64,000 nt of DNA from Prochlorococcus sp. AG-424-P23 (lineage in GTDB: Bacteria > Cyanobacteriota > Cyanobacteriia > PCC-6307 > Cyanobiaceae). Each line of letters opens with the position of its first letter. The stretch's first letter is position 1. The notes under the pieces are model-generated. The model made no database searches. It had not been told where the DNA came from and saw only the letters and a list, made by a program, of their open reading frames with translations. The stretch is taken from assembly GCA_003210135.1 (NCBI GenBank), contig QCNK01000005.1, forward strand, positions 9,683-73,682. The letters run 5' to 3'. The position numbers were made by a program, and so were the translations under genes. This document shows, in pieces, positions 1 through 64,000 of the stretch.

Positions 1-732
1 ATAATTTGATTCGAATTTACTGCTTATACCTTCTTTTAAAGATTCAAATTCCTTTTTAATTTGATTCTCATCAGCATTGAATTGATATATCTGAAGTTTT
101 GCATTATTTCCCTCTGACTGTAAATCATCAATGGGGAATTCATCCATTGGGAATTCATCTTCAGGATTTTCAAAATCTTCATAGTCTTCAAAACTATCAG
201 AAGACATATCATCTTGGAAATTATTATTAAAAAAATCTTCTTCTAATGAAGATCTGCAAGAATTAAGATCTTCTCCAGTAATTGGTAAGAATTCGACTAT
301 TTCTGCACCAGATCTTTTTGATGAATCGTATAAAATTTCAGGAAGAAGAACTAGATTCTCCTTATCAGCAACTAAGTCAATTAAATTTTTTATTCGAGTA
401 TCAATAATAATTTTGGCGTCCTCTCTTCTTGTTAATTCTTCATCTACTAAAGGTAGTTCTTGTTTCTCAAGAGTATATTGCGCAGATTTAGATTGCCTAT
501 TTTTCAGAGAATCTATTGATGGAAATAAGAAAAATATTGAAGTTAATGATGCAAAAAATATTCCTGCTGATGGATAAAAATAATCGGATTTAGTAATATT
601 TTTTAAATCACTAAATTTCATAGATTTTATATCTTGGACATTAATGCCTTTTGCTTTTTCTAATAACTCTCCGACATCAATCTTTTCAATCTTTTTGATA
701 AATTGTTGAAAAGTTAAATTTTTATTTTTCAT
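1..732 (-). CDS. PilO-like type IV pilus alignment protein, 3' end runs off the window
   Basis: ATG at 732, frame open to base 1 (MKNKNLTFQQ...YFYPSAGIFFASLTSIFFLFP TM segment...SKFESNY); directly downstream of the PilN-like gene; missing from the supplied ORF track. Confidence 0.6.
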   Translation of the reverse strand, partial: MKNKNLTFQQFIKKIEKIDVGELLEKAKGINVQDIKSMKFSDLKNITKSDYFYPSAGIFFASLTSIFFLFPSIDSLKNRQSKSAQYTLEKQELPLVDEELTRREDAKIIIDTRIKNLIDLVADKENLVLLPEILYDSSKRSGAEIVEFLPITGEDLNSCRSSLEEDFFNNNFQDDMSSDSFEDYEDFENPEDEFPMDEFPIDDLQSEGNNAKLQIYQFNADENQIKKEFESLKEGISSKFESNY

Positions 733-735
733 GAT

Positions 736-1491
736 TTATCTAGTAAGTTTTAAGAGTTCAAAGAAATTGGTTAATTTCTCAATCTTTCCATAATTATCTG
801 ATTCTTTATAAGATTGAATTCTATCTTCTAGAGGTAGATAGACTAAATCACCTGAAATTACAATTGATATAGAATCAATTGGGCGTGAAGAACTACCAAT
901 CATAGAGGGTTCAGAATTATTAACTTGATTTATTATTTGATTGATTTTCATAGATTTATTATCTATCAACTTATTTTCCATTAGAAGAGATATAAGTTTA
1001 TTCGCAGAAAGTAGGTCACTACTAATTGCATCTATTCTGAATCCAGAATTATCAACGATATAGTTATTCAATTGAACATTTTCTGGAATGCTTTTTTGAA
1101 GATAATATCCAAATAAGTAGCTTGGTGAAGGATTTGTAAGTAAAGAAGAGTGATCTTTTAAAAGATTAAATTTTTCTTCTCTATCCTTATTTAAATCATT
1201 AAGTGCATTCACTTTATCTTCGTATTCAAAATGTGCATTCTCAAGCCTTTTAATATTGATTATTGGGATGATAGATATTATTTCCAAAATTCCTACGGCT
1301 GCCAAAATAAAAGATGTAGGTAAATATAATATTTTTTTTGATTTGAGTAATAAAAAAGTTTCTGGATAAGACTTTAAAATATTTAAAAATTGATCAGAAA
1401 TATTATTTTCTGCAGAAAAATCAACAGTCTGTTCTTTATATTCCCAGAGTTTAATATTTTCGTAATTTTTTGCAAAATTATAATCTTTCAT
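736..1491 (-). CDS. PilN-like type IV pilus alignment protein
   Basis: Single TM, coiled coil (DKVNALNDLNKDREEKFNLLK), then PilN-type IPENVQLNNY...FRIDAIS...LMENKLI; lies between PilM- and PilO-like genes. Confidence 0.68.
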   Translation of the reverse strand: MKDYNFAKNYENIKLWEYKEQTVDFSAENNISDQFLNILKSYPETFLLLKSKKILYLPTSFILAAVGILEIISIIPIINIKRLENAHFEYEDKVNALNDLNKDREEKFNLLKDHSSLLTNPSPSYLFGYYLQKSIPENVQLNNYIVDNSGFRIDAISSDLLSANKLISLLMENKLIDNKSMKINQIINQVNNSEPSMIGSSSRPIDSISIVISGDLVYLPLEDRIQSYKESDNYGKIEKLTNFFELLKLTR

Positions 1492-1495
1492 TTAT

Positions 1496-3037
1496 TTAAC
1501 CTGAATAATCTTTTCCCCTGTAAGTTAATGGGGTTTTTTTAGTCTTAGGAACTTTATTTTTCTCCCCCTTCTGTTCGTATTTTTGTCCTCTATAAATTTG
1601 CTCTTTCTTAGCAACTTGTAAATTAGTGACTTGTTTTTTAATTAAAACATCTAATGAATCAGAAAAGGAGCTAAGGATTGATTCATTTTGAGAATTAGAT
1701 TCTTTTTCTTTCTCAAATTTAAATTTATTTCTCGGTACTTTTAAAAATCCCTCAATGATAATATTATTTTTTGAAAGCATTTTATCTAGGCCGTTTCCAC
1801 TCAAGTAAATATTATCATCAAATTTAAAGTTGCTGTCAGAAATAATTGATTTAACTGAACTTTTTAGCCTTGAAAAAAACTGATCATTTAAACTATCTTG
1901 ACCATTAATGTAAAAAGAACTTCCAAATGGAAGCCTTGAAGAGAAAAGCTCGCAGTTTTTTCTAATAACATAAACAGTTGTTATGAAATCTTCAATATCG
2001 CAGAGCACTGAAATCACTTCTTTTGATTTATTGGTTATTTTTTCAATAGTGTGAATTGCAGGGCAAGTTACTGTAGCAATATCACATCCGGTAAGTGAAA
2101 CAACATTTATCCAAGAATCAATAACATCTTTATTGGCATAAATTACTCTATGGTAAGACGTATTTTTATCTCCATTTACTCTCTTATATTGGATCAATGT
2201 TTCATCTGGCAAAAATGGACTTTTTGATAGGATTAGTGGGTCTTCATCAGAAAAGACAACGAGTTCACTGTCGTTAAAAGATCTCGTAGTGAAGAAGGAT
2301 GAACTCAAAAATAGTATGATTGGTGGATAATTTAGTTCAAAAATATTAATAACGTCATTGATAATTCTAGTAACTTCTGCCGCCTTCTCGATTTTATATT
2401 CCCCAATTAGATCTGTAGGCGTATTAATCTGAACAAAATCTTTAATAATATTTAAATTATTTATTTTTTGTAAATGAGTAATTGTTAATTTGTTATTTGC
2501 ATAATAAATGCCTAAAAAGTCAAATGATTTTTGCCCTTTATAGTTAGTTTTTTTTAAATTATCTTTATAAAACGCTTTTACATATTTTGTAATTTTTAAA
2601 CTAGAGTATTTATCCAAAAGTTTTTCAAAATTTTTAAAGTCAATTTTTGAAGAAGTTGTTTTGAAAAAGTTTTTGAATATTTCAGGAGATATTTTATATT
2701 TTTCGAGGGAATTTTTTTTAAATGTTTTTTTATAGAGGTTTTTAATTTTATCTAGAGATTTTCCTTTACCAGTAGCCTTACCTTTTTTGTTAGAAATATT
2801 TTTAGAAAATTCAATTTTGAATTTATTAAGAAAATTATATTTTGTAAAATCAATGTCCGGAAAAAAATTTTGAAATTTATCTAGTTTCTTATCATTTTTT
2901 AATTTCTTATTTTTAAGAGCATTTGTTTTGCTCCAAATACTTTTAACTTTTTGTTTACGTAGGCGTAAATCCTTTAAAAAAGAATTCTTTAATAACAAGT
3001 ATTTGTTTAGAATTTTTATAAAATTACTTTTCATCAT
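1496..3037 (-). CDS. Divergent PilM-like protein with Lys-rich N-terminal extension and C-terminal DUF4278-like tail
   Basis: PilM-like segments RVIYANKDVIDSWINVVSLTGCDI and VLCDIEDFITTVYVIRKNCELFSSRLPFGS; position upstream of pilN/pilO. Confidence 0.62.
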   Translation of the reverse strand: MMKSNFIKILNKYLLLKNSFLKDLRLRKQKVKSIWSKTNALKNKKLKNDKKLDKFQNFFPDIDFTKYNFLNKFKIEFSKNISNKKGKATGKGKSLDKIKNLYKKTFKKNSLEKYKISPEIFKNFFKTTSSKIDFKNFEKLLDKYSSLKITKYVKAFYKDNLKKTNYKGQKSFDFLGIYYANNKLTITHLQKINNLNIIKDFVQINTPTDLIGEYKIEKAAEVTRIINDVINIFELNYPPIILFLSSSFFTTRSFNDSELVVFSDEDPLILSKSPFLPDETLIQYKRVNGDKNTSYHRVIYANKDVIDSWINVVSLTGCDIATVTCPAIHTIEKITNKSKEVISVLCDIEDFITTVYVIRKNCELFSSRLPFGSSFYINGQDSLNDQFFSRLKSSVKSIISDSNFKFDDNIYLSGNGLDKMLSKNNIIIEGFLKVPRNKFKFEKEKESNSQNESILSSFSDSLDVLIKKQVTNLQVAKKEQIYRGQKYEQKGEKNKVPKTKKTPLTYRGKDYSG

Positions 3038-3476
3038 CTTCTAACTTAATTGAATATGTCGTTAAATCATTACTTATTTTTACAGTCAAATTTTTATCGT
3101 TAATATCAATTAGTTTAAATCCTGATTCTATAATTTCACCTACTTGATAAGGATTAGTTCCTGCCGAAGTTTTTAAAAAAGCTACTTTGTCTCCATCGAA
3201 AATAGCTATACCAGTCAAATCTATTTCAGAAAATTGAAATCCTGATTCCCCATCTTTATTATTCTGTCCAAAAGGTAAAAAGGGATTTCTAGTACTTAAA
3301 GATTTTTTTTCTTTAATAGTTACTTTTGTTCTTGGGATTTCCTTCAAAAAAGAACTTTTTGATAACTTTTTTATACTGACCTCGTCTAATTTATTTATTT
3401 CAGTAAAAGTATTACTATTTATTATGTCTGCTTTAATAAAATCAGGGAAAAGGAAAAGAAGAAATATAAATGCCAT
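3024..3476 (-). CDS. Exported PilP/GspC-HR-like protein
   Basis: Signal-like N-terminus, RNPF motif, then LTGIAIFDGDKVAFL...YQVGEII...FKLIDIN beta-sandwich pattern typical of PilP. Confidence 0.45.
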   Translation of the reverse strand: MAFIFLLFLFPDFIKADIINSNTFTEINKLDEVSIKKLSKSSFLKEIPRTKVTIKEKKSLSTRNPFLPFGQNNKDGESGFQFSEIDLTGIAIFDGDKVAFLKTSAGTNPYQVGEIIESGFKLIDINDKNLTVKISNDLTTYSIKLEDDEK

Positions 3477-3644
3477 TTTAAGATAAATTCTAATTCTTGA
3501 GATGAAATTTAAATTTCTAGTATGTCTAATTATATAGTATTAAATGATTTGTAAAAGAGGCAACTTTTTTTTATTTTAACTATATTAGTATTGGATATGC
3601 CTAAGATTTCTATTAGCAAAAATCATTACTTATTTTAAATTAAT

Positions 3645-5408
3645 ATGGATAGCGAAATAAAAGAAAAAGAAATTAGCGAGTATTCTAATAAAGAAATTGA
3701 GTTATTTTTGACATCAGAACATTGTATAGAAGCAGGAGTAGTTTTAATTGCTAATAATGAAAAAAAAGTAAAACTCGGTGCAATGAATCCTATATATCAA
3801 AAAGTTTTAGATATAAAAGATGAATTAATAAATAATTTTAAGGTTGATGTTGAAGTTAGTCAAATAACCACAGAAGAATGGGAGAAATGGAATACTTCTG
3901 AAGATTCTTTTAAAGATTCAAATCAAATTATTGAGACACCAAATTTAACAATACATACAGATAAAAAAGATCAGTCAATTGATAGTAAACCGCCAGAAAT
4001 TTCTAACTCTGATGAAGATAATTTTGCGGATCAAAATACATCAAATGGTTCAACAAAAAAGAATAAATCACTTCTAGAAGAAATGTTGAATAATGAATTT
4101 TCAGAAGAATTAAAAGATAAGCAAGATGACAAATTTGATTTCTTTGATTTTGAAGATGATACGGAGGATGAAGACGAACTAGACATAATTGAAGATTCTG
4201 ATCTAGAAAATAATGACGACCCAGTCATAAAAGCTGCAGGTTCAATATTATCAACTTGCTCAAGATTAAAGGCATCTGATATCCATGCTGAACCTTTAGA
4301 AGAAAGAATGAGAATTAGGTATAGGATTGACGGGGTTCTTAAAGAAGTTTATTCTTTGCCAAAGGCTAAAGCTAAAGCAATAACAAGTAGATTAAAAGTT
4401 ATGAGTAAACTTGATATTGCTGAAAAGAGATTACCCCAGGACGGGAGAATAAGATGTCGAATAAATGATATTATTTCTGATTTTAGAGTTAGTACTTTAC
4501 CTGGGAAATGGGGAGAAAAAATTGTCCTAAGAGCACTACAGTCTGACTCATCGATGCTTGATCTAAATAAATTAATATCATCCAAGAAAGAATTAGGAAT
4601 GGTTAGAGAAATGGGAAATTCACCTTATGGGATATTTATAGTTGTCGGGCCTACAGGTAGTGGGAAATCAACAACTCTATATTCTATTTTAAATGAGAGA
4701 AACACTCCAGATGTAAATATAAGTACTGTTGAAGATCCCGTAGAATATACCCTAGATGGTATTCATCAAGTTCAAGTTATAAGAGAAAAGGGCTTGGATT
4801 TTGCTCGAGCATTAAGATCATTAATGAGACAAGATCCAGATATAATTTTGGTAGGTGAAACTAGAGATAAAGAGACTGCTCAAACTGCTATGGAAGCAGC
4901 ATTGACTGGCCACATGGTTTTTACCACTCTTCATGCAAATGATACTGCAACTGCCATAACTAGATTAAACGAAATGGGCATTCCTCCTTACTTGGTAGGC
5001 TCCTCTGTTGTTGGGGTAATGGCGCAAAGATTAATTAGAAGAGTATGTCCAAAATGTTCTTCGACAAGAGCTGTCGATCCAGAAAAAGACAAATTAGCGC
5101 ATGATCGTAATATTAGAACATTAAAGCAGGCAAATAGCATAGATCTGGCGAACAATGAGAGTAATAATTTATGTCCTGTTTGTAATGGAACTGGTTACAA
5201 AGGCCGTTTAGGGTTATATGAGGTAATGAAAGTTAATGAAAATATTAGGGAACTTATTATGAAATCCAGTACTGCTGATGTGATTAGAGAATCTGCGACT
5301 GAAAATGGTGTGAAAAGTTTATTAGATTATGGGTTAGACTTGGTAAAAGATGGACTAACTACTATCGAAGAAGTTGAAAGAGTTTGTCTTCTTGACGAAT
5401 CAGTATAA
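3645..5408 (+). CDS. pilB: Type IV pilus assembly ATPase PilB (GspE/PulE family)
   Basis: ASDIHAEP, DIAEKRLPQDGR, Walker A GPTGSGKST, Walker B DPDIILVGETRD, CPKC...CPVC zinc motif. Confidence 0.92.
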   Translation: MDSEIKEKEISEYSNKEIELFLTSEHCIEAGVVLIANNEKKVKLGAMNPIYQKVLDIKDELINNFKVDVEVSQITTEEWEKWNTSEDSFKDSNQIIETPNLTIHTDKKDQSIDSKPPEISNSDEDNFADQNTSNGSTKKNKSLLEEMLNNEFSEELKDKQDDKFDFFDFEDDTEDEDELDIIEDSDLENNDDPVIKAAGSILSTCSRLKASDIHAEPLEERMRIRYRIDGVLKEVYSLPKAKAKAITSRLKVMSKLDIAEKRLPQDGRIRCRINDIISDFRVSTLPGKWGEKIVLRALQSDSSMLDLNKLISSKKELGMVREMGNSPYGIFIVVGPTGSGKSTTLYSILNERNTPDVNISTVEDPVEYTLDGIHQVQVIREKGLDFARALRSLMRQDPDIILVGETRDKETAQTAMEAALTGHMVFTTLHANDTATAITRLNEMGIPPYLVGSSVVGVMAQRLIRRVCPKCSSTRAVDPEKDKLAHDRNIRTLKQANSIDLANNESNNLCPVCNGTGYKGRLGLYEVMKVNENIRELIMKSSTADVIRESATENGVKSLLDYGLDLVKDGLTTIEEVERVCLLDESV

Positions 5409-6487
5409 TGACAACACAAAATCTCACTATTACGAATTTAATGTCTGATCTTGTAAAGAGGCAAGGATCAGATCTACATCTTACCGCGGATTCGCTTCCT
5501 TATTTTAGAATTCAAGGATCAATTATTCCTGCAAGCAATGAAATATACAAGGAAGAAATCCTTGTATCAGATTTGAAATCTATTTTGGGTGCAGAAAAGT
5601 TAAAAGTATTTTTTGAAGAGAAAGAATTAGATTGTAGTTATGGACTTGAAGGAGTAGCCAGATTTAGATTAAACATATTTTTTGATAGAGGAAAAATTTC
5701 TTGTGTCATGAGAGCTTTAAATACAGATATTCCAAGTTTTTCTCAAATAGGGCTACCAGATAGTGTTCAACAATTACTCCAAAGGCCACGAGGTTTGATG
5801 TTAGTTACTGGTCCAACAGGATCTGGGAAGACAACGACACTTGCAAGTTCAATAGATTGGATCAATGCAAATAATGCTCATCATATACTCACAATTGAAG
5901 ATCCTATTGAATTTGTCTTTGAAAATAAAAATTGCCTTGTAAGACAAAGAGAAGTTGGAGAGGATACTAGATCATTCTCAAAAGCACTTAGGTCAGCACT
6001 TAGAGAGGATCCCGATATAATTCTTGTTGGAGAGATGAGAGATCTCGAGACAATTAGTTTAGCTATAACTGCTGCTGAAACTGGTCATTTAGTAATGGGT
6101 ACTCTTCATACCTCTTCTGCCTCGCAAACCATTGATAGAATTATTGATGTTTTCCCAACATCTCAGCAACAACAAATAAGAGTTCAACTTTCGGGTTCAT
6201 TAATCGGAGTGATTTCCCAAACACTTTGTAAAACAAAGGACAGCAAGAGAGCTTTAGCCGCAGAAATATTAGTAAATAATAATGCCATAGCAAATTTAGT
6301 TAGGGAGGCGAAGTCTTCACAGGTTTACTCTCAATTGCAGGTTGGAGCAAAATACGGAATGCAGACTTTAGAACAGGCGTTATCAGCACATGTAGCTAAT
6401 GGACTAATAACTAAGGATGAAGCTTTTTATAAATGTAATAGGCCAAATGTTTTGCAAGGCCTTCTGGATTCAGGAGAAATTAACTAA
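5408..6487 (+). CDS. pilT: Type IV pilus retraction ATPase PilT
   Basis: SDLHL, GPTGSGKTT, TIEDPIE, LREDPDIILVGEMRD, TLHT, AIANLVRE (AIRNLIRE-like), GMQTLEQ. Confidence 0.95.
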   Translation: MTTQNLTITNLMSDLVKRQGSDLHLTADSLPYFRIQGSIIPASNEIYKEEILVSDLKSILGAEKLKVFFEEKELDCSYGLEGVARFRLNIFFDRGKISCVMRALNTDIPSFSQIGLPDSVQQLLQRPRGLMLVTGPTGSGKTTTLASSIDWINANNAHHILTIEDPIEFVFENKNCLVRQREVGEDTRSFSKALRSALREDPDIILVGEMRDLETISLAITAAETGHLVMGTLHTSSASQTIDRIIDVFPTSQQQQIRVQLSGSLIGVISQTLCKTKDSKRALAAEILVNNNAIANLVREAKSSQVYSQLQVGAKYGMQTLEQALSAHVANGLITKDEAFYKCNRPNVLQGLLDSGEIN

Positions 6488-6505
6488 TTTTATTAAAACC
6501 AAATT

Positions 6506-7774
6506 ATGGAATATAGTTTCGTAGATGATCCTGTACTAAGAGATAAACTAATAAAAGCAAGAAAAAATGGTAAAAAAGTTATAGAGAAAAAAATTATAGA
6601 CAACGATTTCACTGCTGAAGAAGATGTAAAAGTTTCTAGTAATTTAAAAGGGAAAAAGATATCAAGTCAAAATAAAAAATTTGAAAATTTAAAATCAAAA
6701 AAAAGAAATAAAAAAAAGAAACGTCTGAAACCGCCTTCCACTAAAAGCTTAGCGGTATCTACAAAACAATTATCTTCAATGTTAAGAACAGGATTACCTT
6801 TACTTGAAGCATTAAATATTATATCTGAAAGCAACGAGGACAAAACTTTAAAAAAAGTATTTAAAGAGGCATCTATAGGAATTAGTAGAGGTTCTACATT
6901 GCAGGATAATTTGCAAAAATATCCTGACATTTTTGATGAAATGTACATAGCTCTTGTATCAGCTGGTGAAACAGCTGGTTTACTACCAGAAGTTTTGGAG
7001 AGAGAAGCAAAATTATTAGAAAGTCTCTCAAAAACTAAATCTCAAATAAAAAGTGCCTTAACCTATCCAATTGCTATATTTGTCCTTACTGTCATAGTAA
7101 TTATAGTAATGCTTGTCTTTGTAATTCCAGTATTTGAAGATATGTATTCAAATTCTAGTGCTGCATTACCCACTATAACTCAGTTATTAGTAGACGCTTC
7201 TAATTTAATAAAAAACCCATCTTTTCTTATTAAAGCTGCCCCAGCCATTGTAATTAGCTTTTTTATTATTAAAAAACAAATTAAAACAACAAAATTCATT
7301 AACTGGAAGGATTCGATGTTGCTTAAGCTTCCTATTACAAAAGATTTAGTTACCAAATCTTGTTTAGCTAATTTTTCCAGAACACTTAGTTCTCTTAATT
7401 CGGCGGGAGTGCCAATTATAGAAGCATTAGTGATATCGAAAAAAACTTTAGGCAATAGGGTATTTCAAAGAATAGCGGATAAAATGAATATCGAAATTCA
7501 AGCGGGACAGCCTATTTATAAGGTCCTTGCTCAAGAAGAAGAATTAATTCCAATAATGTTTACATCAATGTTTAGGATTGGAGAAGAGACTGGCGAATTA
7601 AGTGAAATGGTGGATAAGTTGGCAGATTTTTATGAAGATGAAGTTTCTACCTCCGTTAAATCTCTAACATCAGTACTTGAACCATTAATGATAGTTTTTG
7701 TTGCCATAGTGGTAGCTTTTATTTTAATAGCAATGTATCTGCCAATGTTTAATATGATGAGTACCGTTTCCTAA
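6506..7774 (+). CDS. pilC: Type IV pilus platform protein PilC (GspF family)
   Basis: Two T2SSF repeats (QLSSMLRTGLPLLEAL...AGETAG; LSSLNSAGVPIIEAL...IGEETGEL), C-terminal LEPLMIV...YLPMF. Confidence 0.92.
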   Translation: MEYSFVDDPVLRDKLIKARKNGKKVIEKKIIDNDFTAEEDVKVSSNLKGKKISSQNKKFENLKSKKRNKKKKRLKPPSTKSLAVSTKQLSSMLRTGLPLLEALNIISESNEDKTLKKVFKEASIGISRGSTLQDNLQKYPDIFDEMYIALVSAGETAGLLPEVLEREAKLLESLSKTKSQIKSALTYPIAIFVLTVIVIIVMLVFVIPVFEDMYSNSSAALPTITQLLVDASNLIKNPSFLIKAAPAIVISFFIIKKQIKTTKFINWKDSMLLKLPITKDLVTKSCLANFSRTLSSLNSAGVPIIEALVISKKTLGNRVFQRIADKMNIEIQAGQPIYKVLAQEEELIPIMFTSMFRIGEETGELSEMVDKLADFYEDEVSTSVKSLTSVLEPLMIVFVAIVVAFILIAMYLPMFNMMSTVS

Positions 7775-7795
7775 GATATTATTTTTTTTTAAAAA

Positions 7796-8548
7796 ATGAG
7801 TATATCTTTGTGTAAAAAACTTTTAAAAGTTATTTTATTAATTTTATTTCTTAAAGATATTTTCCCATTAAATTTTAGTTTTTATTCTGATGGAGTTAAA
7901 GTCTTATCTTCTCAATCAAAATTTTTTTCAAAGAATAACTCAATAAATTTAAATATTAATAATATAAAAAGTGTTTTGGATATTTTACAAAAATATGATT
8001 TAAAAAACTCTCCCAAAAAGGTAACTAATAAAGATGGAAGTACTACTTATTTTTATAGGAGATCAGAAGATGAACCTGAAAAAAATATCCAACAAATTAA
8101 AAAACTTATTGAAAACCCTCCAAATATGAAAAAATACCAGGATTTTATAAGAAAAGCTTTTTTGGCGCTTACCTCAAACGATATTCGAATTCAAATTATA
8201 GATCCAAATAATGATGATTTATCTGGACAATGGCTTTATAAAAAGAAGAAAATACTCATTAATAAAAACTCTTTGGTTGAGGGTAGTAAATATTTTGCTT
8301 ATCTTTTAAGTCATGAAATGCTTCATGTATCTCAATCATGTAAAGGCGGTGGCTTTGGCTCTTATCCAGTTTTATTAGGCTTAAGGAGAAATGAATCTAG
8401 TAAATTTTATTTAAAGAAACTACAAAAGCCAGTTTATGAAAACTTAAAAAGTAATGAAATTCAATTAGAAATTGAAGCTTACTCAAATGAAAAAAATATC
8501 GACAATACTCTAAAAGCTTTCAAATATTTTTGCCTAAACCAAAAATAA
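7796..8548 (+). CDS. Putative exported HExxH zinc metallopeptidase-like protein
   Basis: N-terminal hydrophobic stretch, LLSHEMLHVSQSC, downstream EIEAY third-ligand candidate. Confidence 0.6.
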   Translation: MSISLCKKLLKVILLILFLKDIFPLNFSFYSDGVKVLSSQSKFFSKNNSINLNINNIKSVLDILQKYDLKNSPKKVTNKDGSTTYFYRRSEDEPEKNIQQIKKLIENPPNMKKYQDFIRKAFLALTSNDIRIQIIDPNNDDLSGQWLYKKKKILINKNSLVEGSKYFAYLLSHEMLHVSQSCKGGGFGSYPVLLGLRRNESSKFYLKKLQKPVYENLKSNEIQLEIEAYSNEKNIDNTLKAFKYFCLNQK

Positions 8549-8561
8549 AATGAGTAATTTT

Positions 8562-8900
8562 TTAATTTAAATTTTTTACGATTGATCTAAAAAATCTTTG
8601 AAGAGCTTTTTCGTCTATTTCTACATTCATAAAGTGAGATATAAGATCCTCCTTGAGCTTTTGTAGCTTATTTTCAATGTTTTCTCCACCTAAAGGGATA
8701 GATCGCAAGATTCCATCAGAACCTCGATATTGGTTATTGGCCTCCCATAATATGATCACGGCTTGCCTTGCAGGAGTCATTTTTTTAATACCCTTTATAG
8801 GATTGTCGGCACAGGCTTTTTTAAAGACCCTCCAAAATGGATATGAGTCAAGATCCCTATCAGCATTATCCAAATGTCTTAAAAAAGTTGCTTCGTCCAT
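8562..8900 (-). CDS. Hypothetical protein (112 aa)
   Basis: ATG ORF with protein-like composition filling the gap; no recognised motif. Confidence 0.55.
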   Translation of the reverse strand: MDEATFLRHLDNADRDLDSYPFWRVFKKACADNPIKGIKKMTPARQAVIILWEANNQYRGSDGILRSIPLGGENIENKLQKLKEDLISHFMNVEIDEKALQRFFRSIVKNLN

Positions 8901-8967
8901 TAACTTAGCTTTAAAGAAAATTTAACACATAATTTATATTCATCCTAATTAAGGAATAATTGAAAAA

Positions 8968-9144
8968 TTAATTAAAAAATAATATCGAAACAATTTCTCC
9001 AAAATTCACATTTTCTTGAAATAAACCAAATAAGTTATTCCCAACTAATGCAGAAATTATCAAAATGAAGGCAACAATTGAAAACAGCGCACTTACATCT
9101 TTAATATCATATGGCGCTTTAAACAAAGGCTTCTGATCTGCCAT
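8968..9144 (-). CDS. Small membrane protein (58 aa)
   Basis: Translated by hand: MADQKPLFKAPYDIKDVSALFSIVAFILIISALVGNNLFGLFQENVNFGEIVSILFFN. Confidence 0.5.
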   Translation of the reverse strand: MADQKPLFKAPYDIKDVSALFSIVAFILIISALVGNNLFGLFQENVNFGEIVSILFFN

Positions 9145-9230
9145 GGCTATGAATAGGTAGATAATAATTAATCATATTACTCTAATGATCAATTTATTAA
9201 GATCATTAGTTACTTTAAAAATTAAAAATA

Positions 9231-9259
9231 AAAAAAGCCACATATAGTGGCCTTTTTTT
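9231..9259. terminator. Intrinsic terminator, probably bidirectional, after the DUF4278 gene
   Basis: A-run, GCCAC-ATATA-GTGGC stem-loop, T-run. Confidence 0.7.
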
Positions 9260-9277
9260 CTTGATTAGATTAATGAA

Positions 9278-9379
9278 CTAGCTTGTATAACTTTTGCCTC
9301 TGTAAGTTAGTTCGTTATGCTGCTTCTTAGCTGCTTCTTTGTTCTGGACGTACTTTTGTCCTCTGTAAATTAGAGTCAT
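9278..9379 (-). CDS. DUF4278 family 33-aa peptide
   Basis: MTLIYRGQKYVQNKEAAKKQHNELTYRGKSYTS; twin YRG motifs; riboswitch immediately upstream. Confidence 0.87.
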   Translation of the reverse strand: MTLIYRGQKYVQNKEAAKKQHNELTYRGKSYTS

Positions 9380-9397
9380 TTTCTAAGCTCCGGTTTC

Positions 9398-9457
9398 GCT
9401 TAAGTCCCCGTTCCATGGCTTAAGTCGATTTGCGGCTTGCTATACGCAAGTTGAACG
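9398..9457 (-). ncRNA. Glutamine-II (Downstream-peptide) riboswitch, Yfr6-like leader
   Basis: Minus strand CGTTCAACTTGC-GTATA-GCAAGCCGCAAATCGACTTAAGCCATGGAACGGGGACTTAAGC matches the recalled motif (CGUUCA...CCAUGGAACGGGGAC), just upstream of the DUF4278 ATG. Confidence 0.85.
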
Positions 9458-9685
9458 TTTTGGTAGCGGTTGCTACATAATTAAATTAGCATCTTAGGAA
9501 TTCATTTGTCTAGGTTTTTAATAAATAAACTTAATATTTGAATTATGAAATAGGGCTTTACTAAAAAATATTTATGTTTATCCTTATGCATTTTCTTGCA
9601 GGTTACATTTTGTTCGTTTTTAAGAAGTATTTTTTATTTAATGAACTTTTAAATGTAAAATTCTTAAGATTATAAAATTTGTTTT

Positions 9686-9880
9686 ATGTTTTCTAGAAGC
9701 AAAAAACCTACAGTAAAAAAATCTGCGATAGTTGATGAGACTCCATTATTTGCTCAATTACTTCCTTTCGCAAACAGAATGAATGATAAGGTTCAATTGG
9801 TAAATGCTCTGGCTTTTACTTTTATTATGGGATTCTCAATTTTTGGGATTGCTTTATGGAAACTCTCAGGGCTGACCTAA
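9686..9880 (+). CDS. Small membrane protein (64 aa)
   Basis: ATG ORF with C-terminal TM helix. Confidence 0.6.
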   Translation: MFSRSKKPTVKKSAIVDETPLFAQLLPFANRMNDKVQLVNALAFTFIMGFSIFGIALWKLSGLT

Positions 9881-10143
9881 TTATTTAGTTTTTGCAAAGT
9901 ATCAATTTTCGATTCTTTGTTCTTAATAATTGTTATTAACCATTTAGAGGCAAGTCCTCTGGATATTGATCTGTTCTTAAGTAATCTACATATATAGATA
10001 TGTAGATTTTTTTCATTTCTAGAGTTAAATTTTTTTTCAAAGTCTAATATATCCTCTTCTGATGTTCTTTTTCTTAGCTCATCTACTAGGGCATTACTAG
10101 AGGAATCATTAAATAAATTCCCAATATTTAAACTTAATGTCAT
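9877..10143 (-). CDS. Hypothetical protein (88 aa)
   Basis: ATG ORF downstream of nrdJ. Confidence 0.62.
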   Translation of the reverse strand: MTLSLNIGNLFNDSSSNALVDELRKRTSEEDILDFEKKFNSRNEKNLHIYICRLLKNRSISRGLASKWLITIIKNKESKIDTLQKLNN

Positions 10144-10231
10144 AAATAATTTATGTTCCTACTTAAGAGGTAGCCATAAATTAAATTTTTAAAAACTAAT
10201 TTATATTTTTTATTTACAAATAATTTAATAT

Positions 10232-12565
10232 TTAATCCTTCGGCTTGGCTAGAGGAAGCAGACACTTATCCGAATCACAACCAGCTGGACCTGCTTCAGA
10301 TAGTTCTCCAACATCATATTTGTTCAGAGCATTAAAGAAATCGTTATTAACTTTCCTTTCTATTACTTTATTTTGCAGTGATATATATTCTTCTTTACTT
10401 ATTGGTTCAAAGGGTAATCTCGGGAAAGTAGCGTTGGCACTAAATCTAGCAAGTAATGCCGCCGAAATATATCCTTCATTATTTTCTATTGCATTATGAA
10501 TAGCCTTAGCTAAATCCTTGATTTCATTTTCTCTAAATTCTATGGTTGCAGAGGTATTATGCTCTGTATAGAATTTCTGAACTTGCATATAAAAATCAAA
10601 TTGAGCTAATGCAGAGAAATTATTGATGTCAATTTGGTCTGCACCATCTATATTTGCCCAGCTCACTTCTGTTGGGATTTCAACTAACCATTCTGTACAT
10701 CTTGGATCAAATGGATTGTCAAGCAAACAGCCATCTTCATCTTTGTCTGATTGAGATGGAACAACCGAGTAACCATAATCCATGCAAGCTAAAGCAATTG
10801 GATCATTTTTTCTGAAAGTTATTCTTCTTATGAATCTTTGAGCCTTTGGAGGATGCCAGCCTGGAGCTGCTCCAGTTAAAAGACTTTTAGTCCCAGCTGG
10901 TTGGACTGTTGTACATCTGTTTGGCCTTCTTAGATTATGTTTATCACAATATTCCCAGACAGTTTCTTTGACTATTTTTCTCCAAGAATCTAGAAATTTA
11001 GCTTCCTCCTCTTTGAAAGCTTTCCCCTCTTCGCTATCGGGCCTGCCTGACTCCCACCACTTCAACCATGGAGTACCAAAGGCATGAACGCAGAAATCAA
11101 ATAATCCAGTGAAACTGACACCTACGATGGGATCGTATTCTCTACTTTTTCTATAACGCTCAACTTCAAATTCATGATTAAGTAGGCATGCTACTGAAAG
11201 AGCTGCTGCTTTAAATGCCTTTTCTTGCTCTTCAAAATTTTTGGGATCTATCTGATTTAAGTGTACTTCAGCTAAATTGCAGTGAAAATCGTTTCCTAAG
11301 ATCTCTCCACAAGGATTAAGTCCATATCTGCTCATTCTATGATTTAATTCTTCTTCAGGAAATGGTCCATAACTAGTGTTTATCCAATCTCTTGCTTCAT
11401 TTTTCCCTTGCTCTGAGTAAATTTCAATAAATTCCTTTCTCAATTCATCATCTTTAAGAATGTCTGCATTTGATCTTGCTATCGCTTCTGGAGCAAATTG
11501 AATAGCTCCCTCTCCTGAATGGAATTGTTTTGTGACAGCATCTAAAATTGTTTGATAAGAGGGTTTAGTGTGGTAAACCCTTGTATGATTTGCCATTCTT
11601 AGAGCATCTTTTTCAGGATCTATTCTCCAATTACCTTTCTCATCTTGACTCCAAAGATTTTCTTTAGCAGATGCCGCCTCCTTATCATCTGAAGCAAATT
11701 GTCTCATTCCAGCACTTCTTCTTATATTTCCAGCAACTATGGTTACGGCAGCTTCGTCAATTAATAAACAACACTCAACTGTACTTAATTTTCTGCCAAT
11801 CGCCTTTCCTAGAAGAGAAGAAACTCTTGAGTAGAGATCTTTCAATTTAATAGGATTTGCCATTCCACCAAAACCTTTTAAAGACTCTCCAGCAGGTCTA
11901 ATATCTTCCAGATTTATATAGACATCAATTTCTTTTTCAAGACTTTCGTTACTTGATGCCTCAAGAAGATATTTATAGCTATCTACCCAGCCTCTTCTGC
12001 TATCTCCAACTTTTATGTAAAGATCTTTTCCTCTTATTTCTAATGATGATTTTTCTTCTCTTTGATCTTTGGGAGTTATTCCAACTTCAGTAACTGATTT
12101 AATGTTTATTTTGTTTATTACAGTAGGTAAATTGTCTATAAAATGAGGCTCAATTATTGCACCTGTTCCACACCCCATCATTGCCAAGTCCATCATCAAA
12201 GCGAATGCTTCCCAATCAATTAAGTTTGTTGAAGTACAATTGTATGCTCCTGAGAAATTTTGGTTTTTATTAATCCAAGGAGTTCCGCCAATCCATAACC
12301 ATCTACCTGAAGGTTGAGCTTTTTGGTTACTTTGCATCTCTCTCATTAGGATCAATTCTTCATCAGAAAGTTTTCCTAATTCTTTTAAGCCTGATAAATT
12401 TCTTTCACCTACTTCGCTCCAGTTTTCCCTTCTTCCAGAGGAAGTTTTCCTACTGTAAGATCTAAAAAAAACAGGATAAGCAGCAGGAGCAGTCTTTGGA
12501 AAATCATCTTTTTTGAGATTATTGGAATTGCTCTCTGAAGAAGCTTTATTTGGTGCAACAGTCAC
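10232..12565 (-). CDS. nrdJ: Class II (B12-dependent) ribonucleoside-triphosphate reductase
   Basis: GLNPCGEI catalytic loop, TTVQPAGTKS, C-terminal GCDSDKC; start moved to the in-frame GTG at 12565 (VTVAPNK). Confidence 0.95.
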   Translation of the reverse strand: MTVAPNKASSESNSNNLKKDDFPKTAPAAYPVFFRSYSRKTSSGRRENWSEVGERNLSGLKELGKLSDEELILMREMQSNQKAQPSGRWLWIGGTPWINKNQNFSGAYNCTSTNLIDWEAFALMMDLAMMGCGTGAIIEPHFIDNLPTVINKINIKSVTEVGITPKDQREEKSSLEIRGKDLYIKVGDSRRGWVDSYKYLLEASSNESLEKEIDVYINLEDIRPAGESLKGFGGMANPIKLKDLYSRVSSLLGKAIGRKLSTVECCLLIDEAAVTIVAGNIRRSAGMRQFASDDKEAASAKENLWSQDEKGNWRIDPEKDALRMANHTRVYHTKPSYQTILDAVTKQFHSGEGAIQFAPEAIARSNADILKDDELRKEFIEIYSEQGKNEARDWINTSYGPFPEEELNHRMSRYGLNPCGEILGNDFHCNLAEVHLNQIDPKNFEEQEKAFKAAALSVACLLNHEFEVERYRKSREYDPIVGVSFTGLFDFCVHAFGTPWLKWWESGRPDSEEGKAFKEEEAKFLDSWRKIVKETVWEYCDKHNLRRPNRCTTVQPAGTKSLLTGAAPGWHPPKAQRFIRRITFRKNDPIALACMDYGYSVVPSQSDKDEDGCLLDNPFDPRCTEWLVEIPTEVSWANIDGADQIDINNFSALAQFDFYMQVQKFYTEHNTSATIEFRENEIKDLAKAIHNAIENNEGYISAALLARFSANATFPRLPFEPISKEEYISLQNKVIERKVNNDFFNALNKYDVGELSEAGPAGCDSDKCLLPLAKPKD

Positions 12566-12606
12566 GATAAAAAAATTGTATGTAAATAACCCGTACTGGA
12601 AGAATA

Positions 12607-12653
12607 ACTCTACCTGTGGCGTCTGCAACTATTCTTACCACTATTTAACGGTT
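12607..12653. promoter_or_regulatory. Tandem NrdR-box-like sites upstream of nrdJ
   Basis: ACTCTACCTGTGGCGT (12607) and CCACTATTTAACGGTT (12638), 31 bp apart; partial match to acaCwAtATaTwGtgt. Confidence 0.4.
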
Positions 12654-12698
12654 TGTGTAGAATTATGTTTAATATGAAATCTTTGTTTAAGAAATAAT

Positions 12699-13394
12699 AT
12701 GGAAAGAATCCCTGAACCTGAATTAATGGAAAAAAAGGAACAGGTCATTTCTTATGACGAAGCAGATTTTTCAGAAGGAGAAATTACTCTAATAAATCAA
12801 ATAAATCATTATCTTTTGGAAAAAAATATTTCTTTAAGTGAAAAAGATTTAATAGTTGATTTAGGGTGTGGCCCAGGAAATATTTCTGAGAAGTTAGCAA
12901 TAAGATGGCCTAATACTGAAGTGGTTGGGATAGATGGTTCTAAAGAGATGATCTTAAGAGCAGAACATAACAAAGAAATTTCTAACAATAAAAAAAATTT
13001 AAAAAATTTACGCTACATCTGTGCCGACATCAAAGACATTAAATCAACTAATTTTTTACTTAAGAAAAAAATAAGTTTACTTGTAAGTAATAGTTTAATT
13101 CATCACATTACCCATCTTGAAGATTTCTTCAATACCATAAGAAGTCTGTCTAGTAGTAGCACTGTAAATTTTCATAAGGACTTAAAAAGGCCATTAGATG
13201 AAAAGTGTGCTTTAGAATTAAAAGAACAATGTTCAACTAAATATAATGAAATTTTGACCAATGATTATTATGCATCTTTAAGAGCTTCTTATACTTTTAA
13301 AGAGTTAAAAAATTTCACCTCAGATAATGATCTATCTTCATTAGATGTATTTGAAGACGGTGATAAATATTTAATAGTTTATGGTAATGTTTAA
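12699..13394 (+). CDS. Class I SAM-dependent methyltransferase
   Basis: VDLGCGPG, GIDGSKEMI, SNSLIHH. Confidence 0.85.
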   Translation: MERIPEPELMEKKEQVISYDEADFSEGEITLINQINHYLLEKNISLSEKDLIVDLGCGPGNISEKLAIRWPNTEVVGIDGSKEMILRAEHNKEISNNKKNLKNLRYICADIKDIKSTNFLLKKKISLLVSNSLIHHITHLEDFFNTIRSLSSSSTVNFHKDLKRPLDEKCALELKEQCSTKYNEILTNDYYASLRASYTFKELKNFTSDNDLSSLDVFEDGDKYLIVYGNV

Positions 13395-13425
13395 GAACTA
13401 GGTGAAAGGCCCTTAAGAAAGATAA

Positions 13426-15063
13426 ATGAGCTTAGATACTAAAACTCTAAATAATAAAGATATTCTGGATGCGGTAAATAAAAGAAGAAATTTTGCCATT
13501 ATTTCACATCCGGACGCTGGGAAAACGACTCTTACTGAAAAGCTTCTTTTATATGGAGGTGCCATTCAACAAGCAGGAGCTGTAAAAGCTAGGGGTAATC
13601 AGAGAAAAGCCACTTCAGACTGGATGGAACTGGAAAAACAAAGAGGTATTTCAATTACATCCACCGTATTGCAATTTGAATATGAAAGATCAGTAATCAA
13701 TCTATTAGATACACCAGGTCACCAAGATTTCTCTGAGGATACTTATAGAACGTTGGCTGCTGCTGATAATGCAGTAATGTTAGAAGATGCTGCTAAAGGA
13801 CTAGAACCTCAAACTAGAAAACTGTTTGAAGTTTGCAAGATGCGGAAAATACCAATATTTACTTTTATAAATAAAATGGATAGACCAGGAAGAGAACCAT
13901 TTTCTCTACTTGATGAAATTGAATCAGAACTTGGATTAAATACTTTACCAATAAACTGGCCTATTGGGAGTGGTGAGGAATTTAGAGGAGTTATTGATAG
14001 ATTTTCGAGAGAGGTGATTTTATTTGATAAAGCTATAAGAGGGAAACAATCTAATGAGAAAAGATTAAGCCTTGATGATAAGGAACTATCAAAATATGTA
14101 GAGAGAGATTTACTTGAAAACTCACTTGAAGAATTGGAGGTTCTTGATGAGGCAGGATCAAAGTTTGAAAAAGAAAAAGTTTTTAATGGCTCTTTAACCC
14201 CAGTTTTCTTTGGATCTGCCATGACAAATTTTGGTGTAAGGCCATTTTTAGATAGTTTTTTAAAAATGGCACAAAAACCAACTTCAAGAAATAGTAATAA
14301 AGGAGATATTGAACCTGCAAGCGATGAATTTAGTGGCTTTGTTTTTAAGCTTCAGGCAAATATGGATCCAAAGCACAGAGATAGGGTCGCTTTTATAAGA
14401 GTTTGTAGTGGCAAATTTGAAAAGGATATGTCTGTTAAACATTCCAGAACTGGGAAAACAATCAGATTATCAAGACCACAAAAAATATTTGGACAAGATA
14501 GAGAAGTAGTTGATGATGCATATCCTGGAGATGTTATTGGCTTGAATAATCCAGGTATGTTTTCTATTGGAGATACTCTTTATACTGGTACTCATCTGGA
14601 GTATGAAGGTATACCATCCTTTAGTCCTGAAATATTCAGCTGGCTAAGAAATCCAAATCCCTCAGCATTTAAAAACTTTAGAAAGGGTGTGAATGAACTT
14701 CGTGAGGAGGGTGCTGTTCAAATTCTTTATGACTTTGATGAAAGCAAAAGAGACCCTATACTCGCAGCTGTTGGTCAATTGCAGTTGGAAGTAGTAACTC
14801 ATAGGCTAAAAAGTGAATATGGTGTAGATGCAAATCTTGAATCAATGCCATACCAATTGGCTAGATGGGTGTCTGATGGATGGCCAGCTATTGAAAAACT
14901 TGGTAGGATATTCAATTGTAAAATAGTTAAAGATTGTTGGAATAGGCCGGTTATTCTTTTTAAAAATGAGTGGAATCTAAATCAATTTGTTGAAGACAAT
15001 AATCAATTAAATTTAAACAAAGTTGCTCCTGTTGTTAGTGGAGTCGAACCAATTGTTTTATAA
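13426..15063 (+). CDS. prfC: Peptide chain release factor 3
   Basis: [35 protein letters not shown]. Confidence 0.97.
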
Positions 15064-15083
15064 AGTCTTAATGGATTATAAAA

Positions 15084-15791
15084 TTGGTTAATCTGTTAGC
15101 ATTAGTAAAAAAAATTTTGGATTCAAACAGTAATAAAAACAATAACGAAAAATCACCTTATGAAATTTTAGGTGTTAAAGAAGGTGCTGCTTTTGAGGAT
15201 ATTCAGAAGGCTAGAGATATTAAAGTTAAAGAAGCTGGTGAAGATTTAATTTTAAAAGCAAAAATAGAATCCTCCTTTGATCAATTACTTATGGGGAGTT
15301 TGAAAGCCAGGCAATCAGGGAATGTAAGCTACGAAGCTGTGACTGCCTCAAAAAAAGAAAAACAAATTAATCAATTTACCAATAATAATTTCCCACTGCT
15401 TTCTAAGATAAAAAATTTAAATAATAACTCTAAGAACTCAAGTCAGTATAGCCTGCCCAAAATTACCACCCCCTCATTTGATAATCTTTCAATAAAAATA
15501 TCCGTTGGGCTATTATTTTTAATTTTGTTATTTATCAGTCCGGATTCTAATAATAGACTTTTACTTTCTATCTCAACATTAATACTTACTTATACTCAAA
15601 TTAAATCGGGGAAAAGATTTATAGGTTCTCTAGGTTGGAGTGTTACTTTTCTTTCGATAGGATTAATTTTTGGCGGATTGCTTGAAAACAATTCTTTCAT
15701 TCAGGAAGTATCGAGCAACTCTTTATCAATACAAAAAATTCAAAGTATTCCAGCTATGGTTATTTTATGGCTAGGCGTAATTTTTTTATGA
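15084..15791 (+). CDS. CPP1-like J-domain-like membrane protein
   Basis: SPYEILGV...[20 protein letters not shown]-terminal TM helices. Confidence 0.8.
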
Positions 15792-16694
15792 TTGATTTTC
15801 TATCATCGATTTAATTTCTTCATAATTTATAAGATATTTATTCTTACAAAATTCACAAACCAACTCAGCTTTGCGATCTTTCTTGAGGATGTCCTCCAAC
15901 TCGCTCTTATCAAGCATTTTCATCGCATTTAAACTTCTTTGTTTGGAACACTTGCATTTAAAACTAACTTCTTGGGATCGAGCTTTTTCAGAGATTTGTT
16001 TATCGTCAATATCGGGAAATATATTTCTAATTAACGAAAGAAGATTATCTTTTGACTTAAATAGGTCTTCGCTGAAAGAATTAATTTCTTTACATCTTTC
16101 TTCAAGTAGTGAGACAAGTAGAGGGTCAGTATCTTTTTTCGGTAGAACTTGAGCTAATAAGCCACCACTACAAATAACACTTTCATTTTGAATTTTTTCT
16201 CCAATAAAAACAGCAGAGGGAGTTTGCTCTGAATGATATAAATATGAAGCTAAGTCTTCAGCAATATTTCCATTTACTAATTCAACAGTGCTTGTAAAGG
16301 GTTCTCCAAATCCACTATCTCTAATAACATTTAAATATCCAGTACCTAATGCTTTTGTAAAATCAAAAGAATATTTATTTTTCACTGTTTTGACTAGGTC
16401 TAATTCTAAATTAGGATTCCCCACATAACCCCTAACTTTTCCATCTCTACCTGCATCAACTAATAATCCTTTTAAAGGTCCGTCAGATCTAACTCTTAAA
16501 GTAACTCTCCCATGCATTATCTTCATCGAGCTTGCTAAAAGTAGTGAAGCACTAAATGCTCTCCCTAAAATACAGGTGGTCAAATAAGAAAGACCGTGTC
16601 TTTTTTTTGCTTCTAAAGAAGATTCTGTTGTTAAGACCGCAACTAATCTTATTCCTCCATTTGCTGCAGTAGCTCGAACTATCCTATCCTGCAT
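15786..16694 (-). CDS. hslO: Hsp33 redox-regulated chaperone
   Basis: CKCS...CEFC zinc motif, [19 protein letters not shown]. Confidence 0.95.
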
Positions 16695-17331
16695 GATTTT
16701 CTTTCATAAAATTTTTGATTTTCCCTCTTTCCAAGAATAATATCCTAGAAGGAATTCCCTCAAATAAGGCAGGTTCATGAGTAACAATAATAATTGTATT
16801 TTTATTTTTCAAATCAAGAATTAAATTCTTCACATCATTTCTCATTGAATAGTCCAATCCAGCAGTTGGTTCATCAAGTAAAAGAATTGAGGGGTTTCTA
16901 AGTAGTTGAACAGCTACAGCCAATCGTCTTTGCTGTCCGCCACTTAGTTGTTCTGGTGGTTGGGTCAGATTAATTTTTTTCAAACCAACTTTATTTAAAA
17001 CTATTTCTATAGTATTTTCTCTTAAAGATTTATGGCCTATTTTTAATTCTTTCCCAATGGTTGTACCTATAAAGTATCTTTCAGGAAATTGGAATACTAC
17101 TCCACAAAACCATCTTCTTTGTCTAGGAGATAAAACTTTATTATTCCAAGAAATTTCCCCTTTTTGTGGATTTGTTAATCCGCTTATTATTTCGAGCAGT
17201 GTTGTTTTCCCAGAACCACTATTGCCGCAAATTAAAATGATTTCATTTTGATGGACTTTTAAATTTAAATTGTCTATTATTTTTCTTTCACCAGTTTGGG
17301 GTTGATAAGATATTTCTTTTAAATCAAGCAT
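16684..17331 (-). CDS. ABC transporter ATP-binding protein
   Basis: [24 protein letters not shown]. Confidence 0.9.
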
Positions 17332-17414
17332 TATTAATTAAGTTATAGGTATGAATTTTAATCTAGTATTAACTTACTTATAATAGCTGTAGATCTAAAA
17401 AGCTATTAGTCAAT

Positions 17415-17858
17415 ATGAATATTATTTTTAGGGAAGTTGATCCTTTTAATTGTTGGATATGGATCAGGTTTTCAGAATCACCAACTCAAGATGAAAAAAA
17501 TTATTTAGATGGTGTTTTTGATAGTTGGTACGTTTTAGGAAGGTTAGGTGGATTTAATTCTGAAAATTTGCAAACTCATGAAGAGGGTTCCGATCTAAGT
17601 TGGATGTCCTACGATAATGACCAAAAAAACGCATCTCTTCCAGCCTTAATGCATAATTTAGGAATTATGGAATATCAAAACCTTTGGGGAAGGTGTTGGG
17701 TTGATTTTGGAACTTCAGACTCCATTTCAATAGATATATTAATTAATTCTTTGAATGAGATATCAAATAATTACGTAAAAATTGAAGAGTTAATTATTGG
17801 AGGTGAAAATAATGATTGGACAATTGAAGAACATGAAGATTTAGTTTTCAAAGATTAA
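17415..17858 (+). CDS. DUF3531 family protein
   Basis: FDSWYVLGRLGGFNSENLQ, WGRCWVDFGTSD. Confidence 0.82.
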   Translation: MNIIFREVDPFNCWIWIRFSESPTQDEKNYLDGVFDSWYVLGRLGGFNSENLQTHEEGSDLSWMSYDNDQKNASLPALMHNLGIMEYQNLWGRCWVDFGTSDSISIDILINSLNEISNNYVKIEELIIGGENNDWTIEEHEDLVFKD

Positions 17859-17867
17859 GTGTTTTAG

Positions 17868-18641
17868 ATGGAAGACTTAACAAGATTAATTATTTCCCAT
17901 GAAAGAATTGAAAATATTAAGAACAATAATTTAGAACTTTCTAAAGAAGAGGCTCATTATATAAATAAAGTAATGAGGATAAAAAATGGTAAAGAAATAT
18001 TTATAGCTAATGGAAAGGGTTCGTTATGGAAAGCTATAAAAGTTAAAAATGATTGTTTAGAAATTATTCAATTAAAAAAACCTTACTTATTTCAAGAACA
18101 AGAAATTTTTTTATTAGGCATAGCTGTTGTTATACCAAAAAGTGGTTTTGAGGATATTTTAAAAATGTGTACTGAAATAGGAATTGATTTTATACAGCCA
18201 TTATTTTCAGAAAGACAGGTAAACAAAAATTTAAATTTTTCTAAAAAACTTTTGAGATGGAATTCAATTATCAAAGAAGCAGTTGAGCAAAGTGAGAGAT
18301 TATGGAAACCATCTATTTTAAATGGCATGGATATTATTGATTGGCTAAAAAGTAGAGATAATCAAGAAAGAGTTTCAATTTCTGTAACTAGAGAAGAAAA
18401 ACTTTATGACTTAAATCAATGGTTAAGAAAACAACAAGAATTTGTAAATAAAAAAGAAGGTATTTTTTGGAATGTAATTGGCCCTGAGGGAGGTTGGTCC
18501 TCTAAAGAAATTGATTTTTTTAATAAAAATAATATTACCTTTGTTAAACTTTCAGACACTATCTTAAGAACTTCAACGGCTAGTATTAACGCATCATCAA
18601 TTCTTAATCAGTGGAGAACTGATTTGAAATTAAGGAATTAG
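17868..18641 (+). CDS. rsmE: 16S rRNA m3U1498 methyltransferase
   Basis: HYINKVMRI, EAVEQSER, IGPEGGWS, ILRTSTA. Confidence 0.92.
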   Translation: MEDLTRLIISHERIENIKNNNLELSKEEAHYINKVMRIKNGKEIFIANGKGSLWKAIKVKNDCLEIIQLKKPYLFQEQEIFLLGIAVVIPKSGFEDILKMCTEIGIDFIQPLFSERQVNKNLNFSKKLLRWNSIIKEAVEQSERLWKPSILNGMDIIDWLKSRDNQERVSISVTREEKLYDLNQWLRKQQEFVNKKEGIFWNVIGPEGGWSSKEIDFFNKNNITFVKLSDTILRTSTASINASSILNQWRTDLKLRN

Positions 18642-18647
18642 ATAAAT

Positions 18648-19391
18648 ATGGATTTAATTGGAAATCAATTTTTTATAGGTTTTTGCATTAACTTTATTTT
18701 GATTTATGTGTTTTGCAAGATTCCTTTGATGACGAAAAGTGGTTGGATAAGTGCAGGTATTTTAGGCACAATTTTGTGGGGATGTTTGTCTTGGCAGGGA
18801 TGGATGTCAGTTGTAATTTATTTATTATTTGGATCTATAGTTACCAAAATAGGTTTTAAATTTAAAAAAGAACAAGGAATAGCTGAAAAAAGAGGTGGTA
18901 GAAGAGGTCCTGAGAATGTATGGGGCTCTGCAGCTACAGGATTATTTCTTGCAATTATGACCAAATTTAATGCTGCCAACTTAGTCATGTTTAAAGTAGG
19001 TTTTGCTGCAAGTTTTGCTGCAAAGTTGGCGGATACTTTTGGCAGCGAAATTGGAAAAAGATTTGGTAAAGAAACATACTTAATTACTTCACTTAAAAAA
19101 GTGGAGAGAGGAACTGAAGGAGGAATAAGCATAGAAGGAACATTAGCTAGTGTTTTGGGATCAATATTTATGACTTTTATAATGCTCCGCTTATCAATTA
19201 TTTCTACAAAATATCATTTTATAGTTGTTGTAGTTTCTGGATTCTTGGCAACACTTTCTGAAAGTATTATTGGTGCTAAATTTCAAAACAAATATAAATT
19301 AAGTAATGAATTGGTAAATGCTATTCAGACAAGTATCGCTTCTGTTATAGCTATCTTTGCTATTGTTTTATATTCAAATTTTTTAAATTAA
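18648..19391 (+). CDS. TIGR00297/DUF92 membrane protein
   Basis: RRGPENVWGS, ADTFGSEIG, GTEGGISIEGT. Confidence 0.88.
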   Translation: MDLIGNQFFIGFCINFILIYVFCKIPLMTKSGWISAGILGTILWGCLSWQGWMSVVIYLLFGSIVTKIGFKFKKEQGIAEKRGGRRGPENVWGSAATGLFLAIMTKFNAANLVMFKVGFAASFAAKLADTFGSEIGKRFGKETYLITSLKKVERGTEGGISIEGTLASVLGSIFMTFIMLRLSIISTKYHFIVVVVSGFLATLSESIIGAKFQNKYKLSNELVNAIQTSIASVIAIFAIVLYSNFLN

Positions 19392-19407
19392 AAATATTTG
19401 GAAAGAC

Positions 19408-20052
19408 CTAGGATTCCTTCCATTTTGTAAGAATCTCCCAGCTCTTCAGTCTTTGGAAAAGCCAGAAATGTCCTTGGGAATTAAGGTGAATCCCATCATG
19501 TGTAATCCAATTTTTACTTCTTTTATCAGAGTACATTTCTCTAAAAGTAGGAAGAAATGGGACATTCTGATTTAGACATACTTCCTCCATTCTCCTTTCA
19601 TAAGAATTACAAAAATCATTTAAGTACCATAGACATCCTGCGAAAGGCATTTTGCTTTCGTCAACAGGTGTCAGACCAATAACAAAGACATTTGTTTGAG
19701 AGCTCATTGCATTAATTAGCCTCTCTAATCCATATTCAAATCCATCTATATCTAATTGATGTCTTCCATTTATCTGACCAATTGCTGCAGTGTCGTTAAG
19801 ACCTACATTTAGTAGGATTGCTTTAGGTTTATTTCTTCTCGTTTCTCCTCTAGATGACCATTCTTTTTCCCATCTAGATGAAACTTTTTCTATCCCATCT
19901 CCCCTAACGCCAAGTTGATAAATAACTGGCCCATTGTGGTTATTGCACCAATCTTTTCTAAGCCTCTCACACCATCCACCACCCTCATTATCTCCCCATC
20001 CATAAACTGAGCTATCTCCAATTACAACTAGTTGTTTTGGTAAACTAATCAC
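19408..20052 (-). CDS. GDSL/SGNH hydrolase
   Basis: IGDSSVYG, GLND, DGIH. Confidence 0.88.
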   Translation of the reverse strand: MISLPKQLVVIGDSSVYGWGDNEGGGWCERLRKDWCNNHNGPVIYQLGVRGDGIEKVSSRWEKEWSSRGETRRNKPKAILLNVGLNDTAAIGQINGRHQLDIDGFEYGLERLINAMSSQTNVFVIGLTPVDESKMPFAGCLWYLNDFCNSYERRMEEVCLNQNVPFLPTFREMYSDKRSKNWITHDGIHLNSQGHFWLFQRLKSWEILTKWKES

Positions 20053-20101
20053 TATAAACGGAAAAAAATAATTACTTGATTTAACAAATTATTCTTACAA
20101 A

Positions 20102-21604
20102 TCAAGTTAAACTATTTTTGATTTTACCATTTATTAATTCTCCAACTATTGCGATGGAGCTATAAGCTATCAAAACTATTGTAACTTCTTGCCATGCGAA
20201 AGAACTTAGTGATTCTTGCAATTGCCAACCTAGACCAACACTTCCAATAACCCCAACAATTGCAGTTTCTCTAATAATGATGTCAGATCTATAAGCACAA
20301 TATGCTAAGTAACTTTTTGCTTGTTGAGAATATAAACCTAAAAGCCAACTAGTCTTTTTTGAGATTCCTAGAGATTTCATTGCAATATAATTTCTCTTGT
20401 CTTGGCTATCTAGATTTTTAAAAAGTAATTTGCTAGTAATACCAGCGTTGTGGAGACCTAATGTTAAAGCTGCTAAGGATACAGAAGGATTATTAAAAGT
20501 TAATAGAGTTAGAAGTATTAGAGGTGTAGGTATTAAACGTAATAAAAATGCAAAAATTTTTATAATAATTTTAGAAGTATAGTTGTTAAAAATTCCTATT
20601 ACTAATGGAGGTAAACTTATTGCGATTCCTGTTGATAAAAGACTTAAAATTATTGTTTCGAATATAAGTTTTAAGAAATCAGATAATCCTAAATATGAGC
20701 TTGATTTAAATAGAGAACTAACGGAATTAAAATTTTCAAAATTATTATTAAAAATAAAATAAAGAAAATATGAAAAAGAAAATAAAATTGTTATGAAAAA
20801 AACTGCAATAAAAAAAATAGATAGGATTTTATTTGTAGTATTAAATTTTATTTTTTTGAAAATTAATCCAGAAAGAATTATCAAAATTGCTAAGGACCAT
20901 AAATAAGTCCATAACTCTCTAAAATTCAAAGTTTGGAAAGATAAAAAAATACTGGTACCTATTCCTCCAATCCCAAAAAGTCCTAAAATCAACGTACTTC
21001 TTATTGAACACTCTAATCGATATAAACCAAAGTTTTTAAATGTATTTATTATTGGATTCCATATTAAAGTTAGTAAAGAAGAAAATTTAGGTGCATTTAT
21101 TTGATTTATAGATTCAAAACTTTTGTAGTCAATAGTTTCTAATTGTTCAGCAAAAACTTTTGAATTTACAGCAATATAAGGAATACATAAAGCTATTATT
21201 CCTATCGAAAAATTTATTCCATATATTTGCATTAATAGTATTCCCCAAACCACTTCGTGTATAGATCTAATGATAGTTAGAAAAAACCTTATTGTTAGGT
21301 AGAAAAAATTTGGAATATTAAAGATTTTATAAAAAATATTTGAGGAAATTATTCCAAAAATTGCTCCAAAAATAATACTTACTAACCAACTAAAAAAACC
21401 AATTAAGATAGTTTCATTTAATCGCTTAATTACGGTAATAATAATTTCATTATCGATCTTGGGATTGAATGCAGAAATCAAGAATTCTTGGAATAATTTA
21501 AATCCTCCAAAATGAATATTGTTTATTAATTGATACCCTAGAGGTATGCATACCAAAATTGGAAGAAAGGATAAAGAGGTGTAGTTTAATCTTAAATTAT
21601 TCAA
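20102..21604 (-). CDS. phnE: Phosphonate/phosphite-type ABC transporter permease (duplicated PhnE domain)
   Basis: IRSIHEVVWG, YRLECSIRS, IIIRETAIVGVIGSVGLG. Confidence 0.85.
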   Translation of the reverse strand: MNNLRLNYTSLSFLPILVCIPLGYQLINNIHFGGFKLFQEFLISAFNPKIDNEIIITVIKRLNETILIGFFSWLVSIIFGAIFGIISSNIFYKIFNIPNFFYLTIRFFLTIIRSIHEVVWGILLMQIYGINFSIGIIALCIPYIAVNSKVFAEQLETIDYKSFESINQINAPKFSSLLTLIWNPIINTFKNFGLYRLECSIRSTLILGLFGIGGIGTSIFLSFQTLNFRELWTYLWSLAILIILSGLIFKKIKFNTTNKILSIFFIAVFFITILFSFSYFLYFIFNNNFENFNSVSSLFKSSSYLGLSDFLKLIFETIILSLLSTGIAISLPPLVIGIFNNYTSKIIIKIFAFLLRLIPTPLILLTLLTFNNPSVSLAALTLGLHNAGITSKLLFKNLDSQDKRNYIAMKSLGISKKTSWLLGLYSQQAKSYLAYCAYRSDIIIRETAIVGVIGSVGLGWQLQESLSSFAWQEVTIVLIAYSSIAIVGELINGKIKNSLT

Positions 21605-21608
21605 CTAA

Positions 21609-22349
21609 TTAATATATTTTGTCTAAATGAATCTTCTTTAAGTTATTTCTTTTAATATTGAAAAAAAGTTTACCATCCCTGATTCCAATAACTTTATCAA
21701 AATCCTTCAGCAAATCTAATCGATGTAATGCAACTAATGCCGTCTTTGGCGATATTTTTGTATTATTTTTATCGACACTTTCTAGCATTAGGGTTTTAAT
21801 TGTGGTTATCAATTTGGGATCTAGATTATTAAAAGGCTCATCTGCAAGTAATATATTTGATCCTTGGATTAATGATCTAGCTATAGCCACCCTTTGTTTT
21901 TGCCCCCCAGATAGTTTTCTGATTTTTTTGCCGTAAATAGAGTTATGAAGTCTACATAATTGCATATATTTATGCGCCTTCTTAAAAGAACTTATATTTA
22001 GTAAATTTTTAAAAGCGAAATAAAAATTGTTTTCCGCTAGAAGTCCACAATTAACATTTTGTTCTGCAGAGAGATCTTCTATTAATCTCAAATCTTGCCA
22101 AATAGTTGTAATTTTACTTTTCTGCTTTCTATCTAATTCCTCGAAACTTTTATTGAATAATTTAACCTCACCTTGAGTTGGCTTGATAGTGCCATTAAGT
22201 ACTGATATAAGTGTAGTTTTTCCTGAACCGTTTTTACCTAAAAGTGCAATTTTTTCCCCAGAATTTATTTTTAAATTTATATTATTTAGGATTAGATCAT
22301 TTTTGTATTTATAAGAAATATTTTTTAATTCTAAGACAGTATTATTCAT
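21609..22349 (-). CDS. phnC: Phosphonate/phosphite-type ABC transporter ATPase
   Basis: GKNGSGKTT, LSGGQKQRVAIAR, ADEPFNNLDP; operon with phnD/E. Confidence 0.87.
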   Translation of the reverse strand: MNNTVLELKNISYKYKNDLILNNINLKINSGEKIALLGKNGSGKTTLISVLNGTIKPTQGEVKLFNKSFEELDRKQKSKITTIWQDLRLIEDLSAEQNVNCGLLAENNFYFAFKNLLNISSFKKAHKYMQLCRLHNSIYGKKIRKLSGGQKQRVAIARSLIQGSNILLADEPFNNLDPKLITTIKTLMLESVDKNNTKISPKTALVALHRLDLLKDFDKVIGIRDGKLFFNIKRNNLKKIHLDKIY

Positions 22350-23239
22350 CTAATTTTATTTAATTTCCTCCCGATTTCCTCTATATTTTTATATTGTTTT
22401 GATTCTGCCTTTATAAATCTTTTTGCATTGAACATATCTAATATCTGTTTATGTGATTTTTTTTTAATATCTAAATTTAGGATTACTGATTTAAGTTCGT
22501 TTATAAACCCTTCCCCGAATCTGTCTTCAAGATCCCCTTGAGCAATCCAATGATAGTCGACATATTCTGGGGTGATCCAGAATAATTCTGAATTACTTGT
22601 TCTTTTGGGATTATTTTTAAGATTGTTTTCCCAAACTTGTTTATTTAAAGCTCCAGCATCAAATGCCCCACTATTAACTAAAGCTATAGTGGCATCATGA
22701 CTCCCACTAAAACCTGCTTTTTTGCCTTTAAAGTCTTTAATTTCTACCCCTGCTCGATTTAAAAAATATTCTGGCATTAATCTTCCAGAAGTTGAGTTTT
22801 CAGAGCCAAAAGTAAATCTCAAATTTTTTAGTTTTTTAAGTCCTTTAATGTTTGAAATTGGGCTAAGTTCTAAATTTTTGTTTACTATAAAAACACTTTT
22901 AAATTCCTTATCGATATCTCTTTGAGCTATGACAATTGAATTAGGAGTTTGTAGTCTGGCTTGAACCCCTGATAAACCGCCAAACCAAACTAAATCTAAA
23001 TCTTTAGTTCTAAATCCAGTTACTGCTGCAACATAATTAATAACAGGAATGTATTTGACTTCTACATCAAGTTGTTTGGATAATTCTTTTGAAAAAAAAT
23101 TAAATCTTTTGTCCAAAATATCTTGGTTTTGATCAGGTATTGCTCCAACTTTTAAAACTTTGGGATTTGAAAATACAGGTGATGAAAAAATAAAAAATAA
23201 TAGAGATGAACTTATTAGGAAATTTTTTAAATTAAACAT
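22346..23239 (-). CDS. phnD: Phosphonate/phosphite-type ABC transporter substrate-binding protein
   Basis: GAIPDQ, WFGGLSG, GSENSTSGRLMP, GSHDAT. Confidence 0.87.
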   Translation of the reverse strand: MFNLKNFLISSSLLFFIFSSPVFSNPKVLKVGAIPDQNQDILDKRFNFFSKELSKQLDVEVKYIPVINYVAAVTGFRTKDLDLVWFGGLSGVQARLQTPNSIVIAQRDIDKEFKSVFIVNKNLELSPISNIKGLKKLKNLRFTFGSENSTSGRLMPEYFLNRAGVEIKDFKGKKAGFSGSHDATIALVNSGAFDAGALNKQVWENNLKNNPKRTSNSELFWITPEYVDYHWIAQGDLEDRFGEGFINELKSVILNLDIKKKSHKQILDMFNAKRFIKAESKQYKNIEEIGRKLNKIR

Positions 23240-23253
23240 AACTTATGTTTTAG

Positions 23254-24450
23254 TTAATAGTATTCAGAAATTGCTTTTTTAAGTCTTTGTAGCCCATCTT
23301 TTATTTTAATCTCTGAAGCTGCACAAGATATTCTTATACATTGATCAGCCCCAAAAGCTTTTCCAGGTACAACAACTAATCCGTAATCTTGAAGCGCTTT
23401 ATTGCAGAAATCAACAGAAGTAATTGAGGAGTTAGGTAATTTTGGAAATGCGTAAAATGCTCCGTTAGGTTCTTCAATATAAATCTCATTTATATTATTA
23501 AGGCCCTCATAGAGAAGTCTTCTTCTTTGATCGTAATGGCTATTTATCATTGAGAAAAACTCATTATTAATTTTTAAAGCCTCTAAAGCACCTTTTTGAA
23601 CAAAAGAACAAACATTACTTGTACTTTGACTTTGTAATGCTGAGGATGCTTTGATTACATCTTTGGGACCTACTAAATAACCTACCCTCCAGCCAGTCAT
23701 AGCCCATCCTTTCGCAAACCCATTTATTATAAAAATCCTATCTTTTAAGTCATTTGCTAATGAAGATAAACTGTAGTGTTTAAATTCTTTTTTAAGAATT
23801 AGTTCGTAAATCTCATCAGAAAGAATATTGATATTTGGATTTTCTCTAGCTAAATCGGCAATTTGTAATAATTCTTCCTTTGACATAACTCTTCCAGTAG
23901 GATTATTAGGAGAATTGATAATTATAAATTTAGTTTTTGAAGAGATTTTAGACTTCAAATCTTCTATATTTATTTTGAATCCATCTTCTGCAGAAGAATT
24001 TGTAAAAATTGGCTTCCCACCCGCCAATCTAACTATCTGAGGATAACTTAACCAATATGGAGAAGGAATAATAACTTCATCTCCAGTATTTAACAAGACT
24101 TGGAAAAGATTATATATTGCTTGCTTAGCACCATTTGTGACCATTACACTTTCAAATTCATAATTTAAATCGTTTTGAATTTGAAGTTTATTTGCAATTG
24201 CTTTTCGGAGATCTAAATTCCCCGCTGCGGGGCCGTACTTTGTGAATCCATCAAATATAGCTTTACTTGTAGCCTCAATAACTTCTTTTGGGGCATCAAA
24301 ATCAGGTTCTCCTGCACTTAAATTACAAATATCTACTCCTTCTGCAGATAATTGATTTGCTTTAGCGCTTATCTGCAATGTAAGAGATGGCTCAATTGAA
24401 AGTGCCCGATCAGATAAATTAACTTGACTCATTGACTTATGACTTTTCAA
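23254..24450 (-). CDS. aspC: Aspartate aminotransferase (PLP class I)
   Basis: AGEPDF, NSPNNPTG, SDEIY, GFAKGWAMTGWRVG. Confidence 0.9.
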   Translation of the reverse strand: MKSHKSMSQVNLSDRALSIEPSLTLQISAKANQLSAEGVDICNLSAGEPDFDAPKEVIEATSKAIFDGFTKYGPAAGNLDLRKAIANKLQIQNDLNYEFESVMVTNGAKQAIYNLFQVLLNTGDEVIIPSPYWLSYPQIVRLAGGKPIFTNSSAEDGFKINIEDLKSKISSKTKFIIINSPNNPTGRVMSKEELLQIADLARENPNINILSDEIYELILKKEFKHYSLSSLANDLKDRIFIINGFAKGWAMTGWRVGYLVGPKDVIKASSALQSQSTSNVCSFVQKGALEALKINNEFFSMINSHYDQRRRLLYEGLNNINEIYIEEPNGAFYAFPKLPNSSITSVDFCNKALQDYGLVVVPGKAFGADQCIRISCAASEIKIKDGLQRLKKAISEYY

Positions 24451-24584
24451 ATATGACTTTTAATAATGACAAATGCATAAGTTAAGAATAAATAAAACTA
24501 TCACACTATGGTTTAATTTAGTTCATTTTCTTAATCTATTTTATTTTCATGTTTTGAGTTCTTAAGATAAAAATATTTAAAGTT

Positions 24585-25097
24585 TTGTTTTCGGTGAAAA
24601 GGTTAGTAATTGGTAGAGGAAGTGTATTTGCAGATTTGTTAATAATTGGTGAGGCACCTGGAGCACAGGAAGATTTAGAAGGAAAACCTTATGTAGGTAA
24701 ATCTGGTAAGTTATTAAACGAATTATTAATACAAGCTGGGATTGAATATAAGAAGGATGTTTATTTTTGTAATGTAATTAAATGTCGTCCACCAAATAAT
24801 AGAAAACCGACTGCTAGAGAAATTAATATTCATAAACCTTGGTTATTGCAGCAAATAAAGCTAGTTGATCCAAAATTTATATTACTTACTGGTTCAACTG
24901 CTATGAGAGCCATTTTAGAAGTTAAAGATCCTATAAGTAATTTAAGAGGTCAATGGATTAAAAAAGATGGGAGAGAAATTATGGTAATTTTTCATCCATC
25001 TTATTTGTTGAGATTTCCTTCAAAAGAAATCAATAAACCTTACCATCTAACTTTGAAAGACCTAGAGAATGTAAGTGGTAAACTATATGCCGTATAA
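24585..25097 (+). CDS. Uracil-DNA glycosylase, family 4-like
   Basis: IGEAPG, NVIKCRPPNNR, FHPSYLLR. Confidence 0.9.
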   Translation: MFSVKRLVIGRGSVFADLLIIGEAPGAQEDLEGKPYVGKSGKLLNELLIQAGIEYKKDVYFCNVIKCRPPNNRKPTAREINIHKPWLLQQIKLVDPKFILLTGSTAMRAILEVKDPISNLRGQWIKKDGREIMVIFHPSYLLRFPSKEINKPYHLTLKDLENVSGKLYAV

Positions 25098-25132
25098 TTT
25101 AGTGAAATCCTTTTTGAATATCTAGAATTTTA

Positions 25133-26350
25133 ATGTCATTAACTCAATCAAAAGAGGTTAATAGTCTCTCCAAAAGATATTCAACTCATATTGAGAGAAG
25201 GATAACTAGAACAGTAATGGTGGGAGATGTAGCTATTGGAAGTGATTATCCAGTAAGAGTTCAATCGATGATAAATGAAGATACGATGGATGTCGAAAAT
25301 GCTTACTTAGCTATCAAAAGACTTCATGATGTGGGTTGTGAAATAGTAAGGTTAACTGTCCCTTCCTTAGCACATGCCAAAGCTGTAGGAGATATAAAGG
25401 CAAAATTACTAGAAAATAATATCAATACACCCTTGGTGGCTGATGTTCACCATAATGGTATGAAAATTGCAATGGAAGTTGCAAAACATGTTGATAAAGT
25501 AAGAATTAATCCTGGATTGTTTGTTTTTGAAAAATCAGACCCTACAAGAACTGAATATACAGATGAGGAATTTGAAACTATTAAGCAAACAATACTTAAA
25601 AGATTTACCCCTTTAGTTGAAGTTTTAAAGGCTGAAAACAAAGCTCTAAGGATTGGAGTTAATCATGGGTCTCTATCTGAGAGGATGCTTTTTACTTATG
25701 GAGATACGCCATTAGGAATGACAGAATCTGCGATGGAGTTCGTCAAAATTTGTGATGAGCTTGATTTTCATAACATAATTATTTCTATGAAAGCTTCTAG
25801 GGCTCCGGTCATGATGGCAGCCTACAGAATGATTGCAGATAGGCTTGACTCAGAAGGATATAACTATCCCTTACATTTAGGAGTGACTGAAGCTGGTGAT
25901 GGTGATTATGGAAGGATTAAAAGTACTGCAGGAATTGGAACGCTTTTAGCAGAGGGATTAGGAGATACCATCAGGGTTTCCCTGACAGAAGCTCCAGAAA
26001 AGGAAATACCAGTGTGCTATTCAATTTTGCAATCATTAGGATTAAGAAAAACAATGGTTGAATACATCAGTTGCCCTAGTTGTGGTAGAACACTTTTCAA
26101 TCTTGAAGAAGTTGTAGATAAAGTTAGGAACGCTACTTCACATTTGACTGGTTTAGACATAGCAATAATGGGATGTATAGTAAATGGACCAGGAGAAATG
26201 GCAGATGCTGATTATGGTTATGTTGGCAAAGGCAAAGGAACTATTGCCTTATATAGAAGGAAAGAAGAGATAAAAAGAGTACCTGAAGATGAGGGCGTTA
26301 ATGCTTTAATACAACTTATTAAGGATGATGGGAAGTGGATTGATCCTTAA
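25133..26350 (+). CDS. ispG: HMBPP synthase
   Basis: [39 protein letters not shown]. Confidence 0.97.
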
Positions 26351-26403
26351 GGATTTGTCAAATTTTTGAGATTATAAATAAATTCTTTTTATAATAAAAA
26401 ATA

Positions 26404-27747
26404 TTGAATTCTTTGAAGATACAAAAATTGTCTAAGAAAAAATTTATAATTCTGTTTGCGACAACCTTTTCTGGGCTATTTCTGAATAATTTTGCAGGAG
26501 CAACAGTTTTAAATAATAGTTACAAAGAAGTAATTGATCATGTTTGGCAAATTATATATAGAGATTTTCTTGATTCAAGCGGTAAATTTCGAAAGTCCAA
26601 TTGGATTAATCTAAGAAAAGAAGTTTTATCAAAAACATATTCAGATAGCAATGAAGCATATGATGCGATTAGAAATATGCTTTCTAATTTGGATGATTCT
26701 TATACAAGATTTTTAGAACCTAAGGAATTTAATCAAATGAGAATTGACACCTCTGGCGAATTAACTGGAGTTGGTATCCAAATAGTTAAAGATAAAGAAT
26801 CAGATGATTTAATAATTATTTCTCCTTTAGAGGGCTCCCCTGCATTTGATGCTGGAATTAAAGCTAGAGATAAAATATTAGCTATAGATGATATTTCTAC
26901 TAAAGGTATGAATATTGAGGAGGCCGTGAAATTAATAAGAGGACAAAGAGGTACTAAAGTAAAGCTTGAAATTCTTAGAGGTTCTAAATCCTTTTTTAAG
27001 ATTTTATCAAGAGAAAAAATTGAAATAAAATCTGTATCAAGTAAAGTCAATCAAACCAAAAACGGTTTATCAGTTGGCTATGTAAGAATTAAACAATTTA
27101 ATGCAAATGCATCAAAAGAGACTAGAGATGCTATTAAGGATTTAGAAACAAAAAAAGTCGCAGGATATGTTCTTGACTTGAGAAGTAATCCTGGAGGTTT
27201 ATTAGAATCAAGCATTGATATCTCAAGGCACTTCATTAACAAAGGAGTAATAGTAAGTACGGTAAGTAAAGATGGTTTAAAAGAAACAAAAAAAGGAAAC
27301 GGTCAAGCTCTAACAAAAAAGCCCTTAGTTGTCTTAGTTAATGAGGGTTCTGCTAGTGCTAGTGAAATAGTCTCTGGTGCAATAAAGGATAACAAAAGAG
27401 GAAAATTAGTTGGGAAAAAAACGTTTGGTAAAGGTTTAGTTCAATCTATGAGAACATTAGTTGATGGTTCAGGACTAACTGTTACAGTCGCTAAGTATTT
27501 AACTCCGAACGGAACTGATATAAATAAATCTGGAATTATTCCAGACATAGAAGTAAAAATGAATATAAACCCTATACTCCAAAGAGAAATTGGAACTAGA
27601 AAAGATAAACAATATAGAGCTGGTGAAAAAGAGCTAATAAATATAATTAATAGAAAGAATCAGATAAGCGAATTTAAGCCCGACACTACAAACCTTAATG
27701 CATTCCTAAAAATTAATAAGGAAGATAAAGTATTTTCACTAAATTAA
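26404..27747 (+). CDS. ctpA: Carboxyl-terminal processing protease (S41)
   Basis: PDZ domain, DLRSNPGG, SASASEI, TFGKG. Confidence 0.88.
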   Translation: MNSLKIQKLSKKKFIILFATTFSGLFLNNFAGATVLNNSYKEVIDHVWQIIYRDFLDSSGKFRKSNWINLRKEVLSKTYSDSNEAYDAIRNMLSNLDDSYTRFLEPKEFNQMRIDTSGELTGVGIQIVKDKESDDLIIISPLEGSPAFDAGIKARDKILAIDDISTKGMNIEEAVKLIRGQRGTKVKLEILRGSKSFFKILSREKIEIKSVSSKVNQTKNGLSVGYVRIKQFNANASKETRDAIKDLETKKVAGYVLDLRSNPGGLLESSIDISRHFINKGVIVSTVSKDGLKETKKGNGQALTKKPLVVLVNEGSASASEIVSGAIKDNKRGKLVGKKTFGKGLVQSMRTLVDGSGLTVTVAKYLTPNGTDINKSGIIPDIEVKMNINPILQREIGTRKDKQYRAGEKELINIINRKNQISEFKPDTTNLNAFLKINKEDKVFSLN

Positions 27748-28658
27748 TTACTCATATCTAGCATTCTCTTTATTGGCACATAGGCTCTTCTTATTATTTC
27801 TGGGTCTAGTTCGATAGACGGGGAATTGTTTTTCAAACAATCTAGAATTTTTTCTAAAGTATTTAATTTCATATATGGACACTCGTTACATTTACAACCT
27901 TCTACATCTGGGACTTCAATAAAAATTTTGTTAGGTTCTTTCTTCTTCATTTGATGAATTATTCCAGGTTCAGTTAGTACCATATAAGTTTTAGATGGAT
28001 CTTTACTTACGAAATCAAGCAGCTTACTTGTTGATCCAATAAAGTCTGAGAGAATTAGTAAATTTTGACTACATTCAGGATGAGCAATGACTTTTGATCC
28101 TGGATTTTGATATTTTAATTTTAGAAGTGCTTCTTCACTAAACGATTCATGAACAATGCAGCTGCCAGGCCATAATTTAAGATCTCTTCCTGAATTTTTC
28201 TGTACCCATCTCCCAAGGTTCTGATCTGGTGCGAATATTATCTTTTTATCTTGAGGTATCTTTTTAATTAATGAAACTGCATTACTGCTTGTACATATCA
28301 GATCACTTTGGGCTTTTACTTCTGCAGTACAATTTATATAACTTACTACATAGTGATCTGGATTTTCTTTCCTGAACTTTTGAAATTTATCTGAGGGACA
28401 ATCGTCTGCTAATGAGCATCCTGCGTCAATATCTGGTAATAAGACTGTTTTATTAGGGCTAAGTATTTTTGCGGTTTCGGCCATAAAGTGCACACCGCAA
28501 AAAATTATTATATCTGCGTCATTATTTGCAGCTTTCCTAGATAGATCTAATGAATCGCCAATAAAATCTGCAATTTCCTGAATCTCTGGAGCTTGATAAT
28601 AGTGCGCAAGAATAATTGCATTAGCTTTTTCGCAACGCTCCTTTATTTCAGAAATCAA
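27744..28658 (-). CDS. nadA: Quinolinate synthase
   Basis: ILAHYYQ, FCGVHFMAE, CSLAD, CIVHE, AHPEC. Confidence 0.95.
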   Translation of the reverse strand: MISEIKERCEKANAIILAHYYQAPEIQEIADFIGDSLDLSRKAANNDADIIIFCGVHFMAETAKILSPNKTVLLPDIDAGCSLADDCPSDKFQKFRKENPDHYVVSYINCTAEVKAQSDLICTSSNAVSLIKKIPQDKKIIFAPDQNLGRWVQKNSGRDLKLWPGSCIVHESFSEEALLKLKYQNPGSKVIAHPECSQNLLILSDFIGSTSKLLDFVSKDPSKTYMVLTEPGIIHQMKKKEPNKIFIEVPDVEGCKCNECPYMKLNTLEKILDCLKNNSPSIELDPEIIRRAYVPIKRMLDMSN

Positions 28659-28761
28659 ATCCTCTTCGTTTTGAACTGATTTCTTTTTTGCAGTAGAAGT
28701 TATACTGGTCAGGATTTAGAATATCTCTAAATAGATTATATGCCTTTAAACAGAAAAAATT

Positions 28762-29595
28762 CTGACAAATTTAAAAATTGCTATTGTTGGTGACTGTCAT
28801 GGTCAATGGTCTGAATTAGACTTGAAGGTTTTATCGATTATCAAACCAAATATTGTTTTATTTGTTGGGGATATTTCTGATGGGAGTGTCAAAATAATTA
28901 AAAAAATCAATGAGATCAAAATTCCTACTTTTGTGATTTTAGGAAATCATGATAGAGGGAAGGATTCTACAGGCGAAACTCTCTCAAAGCAGATACGTGT
29001 TCTTGGTGAAAAATATTGTGCATGGGATTTGAAAGTTTTTAATAATCAAATAAATTTATTGTCTGCAAGACCATGTAGTTCTGGCGGCGGCTATTATCTT
29101 TCGAAAGAAGTTATAGGCGTTTATGGACCCATCACCGAACAAGATTCAATAAATAAAATCATCAAATGTTCAGAAGAGAGTATCGAAGAGATACCTTTAA
29201 TAATTATGTCTCACGCTGGCCCCTCGGGTTTAGGTTCAGAACCTAAAAGCATTTGTGGGAAAGACTGGAAATTACCCTCATTAGATTGGGGAGATAGAGA
29301 CTTGTCTGTGGCTATTTCTCAAATACAAAAGAAAAGAAAAGTTGATCTTGTAATTTTTGGTCATATGCACAACCGGCTTAAAAGAAATCTTGGTTTAAGA
29401 GAGATGTTTAAAATTGATAGCAAAGGAACAATTTATTTTAATACTGCTGTTGTGCCAAGATATAAAACTGATGAAGAGGGGAAATTACTAATTAACTTTT
29501 CATGGATTGAGTTTGAAAAAAAGGGATTAAGTCATATTTCTCATCGATGGTATTCAGAGTCTGGTGAAATTCGTGAGGAAGATAAATTTTTTTAG
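28762..29595 (+). CDS. TIGR04168-type metallophosphoesterase
   Basis: Motifs IAIVGDCHG (upstream of the track's TTG at 28822), FVGD, GNHD, FGHMH; start placed at the in-frame CTG 28762, tentative. Confidence 0.8.
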   Translation: MTNLKIAIVGDCHGQWSELDLKVLSIIKPNIVLFVGDISDGSVKIIKKINEIKIPTFVILGNHDRGKDSTGETLSKQIRVLGEKYCAWDLKVFNNQINLLSARPCSSGGGYYLSKEVIGVYGPITEQDSINKIIKCSEESIEEIPLIIMSHAGPSGLGSEPKSICGKDWKLPSLDWGDRDLSVAISQIQKKRKVDLVIFGHMHNRLKRNLGLREMFKIDSKGTIYFNTAVVPRYKTDEEGKLLINFSWIEFEKKGLSHISHRWYSESGEIREEDKFF

Positions 29596-29616
29596 GATTA
29601 GATTTTTGTTCATATT

Positions 29617-30414
29617 TTAAGTATTTTTGGGCTTTTCATATCTTGAAAATAATGTTTGAGACAAGATATAACCCGCAATTCCTGCAGCTGTAAAAGCTAA
29701 ACTATTTTTAATTAAAGGTAATAAATCATTTGTTCTGGATATTATCGGTGCCAAACCAAAAATTCCAAATAACATTCCCCATAAAGGAGAAAGAAGAGCT
29801 AAAAATCCAATTGATATGACTTGACCTTCTTTTCTTGGAGAAGATGCAAAACCTGCTACTAAACCTCCAAGAATCGATGTACATAAAGTCCATATATATT
29901 GCTCTTTGGGTAGGCCAGGGACAACTTGGCATCCTCCTCTTTCGAGGCAAATCTTTACTGAATCAATTGCGTCTAGTACTGCACCATCCTCACCGTGATC
30001 TTTAACATAATATTGGTTGCCAAATCTTGTTTGAAGTTCAACCCAAAATAATCTTGGCATAAAATTAAAATAAGCCTCTCCGACATTAAAGTTCAGTAAA
30101 TTTCCCCCTCTAGGATCCGCAACTATCAATAAACTTGTCTCATCTAAATCCCAATAGTCCTTAATTGCACTACCTGGTGAACTCTCAAACTGAGATAAAT
30201 ATTTAATTTTCCACCCACTTTCAATTTCTAGTTTGTTGAGCTTTTCCTCTAAAGATTTTTTCTGATTAGGGCTTAACGTTTTAGCTAAATCAATTACTGG
30301 TGTTTTTTCTTCTGGTAAGAGATTTGGATTATTTATAGCGAAAACGGGTTTATGTGAAATTAAAACTAATATAGATAGAAATATTCCTAATAAATAGTTA
30401 ATCTTTGAAGGCAT
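29617..30414 (-). CDS. TPM-domain membrane protein
   Basis: PVIDLAKTLS, ELQTRFGNQYYV, GCQVVPG. Confidence 0.85.
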   Translation of the reverse strand: MPSKINYLLGIFLSILVLISHKPVFAINNPNLLPEEKTPVIDLAKTLSPNQKKSLEEKLNKLEIESGWKIKYLSQFESSPGSAIKDYWDLDETSLLIVADPRGGNLLNFNVGEAYFNFMPRLFWVELQTRFGNQYYVKDHGEDGAVLDAIDSVKICLERGGCQVVPGLPKEQYIWTLCTSILGGLVAGFASSPRKEGQVISIGFLALLSPLWGMLFGIFGLAPIISRTNDLLPLIKNSLAFTAAGIAGYILSQTLFSRYEKPKNT

Positions 30415-30445
30415 AAATAAGTTTTGTCTCTTTATATTTTCGCCG

Positions 30446-31636
30446 ATGAATAGCTTACCCGCGAATAATCAAGATTGGTTAGTAAAAAAAATAATAAAAA
30501 TGGGTGGGACTATAAGTTTTTATGACTTTATGAATTTTGCATTAAATGATCCTATTAATGGTTATTACGGCAGCGGTAAAGCTGAGTTAGGCGTTCGAGG
30601 AGATTTTGTCACATCACCATCATTATCTGATGATTTTGCTTTTTTGGTTGGTAAACAAATAGAAGATTGGTTGATTCAGTTCAAAAGTAGTTTTTTATCT
30701 AATCAGAAATTAACTGTAACTGAGTTTGGAGCTGGAGATGGAAGCTTTATGAGTGGATTAATTAAATATTTTTTAGAAAACAGCAAGAATTTTTTAGAAG
30801 GAGTTTCTTTTGTAATTATTGAACCTAATGAAGGGATGGTAGAAAAACAAAAAAATAAATTGGAGGAATTTTTGAACTTAGGTATTGATATTTTATGGAA
30901 AAGTTTGGATGAAGTAGAGGAAAATAATATAAATGGAATAGTTCTAGCAAATGAGGTTTTGGATGCTTTGCCAGTAGAAAGAATAACCTCTTCAAAGGGA
31001 AAATTAATTCGACAAGCAGTTTCTGTAGACAAAAAATCTCATAAATTATTTTTTGATAAAATGCCAATTACAAGTGAATTGAAAAAAAGTTTTGAACTTG
31101 CTAAAAGTAAGTTGGGAATAACTATTCCGCCTGAAGATGCTCTGGAAGGATGGACGACAGAATGGCATGTAGATAACTCAAAATGGTTAGAAGCTATTTA
31201 TGGGAAAATCAATAATGGTATTTTATTGGTAATTGATTACGCTAAAGAAGCTAAAAAATACTATAACTCTATGAATTCTGATGGGACGATAGTTTCTTAT
31301 GAAAATCAAAAAATGAAGAATAATGTCCTAGATTCTCCCGGAAATTGCGATTTAACATCTCATGTGTGCATAGAAACGTTAATTAATGATGCTGAGACTC
31401 TTGGATTTAATACTTATGGAATAACTAAACAAGGAGAGGCTTTGTTGGCACTGGGATTGGCAGAGAGACTTTATGGGATTCAGAAAGAATTTAAGGAGAA
31501 TTTATCAAATGCTCTTTTAAGAAGAGAGGCATTACTTAGACTCGTAGATCCTTTATGCCTAGGTGATTTTAAGTGGTTTGTTTTTAATAAGTTTAATGAG
31601 AAGGAAATGAATATAAATTCAACTTGTTTGCGTTAA
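30446..31636 (+). CDS. SAM-dependent methyltransferase, MidA/NDUFAF7 family
   Basis: GYY...[29 protein letters not shown]. Confidence 0.87.
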
Positions 31637-32724
31637 GAAAAAAACTTTAAAAATAATGAATCCTCTACGTCATCATATATATCTACTGCACCAATTTCTT
31701 TCGGTAATATAAATCTCATTTTGCCATCACGAACTTTTTTATCGCCCATAAGTATTGTAAGAACGTCTTCTTTATTTATTTTGGGGATCTCTGTAGGAAG
31801 ATCATAACTCTCTAATAGAATTTGCTGTCTTTCTAATTCTTTTTTAGACCATAACCCTTTTTCAATTGCTATTTCTCCCGCAATATTCATACCAATTGAT
31901 ATTGCCTCACCATGTAGAAATTTGCCGTATCCGCATAAATTTTCAATAACGTGACCAAAAGAATGACCATAATTCAATATTGCTCTAATACCATTTTCAT
32001 GTTCGTCTTGAGAAACAATATGAGACTTTGTTTTTATTGAACTATTAATTATTTTAATTAGATATTCATTCTTGAGATTTATAAGTTCATTCTTGTTTTT
32101 TTCAATTTCTAAGTATTCGAAAAGTTCCTTGTCTCTTATTACTCCGTATTTTATTACTTCTGCCATGCCTGCATTAAATTCTCTTTTGGGCAAACTTTTT
32201 AAAGTTTCTGGATCAATAAAAACTGCTTTAGGTTGATTGAAAGCCCCAATTAAATTCTTACCTTTTGGATGATTTACTCCTGTTTTCCCTCCCACAGATG
32301 AATCAACCATTGATAATAATGTTGTTGGAATCTGAATATATTCGATACCTCTTAGCCAAGTAGCAGCTGCAAAACCACTTACATCTCCAACAATTCCTCC
32401 TCCAAGGGCAATAATTATAGAATTTCTATCTAAGCCAAATTCAAATGCAATATCATATATTTCACTCAAGGTTTTTAAGTTTTTATATGATTCTCCAGTC
32501 TTAATAAGGAACATTTTGGCCTGAAATTGATTATCATTTAAATTATTTAGGAATTTTTCACCATACAAATTTGATATTTCTTCATTTGAAATCACAAGTA
32601 TTTTTCTTTTCTTTGTTATTCCAATTTTTAAGAGTTCTTCGCTGATATTATTCAGTATCCCTGCTTCTACAGTTACTTCGTATGACTTATCACCTAATGG
32701 GACTAATATTTTTGTCTTATTCAC
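31633..32724 (-). CDS. aroB: 3-dehydroquinate synthase
   Basis: [33 protein letters not shown]. Confidence 0.97.
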
Positions 32725-32849
32725 AATTGATTACCTAGTTAAAATTTATAAATATTTGGTATTAAATACTTTATATATTAGCAAAATCTAAGCTCTAGAT
32801 ACTTAAAAATTCAGTTGTTAAGAATTAGAAATGGTAATAAAATCATGCT

Positions 32850-34040
32850 ATGAGTTTAAAAAAAAATATAAAAGATATTAAGAAAAATTATTCCCTAGGA
32901 ATAATTGGAGGTGGTCAACTGGCATTGATGTTGGCCGAGGCAGCAAAAAAAAGAGATTTAGAAGTATGTGTGCAAACAAAATCTTGTGATGATCCTGCTG
33001 GTTCAAAAGCAGATCATGTCATAGAAGCTGATCCTTTAAAGATAAGAGGTAATAAATCATTAATTAATGAGTGTGAAAAAATAATTTTTGAAAATGAATG
33101 GATAAAAATTGATAAATTAAATTTAATTGGCAATAAAGATATTTTTGTTCCAAGCCTTAATGCTATTAAGCCATTAGTAGATAGGTTTTCTCAAAAAAAA
33201 TTAATAGATAGAATGAATATTCCCTGTCCAAAATGGATAAGTATTGAAAATTTTAAAAATCTCTCGGATGAGGAAATCAATAATTGGAATTTTCCTCTAA
33301 TGGCAAAATCAAATAAAGGTGGATATGACGGTAAGGGGAACAAAAAAATAAAGACAAAAGAAGATTTAGATTCTTTTTTAACAGAGAATAATTCTGATGA
33401 ATGGTTAATAGAAGAATGGATAGAGTATGAAAAAGAACTAGCTCTCGTTGGTTCGAGAGATAGGACCGGTAAGATAAGATTCTTTCCAATAGTTGAGACA
33501 TTCCAATCAAATCATGTTTGTGATTGGGTTCTTGCACCTGGAACAAATGAATATGATTTGAACTTATTTGCAATAAATATTTTCTCTTCAATAGTCAATG
33601 AACTTAATTACATTGGAGTTCTAGCTATTGAATTCTTCTATGGAGATAATGGTCTTTTAATTAATGAAATAGCTCCTAGAACTCATAATTCAGCTCATTT
33701 CTCTATTGAAGCTTGTACCTCAAGTCAGTTTGATCAATATGTTTGCATCTCTTCTGGGATAATGCCACCTGAAATTAAAATGAACTGTGAAGGGGCAATT
33801 ATGATAAATCTACTGGGATTAAGAAAGAATTTCCCAATCTCAATTGAAACCAGAATAAAAATGTTATCTGAAATTGAGGGTTCTAATATTCATTGTTATG
33901 GCAAATCTCGAGAAATTCTAGGAAGAAAAATGGCTCACATCACATTTTTATTAAATGGTAAAACGCATTCAGAGAGATATGACGAGGCACAAGTTTTGTT
34001 AACTATGGTAAGAGACATCTGGCCATCTCCAAATGGATAA
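32850..34040 (+). CDS. purK: N5-CAIR synthetase
   Basis: GGGQLA, GGYDGKG, NEIAPRTHNS, RKMAHI. Confidence 0.95.
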   Translation: MSLKKNIKDIKKNYSLGIIGGGQLALMLAEAAKKRDLEVCVQTKSCDDPAGSKADHVIEADPLKIRGNKSLINECEKIIFENEWIKIDKLNLIGNKDIFVPSLNAIKPLVDRFSQKKLIDRMNIPCPKWISIENFKNLSDEEINNWNFPLMAKSNKGGYDGKGNKKIKTKEDLDSFLTENNSDEWLIEEWIEYEKELALVGSRDRTGKIRFFPIVETFQSNHVCDWVLAPGTNEYDLNLFAINIFSSIVNELNYIGVLAIEFFYGDNGLLINEIAPRTHNSAHFSIEACTSSQFDQYVCISSGIMPPEIKMNCEGAIMINLLGLRKNFPISIETRIKMLSEIEGSNIHCYGKSREILGRKMAHITFLLNGKTHSERYDEAQVLLTMVRDIWPSPNG

Positions 34041-34062
34041 AAAAATAAGTTAGAGTTAAGTT

Positions 34063-34236
34063 ACTGGATCTTTGGTTAAGTTCTTCTTTATGTGCTCTGA
34101 TCTGACTCTCTTTCGACATGAGGAGACTGTCGTGATGCGGTAGTAAACCGATCTTGTAATCGGAAACGAAAGCCCACTTTGAATCCTCTTCTGGCATTTC
34201 CAGGTCGATGCAGCAGAGAACTGACGGGGATCCGGT
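34063..34236 (+). ncRNA. ssrS: 6S RNA (SsaA/Yfr7)
   Basis: Ends pair (ACTGGATC...GATCCGGT); CTCTGATCTG and CTTTGAATC elements; immediately 3' of purK, the known cyanobacterial position. Confidence 0.87.
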
Positions 34237-34619
34237 AAACCTCTTAAAAGCTCGTTATATCAACGGTTTTTGAGGGGTCTTTTAATTATTGATAATTTCC
34301 CCAGCCTCTTGTTTAGTTATTGGCTCAATAGGATTAGTGTCAAGACTATTGGGATCTCGCTTTTTTATATTTTTTTCCATAGTTATTTTTCAAAAATCCA
34401 TTTTAAGTAATTTTTTTTAATTTCAGCAATTCCCAAAATTGTTCTTGAGAAAACTGGCAAACCAGCAACTCCAGAATTTATTGAAGGTACGACAAAATCA
34501 TTCGCACTTTTGTGGATATTGACTTATGAAACGATTATTAAACAAGGGAAATAATTACAATTTCTGGTAATAATAGAAGTTATTTTTGATGAGTGTAAAT
34601 AATTTGTTTACCAAAATAC

Positions 34620-34666
34620 TTGACGATCCATTTCTAATGTATTTATATTAGTAGTACACATGTATT
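34620..34666 (+). promoter_or_regulatory. Sigma70-type promoter with LexA-box-like site
   Basis: TTGACG (34620)-18 nt-TATATT (34644); AGTAC-ACA-TGTATT at 34653-34666. Confidence 0.65.
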
Positions 34667-34674
34667 ATTAATTA

Positions 34675-34974
34675 ATGACTTTAGGAGGAGCTAATGTTTG
34701 GACTAATTTTTCTTACGGTTATCGTAATGAGTCCCCAAGTGGTTGGTTGCTTAGCCCAGACCGCAACAGATTAATTTTATTTATAAGGAATAAAAAATCT
34801 CCAAGAAATAGTATGAGAATTTTTGTTCATACATATTATGCAAATGATCGTGGTGAGCCAATGGCAATTAAATCATCAACTCAAATGTATTTGGATAATG
34901 CTTGGGATAAATGGCATGACCTTCAATTAGAAGGTTGGACTTTTGAAGAACTTGAATTACCTGAATCTGTATGA
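34675..34974 (+). CDS. DUF1651 family protein, copy 1
   Basis: PSGWLL...YANDRGEP..IKS...W..L..EGW. Confidence 0.82.
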   Translation: MTLGGANVWTNFSYGYRNESPSGWLLSPDRNRLILFIRNKKSPRNSMRIFVHTYYANDRGEPMAIKSSTQMYLDNAWDKWHDLQLEGWTFEELELPESV

Positions 34975-35111
34975 CTAACTTAAATCCAATCAAAAAGAAA
35001 TTATCAAAAGTAGATAGAAAGATATCTATGCAAGACCCATCAAAATTATTAGCAGAATTTTTTAATGGTGTTGTCATTGAACTTGATGAAGAATATAAAC
35101 ATGACTCATAA
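34971..35111 (+). CDS. Small hypothetical protein (46 aa)
   Basis: ATGA overlap with DUF1651 stop; MTNLNPIKKK...ELDEEYKHDS. Confidence 0.6.
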   Translation: MTNLNPIKKKLSKVDRKISMQDPSKLLAEFFNGVVIELDEEYKHDS

Positions 35112-35253
35112 AGAATTGATAGATCAAGTTTCCGCAAATTTATTTAAACAAAGTGGAAAGTTAGAGAGCAGAAGATCTTGGTTGGCAATGAGAAATTACC
35201 TTGAACAATTAGATAGCGAACAACTTAAATCCATGCTTGAGGACCACGGATGA
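35101..35253 (+). CDS. Small hypothetical protein (50 aa)
   Basis: MTHKELIDQVSANLFKQSG...; start moved to in-frame ATG 35101 overlapping the previous ORF end. Confidence 0.62.
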   Translation: MTHKELIDQVSANLFKQSGKLESRRSWLAMRNYLEQLDSEQLKSMLEDHG

Positions 35254-35376
35254 TTTAAAAACTTTATTTAGTTTTTATTTTTTTCTTAATTCTTAGAAAA
35301 CCGTAAGTTGCAAAGCCAACCAAAAACATGTCCAAGTAAATATGCCAAGTAGGAAAAATCTGGTGTATTAATTCCA

Positions 35377-36126
35377 TTAACTTTTTATTGCTACTTGCCA
35401 ATAAGGATAATCTATATTTGATTTTTCTCTAATTAATTGTAATTTTCTAGAATTTATTTTTACTACTATTCCATCTGTTGGATATTTACTAAAAAGCTTC
35501 CCTTCTAGCCATTGTTTTCGAAATACTTCGACTTGGCTCGTAAAGTTGCATGAAATATCTTGAGGTATTGTGAAGCCTAGCTTAGAAAGACTCTTTTTGG
35601 ACTCATATTGGTTAAGTGTTGAATTAAGTATTTGAAATGCGCAGAAGCTAAGACTTTCAGAAAATCCCTCTTTAGCTCTTAGAAATCCAGAAGCGATTCT
35701 CTGGGAGGTATTTGGACTTTGGTTGGGTGCGTATAATTCACCTCTAACTTGAAGAACTCCTAGTAAAGGGAGATTATTGGGAATGTCTTGGACTTTAACA
35801 AGTTTACTAGTAACGTCTGTCCCTTTTCTTGAAATTGCTTTCTCCAAGGTTCCATCCCTATATTGCAAAGCAACAGCACAACCATCAATTTTCGGTTCAA
35901 TTAATAATCTGGTATTAGCTAATAATCCTTTCAAAAATTCATCTATTGAATCCTTTTCTAATGAGGGTAAAACTAGTTTATTTTTCTTTTTAAAGTAATC
36001 ACAATTAGGGTTTATTCTTAATAAATTCTTTTCAAGTTGATCGAACTGCTTATCAGAGATTAAAGCATTACCATTTCTATAATTATCGTCATACCATTCG
36101 ATTCGTTCTTCTAAATAAGTCTTCAT
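35377..36126 (-). CDS. NAD-dependent DNA ligase, adenylation domain only
   Basis: Domain Ia (WYDDNYRNG..LISDKQFDQLE), EPKIDG, VRGELY, PTDGIVVKI, WQVAIK then stop; no OB/Zn/HhH/BRCT. Confidence 0.88.
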   Translation of the reverse strand: MKTYLEERIEWYDDNYRNGNALISDKQFDQLEKNLLRINPNCDYFKKKNKLVLPSLEKDSIDEFLKGLLANTRLLIEPKIDGCAVALQYRDGTLEKAISRKGTDVTSKLVKVQDIPNNLPLLGVLQVRGELYAPNQSPNTSQRIASGFLRAKEGFSESLSFCAFQILNSTLNQYESKKSLSKLGFTIPQDISCNFTSQVEVFRKQWLEGKLFSKYPTDGIVVKINSRKLQLIREKSNIDYPYWQVAIKS

Positions 36127-36333
36127 TTAATTCGATGGGTTAAGCTTTTGGCTAGGTATCCAACTTGGTTTATCTATGATCCATTTTTCTCTATCTTCAT
36201 ATTTAACAGTCCATAAAAGAAATGAAGAAATTTGTTTTAAGGATACTCCCAAAATGTATCTTGTTTTTGGACTTATTGACATAAATCCAAATAATAATAT
36301 TAATAAAATTAGTTTGAATACAAACTTGATCAT
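36127..36333 (-). CDS. Small membrane protein (68 aa)
   Basis: N-terminal TM; stop codon abuts the ligase ATG. Confidence 0.65.
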   Translation of the reverse strand: MIKFVFKLILLILLFGFMSISPKTRYILGVSLKQISSFLLWTVKYEDREKWIIDKPSWIPSQKLNPSN

Positions 36334-36363
36334 TCAAAAATAAGCATAATTCTTGCTAACTTT

Positions 36364-36621
36364 TTATTTTATGCAATTTTTATAACCTTCAATCTTTGAA
36401 AGGTCATCAATGTTCAAGCCTGTCTCTTTTAATAAATTTTCTTCTATATTATCTTTTTTAAATTTAGTTAATGCACCCTTAGTAGAGTACTTAATGCATA
36501 GGTTTTTATATTTTGCTTCTTTGACAACAGGAAATAAATAAAAACCAAATAAGACGATAAAAGCTCCATAGGTTACAACTTTTCTATGGTTTTTCCACCA
36601 TTCGTAAAATTTATTGGACAC
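36364..36621 (-). CDS. Small membrane protein (85 aa)
   Basis: TM segment, two Cys. Confidence 0.62.
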   Translation of the reverse strand: MSNKFYEWWKNHRKVVTYGAFIVLFGFYLFPVVKEAKYKNLCIKYSTKGALTKFKKDNIEENLLKETGLNIDDLSKIEGYKNCIK

Positions 36622-36696
36622 GAAAAAATTAAATAACTAGCTATATTTTAAATTCATTGTCAACTAAGTAATTTAGGAGTTATAGGGATTCTTAAT

Positions 36697-36927
36697 TTAT
36701 TGATTATTGTTAATGGATCTTACCCATGAATAATATCTAGACTTTCTGATCCTTTGTTCTTTAGATACTAATCTATCTGCAGATTCTAGAGGTGATTCAC
36801 CTTTCTCTACTTTTGTTGTAATTGATATCCCAAAACCTTTTGCTTCAATTTTTGCAATCCCACCTTCTAAGAAAAATAGGAAAGACCAACCTTTGTTCCA
36901 TCCTAAGTAGAAGGGATTTCGATGCAT
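36697..36927 (-). CDS. Conserved-looking hypothetical protein (76 aa)
   Basis: ATG ORF, GWNKGWSFLFFLEGG. Confidence 0.65.
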   Translation of the reverse strand: MHRNPFYLGWNKGWSFLFFLEGGIAKIEAKGFGISITTKVEKGESPLESADRLVSKEQRIRKSRYYSWVRSINNNQ

Positions 36928-37064
36928 TTTTTTATGGATTTACTTTTAATGATATTTTCATCTTGGGCGACATACTTGTATACGCTATTACCAAATAAGG
37001 AGTTGAGGAAGGCTTATTTCTGAAAAGGAATTTTTGTTTTTAAATAATTATTAAGAAAAAGTAC

Positions 37065-37110
37065 TTGACGCTGGCTAGTAGTACATTTATATTAATAGTA
37101 CAACTGTATT
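37065..37110 (+). promoter_or_regulatory. Sigma70-type promoter with LexA-box-like site
   Basis: TTGACG (37065)-17 nt-TATATT (37088); AGTAC-AAC-TGTATT at 37097-37110. Confidence 0.65.
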
Positions 37111-37116
37111 ATTCTT

Positions 37117-37407
37117 ATGACATCAGGAGTTGATAATGTTCGGACTAATCTTTCTCGCGGCTGTCTTATTGACCCCCCAAGTGGCTGGTTATTTAACAAA
37201 AAAAGTGGTTTATTAATTTTTTTTGAGAGTAATAAGAAATCTGTATCTAATAGTTTAAAAGTTTATACCCACCTTTTTTATGCAAATGAATTAGGTGAAC
37301 CAACCCAAATTAAAAATTCAAGACTTCAATCTATTGAGTGTGCTTGTGAAACATGGAATGAATTAATTTCAGGAGGTTGGCAAATTGTTACTAATAAATT
37401 CCAGTAA
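37117..37407 (+). CDS. DUF1651 family protein, copy 2
   Basis: Aligns without gaps to copy 1 (38/88 identical, hand count). Confidence 0.82.
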   Translation: MTSGVDNVRTNLSRGCLIDPPSGWLFNKKSGLLIFFESNKKSVSNSLKVYTHLFYANELGEPTQIKNSRLQSIECACETWNELISGGWQIVTNKFQ

Positions 37408-37409
37408 TC

Positions 37410-37643
37410 ATGGTCAAGGTAAATCCGTCAAAATGGGAATATCTAAAAGAATCTACCCTAAAACGAAAAAGAACAAAGATTTGTATTACTTGCAATCACT
37501 TTCGCTACAGCACTACAGAAACTTTTGCTACTATCTTGATCTGTCCAAGATACGAAAAACTCATACCGCAGGGTGATCACTTACTTAAAGGTTGTGAGTA
37601 TTGGCAAAAAAATAGGACGATATTTTCTCCTGAGGCCTCTTAA
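37410..37643 (+). CDS. Small Cys-rich putative metal-binding protein (77 aa)
   Basis: CITCNHF...CPRY...GCEYW; 2 nt after DUF1651 copy 2. Confidence 0.65.
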   Translation: MVKVNPSKWEYLKESTLKRKRTKICITCNHFRYSTTETFATILICPRYEKLIPQGDHLLKGCEYWQKNRTIFSPEAS

Positions 37644-38143
37644 TATTGCTTTAATAAAAATTTTCTAGGTAAAGATATTTAATTATGTAAACAAAGCATT
37701 ATTTTATACAACTTCAAAAAATCTTTTTAAGTACTTTGTCTAATATGATCCAATTTTACTTCTCCATATTTCTATTAGTTGTGCTTACATTTTTTGCACT
37801 TCTATTAGATGCACCTGAATTGGCTTCTTTAATTCAAACATTTTAGAAAATAATAAATCAGCATTTTTACTGATTTACTTTCTTTATAAGTAAGGCCTAG
37901 GTTTAATTTGTTGAATAGGAGGGATCTAATGATTGACAGTCCGCCAGAGGAGTTAGATTATAAAATTTAAATCTAGATAAAACTAATGCTAAATCTGGAA
38001 TGAATCTTCTTTTTGAGATTCATTCCTTTTTAAATTCTTTCTAAAAAAAATGTGAAAATATAAATATTAAATTTTTATAGAAAAAAAATTTTTCATATTA
38101 ATAATGATTTGATTCAAAGTCACTTCTTAGAAAGTGGTTAACT

Positions 38144-38326
38144 TTACCTGAATCCAAAACCAGTTTTTTGTTCTTCTTTTTCTTCCCATTCATTCATAAT
38201 TTGTTTTAGTAAATTTTTAACTTCTAAATTCGAAGCATCAGTATCTTTTTGAAGATTTATACAAATATTTTTAATTTCCTCAAAAGCATTTTCGATTAAA
38301 ATTGTTTTTTGATCTGGATTAGCCAT
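38144..38326 (-). CDS. Hypothetical protein (60 aa)
   Basis: ATG ORF ending GFGFR. Confidence 0.65.
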   Translation of the reverse strand: MANPDQKTILIENAFEEIKNICINLQKDTDASNLEVKNLLKQIMNEWEEKEEQKTGFGFR

Positions 38327-38332
38327 AGGATT

Positions 38333-38530
38333 TTAGAAAGCTCCATTACAGTTAAAACCACTGCAGTTAATGATCCTAAAAATGTTCATTATGAAATTAT
38401 GGAATCTTTCATCAAAAAAAAATGCCCAGGTCGTAAATATTGCAAAACCAGAAACAGCAAAAGCAGCATATTGAAGCCAATGTATTCCATAGCTATCTAT
38501 TCCATTTTTATCAAAATCAGAATTACTCAA
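38333..38530 (-). CDS. Small membrane protein (65 aa)
   Basis: TM segment WLQYAAFAVSGFAIFTTWAFFF. Confidence 0.6.
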   Translation of the reverse strand: MSNSDFDKNGIDSYGIHWLQYAAFAVSGFAIFTTWAFFFDERFHNFIMNIFRIINCSGFNCNGAF

Positions 38531-38628
38531 ATGCTTTTTTTTTCTATAATAAAAATTTTTTTTTTAAAAGGAGAGTTTGTTTTGAACGATAAACTTATTT
38601 CTTCTTGGATCTTAGATGTATTAATCGC

Positions 38629-38883
38629 TTAAATAAACCCTGGAATTATCCACCCAAAAAAACCATAATTTATTATTAGAGCTAAAAACCCAATCATAGC
38701 TAGTCTACCATTTGTTATTTCGGCATTTTCCCAATATTTAAATGTATAATTTTTAATTATTTTTGATTTTTGATCTATCAAATAATCTGGTTCTAAAGGT
38801 TCCTGTAATCTCTTGATCGCATATAAAGAGAATTGAACTGTAATTGCGATAATAACAATTATAAAACTAGTAAGAGCATCCAT
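38629..38883 (-). CDS. hli: High-light-inducible protein with N-terminal extension
   Basis: AEITNGRLAMIGF chlorophyll-binding motif. Confidence 0.9.
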   Translation of the reverse strand: MDALTSFIIVIIAITVQFSLYAIKRLQEPLEPDYLIDQKSKIIKNYTFKYWENAEITNGRLAMIGFLALIINYGFFGWIIPGFI

Positions 38884-39403
38884 GTTGTGATTTCATTTGT
38901 GTTCAATTAGTCAGCCAAAAAGTAAATAACTTTTTATGAATGAATCATTTCCTCATATCTGCTTTATTGACAGAGGGCAACTTAACCTGAATTATTAACA
39001 AATGTAACATATTTTAAAAATTATAGTATGAATCCTTACTTTTTCTTTGGATTTGACATATAAAAAATACTTTAATGTTACATAAATGTATCAGTGATAT
39101 TAAAGTTGCAGCCTTAATAGAATTAAAAGATTAATTTTAGAATTTCATCGCCTATATCAAACGAGGTGTTGTAATTTTTTTTAGTATTAAATTACCAATA
39201 TGAATGGTTTAATAGGATACCTATTACTGAGATTATTTTTGTTTAATTTCGGGAAGATAGAATTTATTGCCTAATGTATAACCTATTGACATAAGTACGA
39301 ATCCAATAAGTTGAGGTAAATGGGAATTTGCAATAGAAATTTTTTCAATCATCTCTCAATCCATAAAACAACATAATAATAAAAAATATTTAATTCTGTA
39401 AGT

Positions 39404-39577
39404 CTAAGTTTTCTTTGATTCTTTAATTTCACCAGATTTTCTTAGTGAATTAACAAGTCTTTCATTTTCTGTTTTTAAATTATCTAATGCAGATTTTGTG
39501 AATTGTTCTTTAGCCTCAAATTTTGCTGAACGTATAACTTTTTTATTAGGAAGTTTTTTCTTAGGTTCTGGCTTCAT
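39404..39577 (-). CDS. Small basic hypothetical protein (57 aa)
   Basis: Translated by hand: MKPEPKKKLPNKKVIRSAKFEAKEQFTKSALDNLKTENERLVNSLRKSGEIKESKKT. Confidence 0.5.
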   Translation of the reverse strand: MKPEPKKKLPNKKVIRSAKFEAKEQFTKSALDNLKTENERLVNSLRKSGEIKESKKT

Positions 39578-39675
39578 ATTAAACAGATTTTTAAAAATAT
39601 TAGAAGTTATTTTTTTCGTATTAGGTATTATTTTTTACAGTTTACTGGTTAATAATATTTGTTTACAAAAACAAA

Positions 39676-39888
39676 TTAATCTTTATCTTTTGGGAGTCTT
39701 AACCATCCAGTAGTCCATTCTGAACTTAGTTTTGCCCATGAGATCCTTTTAATATCTTTTTTATTTTTGGTAGGAAAAATATCAACCCATCTATCTTCAT
39801 TTTTACCACCATAGGCTTTAACTTGAAAATGCCTATTACAATTAATAGTTTTTGGTGCTGTCCAACATAGAGTAGGAGGCCATTTCAT
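39676..39888 (-). CDS. TIGR02450 family Trp-rich protein
   Basis: WTA...RHFQV...ISWAKL..EWTTGW. Confidence 0.82.
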   Translation of the reverse strand: MKWPPTLCWTAPKTINCNRHFQVKAYGGKNEDRWVDIFPTKNKKDIKRISWAKLSSEWTTGWLRLPKDKD

Positions 39889-39914
39889 TAGAAACTTTTT
39901 CAGAGTTAAAAAAA

Positions 39915-40001
39915 CTAAAGATTGCTCTGGCCAGTCAAAACTAAACCATAATATGCAATCGTACCAAGAATAAGTACGATACCTAGTATTCTAATAATCA
40001 T
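39915..40001 (-). CDS. 28-aa hydrophobic peptide
   Basis: MIIRILGIVLILGTIAYYGLVLTGQSNL. Confidence 0.4.
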   Translation of the reverse strand: MIIRILGIVLILGTIAYYGLVLTGQSNL

Positions 40002-40061
40002 GCTTTTGTATTTTTAAATTCAAATTATATTAAAGAAGTTTTGTAAATTTTAGTTGAAGAT

Positions 40062-40280
40062 TTAATATTTTCTAATTTTCCTTTTTTTATTCCTAACTAT
40101 GGAGTGGCAAGATTCAGGATGCCATTCATTCTGAATCTTGCCAATAAAATCATAAATAAATGAATCAGGACATCCAGTTTCTTCTTGCAGTTCTGAAAGT
40201 TCTTTTTTAATGAATTCATATACACTCGTTATTATCCCTAAATTTTCTTCTTGGGAGGGCGCCCATTTTTTATTCTCCAT
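40062..40280 (-). CDS. Hypothetical protein (72 aa)
   Basis: ATG ORF overlapping the upstream ORF end. Confidence 0.62.
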   Translation of the reverse strand: MENKKWAPSQEENLGIITSVYEFIKKELSELQEETGCPDSFIYDFIGKIQNEWHPESCHSIVRNKKRKIRKY

Positions 40281-40461
40281 CGATATTTTTTAAATTATTT
40301 TCCTCAATATCGTAATAGGTTATGTCTCCATAATCAGCATCTGAACAACATAAATCGCCATATAGTTCCTCCAGCAAATCGTATGCATCTGAATACTTAT
40401 CAAAACTTTGAGCGGTTAATTCGTCATCTTTCCCATCAATTCTAATTATTTTGTAGGTCAT
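40270..40461 (-). CDS. Small acidic hypothetical protein (63 aa)
   Basis: ATG ORF, YGDLCCSDADY. Confidence 0.62.
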   Translation of the reverse strand: MTYKIIRIDGKDDELTAQSFDKYSDAYDLLEELYGDLCCSDADYGDITYYDIEENNLKNIDGE

Positions 40462-40521
40462 ATTTTACTCAGATGAAAAAGAATTTTTTTTATTTATAAG
40501 ATCATCTTATAAATAAAAATC

Positions 40522-40728
40522 TTATTTAGGAGTATTGGTTGGGTAAAGCTTCTGAATTTTATTTTTCTGAATTTCTATTTTTCTTTGTTCATATTTTTTT
40601 GTCATTAATTTTCTTATAAATAATTGTGGGATAAGCCAAACTAATGCTATTGCTATAGCCATGAAAGCAGGATTTCTCCACGTTAACCTAATGATCTCTT
40701 GTATAAATTCTTGATTGAAAATTTCCAT
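40522..40728 (-). CDS. Small membrane protein (68 aa)
   Basis: WRNPAFMAIAIALVWLIPQLFI TM segment. Confidence 0.65.
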   Translation of the reverse strand: MEIFNQEFIQEIIRLTWRNPAFMAIAIALVWLIPQLFIRKLMTKKYEQRKIEIQKNKIQKLYPTNTPK

Positions 40729-40898
40729 ACATTAAATTTTTTATGCTAAATATATTTGCTTTCCTTTATAAAATTTTAATTACCATAAATTATTATAACC
40801 TTAAAAAAAACTTATAAGGAATTTAATAATTATTTCTTTTTCTAGTTTGTTTTTTTTATATTTGGATTTAGATTAGCTATTTATTTTTTAGATTAAAG

Positions 40899-41564
40899 AT
40901 GCCGACTTATCTAATTACAGGATCAAATAGGGGAATTGGATTGGAATTATGTAGGCAAATTCATGAAAGGGGAGATAAGGTTATTGCGACGTGTAGGAAA
41001 GCTTCAAAAGAACTTAGAGATTTAGGAGTGAGAATTGAAGAGAATATAGAAATTACATCAGATGAGTCGATAACAAATTTGTGTAAAAAATTATCTGGAG
41101 TTAATTTAGATTGCTTAATTCATAATGCAGGAATTTATGAGTTTAATTCTTTCGAAAACTTAAATAAAAAAAGTATTTTGCGGCAATTTGAAGTCAATGC
41201 ATTGAGCCCAATATGTATGACACAATCACTTAAACATCTTTTAAAAAGATCTTCTAAAGTTGCTTTTATAACAAGTAGAATGGGATCTATTGAAGATAAT
41301 ACATCTGGAAGTTCTTATGGTTACAGGATGTCTAAGGTAGCCTTATCTATGGCAGCAAAATCACTTTCTATTGATTTATCAAGAAAAGATATTTATGTAG
41401 CTATTTTGCATCCTGGGTTAGTGAGTACAAGAATGACTGGCTTTACAAGAAATGGAATTAGTCCTGAAGAATCAGCAAATGGCCTTTTAAAACGTATAGA
41501 TTCTTTAAATAAAAATAACTCGGGCACGTTTTGGCATGCCAACGGAGAAGTTTTGCCTTGGTAA
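40899..41564 (+). CDS. Short-chain dehydrogenase/reductase (CsgA-like)
   Basis: ITGSNRGIG, IHNAG, YGYRMSK, HPGLVST. Confidence 0.92.
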   Translation: MPTYLITGSNRGIGLELCRQIHERGDKVIATCRKASKELRDLGVRIEENIEITSDESITNLCKKLSGVNLDCLIHNAGIYEFNSFENLNKKSILRQFEVNALSPICMTQSLKHLLKRSSKVAFITSRMGSIEDNTSGSSYGYRMSKVALSMAAKSLSIDLSRKDIYVAILHPGLVSTRMTGFTRNGISPEESANGLLKRIDSLNKNNSGTFWHANGEVLPW

Positions 41565-41681
41565 AATCTGTATTTTTATTTTTAAGAGATTTATATCGTT
41601 AATTTGTTAAAAAACTTTTAAATTTTTAACGAATTTCTTTCCTTGTTTAATTCTTTTAGTTATCTTAAAAAAAACATTAGT

Positions 41682-41778
41682 AAAGGAGGTGATTCATTGT
41701 CGTATCTACCGAAAAATGCGGTTATTAAAGGGGCCGTGAATTCAGTATTTTCATCACATTCATCGGTCTCTTTTTCTT
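41682..41778. ncRNA. Candidate structured small RNA or leader
   Basis: AAAGGAGGTGA, then a 15-bp stem (41727-41741 with 41758-41773) and T-run; GC-richer than flanks. Confidence 0.4.
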
Positions 41779-41837
41779 TGATTAAGAAAAAAGGTTTTAT
41801 AATCAACAGATTTATATAAATCAGTTATTAAATAATT

Positions 41838-41875
41838 AAAAGCTCTGCATCACATGAAGTTGCAGGGCTTTTTTT
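41838..41875 (+). terminator. Intrinsic terminator
   Basis: AAAAGCTCTGCA-loop-TGCAGGGCTTTT, then T-run. Confidence 0.7.
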
Positions 41876-41905
41876 ATGAATTTTAATATTCTTTCAAAAT
41901 TTACT

Positions 41906-42007
41906 CTATCTTTTTTGGCCGAAGTAAATTAAGGCTAAAAAAGATAAAGTGCTTACCAAAGCGATTAAGTACCATCCGGTTGAGGAGTTGCTAGTTACTT
42001 CGGTCAT
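41906..42007 (-). CDS. 33-aa single-TM peptide
   Basis: MTEVTSNSSTGWYLIALVSTLSFLALIYFGQKR. Confidence 0.55.
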   Translation of the reverse strand: MTEVTSNSSTGWYLIALVSTLSFLALIYFGQKR

Positions 42008-42097
42008 TTATTTTGATTTATCGGAGGAATTGATAATTTGAGTGAAAATCACAATTGATATCATTAAAAAAACTAAAAGGATGTAAGTTACGTTCAT

Positions 42098-42352
42098 TTA
42101 TAGAAAAATGCTAATTATCAAAAAGATTATTCCTAAAACTACCGTAACAATTGCTCCATCTACTAATAAGTCTTTCCATATGTAACTTTTAAGCATCCTT
42201 GTTTTATCTTCTTCACTCATAAGGTTCTTTAACCACTTCCAATCTAAAAGCTGTGTCATAGCGATACCAAAAATTAAATGACCAATCAAAATACCAATTA
42301 GATCAATTCTAGAAATATCTTTAGTGAGACTTGTAATAATAAAAAAGTCCAC
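42098..42352 (-). CDS. Small membrane protein (84 aa)
   Basis: Two TM segments. Confidence 0.6.
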   Translation of the reverse strand: MDFFIITSLTKDISRIDLIGILIGHLIFGIAMTQLLDWKWLKNLMSEEDKTRMLKSYIWKDLLVDGAIVTVVLGIIFLIISIFL

Positions 42353-42579
42353 TAGCTTTTTTCTTTATTAGATAAGGCACCACCTTCTTCTTTGTATTTT
42401 TCCCAAGCTTCACTTATTTTTGCTTTAGAGAAGTTTTGTTTGCCCTCAGAGAATTTATTTTTAAGATTATTAAAACTATTTGCCAGCTCTTTTTTTGTAG
42501 GTTCATCAAGAAAGTTTGATGTTAATTTCCATAAGTACCAGCTACTAGCAAGTAGAAGAATTAATCCCAGTAATTGCAT
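42352..42579 (-). CDS. Small membrane-anchored protein (75 aa)
   Basis: N-terminal TM; stop overlaps next start. Confidence 0.6.
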   Translation of the reverse strand: MQLLGLILLLASSWYLWKLTSNFLDEPTKKELANSFNNLKNKFSEGKQNFSKAKISEAWEKYKEEGGALSNKEKS

Positions 42580-42669
42580 ATTTGTTTTTTACTATGCTAC
42601 AACTTTTTAAATGTTTTCGATAAATTAATTTATTTAATATCTATAGAATTATTTTTCTTAAAATCTAAA

Positions 42670-42825
42670 TTAAAACTTTAACCAGTGAAAAAAAATTCTA
42701 TCTAGCAGCCAAACAGTTAATCCCCCTTCTAAAAAAGCTAGCCAATACATGGCGTAATCTGAAAATCCCATTTGTTCTTTGACTGTTTTAATCAATTTTT
42801 TGTGAGCTTGAATGAGATCTTTCAT
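42670..42825 (-). CDS. Small protein (51 aa)
   Basis: MKDLIQAHKKLIKTVKEQMGFSDYAMYWLAFLEGGLTVWLLDRIFFHWLKF. Confidence 0.6.
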   Translation of the reverse strand: MKDLIQAHKKLIKTVKEQMGFSDYAMYWLAFLEGGLTVWLLDRIFFHWLKF

Positions 42826-42841
42826 TAATAATTAAATTTGT

Positions 42842-43093
42842 TTAAACCTTTTGTATTTCTTTGATTAAAAAGCCTTTCCCGTAGCAAGATAAACACGTTT
42901 TAGTCTCATCTAAAGAAATTCTTAGAAAACCTGCTCCATTACATCTAAAGCAATTTACTTTAGTATTTGAATAAAGTTTTGATTTGATTTTAGCAGCACG
43001 ATTTAGGTAAGAAATTGTTTCTTTACGTCCGTTTGCTTTTGCAGCTTTATTTAAGAGCTTTTTGTAGTTTACTTTAAGTTCTTGGGTATTCAT
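42842..43093 (-). CDS. Small protein with DnaJ-type CxxCxGxG zinc finger
   Basis: CFRCNGAG...CLSCYGKG. Confidence 0.75.
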   Translation of the reverse strand: MNTQELKVNYKKLLNKAAKANGRKETISYLNRAAKIKSKLYSNTKVNCFRCNGAGFLRISLDETKTCLSCYGKGFLIKEIQKV

Positions 43094-43571
43094 CTTTTAT
43101 AGAAGCGATGATGCATATATAGGGAAAACTAGATGTTTAAATAATTAAAAACTTTGAATCTTCCTTTAATATTTCTAATCTGATCTCTTGCTGAGATTTC
43201 AACAATATAACTAGTATTTGATCTATATGTTTATTTTCAAAAGTATTAAATTGTATATTTAATAGAAATTTTATATTTGAAAAAATAAAAGGTTTTTTGT
43301 GTGATCGTTTAGGTAATATTATTTTGTCTTGGATAGAGAGTCTAGAAACTTTATTATTTATGAAAATAATTTAAAGCTAAATAAATCATCCAGCTTTTTT
43401 TAGGTTTTTTACTAAAAAATCATTTTCATTAGTTAGAACTTTGAGCTTAGATTTTTTCAGTTCTTTTTTTATTTCAGGAGTAAAATTCTTTTTGGTCACT
43501 TTTAGATTCATGAAATTTGAACTTAAAATTGATTAAAGGCATCCTGGATCCTAGTGATCCCAAAAAAAAAA

Positions 43572-43960
43572 TGTGGATATATTTTTTTAAAAAAAGAAAA
43601 TATTTTATTTTGCACATAGAAGATTTAATTAAATCAACATATTGTGGAAAACCCTGTTGAAAAACACAAAAAAAGTGGATAACTCTCGGGGAGCATGTTC
43701 AAAACAAGCTTTTCTGGAATAATTTTTAAGTATTAATACTTCATCAAGAAAAGTTTAAATATAGTTTAAGATGCACCATAATCTATTGTTATAACTGTGG
43801 GATCATTACTTTTATATTTATGAAAAGGATTTTATCTAGAAACTAGTGTTGAGAAAAAATAAAAAAATTTATTTTTGATTGATGTATCAAATTGACAAAT
43901 AAAGTTAAGAAAAATAAAAGGAAACTTGAATTTTTGAAAATTTGTCTCATCTGTTGAAAT
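43572..43960. promoter_or_regulatory. Cluster of co-oriented DnaA-box-like 9-mers
   Basis: TGTGGATAT 43572, TGTGGAAAA 43643, TGTTGAAAA 43655, AGTGGATAA 43674, TGTTGAGAA 43847, TGTTGAAAT 43952. Confidence 0.45.
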
Positions 43961-44045
43961 TAAGTCTTGATTCGGTTTTCTCTATGAAAATATTTCTCAA
44001 ACCTAAAATTAATTGAATAGGTTTAATTAAATCTAAATAATTAAA

Positions 44046-44282
44046 ATGACAGAAGAAAAAAAGGATCCAAAAAATTGTTCTAGAAAGAAAAAAATTATGT
44101 TTGCCTATGGTTTTATACAACTTGGTTCTAGTTTCGTATCTGCAATAGCTTTAGCTGCGATTGCTTTTGGATTCTGTTCAGTAAAAAAAGAGTCTAAACT
44201 TTTTAATAAATGTGTTACCGAAATTATTGAAGATGGTGGTACTAATTCAGAGGCGGTAAGGTATTGCAATGGGGGCAATTAA
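44046..44282 (+). CDS. Small membrane protein (78 aa)
   Basis: TM segment, C-terminal C..VRYCNGG. Confidence 0.65.
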   Translation: MTEEKKDPKNCSRKKKIMFAYGFIQLGSSFVSAIALAAIAFGFCSVKKESKLFNKCVTEIIEDGGTNSEAVRYCNGGN

Positions 44283-44304
44283 AAGTCTCTCACAGAAAAA
44301 TTAA

Positions 44305-44547
44305 ATGGATTCGACAAGTGATTTGATTATTGACTCTTTTAAAGAGGAGCCCATTGGAGAAACTGATCACTTTATTTGGTTCATAACAGATATTGGTATT
44401 GCTGCCCTATTTAAAAGAAACCAAAACCATGAAATTTATAGTTCAAATGTCGAAATTGAGGCTAATAAAATTGGTTTAGATATAACTAAAGAGGAAAAAG
44501 AGTATCTCAAAATAAAAGAGAAACAACTTTTCTTGTTTTATTCATAG
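44305..44547 (+). CDS. Hypothetical protein (80 aa)
   Basis: ATG ORF following the previous gene. Confidence 0.6.
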   Translation: MDSTSDLIIDSFKEEPIGETDHFIWFITDIGIAALFKRNQNHEIYSSNVEIEANKIGLDITKEEKEYLKIKEKQLFLFYS

Positions 44548-44564
44548 GTTTAGCTCTTTTTTAC

Positions 44565-44759
44565 TTAATAAGAAGGCTCAAGGTTAAAGGCCGGCTCCAT
44601 AAAATTGTTTTCGCTAATTAATTCGTAGGTTAGCTCTTTATTTAGGGCATTTATATATGATGTATAAAGTTTTCCCCAAACAAATTCAAATTCATCTTTA
44701 CTTAAATTCTTGAAAAGAATTTCTCCTTTGAAGTAAATGTGATAAGAATCATTCATCAT
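44565..44759 (-). CDS. Hypothetical protein (64 aa)
   Basis: YHIYFKGEILFKNLSKDEFEFVW. Confidence 0.6.
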   Translation of the reverse strand: MMNDSYHIYFKGEILFKNLSKDEFEFVWGKLYTSYINALNKELTYELISENNFMEPAFNLEPSY

Positions 44760-44854
44760 GGAAAATTAATCTTATCCTTTTTAACGCAGGTATATATGTG
44801 TGTAGTATTGGGTGCTACTAAAAAGAAATTTATATGGTGGATTTAGAGATACTT

Positions 44855-45166
44855 CTAGACAATCCGTGTATTCATTTTTTGTTTTTTGAATAATCCGACT
44901 GTCTCATCAAGATCCATACAAGGCTGAATACTGATATCCATCAACCTTCTCCAGGGATGCCATTGCTTCCAAATTGTTTCAAGGGAATCGGCACTCACTA
45001 CAGAATGTCCGATTCCATTTTGAACCATAAAAATCCAAGAATGTACCTCGTAGTTTTCAGGTCGGTTTTGGGGCCCACCTGATTCGTACCAATTTATTAG
45101 CATTTCTGCCCCTTCTTCTTGATCTTCACCATCTGTAAATTCGTAGGAAATCAAATACCTTTGCAT
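44855..45166 (-). CDS. DUF3303 family protein
   Basis: YLISYEF...HSVVSADSLETIWKQWHPW..ISIQPC. Confidence 0.78.
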   Translation of the reverse strand: MQRYLISYEFTDGEDQEEGAEMLINWYESGGPQNRPENYEVHSWIFMVQNGIGHSVVSADSLETIWKQWHPWRRLMDISIQPCMDLDETVGLFKKQKMNTRIV

Positions 45167-45449
45167 ATAGATTATTTTTAAAATCTCTAAACTATTTTAA
45201 CTCTAGATTTAGATATTGCCTCCCAATTTAATTAATGCTATGAAGTTTATAGAAGTAATTATTTTAAATGACCGAAAGATTTTGGAAAATTAAAAAGAAT
45301 ATTTTAACTAATTTATCTTTTATAAATAAGACAATCTTGAAGTATTTTCAAAACCATGATCTGTTCGTATAGCTTAAGTTATCAGATAAAATTTTATACT
45401 TTTTAAAATACCTTAAATTAGTTACCATATTTGTACTGCAAAGATACAA

Positions 45450-45833
45450 ATGATAAATAAAAAGGATCAAAGCGATCCAATTGATAATTTAGAGTATGAA
45501 AAAGTTCTAGAAGAAGAAATAATTAATTCCTACGAAAGTAAATTTCTAAAAGATACTCAACTAGACAAAAAAATGACTAAATTTTACAGACTTAAAAGAA
45601 CTCCATTAGAAATACTAAATAGGACATTTTTCTTTTTCTTTATTGGAAGTTTTCTTTTCTCTTTGTTTTTAGCTTATTCAGAAAGTAAGTTGTGGTTCAT
45701 ACTTTATGTCGTAAGTGCATTGTCATGTATTTTCTATACTCCAAATAGAAAAGCACTTAAAGAGTTAATAGCAGCTTGGCCAAATATAGAGGATCTCATT
45801 AAAGGGAGGAGTATGTGGAGAAAAGGCAAGTAG
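45450..45833 (+). CDS. Conserved-looking membrane protein (127 aa)
   Basis: Two TM segments, YTPNRKALKELIAAWPNIEDLI. Confidence 0.7.
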   Translation: MINKKDQSDPIDNLEYEKVLEEEIINSYESKFLKDTQLDKKMTKFYRLKRTPLEILNRTFFFFFIGSFLFSLFLAYSESKLWFILYVVSALSCIFYTPNRKALKELIAAWPNIEDLIKGRSMWRKGK

Positions 45834-45840
45834 ATAGATT

Positions 45841-45933
45841 ATGAAACCTTTAAGTTCATTTAAAAAGTGGTTATTAAATATCCTTGTGCCATACATAGAG
45901 GGCACCAACAAGAAAAAAGAGGATAAAAAATGA
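45841..45933 (+). CDS. 30-aa peptide
   Basis: MKPLSSFKKWLLNILVPYIEGTNKKKEDKK; ATGA overlap with next ORF. Confidence 0.45.
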   Translation: MKPLSSFKKWLLNILVPYIEGTNKKKEDKK

Positions 45934-46067
45934 GTCTAATAAAAGTTGGAATTATTGTTGAAATTTTTTTGTTTGTTGGAGTTTTTTTATGGGTTAAGAA
46001 ACTAAATAGTAAACAAAGTAGGCAACCATCTTTATCAAAAAAAACAATAAAAAACCTCAAATTTTAG
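45930..46067 (+). CDS. 45-aa membrane peptide
   Basis: MSLIKVGIIVEIFLFVGVFLWVKKLNSK... Confidence 0.5.
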   Translation: MSLIKVGIIVEIFLFVGVFLWVKKLNSKQSRQPSLSKKTIKNLKF

Positions 46068-46187
46068 AATTTTGATCACAAAATAAGGAATCTCTATAAA
46101 GAGATCACTTTTATCGGGAAATTATTTACTTTTTTCTCTCACTTTGTATTCGAAATCGGTTAGAACATCTATATCTTTATTAAAAAT

Positions 46188-46541
46188 ATGGTTTCCTCCA
46201 TTCAAGGTCTTGCTCCAATAACTAATCCATTAAATAGTGTCTTAATAGAAAAGAAACTAATAAATGTCGATCAAAAGTTTATTCAACTTGTTTCACTAGC
46301 AGAAGGGTTACCTCGTACAGAAGTTATTGAAAGTGGTAGAAATTATTGGAGAGGTGTTTGTAGGAGCTTGATTTTTAGATTCCCTGATGACCTTGAAATT
46401 TTAAAGCTTGATGTAAGAAGTTATGTAGATAGATCTAAAGGAATTATTCAGATAAGATCTGCAGCAAGACTAGGACAATCAGATTTAGGAGTTAATCTCA
46501 GAAGAGTGGAATACTTGTTTAATCAATTAGAGAAATTTTAA
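46188..46541 (+). CDS. DUF1499 family protein
   Basis: SLIFRFPDDLE, IRSAARLGQSDLGVNLRRVE. Confidence 0.85.
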   Translation: MVSSIQGLAPITNPLNSVLIEKKLINVDQKFIQLVSLAEGLPRTEVIESGRNYWRGVCRSLIFRFPDDLEILKLDVRSYVDRSKGIIQIRSAARLGQSDLGVNLRRVEYLFNQLEKF

Positions 46542-46618
46542 TTAATCTATTTTTTATAAATTTAAGGTTCTTTTTACTAAATAGGTGTGCTTTAATTCAT
46601 AAGAATATTTGAAATGCT

Positions 46619-46750
46619 ATGGTAAAGATAATCTTAGTTGGAATTATTATCGCGCTTGTATATTCTCAACCTGACCTTCGTCTTACAGTCGCTGATTGGT
46701 TAAAAGCTGCTTCTGATTTTTTAATTGAATCGGTACAAGTAGAACCCTGA
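46619..46750 (+). CDS. 43-aa membrane peptide
   Basis: MVKIILVGIIIALVYSQPDLRLTVADWLKAASDFLIESVQVEP. Confidence 0.6.
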   Translation: MVKIILVGIIIALVYSQPDLRLTVADWLKAASDFLIESVQVEP

Positions 46751-46924
46751 ATTAATTTTTAATAAGGCATTAAATAAGACCTGAGACAGTAATCATTTGT
46801 TTAATGCACACAGCCACGAAAATAAATATTATTACCCTACTAAATATATATTTCACTTAAACAAATAAATAGTTTTAGAAACATAATAGAAAATTTTTTT
46901 GAAATTTTTGAATAGTTAACGATA

Positions 46925-47989
46925 ATGAGGGATATGAAGCTTAGATTATTTGAGTTCTATTTTATTAAAGACTATTTAAGGCCTTGGTTTGGTCTTATTT
47001 ATTCTTTATTCTTTCTGTTTTTTTTAGGTGCAATTGGCTATCGAGTAACAGAGGGATGGGAATGGAGTGATTGCTTATGGATGGTTCTGATCACTATTAC
47101 CACTATTGGTTTTGGAGAAGTTCAACCTTTAAGTCCTGAAGGCAGAATCGTTACTGTTTTAGTAATCGTTGGCGGATTGATCTTTATTCAATTTACCTTT
47201 CAAAAAGCTGTTAGATTATTCGAATCCGGCTATTTTCAAAGAGTAAACGAATTACGTTTTAAAAGACTTCTTAGAAAAATGGAAAATCATGTAATTTTGT
47301 GCGGATATGGGAGGGTAGGTCAGGAAATATCTAACCAAATAAAAACGCAAAATATTCCAATTATTGTGGTTGAGAGTGATGAAGATAGAAAAAAGATTGC
47401 TGAAGATAATGGATTAGAAGTTCTTTGTGCTGATGCAACACTTGATGAAACCTTAAAACTAGCTGGATTAGATAAATGCAAAAGTTTGGTTGTTACCTTA
47501 CCCAATGACGCTGCAAATTTATATGTTGTTCTAAGTGCTAAAGGGATAAGAAGTTCTATAAGAGTAATAGCAAGAGCTGGAACAGAGGAGGCTGCTAGCA
47601 AATTGAGATTAGCTGGAGCAAGTATTGTTGTTAGTCCTTACATAGCAGCGGGAAGAGCAATGGCATCAATGGCTTTAAGACCAATTGCGATTGATTTTCT
47701 TGATCTGCTTGCAGGAAGTGAATGTGAAATTGAAGAATTTGAACTGAGTAATGATATTAGTCTTTTTGAAACTGCAGAAAAGATAACTCTCTTAGAGCTT
47801 GGAATAGGTAAAAAGAGCGGAGCTAAAATATTGGCAATAAAAGAAGATGAAAAATTAATAACTAATCCAGGAGGTGATTTTTTACTTCAGCCAGGTCAGG
47901 TATTAATAGCATTTGGCAGTAAAGAACAACTAAATATTTTAAATGGTTTGTTGGGTAATCTTGTTGTAGCGGTAGAGCTCCTAAAATAG
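46925..47989 (+). CDS. Potassium channel with RCK (TrkA-N/C) domains
   Basis: TTIGFGE filter, ILCGYGRVG, DAT. Confidence 0.92.
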   Translation: MRDMKLRLFEFYFIKDYLRPWFGLIYSLFFLFFLGAIGYRVTEGWEWSDCLWMVLITITTIGFGEVQPLSPEGRIVTVLVIVGGLIFIQFTFQKAVRLFESGYFQRVNELRFKRLLRKMENHVILCGYGRVGQEISNQIKTQNIPIIVVESDEDRKKIAEDNGLEVLCADATLDETLKLAGLDKCKSLVVTLPNDAANLYVVLSAKGIRSSIRVIARAGTEEAASKLRLAGASIVVSPYIAAGRAMASMALRPIAIDFLDLLAGSECEIEEFELSNDISLFETAEKITLLELGIGKKSGAKILAIKEDEKLITNPGGDFLLQPGQVLIAFGSKEQLNILNGLLGNLVVAVELLK

Positions 47990-48039
47990 ATATATCTTGA
48001 GTAAGAATTAAAGGTTAAATTAGGTATAGGTAATATAAA

Positions 48040-48402
48040 TTGAATGAAATGAAATTATTAAAATTTCTATTTGTAATTCCTGTAATAACTTTAATAATTA
48101 TTTTTCAAACCTCTTTGCAAAATAGATATCTAATGGCTTCTGAGATTAGAGATGGAGAAACAATTTTTAGAAATGTTTGTGCAGGCTGTCATGTAAGAGG
48201 TGGATCAGTCGTTCTTAAAGGATCCAAATCATTAAAACTTTCCGACCTTGAAAAAAGAGGTATAGCAGATGTAAATTCAATAACAATTATTGCCAATGAA
48301 GGGATTGGTTTTATGAAAGGTTATAAAAATAAATTAAAGGATGGAGAGGATGATGTTCTTGCACAATGGATTATTCAAAATGCAGAAAAGGGTTGGGAGT
48401 AA
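48040..48402 (+). CDS. Cytochrome c6-like (c553) protein
   Basis: Signal peptide, GETIFRNVCAGCH, GIGFM axial Met candidate. Confidence 0.85.
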   Translation: MNEMKLLKFLFVIPVITLIIIFQTSLQNRYLMASEIRDGETIFRNVCAGCHVRGGSVVLKGSKSLKLSDLEKRGIADVNSITIIANEGIGFMKGYKNKLKDGEDDVLAQWIIQNAEKGWE

Positions 48403-48771
48403 ATGAAAAGTATACTTCTTGCATCGTTTTTATTTCTATTAGCTGAATTTTCTTTTGCTGATGAATTAACTAATTACACAATTACATCTGATTCTCAAAT
48501 AAATACTTTGGAAGGCGATTTAGAGGCTAAGGGAAATGTAGTCATTAAGAGCAATAGTGGTAATTTTGAGGCTTATTCGGACAAGCTTTCTTTTGACAAG
48601 GATGATAAATCGCTAAAACTTTTAGGGAATGTATATGTAAAAAATTTAGTATCTGATGGAATTTCAATTGAAGAAACATCTGGAGATGAATTAATAATCT
48701 TCACTGATACAGGACTTTTTGAATTCAAATCTCAAAATAAAAACAGAGTCAAAACAAAAATTAAATTCTAA
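48403..48771 (+). CDS. Exported LptA/OstA-like beta-jellyroll protein
   Basis: Signal peptide, ITSDSQ...AKGNVVI...LLGNVYV. Confidence 0.6.
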   Translation: MKSILLASFLFLLAEFSFADELTNYTITSDSQINTLEGDLEAKGNVVIKSNSGNFEAYSDKLSFDKDDKSLKLLGNVYVKNLVSDGISIEETSGDELIIFTDTGLFEFKSQNKNRVKTKIKF

Positions 48772-48867
48772 ATAAAGAGTTTCTTTTGAAATAAAAAATT
48801 TTAAATAGATTTTAAATCCATCTTAAACTAAATAATCTAGAAGAAAATAGTAGAAATATTTTTCATT

Positions 48868-49023
48868 ATGCATCCAAGCAAAGTAATCAAAGATCCAATA
48901 ATCTTCGATACTTATTACGATCCAGATGTTGATAAGTTGTATCAATATATCAAAATCGGCGACTTTCCAGCAGAATGGGTCGTGACGAATATAGATGAAG
49001 ATGACGATTATTATTACGCTTAG
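48868..49023 (+). CDS. Small acidic protein (51 aa)
   Basis: MHPSKVIKDPIIFDTYYDPDVDKLYQYIKIGDFPAEWVVTNIDEDDDYYYA. Confidence 0.6.
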   Translation: MHPSKVIKDPIIFDTYYDPDVDKLYQYIKIGDFPAEWVVTNIDEDDDYYYA

Positions 49024-49065
49024 ATGGGATATTAATTTAAATAGTTATTATTAGATTCAATAAGT

Positions 49066-49107
49066 TTGTCTCTTTAAAATTTTGTGTGAGGAAGCTTAAA
49101 GAGACAA
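49066..49107. other. 12-bp perfect hairpin with Yfr1-like loop motif
   Basis: TTGTCTCTTTAA-18 nt-TTAAAGAGACAA; loop contains GTGTGAGGA. Confidence 0.6.
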
Positions 49108-49128
49108 TCTAAATTTAAGTAAAAAGGT

Positions 49129-49154
49129 TTAAGAGAAAATTAAAAAGGAAATAA
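49129..49154. promoter_or_regulatory. Possible Pho box upstream of phoB
   Basis: TTAA 49129, TTAA 49140, ATAA 49151 at 11-bp spacing; reverse complement includes CTTAAACCT. Confidence 0.35.
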
Positions 49155-49251
49155 GATCAAATAAAAAAAATAAGATCATTATGTAAAGCAATTATGAAAT
49201 AATTACATCAAATAAATTTGATTATATAAAATAAAATTGTTGGGACTTTAA

Positions 49252-49980
49252 ATGGCTATTAAAGAGCATAAAAGTTTGCAAGACTCAAAAATTCTTCTTG
49301 TAGAGGATGACAAGAGTATTAGGCTGACAGTCAGTGAGACTTTGAATAGCGAAGGTTTTAAAGTATCAAGTTTCAAAGATGGTTTAAGTGCTTTAGATTT
49401 TTTTACTAATGATTATAAAAATGATGTTGACCTAATAATTCTCGATTTAATGTTGCCAGGTTTAAATGGATTAGAGTTATGTAGAAAAATAAGAAATGAA
49501 GAAAATTATACACCCATACTAATTTTGAGTGCGAAAGATAATGAATCAGACAGGGTTCTTGGTTTAGAGGTTGGTGCAGATGATTATTTAACAAAACCTT
49601 TTGGTTTAAATGAATTAATTGCTAGATCAAGAGCCTTAATAAGAAGATCTAAACGTAATAAACAAAATATAGAAAAATCACAATCTGTCATCGAGTTTAA
49701 TCACATAAAAATGTTTCTGGAAGAATGTAGGGTAACTTCTTTTGATAGAGAAATAACATTATCTCCAAAAGAATTTAAATTATTAGAGTTATTTATGAAA
49801 AACCCCAAAAGGGTATGGTCAAGAGATTTAATACTTGAAAAAATTTGGGAAATTGACTTTATTGGTGATACTAAAACTGTAGATGTTCATGTTAGGTGGC
49901 TCAGAGAGAAATTAGAAGAAGATCCCTCATCTCCAAAGTTTCTTAAAACTGTTAGAGGTTTTGGATATAAGTTTGGATGA
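49252..49980 (+). CDS. phoB: Phosphate regulon response regulator
   Basis: OmpR-type receiver (LDLMLP, DDYLTKPF) and wHTH (KTVDVHVRWLREK, TVRGFGY); Pho-locus context. Confidence 0.92.
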   Translation: MAIKEHKSLQDSKILLVEDDKSIRLTVSETLNSEGFKVSSFKDGLSALDFFTNDYKNDVDLIILDLMLPGLNGLELCRKIRNEENYTPILILSAKDNESDRVLGLEVGADDYLTKPFGLNELIARSRALIRRSKRNKQNIEKSQSVIEFNHIKMFLEECRVTSFDREITLSPKEFKLLELFMKNPKRVWSRDLILEKIWEIDFIGDTKTVDVHVRWLREKLEEDPSSPKFLKTVRGFGYKFG

Positions 49981-51137
49981 AAATGAAAACTCTACAAGAA
50001 GTATTATCGTTTTTACATCAGAAGTGGAAAATAAAAGTTAAGCATTTTTCTCAATCCAAAGAAAAAAAATTTGAAGTTGATAAAAATAATGATAAAAGAA
50101 CTATTGATTTCCCATTTGACAAAATTAGACCTCAAGAAATGTTGTCTTGGTTGGATTATTCATCACAAGGATGGATAATCTTATCATCAGATCTAACAAT
50201 AAAATTTATTAATAAAAAGGCTTTATCTCTTATTAGGTTTATTAAATATAAAGATGTCATTGGAAAAGCAATTAATGATATTAATGAGCTTGAAGTACTG
50301 AGAAATAAAATTCTTTACTCAAGAAAAAAAGATTTCCCAATCAGTCTTGACTTCACTATTGCAGGAGAACCTATTTGGGCAAATATTATTAGAGGAAGCA
50401 AAAAGAATTATTTAATATTGTTGGAAAGTAAATTATCAATTGAATCCATAAAAAAACGACAAAATCAATTAATTAATGATGTGTCTCATGAACTGAAAAC
50501 CCCCCTTACATCTCTTATATTAATTGGGGAAAGACTGGAAGGAGTAATATCAAAAAAGGATAGGTATCTTGTTAAAAGGCTTAAGAAAGAGTCAAAGAGA
50601 TTGAGAAAAATGGCCGAAGAGACTTTAGAGCTTTCCAAGTTAGAAAGTAGCGAATCTTTTAATAAAAACAAAAAAATATCTATTTCAGATTTGGTTATGG
50701 AATCTTGGAAAACCTTAAAACCTCTCGCAGAAAAAAAAGATATAAAAATAAATTTATTTATACCAACAAAATATTACATTTCTGGTGATAATGAAAATTT
50801 AAAGAGAGCATTTATAAATATTTTGGATAATGCTATTCGTTACTCCCCAACAAATGAGGAAATCCAAATTGAAATTTTTAAAAGAGATAGCTCTGTTGTT
50901 ATAAGAGTTAGAGATAAAGGTATCGGATTAGAGGGAAATGAATCTAATGATATTTTTTCTCGTTTTTATAGAGGTGATCCATCAAGGACTAAATTTAGGA
51001 AAAGTGGTAGTGGTTTAGGTCTTTCAATAACAAAAAAAATAATCAATAACAATAAAGGTTTTATTAAGGCTTTTAATCATAAGGATGGTGGAGCGGTTAT
51101 TGAAACTATCTTTCCATGTCTTAATAAAGATTTATAG
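49977..51137 (+). CDS. phoR: Phosphate regulon sensor histidine kinase
   Basis: H-box DVSHELKTPLT, NILDNAIRYS, GSGLGLSI. Confidence 0.9.
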   Translation: MKMKTLQEVLSFLHQKWKIKVKHFSQSKEKKFEVDKNNDKRTIDFPFDKIRPQEMLSWLDYSSQGWIILSSDLTIKFINKKALSLIRFIKYKDVIGKAINDINELEVLRNKILYSRKKDFPISLDFTIAGEPIWANIIRGSKKNYLILLESKLSIESIKKRQNQLINDVSHELKTPLTSLILIGERLEGVISKKDRYLVKRLKKESKRLRKMAEETLELSKLESSESFNKNKKISISDLVMESWKTLKPLAEKKDIKINLFIPTKYYISGDNENLKRAFINILDNAIRYSPTNEEIQIEIFKRDSSVVIRVRDKGIGLEGNESNDIFSRFYRGDPSRTKFRKSGSGLGLSITKKIINNNKGFIKAFNHKDGGAVIETIFPCLNKDL

Positions 51138-51200
51138 GGCAAATTCAAATAAAAAGATAAGAAAAATAATTAATTTAATAAGAACAATTTTAGGTTAAAA

Positions 51201-51227
51201 AAAGGACCTCAATTTTAGAGGTCCTTT
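51201..51227. terminator. Bidirectional terminator between phoR and porin
   Basis: AAAGGACCTC-AATTTTA-GAGGTCCTTT. Confidence 0.8.
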
Positions 51228-51243
51228 AATTTTGTTAATCTGA

Positions 51244-52566
51244 TTAGAATTTAAATGTAGTAAGGAAGCCTAACCCAGTTGTGTCATCAATACCTGGAAC
51301 AGTTTCAGCTATGAAAGCAAAAGAGTCTAAAGTCACAGAGTCGTTTATTGGGTAGCTATATTTAATTTCATAAGCATAAAGCTCCTCAGCATTGTCATCT
51401 ATAGGACCATTAGTACCAATTCCTGCTTGGATTTTTCCTGGCCCCATCTCAGTTGATATTCCTACAGTCCACTGTGTTGAATTTTCATCAGTTGCAAGAT
51501 CTGCATCCATGAATTCAATACCCCCACTTAGTGTGAATTGCTCAGGAGAATAAAAAGCAGTTGCTCCAACATATGTGTTCTCAGCTCCTGCATCTTCTTT
51601 ACTGGAATAAGCAACAGTAAATCCATATGAATCGTTTTCATAGCCTAATGCAAAGCCATAGAAATCATCTCCTTCCTCTGTGAACATTCCGGCATTGGTT
51701 TCACCATCATCGGCAGAAACTCCGAGACCAAATGACCAATTGTCACCAAAATCTCTTCCGGCACTAAGTGATACATCACCCCCTAAATCAACAGAATTTG
51801 ATGCTCCACAGTCAACTAAGTTGCGAACAACGCTTTTGTAAGAACAAGCATTTGGCCAGTTCTTAGATGCATCCATTGATTCACCTACAGATATATCCCA
51901 TACTCCTAATGGGAAGGTGTAGTTAACATCCTCTATTGCTAAATTATCACTAGTTTCGCCTAATGGGTCAATAGCTGCTGCAACTGAGTTTGCTACTTGA
52001 TTACCTGCAGCAATTTCAACATTTAATTTATCTTCTCCTGTAAAACTTGTATTTAAGTCAACTTCATAATGATAGTTGAACATTACAGCATCATTAGCAC
52101 TAGCATCTGTACTTTGTGCTGCGAGAAGTGCTTCCACCTTACCACTCATTGATGTGGTTGATGAAAAACTACCAGCCTCTATCGTATTTACGCGTGCTTC
52201 GAGGCCATCAACTCTTCCTTTCATGATTGCTAATTCGGAACCAAGTTCATCACTTAGCCTATCTATTGCAGCTCCGTTCATTAATCCTTCACCACCTGCA
52301 ATTAATCTTTTTAATTCAGCTGCAGCCTCAATACGATGAACTGGGGATCCATTGAATCTAGGACTATTTGAAAGATTTTTTAATGAATCATAAGCCCAAT
52401 CGCCTGGAACTAAGATGTCTGATTTGAAATCACCTGTTGAGATCACTTCAGGGGATTTGGTGAAAGGGGTGAATTCAGGTTGATTGATCTCAGCTGCATT
52501 TACTGCAAAACCTGAAGCCATTGAAATGATTGCTGGAGCAGCAATTAATTTTTGAAAAAGTTTCAT
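51244..52566 (-). CDS. Som-type outer membrane porin (Pho-locus)
   Basis: MKLFQKLIAAPA signal, SLH-like PGDWAYDSL...RIEAAA, FSSTTSMSG, terminal Phe (TTFKF); start placed at ATG 52566. Confidence 0.9.
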   Translation of the reverse strand: MKLFQKLIAAPAIISMASGFAVNAAEINQPEFTPFTKSPEVISTGDFKSDILVPGDWAYDSLKNLSNSPRFNGSPVHRIEAAAELKRLIAGGEGLMNGAAIDRLSDELGSELAIMKGRVDGLEARVNTIEAGSFSSTTSMSGKVEALLAAQSTDASANDAVMFNYHYEVDLNTSFTGEDKLNVEIAAGNQVANSVAAAIDPLGETSDNLAIEDVNYTFPLGVWDISVGESMDASKNWPNACSYKSVVRNLVDCGASNSVDLGGDVSLSAGRDFGDNWSFGLGVSADDGETNAGMFTEEGDDFYGFALGYENDSYGFTVAYSSKEDAGAENTYVGATAFYSPEQFTLSGGIEFMDADLATDENSTQWTVGISTEMGPGKIQAGIGTNGPIDDNAEELYAYEIKYSYPINDSVTLDSFAFIAETVPGIDDTTGLGFLTTFKF

Positions 52567-52648
52567 GAACCTCAACACGTAAAAAAGGATATAGATCCAA
52601 TTTCAAGAGAACGAATTAAGGTTAAAAAATGATTAAGGAGTAAAGTCA

Positions 52649-52741
52649 AAAAGGAAAATTTAAATAGATCTTAAACCCCACTTAAAATTAAAAGGAAAAT
52701 TTAAATAGACCTTAAACCCCACTTAAATTAAAAGGAAAATT
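52649..52741. repeat. Tandem 41/40-bp duplication containing Pho-box-like half-sites
   Basis: AAAAGGAAAATTTAAATAGA(T/C)CTTAAACCCCACTTAAA(A)TT twice plus a partial third copy. Confidence 0.9.
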
Positions 52742-52845
52742 GTCTACAAATTTAAAAAATTTTTATAAATAAAAATTAAAAATAATCAAAGTTTTTTAAA
52801 ATATTTTCGAAACCTAACGAAAAACAGCTCTAATCAAGATTTAGT

Positions 52846-52871
52846 TTAAGGGAGGGTTAAGAACTAATTAA
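52846..52871. promoter_or_regulatory. Pho-box-like triple repeat upstream of pstS
   Basis: TTAA at 52846, 52857, 52868 (11-bp period); reverse complement includes CTTAACCC. Confidence 0.55.
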
Positions 52872-52946
52872 TTAAAAGATAAACTTTTAATTTAAAAGTA
52901 TTTGTGTTCAAATTAAGTGCTATAAAGATGTAGTCTTCCTTAATTC

Positions 52947-53942
52947 ATGAAATCAATGAACATAGCTAAGAAAGCTTTAGTTTTCACTTCTTTAGTAGCC
53001 ATTGCTGCTGGTACAAGTGTTGCTGGCACAAGTGTTTCTGCTAGAACAAGATTAAGTGGTGCTGGAGCATCATTCCCTGCCAAAATTTATACTCGTTGGT
53101 TCAAAGATTTAGCCACTTCAGGCGGTCCAAGAGTAAACTATCAAGCTGTTGGTTCAGGTTCTGGAAGAAAAGCTTTTATTGATCAGACTGTAAACTTTGG
53201 TGCTTCTGATGATCCCATGAAAGATAAAGATATAGCCAAAGTTACTAGAGGATTAGTACAGATACCTATGGTTGGAGGTACTATTGCATTTGGTTATAAC
53301 TACGACTGCGATTTAAAACTTTCTCAAGAGAAAGCAGTACAAGTTGCTATGGGTATGGTTAAAAACTGGAAAGAATTAGGCTGTAAACCTGGTAAATTAA
53401 CTTGGGCACATCGTTCTGATGGTTCAGGTACAACTAAAGCTTTTACAAACTCTATGGAAGCTTTTTCAAAAACTTGGACATTAGGAACAGGTAAATCAGT
53501 TAAGTGGCCAGCAGGCGTTGGAGCAAAAGGTAATTCAGGTGTAGCAGGTGTTATACAAAATACTCCTGGTGCAATTGGTTATGTGAACCAGTCATACATA
53601 AAAGGAAATGTGAAAGCTGCTGCACTTCAAAATCTTTCTGGAGAATATGTAAAGCCTACAGTTGAAGCAGGAGCAAAAGCTCTTAATGGTATTACTTTAG
53701 ATGAAAATCTTGCTGGTAAAAATCCTAATCCAACAGCAAAAGGAGCATATCCTATAGCTTCATTGACATGGATACTCGCCTATGAAGAAGGTAATGGTAG
53801 AAACACTAAAGCTATCAAACAAGCCTTTAATACATTGTTAAGTGATGAGTATCAAGATAAAGCTCCATCACTTGGATTTGTTCCTTTGAAAGGAGATATT
53901 CTTGAGAAATCAAGAGCTGCTGTAAAAAGAATCGGTAAATAA
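52947..53942 (+). CDS. pstS: Phosphate ABC transporter substrate-binding protein
   Basis: GAGASFP, YQAVGSGSG, HRSDGSGTT, AYPIAS. Confidence 0.96.
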   Translation: MKSMNIAKKALVFTSLVAIAAGTSVAGTSVSARTRLSGAGASFPAKIYTRWFKDLATSGGPRVNYQAVGSGSGRKAFIDQTVNFGASDDPMKDKDIAKVTRGLVQIPMVGGTIAFGYNYDCDLKLSQEKAVQVAMGMVKNWKELGCKPGKLTWAHRSDGSGTTKAFTNSMEAFSKTWTLGTGKSVKWPAGVGAKGNSGVAGVIQNTPGAIGYVNQSYIKGNVKAAALQNLSGEYVKPTVEAGAKALNGITLDENLAGKNPNPTAKGAYPIASLTWILAYEEGNGRNTKAIKQAFNTLLSDEYQDKAPSLGFVPLKGDILEKSRAAVKRIGK

Positions 53943-53960
53943 ATCGTAAGACAAACATTT

Positions 53961-53990
53961 AAAAGGGGGAATTTATTTCCTCCTTTTTTT
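53961..53990. terminator. Terminator between pstS and chrA
   Basis: AAAAGGGGGAA-TTTA-TTTCCTCCTTTT then T-run. Confidence 0.72.
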
Positions 53991-55216
53991 TATGCAAACA
54001 AATATTTTGACAAACCTAATATTAAAGAAAAAAGAATAAGTATGTATGTTGGAACTACTTTTAAAAAAGATAATAGTGTGGAGATTAAAACTATAAAAAT
54101 AGAGCTAATTAAAAAGTATTTTGATGAAAAACTATCTTCAATTAAATTAAAGCCAGAAAAAATAACTGCTCCTGGAATTGTATTGACTACTCCTTCGATA
54201 AAGTAATTAACAGATTTAAATCTGTTTTTTATGAAGCCTTTTCCAAAAACAAAAATCAATAAAAAACTTGGTATAAAAATTGCAAAAGTTGATATAAATG
54301 AATACTTTAAAGCTTCATTTATTCCTCCCACCGAAAACCCAGCTTTGTATCCAATAAAACTTGTAGTTAATAAGACAGGACCAGGTGTTATCTGGCCAAT
54401 CATTATCCCATCTATAAATTCATTATTTGTTAACCATCCTTGTGAGACAACATAATCACTCATTAGAGGAATGATTACTAATCCCCCTCCAAAAATAAAA
54501 AGTCCAGATTTAAAGAAGAAAAAAAACAGATTAAGATAATCTATTACAAACTTTGAGTTTGCAGAGAGCTTCAAAAAATTATAAAACTTGGCAATATCCA
54601 AAAAGATTGAGCTATTTAAAAATGAGGTTGTCGAAAATATAGATAAAGGAACCAAGCTATAAAAAATATTTATCCATCTCTGTAAGAAAATATTTATCAA
54701 TCCTGAAATAGTAAGAATTGTTATGAGAGGAAATTGAATACTATTATATTTTGCAAATATAAGTAGAAATAATATTGAGCTAGAGAATAATACTCGATCT
54801 AACTTTAATCTTTTTTTTAAAAGAACTAATGAAAATGAAAAAATTATTCCTGCAATAAAAGGAGGATTAAAATAAATTAAATCATTTAGAAATTTTGATC
54901 CAGAATAAATTTGCCAAAAAAAGCTAAGAAATAATACCGAAATGAATCCTGGGATAATGAAACATATACCGGATATCAATCCACCAAGATAACCATTAAT
55001 TTTAAGACCTATATATATTGCTAATTGAGTGGATATTGGCCCTGGAAGCAATTGACATAATCCAATACCTTTTTCAAAAGATTGGGTTGAGATCAATTTT
55101 TTATTATTTATAAGTTCATCTTCGAACAAAGAAATATGAGCATATGGTCCTCCAAAACTGAAAATACCAATTTTAAGAAAAATTTTTGCAAGTTCAATTA
55201 AGGATATTTTTGCCAT
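53990..55216 (-). CDS. chrA: Chromate efflux transporter
   Basis: SFGG...QLLPGP and FGGG...QITPGP repeats. Confidence 0.9.
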
Positions 55217-55246
55217 TTAAATATTCTAATTTCTAAAAATTAGTTT

Positions 55247-56506
55247 TTATGGTGATGATAAGCTTTGTTTGATTGATGGTAACTTAAGACTCGAAATCCA
55301 AGATAATAATATTAGAAGTGATGAAAAATAAAGACAATATTGAAGACCAATACTCGGATTTCTCCCAATCATAAATAGTAAGCCAGATAGTAATGTTCCA
55401 ACTAGTCTTCCAGCAGCATTTGCCATGTAATAGAAGCCAACATTTAAACTGACTTTTTCATTATCTGAGTAGGCCAAAATCATATAAGAATGTGTAGAGG
55501 AATTCATTGCAAAAACAAATCCAAAAATAGTAAGTCCTAAAATTATTGCTATCGATGGAGAACTTTCTCTCCATAATGCGACTCCTATCAAAGCTGGTAT
55601 GACCATTAATACGGCACTCCAAAATTGGATAGCTTTACGATCTGGACTTTCTTTCTGTCCCCATATCTTTCTAATTGCTGGAGCCGAAGCCTGAACAATT
55701 CCATAACCTATTACCCAGGCCCCAAGAAATAATCCTATTTCCATGTAGTCCCAACCAAATGCCATATCTAGGAATACTGGAAGAGCTACAACAAACCAAA
55801 CATCTCTTGCTCCAAAAAGAAAGAATCTTGCTGCTGAAAGAATATTTATTGCATTTGATTTTGAAAAAAGATCATTAAAAGCTGGTTTGATTTTCATCTT
55901 GCCAATTTCTCCAGGCAAAATTAATGTCAATAAAAACGCTAAGCAGAGTCCAAAACCCATAATTCCTACAGCATTATTGAATCCAAATAACTTATATAAA
56001 AGTCCACCCAAGAAAAAGCCAACTCCCTTAAGAGCATTTTTAGATCCAGTTAAAATAGCAACCCATTTAAAAAGTTGTTTTTGGCCAGTATCATTGCCAT
56101 CATTTTTCTCTGGAACTACTGTCTTAACAGCACTTTTAGCACTCATTTTGTTTAAATCTTTTGCTATCCCACTAACTGCTTGTGCAACCATAACGTATGC
56201 AACACTAAAAATTACTGGCCAATCTTCTTTAACTGGAATAAGCATAAAAAGAGCGATGATTTGCAGGATAGTCCCAATCCATAAAGTAAGCCTTAATCCA
56301 TATCTTGCTCCTATCCAACCACCATATAGATTAGTAATTATTCCAAAAAACTCATAAAAAAGGAAAAGTAAAGCAATTTGTAGAGTTGTGTAACCTAGCT
56401 CATGAAAGTGACCAACAACCAACAATCTTAATGCGCCGTCAGTAAGCGTGAATGCCCAATAGTTTGCTGTTACAACACTATATTGTTGAATATTAGATAA
56501 CTTCAT
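55247..56506 (-). CDS. arsJ: Organoarsenical efflux MFS transporter
   Basis: NYWAFTLTDGALR, KDLNKMSAKS, LTGSKNALKG, ARDVWFVV, VGFYYMANAAGRL. Confidence 0.92.
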   Translation of the reverse strand: MKLSNIQQYSVVTANYWAFTLTDGALRLLVVGHFHELGYTTLQIALLFLFYEFFGIITNLYGGWIGARYGLRLTLWIGTILQIIALFMLIPVKEDWPVIFSVAYVMVAQAVSGIAKDLNKMSAKSAVKTVVPEKNDGNDTGQKQLFKWVAILTGSKNALKGVGFFLGGLLYKLFGFNNAVGIMGFGLCLAFLLTLILPGEIGKMKIKPAFNDLFSKSNAINILSAARFFLFGARDVWFVVALPVFLDMAFGWDYMEIGLFLGAWVIGYGIVQASAPAIRKIWGQKESPDRKAIQFWSAVLMVIPALIGVALWRESSPSIAIILGLTIFGFVFAMNSSTHSYMILAYSDNEKVSLNVGFYYMANAAGRLVGTLLSGLLFMIGRNPSIGLQYCLYFSSLLILLSWISSLKLPSIKQSLSSP

Positions 56507-56517
56507 AAAGACACAAA

Positions 56518-57540
56518 TTAAATCTCTTTTTTGATTACATATTCAGTAAGATCTGCAAGTCTGCAGCTGTAACCCCACTCGTTGTCATACCAAGCGTATA
56601 TCTTTAATAAATTTGAATTAACAACCATCGTTGATAAACTATCAACTATTGAACTTCTAGAGTCATTTACATAATCTGCAGAAACTAAAGGTCTTTCTTC
56701 GTAGCCAAGAATTCCTTTTAAATAAGTTTCTGAAGCTTCCTTTAGTGCCATATTTACTTGTTCAGTTGTCACTTCTTTATTTAATTCAAAAACTGCATCT
56801 GTTAAAGAACCATTAAGTAGAGGAATTCTTACTGCATGTCCATTTAATTTTCCTTTTAATTCTGGAAAGATCTCAGCGATAGCTTTAGCAGATCCAGTGG
56901 TAGTAGGTATTAAACTTTGCATACATCCTCTTGCTCTCCTCAAATCACTTTTATAAAAATCTACAGGAACTTGAGTGTTCGTCACATCGTGAATAGTTGT
57001 AATAGCACCGTGTTTAATTGAAAAATTTTCATTAATTACCTTTACTATCGGAGCTAAACAATTTGTAGTGCAGGATGCTGCAGTTACTAATTTATGTTTG
57101 GAAGGGTCATAAAGATTTTGATTTATGCCATAAACAACATTAAGTGATTCAGCTTCTGCAACAATTCCCTTTACTGGACAAGCTACTATTACTCTTTTCA
57201 TCCCTAGAGAATCAAAATAGGGATTTAGTTTGTCTGGCTTTTTATTCTTTCCTGTACATTCCAAAATAATATCTACAGAAGATTTTTGCCAAGGAACATC
57301 AAGGTAATTTTTAAAAGATGTGTAGGTTAATTTCTTTCCATCAATTATTATTTCTTTTTCTTTAACCTTTATATCTTTCCTCCATCTGCCATGGACTGAA
57401 TCGAATTCGAGTAGATGCGCAGCGGCATTCGAATCTCCTGCTATCTCATTAATGTGAGTTATTTCTATATCAGCTCTATCCCATAATGCTCTGAAAACTA
57501 ATCTGCCAATTCTTCCAAAACCATTAATTCCAATTTTCAT
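56518..57540 (-). CDS. gap3: ArsJ-associated glyceraldehyde-3-phosphate dehydrogenase
   Basis: [28 protein letters not shown]; adjacent to arsJ. Confidence 0.9.
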
Positions 57541-57565
57541 TACTTTGAAATCTCCTATTGAAATT

Positions 57566-57620
57566 ATACATCAAAATATTTTGATGTATCAAGATATTTT
57601 ATTAATGAAATCTTTTTGAT
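57566..57620. promoter_or_regulatory. ArsR operator array
   Basis: Perfect 24-bp palindrome 57566-57589; ATCAA-N6-TTGAT exact at 57570, two mismatches at 57588, one at 57605. Confidence 0.75.
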
Positions 57621-57635
57621 TTAAGCTATATTAAA

Positions 57636-57977
57636 GTGAATTTAATTACTTTAAAATTGTTAAAAGAGAGTAGCAAAGTAAAAAAAGAAAATATATCTAA
57701 GTTGATGGTTTCATTTTCTGATCCTTTTAGGCTAAAAATAATTGACCTAATGATGGATGGAGAAGTTTGTGTTTGCGATATTATGAAATTAACTAATTTA
57801 TCTCAATCAAGAATTTCATATCACATAAAAATTTTGAAGGAAGCTGGTCTTATCTCAGACAGACAAGAAGGTAGATGGGTGTACTACAGGCTAAATAAAG
57901 AAGCTCTCTTTTTGATCAAGGAATGGATAACTTCTTTGACAGATTATTCCTCAAATAGAAAACGTTGCTGCGAATAA
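57636..57977 (+). CDS. arsR: ArsR/SmtB family repressor
   Basis: SDPFRLKI, EVCVCD, SQSRISYHIKILKEAGL, GRWVYY, C-terminal CC. Confidence 0.92.
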   Translation: MNLITLKLLKESSKVKKENISKLMVSFSDPFRLKIIDLMMDGEVCVCDIMKLTNLSQSRISYHIKILKEAGLISDRQEGRWVYYRLNKEALFLIKEWITSLTDYSSNRKRCCE

Positions 57978-57994
57978 ATATATTTTAGATTTTA

Positions 57995-58201
57995 TTAATT
58001 AACTTCTGATTCCCTATCATAAGTCATTCCTGATTGTTCCATCCATTCAGCTTTTGTTTTGCAATTTTGTTTGTGATTAAAGATGTGAAAACCTTCAATA
58101 ATAATCATTATGGATAAAAGCAAAACAGGAATAAAATATACAGGAGAAGATATTACTTCTTTATATTTGATTTGAGCAATGAATTCCCTGTATTTAAGCA
58201 T
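57995..58201 (-). CDS. Small membrane protein (68 aa)
   Basis: TM segment PVYFIPVLLLSIMIII. Confidence 0.55.
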   Translation of the reverse strand: MLKYREFIAQIKYKEVISSPVYFIPVLLLSIMIIIEGFHIFNHKQNCKTKAEWMEQSGMTYDRESEVN

Positions 58202-58379
58202 CTCGTCAGTTTCTATTTTTGGAATAATATATTAGTTTGGTTAAGTAAAGTTAAAGAAAAATTTGTTTAGGAAATTAAGCATAAAGATGTTTACTTTTCA
58301 TGACTTTCATATACCTTTAAATTCTCTTAAAGTCTTTTAGTTCATTTAGTAGTAGATTTATAGGGATATTCTTTTTTTA

Positions 58380-59327
58380 ATGGAAGAGAAATTAACTCTT
58401 TTCAAGAATCGTAAAAGATTCGGTATCGAAAAAAATATAGATATTATCTTCAAGAATACTGCTCTAGTCTTGTCTAGTTTTGTAGCAATAATACTTTTAG
58501 GAATTATTTTAGTAGTCTTTTTTCAGTCTTTTGAATCCTTTTCAAGGTACGGCTTGAAGTTCTTAGTAACCTCTGAATGGAATCCTGTAAAAGATGAATA
58601 CGGAGCTTTTACCGCAATATATGGGACTTTGGTAACCTCATTTCTTTCGTTATTAATAACTATCCCTTTAGGCGTTGGAACTGCAATATTTATTACCGAA
58701 GACTTTGTGCCGAAAGTTTTTAGAGAAATAATAGGTTCTTTTGTTGAATTATTAGCAGCAATTCCATCTGTTGTATTGGGACTTTGGGCAATCTTTGTAA
58801 TGGAACCTTTTTTTAGAGCCTTTTTTGTCTTTTTACATAATTTCTTTGGTTGGATACCTTTATTCAGTACTGAACCTACAGGCAGGAATTCTTTGTTAGC
58901 AATATTGATTTTAGTAGTAATGCTTTTGCCAATAGTGACCTCCATTGCAAGAGATTCACTTAATCAAGTTCCTAAAAAGCTTAGAAATGCAGCATATGGA
59001 ATTGGAGCAAGTAGATGGAAAACAATATTTTCAGTGATTTTGCCGGCAGCATTATCAGGAATTATGGCAGGTGTTCTATTGGCTTTAGGTAGAGCAATGG
59101 GTGAAACAATGGCGGTCACAATGATTATTGGTAATTCCAATGCATTTAGTTGGTCTCTATTATCTCCTGGATATACCATTTCTTCCATGCTCGCAAACCA
59201 GTTTGGTGAAGCTGATGGAAGTCAGGTTTCATCTCTCTTTTATGCAGCTTTTGTACTGATGATCCTATCTTTAGTGGTTAATATCTTTGCGCAATGGCTA
59301 GTTAAGAAATTTAGTCTCAAATATTAG
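58380..59327 (+). CDS. pstC: Phosphate ABC transporter permease
   Basis: AAIPSVVLG, GRAMGETMAV, QFGEA. Confidence 0.95.
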   Translation: MEEKLTLFKNRKRFGIEKNIDIIFKNTALVLSSFVAIILLGIILVVFFQSFESFSRYGLKFLVTSEWNPVKDEYGAFTAIYGTLVTSFLSLLITIPLGVGTAIFITEDFVPKVFREIIGSFVELLAAIPSVVLGLWAIFVMEPFFRAFFVFLHNFFGWIPLFSTEPTGRNSLLAILILVVMLLPIVTSIARDSLNQVPKKLRNAAYGIGASRWKTIFSVILPAALSGIMAGVLLALGRAMGETMAVTMIIGNSNAFSWSLLSPGYTISSMLANQFGEADGSQVSSLFYAAFVLMILSLVVNIFAQWLVKKFSLKY

Positions 59328-59333
59328 ATAATT

Positions 59334-60227
59334 ATGAATTCACTTTATTACCAGAAAAGATTATCAAGAAATATTGGAGATAAATTCTTTACTTCTTTAT
59401 CAGTAATTTGTGCATTGATCGCGATACTTCCTTTGATTTTTCTCGTGACTTATATTCTCATTAAAGGTGGATCTCAAATCACTCCTGAACTATTTACTTT
59501 AGAACCAAATCCTCCTGGAGATGACTTAGATGCAGGAGGGATTAATCCTGCATTAATAGGGACACTGATAATTACCACCATTGCTTCAATTATTGCGATA
59601 CCAGTAGGTGTCGGAGGAGGTATATATCTAGCTGAATATTCTAAAGGTGGTGCTTTTTCAAGATTTATTAGATTCGGAGTTAATGTTCTGGCGGGAGTTC
59701 CCTCAATAATTGCCGGTGTCTTTATTTATGCCTTAATTGTTTCTACAAAGATCTTGTTTGGGAGTATGTACAGTGGTTTGGCTGGAGGGATGGCGCTTTC
59801 AATATTGATGTTGCCTACTGTGATTAAGACTACTGATGAAGGTTTAAAGTTAGTTCCTAACGAACTGAGATATGCGTCTCTTGGTGTTGGAGCAAGTATG
59901 TATACAACCATATTGAAAGTTACTTTGCCCTCTGCCTTTAGGTCTATTGCTACTGGCGTTGTACTTGGAATCGCAAGAGCTGCAGGTGAAACAGCACCTT
60001 TGATATTTACTGCTTTATTCTCTTACTACTACATAACTGGTTTTGGAGATTTATTTTACGAGATGGGTTCCTTGGCTGTATTGATATATAACTTTGCCCT
60101 TGAACCTTATGATGCGCAGAATAAATTAGCCTGGGCAGCTTCCTTTATTCTTGTTTTGTCGATACTATCAGTAAATATATTTTCTAGGATATTAGCCGCT
60201 TTTACTGAGAAAACTAAGAGAGTATAA
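59334..60227 (+). CDS. pstA: Phosphate ABC transporter permease
   Basis: LAGVPSII, ARAAGETAPL. Confidence 0.95.
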   Translation: MNSLYYQKRLSRNIGDKFFTSLSVICALIAILPLIFLVTYILIKGGSQITPELFTLEPNPPGDDLDAGGINPALIGTLIITTIASIIAIPVGVGGGIYLAEYSKGGAFSRFIRFGVNVLAGVPSIIAGVFIYALIVSTKILFGSMYSGLAGGMALSILMLPTVIKTTDEGLKLVPNELRYASLGVGASMYTTILKVTLPSAFRSIATGVVLGIARAAGETAPLIFTALFSYYYITGFGDLFYEMGSLAVLIYNFALEPYDAQNKLAWAASFILVLSILSVNIFSRILAAFTEKTKRV

Positions 60228-61037
60228 ATGATTAAAACTAATAAAAAAACTCCAAAGAATATAATTTTATCTCTTGAGAATGTCTCAATTAGCTACGGAA
60301 CTTTTGAAGCCGTAAGAAATGTTTTTTGTAACTTTAAAAAAGGGAATATAACCTCCCTTATTGGACCTTCTGGTTGTGGTAAATCAACTGTTCTTAGATC
60401 TCTAAATAGAATGAACGATTTAATTCCTAATTGTTCATTAAAAGGTACCGTCCTCTTTGATGGAACTAATATTTATGACAAAAGAGTAGATCCCGTTGAA
60501 GTGAGAAGAAGAATCGGAATGGTTTTTCAACAACCTAATCCTTTCCCAAAATCTATTTATGAAAATATTGCATTTGGAGCAAGAATTAATGGATTTACTG
60601 GAGATATGGATGAATTAGTTGAAAGTTCACTAAGAAAAGCTGCCTTGTGGGATGAATGTAAGGATAAATTAAATGACAGTGGTTACTCTTTATCAGGCGG
60701 ACAACAACAAAGACTATGTATAGCAAGAACCATTGCGATTGAACCCGAAATAATTCTCATGGATGAGCCATGCTCAGCTTTAGATCCAATCTCTACTTTG
60801 AAAATAGAAGAGACTATGCATGAACTTAAGAAGAATTACACAATAATAATCGTTACTCATAATATGCAGCAGGCGTTAAGAGTTAGTGATATGACTGCAT
60901 TTTTTAATGCAATTGAGTATGAAGATGGTGATGGAGGAAAGGTTGGTTACCTTGCAGAATTTAATTCGACAAAGAAAATTTTTAACTCTCCAAAAGAAAA
61001 AACCACTCAAGAATACATATCAGGTAAATTTGGCTGA
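60228..61037 (+). CDS. pstB: Phosphate ABC transporter ATPase
   Basis: [38 protein letters not shown]. Confidence 0.96.
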
Positions 61038-61432
61038 TGTTAAATTTTTACTTTTTAAAAGAATAATTTTTACTTTTAAGAATGCGTAGGGGTAGACAAA
61101 CAGTATAAATACCTATATAGTTATTTCGAATTAGTGAGTTTATCTTTGAAAAAACTACCCTTTTCTACCTTTCTTGATTTTTGCAGGGGCTCTAATAACA
61201 ACTGCAACAATAGGTTTACCTGTATTTACTTCATAATTTAAAAGTATTTCTATTTCAGGTAATCTTATGGTTTTAGTAAAAAACAAAGAATTAATTGGAA
61301 GTCCTCATAAATCATTAAGAATTGGATATTTATTTGACTTTCTGAAAAAAAGAGAGATTATGAATCTGTGTGTGAGTGAAAAATCTGTATTTAAACCATT
61401 TTTAAAGGTGGTTAATTTCTAATTTATTTATC

Positions 61433-61579
61433 ATGGATAAAACTAAAGAACAGTTAGAAAAATTAAGAGAGGTAGCAGAAGCGTCTCTTACAAAAACAGA
61501 GGAACTTCAGAAAGTTCTTGCTCAAATTGAAGCTTTAATGTCCAGGGAAGAATCACAAAAATTATCTAAGAAGAAATAA
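61433..61579 (+). CDS. 48-aa coiled-coil peptide
   Basis: MDKTKEQLEKLREVAEASLTKTEELQKVLAQIEALMSREESQKLSKKK. Confidence 0.6.
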   Translation: MDKTKEQLEKLREVAEASLTKTEELQKVLAQIEALMSREESQKLSKKK

Positions 61580-61764
61580 TTATTTAAAAAAATAATTTTA
61601 GTTTTTGTACTTTTAATTACACCTCTACAAATTTATTGTAGTTATTAATTGTAGTATGCAGAACCCGTTCCAAAGTTTTCTGTTAGGTCTCGAGGTCTTA
61701 CCTTCTTTAAGTAAAAGACCTCTTTAATTTGTTTGTTTTTATTATATTTTTATAATCTGCTTAT

Positions 61765-62067
61765 TTAGTTGATTACTTTATAGATTTCTTTCGAACATAC
61801 ATTTACGTCGAAAAATTCAGTATTTACAACCTCTAATCCTGTTTTTTCTGTAACTTCAACTTTAGCATTACATTCATCTTGTTTAAGAGCCATAAAACTT
61901 GACTTTTTTTCTTCTATATCTAAATCAATATCAATTTCAGTATTTTCTTCATATTGTTCCATTACAAGGGTAAGGGCCTCTATTTCAACGGAAAAATTCT
62001 CATTGGCTTTTGTTCCAAAAGGAATACTAAGAAATGGAAATAAAATTAAGACTATTAATGTTTTCAT
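61765..62067 (-). CDS. Exported acidic hypothetical protein (100 aa)
   Basis: Signal peptide, two Cys. Confidence 0.6.
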   Translation of the reverse strand: MKTLIVLILFPFLSIPFGTKANENFSVEIEALTLVMEQYEENTEIDIDLDIEEKKSSFMALKQDECNAKVEVTEKTGLEVVNTEFFDVNVCSKEIYKVIN

Positions 62068-62271
62068 TTCTAAAAAATGCGTTTATTTTTTTTATAACGT
62101 GTATTCTCCGCTAAAGAAAGGGGCATTAATTTTTTTATTGCTAAGTTTGAGTGTTCTTTATTTAGTAAACAATTTCTAATTAATCTAAGTGATAAAAATA
62201 TTTAATAAGACTTTTAAGTATAAAATGATATACCTAAATGAATGTTAATTCAATTCTATAGGATTTTTTAC

Positions 62272-62922
62272 TCAAGATTTTATTTCGATAATTTCTTCCT
62301 CAGAAATAATTGCCCATTTTCTAAATGACTTTTTACATGGATACCCTCCTGTTAAGTCTCCAAATGCAGGTAAAAATAAAGTATTTTTATTCTGATCCAT
62401 TGCAAAACATCTAAAGGATAATTTATCTCCTTTGTTTTTTAAATAGAGTTTTGGATGATAATGTCCACAAATATTCAAGGTTTTATTATTTTCTAAATTA
62501 ACTGGTTCATGGCTGAAAATAATATTTTTTGTTTTTCTAGTATTAAAAATTTTTAAACTTTTAATATCACAACCTACATCATGATTGCCAAGGACAAGTT
62601 CAATATTAGTTTTTAGTAGTTCAGGAAGATCCTCGACTTTTTTTTGAAGAGTTTTATCTATTGAAAATTTACTGTGGAATAAATCTCCTAAAATTACTAA
62701 CTTGTCAGGATTATATTTTTTTACTATTTTTTTTAGTCTTGAGAAATTATTTTCATCTGAATTATTAGTAAGAGGAATACCGTTTTGCTGAAAATACTCA
62801 GCTTTCCCAAGATGAACATCGCATATTAACAATTCTTTTGTTTCCACAAGAAATAACGCTCTCGAAGGAAGCATCTCTAGTAATGTATCTTTCCAATAAA
62901 ATTTATAAGAACTTTTTTTCAT
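62272..62922 (-). CDS. pdeM: Ligase-associated DNA damage response endonuclease
   Basis: DVHLGK, LGDLFH, GNHD, SHEP, GHYHP, LPAFG. Confidence 0.9.
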   Translation of the reverse strand: MKKSSYKFYWKDTLLEMLPSRALFLVETKELLICDVHLGKAEYFQQNGIPLTNNSDENNFSRLKKIVKKYNPDKLVILGDLFHSKFSIDKTLQKKVEDLPELLKTNIELVLGNHDVGCDIKSLKIFNTRKTKNIIFSHEPVNLENNKTLNICGHYHPKLYLKNKGDKLSFRCFAMDQNKNTLFLPAFGDLTGGYPCKKSFRKWAIISEEEIIEIKS

Positions 62923-64000
62923 TTAATCACTATATTTTTTTATAAGTTTTTCTACTCTTTTTTCTATTGGCTCATTACTTAAAGTATTTTTAAGTCTCTC
63001 AACTAATAAAGGAAAAGCAAAAGGGGTCGGCGTTTTTATTTCGTTTAGAATGATTTTTAATTCTTTTAATCTTTCTAATGATCTAGATATTCTTTTATTT
63101 TCTAATTGATAATCTTTTACTTCTTGATGTGATTGTCTTATCAAAAGATGGCCTTTTTCATATTTAGTAAAGACATCGTAGAAAAGACTTGAACTTATCT
63201 GAAGTTGAGAAGAGGTTTTTGATTTGGTTGGATTATTTTGATTTACTAGTCCACTTATTTGGGCAATATTTTTAAATCTGCGTTTAGTTAATTCTGAAAA
63301 ATTAATTGCATTTTCTAGATCTTCTTCTAATTTTTTGTTATCCAGAAAGTAATCTACTTCTTTTTTTATTATGGAAAAATCATAATCTTCTGAGGTGGTT
63401 AAGCTGAATCCAAAATCATTAGCAGTAATACTAAATGTAGATTGTTTTACTTTTGCCAATCTTAAAGCCCATAGAAATGCAATTCCTTCATTTACAAATT
63501 TGCCATCAAGTGTAAAAACAAAAAGATTTGATAAATCCTTGGTTTTATATATCTCTATAAGAAATTCGTCTTTTTTGGGAATATTTGAAAGAACCTTTTG
63601 TTTCTCTAATATTGGGCGTAATGAATTTAATTCTGGATTTAAGTAATCATAATTTTTTAATTCATTGCAGAAGTCTATTTCTTTTCTCAAACTTTCACAA
63701 AGTAGATCAGAAATTGCCATTTGACCTCCAACCCATGCAGGAATTAGAGAACTTTTTTTTGTTGATTTTTTAACGTATAAAACCATATCTCTTATTCTTA
63801 CAAATTGAAGCATTTTACCGGCGAAGTAAAAAGTATCTCCTGGATTTAATTTTGATGCAAAATTCTCTTCTAAATTACCTAGTGATTTACCTTTTAAATA
63901 TTTAACACTGACAAATTTGTCACTTGTAATTGTCCCAATATTGAACTTATGCATTCTTATTAAAGATTTGTCTTTTACAAAATATTTAAAGTGTTCATTA
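62923..64000 (-). CDS. Lhr-type ligase-associated DEXH helicase, C-terminal part (5' end beyond window)
   Basis: LEENFASKLNPGDTFYFAGK, KRRFKNIAQISGL, TPFAFPLLVE; frame is open to base 64000. Confidence 0.88.
   Translation of the reverse strand, partial: NEHFKYFVKDKSLIRMHKFNIGTITSDKFVSVKYLKGKSLGNLEENFASKLNPGDTFYFAGKMLQFVRIRDMVLYVKKSTKKSSLIPAWVGGQMAISDLLCESLRKEIDFCNELKNYDYLNPELNSLRPILEKQKVLSNIPKKDEFLIEIYKTKDLSNLFVFTLDGKFVNEGIAFLWALRLAKVKQSTFSITANDFGFSLTTSEDYDFSIIKKEVDYFLDNKKLEEDLENAINFSELTKRRFKNIAQISGLVNQNNPTKSKTSSQLQISSSLFYDVFTKYEKGHLLIRQSHQEVKDYQLENKRISRSLERLKELKIILNEIKTPTPFAFPLLVERLKNTLSNEPIEKRVEKLIKKYSD

Follow-up and report, generated by a model that had tools for sequence, protein, structure and literature searches.

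A stand-alone NAD+-dependent ligase adenylation domain, ND-Lig tr, conserved at a fixed locus in HLII Prochlorococcus

The window, a stretch of 64,000 nucleotides of Prochlorococcus sp. AG-424-P23 analysed here as a whole, contains a 249-aa ligase-like gene next to two small genes with hydrophobic segments. The cassette is flanked by two DUF1651 genes. The elements of the locus are the following:

32850..34040, forward strand: purK, the core gene anchoring the syntenic locus (ATP-grasp and PurK_C domains; 71/80 loci)
34675..34974, forward strand: DUF1651 gene on the purK side of the cassette (PF07864, E 1e-11; syntenic in 80/80 loci)
35377..36126, reverse strand: ligase-like gene ('ND-Lig tr'), 249-aa ORF with domain Ia and a nucleotidyltransferase (NTase) domain
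35383..35400, reverse strand: motif V, WQVAIK, with Lys248 (K314 of E. coli LigA), followed by Ser and the stop codon (translation, alignment)
35458..35481, reverse strand: motif IV, PTDGIVVK, with Asp218 (D285) and Lys223 (K290) (translation, alignment)
35731..35748, reverse strand: motif III, VRGELY, with Glu130 (E173 of E. coli LigA) (translation, alignment)
35881..35898, reverse strand: motif I, EPKIDG, with the catalytic Lys79 (translation)
35983..36126, reverse strand: domain Ia, residues 1-48 (alignment to E. coli LigA, translation)
36127..36333, reverse strand: tm68, ORF for a 68-aa protein with one N-terminal hydrophobic segment (79/80 HLII loci)
36364..36621, reverse strand: tm85, GTG-initiated ORF for an 85-aa protein whose one TM segment spans residues 15-33 (79/80 loci, 78 of them intact and of equal length)
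36697..36927, reverse strand: upstream 76-aa ORF (similar sequence in 79/80 loci, an intact ORF of equal length in 13 only)
37117..37407, forward strand: second DUF1651 gene on the opposite side of the cassette (PF07864, E 3e-13; 44% identical to the first)

The ligase-like gene has already been published, as 'ND-Lig tr' in a study of truncated NAD-dependent ligases of high-light Prochlorococcus (Hjerde, Maguren, Rzoska-Smith, Kirby and Williamson, bioRxiv 2020; 10.1101/2020.05.11.089284) and as the tycheposon hallmark 'lig_IRVE-NAD' (10.1101/2020.12.28.424599). The sole significant Pfam match of its product was the LigA adenylation domain (PF01653, E 3.8e-19), with a score of 69.7 bits, above the gathering cut-off of 27. 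The alignments to the NCBIfam LigA and LigB models were confined to the first approximately 300 model positions. Against the LigA equivalog TIGR00575 / NF005932 the protein remained below the cut-off (75.1 bits versus 444.45) and covered positions 81-301 of 652. An AlphaFold model (pLDDT 90.7) was compared with known structures by Foldseek. LigA adenylation domains ranked on top (E 1e-16, prob 1.0), the best 38 PDB matches were all NAD-ligase structures, and the NTase core could be superimposed on 4glw with an rmsd of 3.2 Å over 230 columns. A preliminary description of this DNA had proposed an adenylation-domain-only protein with motifs I, III, IV and V and the catalytic lysine intact; translation, Pfam match and model agree with it. 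The protein also ends where that description placed its end, one residue past the motif V lysine, which in the alignment is the NTase/OB boundary of E. coli LigA, and no OB remnant was found 3' of the gene.

The alignment to E. coli LigA showed that K115, D117, G118, R136, E173, D285, K290 and K314 are all present, as K79, D81, G82, R100, E130, D218, K223 and K248. The equivalents of the NMN-binding residues are Y16 (Y22 in E. coli), R17 (H23), D25 (D32), F28 (Y35) and D29 (D36). Y16, D25 and D29 are thus kept, the exchange of Y35 for F is conservative, and all of the stand-alone family described below has R in place of H23. In LigA, R200 is essential, and R218, R277 and R308 are, like R200, DNA-contacting arginines. 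The equivalent of R208 was retained; R218, R277 and R308 were unconserved, and the same may be true of R200, whose column contains an invariant Gln. Since the next residue is Arg, a register shift of a single position may rescue R200.

All 80 HLII orthologues were intact and 249 aa long, with an invariant truncation point. Neutral decay with variable truncation points, for which we looked, was thus not observed. Across these strains the dN/dS ratio of the gene was 0.18, compared with 0.125 for purK, which indicates purifying selection. While 128 of the 249 columns varied among the 80 orthologues, Y16, R17, D25, F28, D29, E77, K79, G82, R100, E130, R150, D218, G219, K223 and K248 were unchanged in every one of them, and D81 was replaced by N in one. 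In a 48-sequence alignment of the whole family K79, D81 and G82 were invariant, and the catalytic residues of step 1 of the ligase reaction were nearly invariant although mean column identity was 32%. At least one such gene was present in 150 of 151 genomes of the genus, a distribution that cannot be due to chance. Some genomes of the genus apparently lacked the purK-locus orthologue; in the two that were checked (G122 and G146) purK lay at a contig end, so this absence may reflect an assembly break. The ligase-like gene is therefore intact, is under purifying selection and shows no decay.

In agreement with the preliminary description, the gene is preceded by two small genes in a three-gene run. 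The TAA of tm68 directly abuts the ATG of the ligase-like gene, and tm85 is located 30 nt upstream of tm68. With its co-oriented and tightly spaced genes, the arrangement looks like translational coupling of tm68 to the ligase-like gene. Each protein has a single strongly hydrophobic 19-mer, at residues 2-20 of tm68 and 15-33 of tm85 (mean Kyte-Doolittle values 2.38 and 2.13). Both genes are under purifying selection (dN/dS 0.37 for tm68, 0.15 for tm85), but the proteins are less conserved among HLII strains than the enzyme (about 83-85% versus 95%). Family matches were sought for both and none was found. The TAAATG junction was also retained where the ligase-like orthologue is 77% identical, and the two partners were also found beside an orthologue of 84% identity. 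They were absent beside the 73-75% identical orthologues of genome G171 and of genome G135, which we take to be MED4 (73%), and likewise beside the 65-69% identical island or mobile copies, the second paralogue and the viral copies. Each of the two small genes thus accompanies the ligase-like gene in 79 of the 80 HLII loci, but this does not extend to the more distant orthologues: tm68 and tm85 are lineage-specific neighbours in HLII and close relatives and not obligate partners of the family. The membrane tethering suggested in the preliminary description is weakened by this pattern.

The 76-aa ORF further upstream is doubtful as a gene of the given length, and it had no family match. The two DUF1651 genes cross-match each other. 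The neighbours of the ligase-like gene in the window are purK, DUF1651, hli genes and small ORFs. The purK-adjacent locus was fixed and syntenic in all 80 HLII loci examined. No tRNA gene was found in the 64 kb window and no integrase or primase near the gene. The copy in the window behaves as a fixed chromosomal gene and is not within a mobile element. A PADLOC search returned a single marginal match (PDC-M29A, E 0.0014) and none for the TM proteins, and a role in a defence system was rejected on this basis.

The preliminary description gave high-light Prochlorococcus as lacking full-length LigA, and this proved correct. No match above the TIGR00575 cut-off was found in the genome itself; the cut-off was reached in 0 of 6 genomes of the genus, against 110 of the 121 genomes sampled across the whole family, and the same absence has been reported before (10.1101/2020.05.11.089284). 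The LigA OB domain PF03120 was missing from the genome at E<=1 and from all 61 genus genomes searched. A search of the genome with TIGR00575 gave the two stand-alone genes, the HhH of UvrC and no further match, and no LigA-type OB, Zn, HhH or BRCT half is encoded. The preliminary description had also considered that the protein might be one half of a LigA-type ligase complemented in trans and had proposed a search for a separate OB-HhH-BRCT gene. That search found none, and a separate C-terminal half of LigA was rejected. The genome carries two ATP-dependent ligases, identified by PF01068 matches on contigs C5 and C36. One is a 442-aa protein matching the crystallised Pmar-Lig (PDB 6rau) at E 1e-285; the other has 546 aa and the domains A_N, A_M and A_C. 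LLI-type genomes possess full-length LigA and stand-alone copies together. According to the preprint, the former LigA site is occupied by AD-Lig P (10.1101/2020.05.11.089284).

Homologues of the ligase-like protein formed 45 clusters (50% identity) at E<1e-30, and the complete members listed were nearly all of 220-285 aa. Over the family, lengths ranged from 210 to 293 aa, and aligned members stop 0-10 residues past the motif V lysine. All 48 homologues on viral contigs were stand-alone. In a phylogenetic tree the 82 stand-alone rows formed a single clade (SH-aLRT 96), and full-length cyanobacterial LigA formed a separate one (support 99). The Prochlorococcus copies were nested within the stand-alone clade (95), among sequences from uncultured viral contigs. 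Family signatures missing from LigA are the deletion of the RGDG loop after R136, the exchange of H23 for R and the invariant Q in the R200 column. On viral contigs the gene lies in a VRR-NUC / VapE primase-helicase module, and a 66%-identical copy has an AAA_25 gene as a neighbour and follows directly on a large serine recombinase. No cultured cyanophage or other isolate had a close relative; all such matches were below 60% identity, most of them to full-length or split NAD ligases. Judged from these sequences, the family is large, old and diverse; its stand-alone proteins, of ~240-285 aa, are encoded in tycheposons and in replication modules of uncultured marine viral contigs, and it does not derive from a host LigA that broke down. 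The truncated host enzyme implied in the preliminary description is accordingly not supported.

In 46 of the 48 viral-contig loci the stand-alone gene is directly preceded, on its own strand, by a gene for a protein of approximately 250 aa. This protein matched the PHROG 'minor tail protein' (E 4e-13); it had no Pfam family, and a profile search of PDB sequences was empty. Its structural model (pLDDT 81) contained no OB or HhH fold and had no fold match in the PDB. BFVD gave uncharacterised viral proteins and a weak HK97-gp10 or neck-like match only. The protein is absent from the AG-424-P23 genome at E<=10. It was rejected as a substitute for the OB and HhH modules since the model contains no such fold and the genome lacks the gene.

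The genome holds a second paralogue, located at the SDR locus, in which the Asp of motif IV and the Lys of motif V are both gone. In HLII it carries D285N and K314Q/E, but it is still kept (dN/dS 0.32). This shows that the fold can be retained without the full catalytic equipment.

The explanation that we favour, and hold to be rather more probable than improbable, is that the gene encodes a selected and complete stand-alone Ia and NTase protein (ND-Lig tr), which has been domesticated and is predicted to be an NAD+-dependent self-adenylylating enzyme. Domain Ia would bind NAD+, the AMP would move to Lys79 and NMN would be released, as in step 1 of the ligase reaction. The residues needed for this step are kept and invariant in the orthologues, apart from D81N in one of them and R at H23. 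Purifying selection combined with the retention of these residues makes a retained adenylyltransferase-type activity plausible. To this extent the repurposed NAD+-dependent adenylyltransferase of the preliminary description gains support, although not its derivation from a truncated host LigA. Because the OB, Zn, HhH and BRCT parts are missing and R218, R277, R308 and possibly R200 are unconserved, the protein alone probably cannot clamp and seal a nick. More speculatively, the AMP might then be handed to the 5'-phosphate end of a nucleic acid, since the lysines of motifs IV and V and the equivalent of R208 are kept. This would require a partner that is not of the LigA type, or another acceptor might be used. 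Isolated Ia-NTase fragments of LigA self-adenylylate but do not seal nicks, so any downstream reaction is conjecture. Routine nick sealing would be left to the two ATP-dependent ligases. A drain on NAD appears disfavoured on principle, since a ligase-type reaction would be single-turnover unless the AMP is passed on. As a tentative extension, which may well not hold, the stand-alone Ia-NTase proteins could be a working family of NAD+-dependent adenylyltransferases in their own right, acting when marine mobile elements replicate or integrate, for instance by 5'-adenylylating or sealing DNA ends in concert with a partner not of the LigA type. One such protein would then have become a domesticated, near-core gene of the most abundant phototroph once LigA was lost, and the HLII copy would work with the two small membrane proteins.

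Selection on the gene might be explained without catalysis if NAD+, or a nicked or 5'-phosphate end, were bound without onward transfer of AMP and the protein had a part in sensing, regulation or competition, for instance reporting NAD+ status or shielding DNA ends. Such a use would suit a protein without the OB and HhH modules of LigA steps 2 and 3, with R218, R277 and R308 unconserved and Q in the R200 column; the survival of the HLII second paralogue with D285N and K314Q/E points the same way, and activity has been deemed unlikely in the preprint (10.1101/2020.05.11.089284). We nevertheless consider it unlikely, given that the step-1 residues including Lys79 are invariant in 80 orthologues (D81N in one) in which half of the columns vary, and that pure binding needs neither the nucleophile nor the residues of motifs III, IV and V. 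The protein could also be one subunit of a two-part NAD+-dependent DNA ligase whose DNA clamping is supplied by a separate protein, as in T5/PR1-type phages. Split NAD ligases are known (T5 dnlj1 with dnlj2; PDB 9hu3/9i5i, 'PR1 phage heterodimeric DNA ligase'), and candidates for a second subunit exist in the upstream protein of 46 viral loci and in tm68 abutting the window's copy. But subunit A of T5 has the OB fold that is lacking here, neither the genome nor 61 genus genomes contain a LigA-type OB, Zn, HhH or BRCT part, the viral neighbour has neither an OB/HhH fold nor a match to a solved structure and is absent from this genome, and tm68 and tm85 are tiny TM proteins missing beside the MED4-type orthologue. 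Taken together, this makes a two-part ligase decidedly improbable.

A membrane-anchored complex, with the enzyme tethered by tm68, tm85 or both and acting there on envelope-associated or incoming nucleic acid or on another acceptor, is in our opinion more doubtful still. It draws on the TAA|ATG junction kept in HLII and at the 77%-identical locus, on the partners beside the 84%-identical orthologue and on the purifying selection on two genes with one TM segment each. However, the pairing is not a trait of the family, being absent from the 73-75% orthologues, the 65-69% copies, the second paralogue and the viral copies; tm68 and tm85 have diverged further than the enzyme, and adjacency by itself does not prove interaction. 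Finally, since high-light strains no longer possess full-length LigA and the domain content resembles that of an N-terminal piece, one might think of a decaying pseudogene of the former replicative enzyme. There is hardly any room for this idea: every one of the 80 orthologues is intact with a constant truncation point and a dN/dS of 0.18, the proteins form a distinct clade with its own indel signature, and LLI-type genomes hold both LigA and stand-alone copies. Moreover, the locus differs from that of LigA, whose former site has been assigned to AD-Lig P (10.1101/2020.05.11.089284).

High-light Prochlorococcus is the reported exception to the rule that bacteria possess an NAD-dependent replicative ligase, and nearly every genome of the group retains one or two selected copies of the NAD-loading half. 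Should that half be catalytically active, it would represent a minimal NAD+-dependent nucleotidyltransferase that works on something other than a clamped nick, and it would link core cell biology in an organism of global ecological importance with the replication functions of mobile elements.

Like LigB of E. coli, the protein is an NAD-ligase paralogue of reduced architecture, and the NCBIfam LigB model aligns with residues 5-246 (E 3e-19). LigB, however, keeps the OB, Zn and HhH parts, and the score of 68.8 bits is far from the cut-off of 498. The heterodimeric ligases of T5/PR1-type phages (T5 dnlj1/dnlj2; PDB 9hu3, 9i5i), which share 27-31% identity with it over the Ia-NTase region, are a naturally occurring case of an NAD ligase whose parts are encoded by separate genes. 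Their A subunit (323-339 aa) retains the OB fold and is adjoined by its cognate B subunit, whereas neither OB nor B subunit is present here; in T5, the 323-aa dnlj1 carries the LigA OB-fold InterPro entry in the note of its record, and dnlj2 adjoins. The adenylation domains of LigA itself (PDB 1b04, 1ta8/1tae, 3jsl, 3uq8, 1zau) share its fold and its motifs, with a Foldseek E of about 1e-16 and phmmer E values as low as 3e-10, but these structures are laboratory fragments of enzymes of ~670 aa. The ligase-like protein is a natural stand-alone form, about 70 residues shorter. It differs in a shortened Ia-NTase segment, a shortened insert after motif III, the deleted RGDG loop, R at H23 and Q in the R200 column.

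The tycheposon profile 'lig_IRVE-NAD / Replication / Ligase / DNA_ligase_aden', a hallmark of the replication module (Hackl et al., 10.1101/2020.12.28.424599), has an identical Pfam-only architecture, while integrase, primase and tRNA are all missing around the copy in the window. Closest of all is ND-Lig tr as described in the preprint: less than 260 aa, with only Ia and NT, present in all high-light strains without full-length LigA and in a clade apart from full-length ligases. Its authors placed the genes in genomic islands with 'no synteny', were unable to produce the protein in soluble form and considered activity 'highly unlikely' (10.1101/2020.05.11.089284). In contrast, the orthologue analysed here occupies one fixed purK-adjacent locus in 80/80 HLII loci examined, is under purifying selection and retains the step-1 residues. 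What is added here, for a gene that is itself already known, is evidence that it is under selection, that its locus is syntenic and fixed and that its catalytic residues do not vary, together with a paralogue that, by contrast, has drifted catalytically.

The ligase-like gene encodes a protein of 249 amino acids whose sole significant Pfam family was the NAD-dependent ligase adenylation domain, PF01653 (E 3.8e-19). The NCBIfam models of LigA and LigB were matched only over their first ~300 positions, with scores far under the cut-offs. The gene and the elements recognised in its translation are as follows:

35377-36126, minus strand: ligase-like gene, open reading frame of 249 aa
35881-35898, minus strand: EPKIDG in translation
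35731-35748, minus strand: VRGELY in translation
35458-35481, minus strand: PTDGIVVK in translation
35383-35400, minus strand: WQVAIK in translation, then Ser and the stop codon

Translation and alignment to E. coli LigA (whose residue numbers are used throughout) confirmed that domain Ia and motifs I, III, IV and V are intact, and that the gene ends one residue past the motif V lysine, as the preliminary description had stated. This final lysine corresponds to K314, so the protein stops exactly at the point where LigA continues into the OB fold. An AlphaFold model for which 48 family members were used had a mean pLDDT of 90.7, and its best Foldseek matches were solved LigA adenylation domains (E about 1e-16). 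A 45-aa open reading frame with a TTG start (35264-35401, minus strand) extends across the gene's 3' end in a different frame, matched no family and is probably spurious.

The best named relatives were Prochlorococcus HLII strains, for example MIT 9312 (90% identity). The orthologue was intact, with identical start and stop and 249 codons, at all 80 loci taken from different HLII species-level genomes. The dN/dS ratio across strains, which had been suggested as a check, was 0.18 for the ligase-like gene (pooled Nei-Gojobori) and, at the same loci, 0.125 for purK, 0.15 for the 85-aa gene tm85 and 0.37 for the 68-aa gene tm68, all values being pooled pairwise estimates. Among the 80 proteins 128 of 249 columns varied; the positions equivalent to Y22, D32, Y35, D36, E113, K115, G118, R136, E173, R208, D285, G286, K290 and K314 were invariant, and the D117 equivalent was altered in just one. 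Of 151 genomes of the genus, 150 had at least one member of the stand-alone family, as did 89/89 of the high-quality ones. These patterns argue against decay with variable truncation and for maintenance of the gene by selection.

The genes surrounding it include:

34675-34974, plus strand: DUF1651 gene on the purK side
36127-36333, minus strand: tm68, upstream of the ligase-like gene
36364-36621, minus strand: tm85, upstream of the ligase-like gene
36697-36927, minus strand: o76, a 76-aa open reading frame upstream of tm85
37117-37407, plus strand: DUF1651 gene on the other side

The gene order was hli, two small open reading frames, o77, DUF1651, o76, tm85, tm68, the ligase-like gene, o62, o46, DUF1651 and purK (names in o denote small open reading frames). 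It was unchanged from hli to purK in essentially all 80 HLII loci and in five further genomes; the locus is thus fixed in HLII. Neither a tRNA nor an integrase gene was found within the window. The two DUF1651 paralogues, 44% identical and co-oriented, bracket the minus-strand block from o76 to the ligase-like gene together with the plus-strand o46 and o62, which looks like a duplication with a cassette between the copies. Two genomes (G122 and G146) seemingly lacked the cassette; purK stood at a contig end in both, and the DUF1651 repeat may have broken these assemblies. The coding status or start of o76 is doubtful: similar sequence was present in 79 of the 80 loci, but just 13 had an intact frame of equal length.

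The TAA of tm68 directly precedes the ATG of the ligase-like gene, so that here too, and hence in every part, the earlier observation was correct. tm68 and tm85 each contain one strongly hydrophobic segment of 19 residues, match no family and have no homologue elsewhere in the window's genome. The three-gene run was also kept beside an 84%-identical orthologue and, including the TAA/ATG junction, in a lineage with a 77%-identical orthologue and an 83%-identical purK. It was missing beside a 73% orthologue in genome G135 (which we take to be MED4), where a pseudouridine synthase gene precedes, and likewise beside a 75% orthologue, the 65-69% copies, a second copy in the same genome (paralogue 2) and all copies at 48 viral loci. 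In other words, this is a real coupling that HLII and its near relatives have conserved, but it is a lineage-specific neighbourhood and not a family trait. Tethering of the ligase-like protein to the membrane by the small proteins would therefore be only a minor possibility.

It might be supposed that the gene is a truncated host LigA, or one half of a ligase completed in trans. Full-length LigA scored over the cut-off in 110 of 121 family genomes sampled and in 0 of 6 from the window's genus, in keeping with the earlier statement that high-light Prochlorococcus lack it. Across the entire genome to which the window belongs, the complete LigA model found only the ligase-like gene, paralogue 2 and a weak HhH match, which proved to be the C-terminus of UvrC and not a LigA C-terminal half. 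The OB-fold model had no match anywhere in this genome or in 61 genomes of the genus. With the DNA-encircling modules missing from both protein and genome, completion by a LigA-type half is rejected. Two ATP-dependent enzymes are presumed to be the working ligases of this genome, the second being virtually identical to crystallised Pmar-Lig:

G000 C5:75093-76733, about 1.4-3 kb past the window's end: ATP-dependent DNA ligase, 546 aa, A_N, A_M and A_C domains
G000 C36:4404-5732: ATP-dependent DNA ligase, 442 aa, matching PDB 6rau (Pmar-Lig) at E 1e-285

An exhaustive profile-free search gave 45 clusters (50% identity) at E < 1e-30; among those listed, nearly all complete members had 220-285 aa, and the homologues on IMG/VR viral contigs were stand-alone in 48/48 cases. 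In a quick maximum-likelihood search with SH-aLRT as the only support measure, 82 stand-alone sequences formed one clade (96), full-length cyanobacterial LigA formed a separate one (99), and chromosomal Prochlorococcus copies were nested among viral and metagenomic stand-alone sequences (95). Compared with LigA, the family lacks the RGDG loop after R136, has a shorter Ia-NTase linker and post-motif III insert, replaces H23 by Arg and carries an invariant Gln at the R200 column, followed by Arg. The separate clade, the viral homologues and these features argue that the gene is not a remnant of host LigA.

The viral copies share a module with genes for a VRR-NUC nuclease and a VapE-type primase-helicase, and in some loci also for a Mom-like protein. 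Immediately upstream on the same strand, 8-125 nt away or overlapping by a few nt, 46 of the 48 viral loci encode a ~250-aa protein (L141-L186, e.g. L162:5119-5889). It matched PHROG 'minor tail protein' (E 4e-13) and no Pfam family; its model (pLDDT 81) matched uncharacterised viral proteins only. As a missing ligase half it was rejected, since the model had no match among solved structures and the window's genome has no counterpart.

An NAD+-dependent adenylyltransferase, as earlier proposed, is partly supported: the fold, the nucleophilic lysine and the LigA-type residues for NMN binding (domain Ia) and lysine adenylylation are present and constrained, but the LigA-type trans half was not borne out. 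Isolated LigA Ia-NTase fragments reportedly adenylylate themselves and do not join nicks. Individual LigA residues have reportedly been assigned their roles by mutational work in the Shuman laboratory. The 249-aa protein would still react with NAD+ to give an AMP adduct on Lys79 of its own numbering (the K115 equivalent), and the AMP might, more speculatively, be passed on to a 5'-phosphate acceptor. Such an acceptor would fit the retention of the K290, K314 and R208 equivalents. R218, R277 and R308 have been lost, which speaks against nick sealing by the protein alone.

Paralogue 2 shows a different course:

G000 C12:42141-42890 (L002:1306-2055), plus strand, outside the window: paralogue 2, 249 aa

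It was 50% identical to the window's protein in a gap-free alignment, and its locus was conserved (o61, the gene, a 309-aa short-chain dehydrogenase, o88). HLII copies carried D36K, S81K, R136K, R208N, D285N and K314Q/E, with a dN/dS of 0.32. A 69%-identical orthologue from another clade (G144) retained both the Asp of motif IV and the Lys of motif V. Paralogue 2 thus exemplifies catalytic drift in the family, from which the window's copy has been spared.

The object had been described before. According to Hjerde et al. (bioRxiv 10.1101/2020.05.11.089284), full-length LigA is absent from all high-light strains, its place being taken by an ATP-dependent ligase. Their 'ND-Lig tr' genes (<260 aa, Ia and NT domains only) match the situation of the window's gene exactly, and they too noted a separate clade for the truncated forms. 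They did not obtain soluble protein and judged activity highly unlikely. They also assigned the genes to islands and denied synteny, which the collinear purK locus contradicts for the window's orthologue; both HLII paralogue loci were collinear across all genomes examined (L118-L122, L006-L085). Hackl et al. (bioRxiv 10.1101/2020.12.28.424599) listed 'lig_IRVE-NAD', with the DNA_ligase_aden-only profile, as a replication hallmark gene of tycheposons. A 66%-identical copy of 251 aa on a marine metagenome contig (L137:3148-5756) starts at 5001 and so overlaps the stop of the gene for a large serine recombinase of 618 aa, which ends at 5004; it is adjoined by an AAA_25 gene and small genes, a tycheposon-like arrangement.
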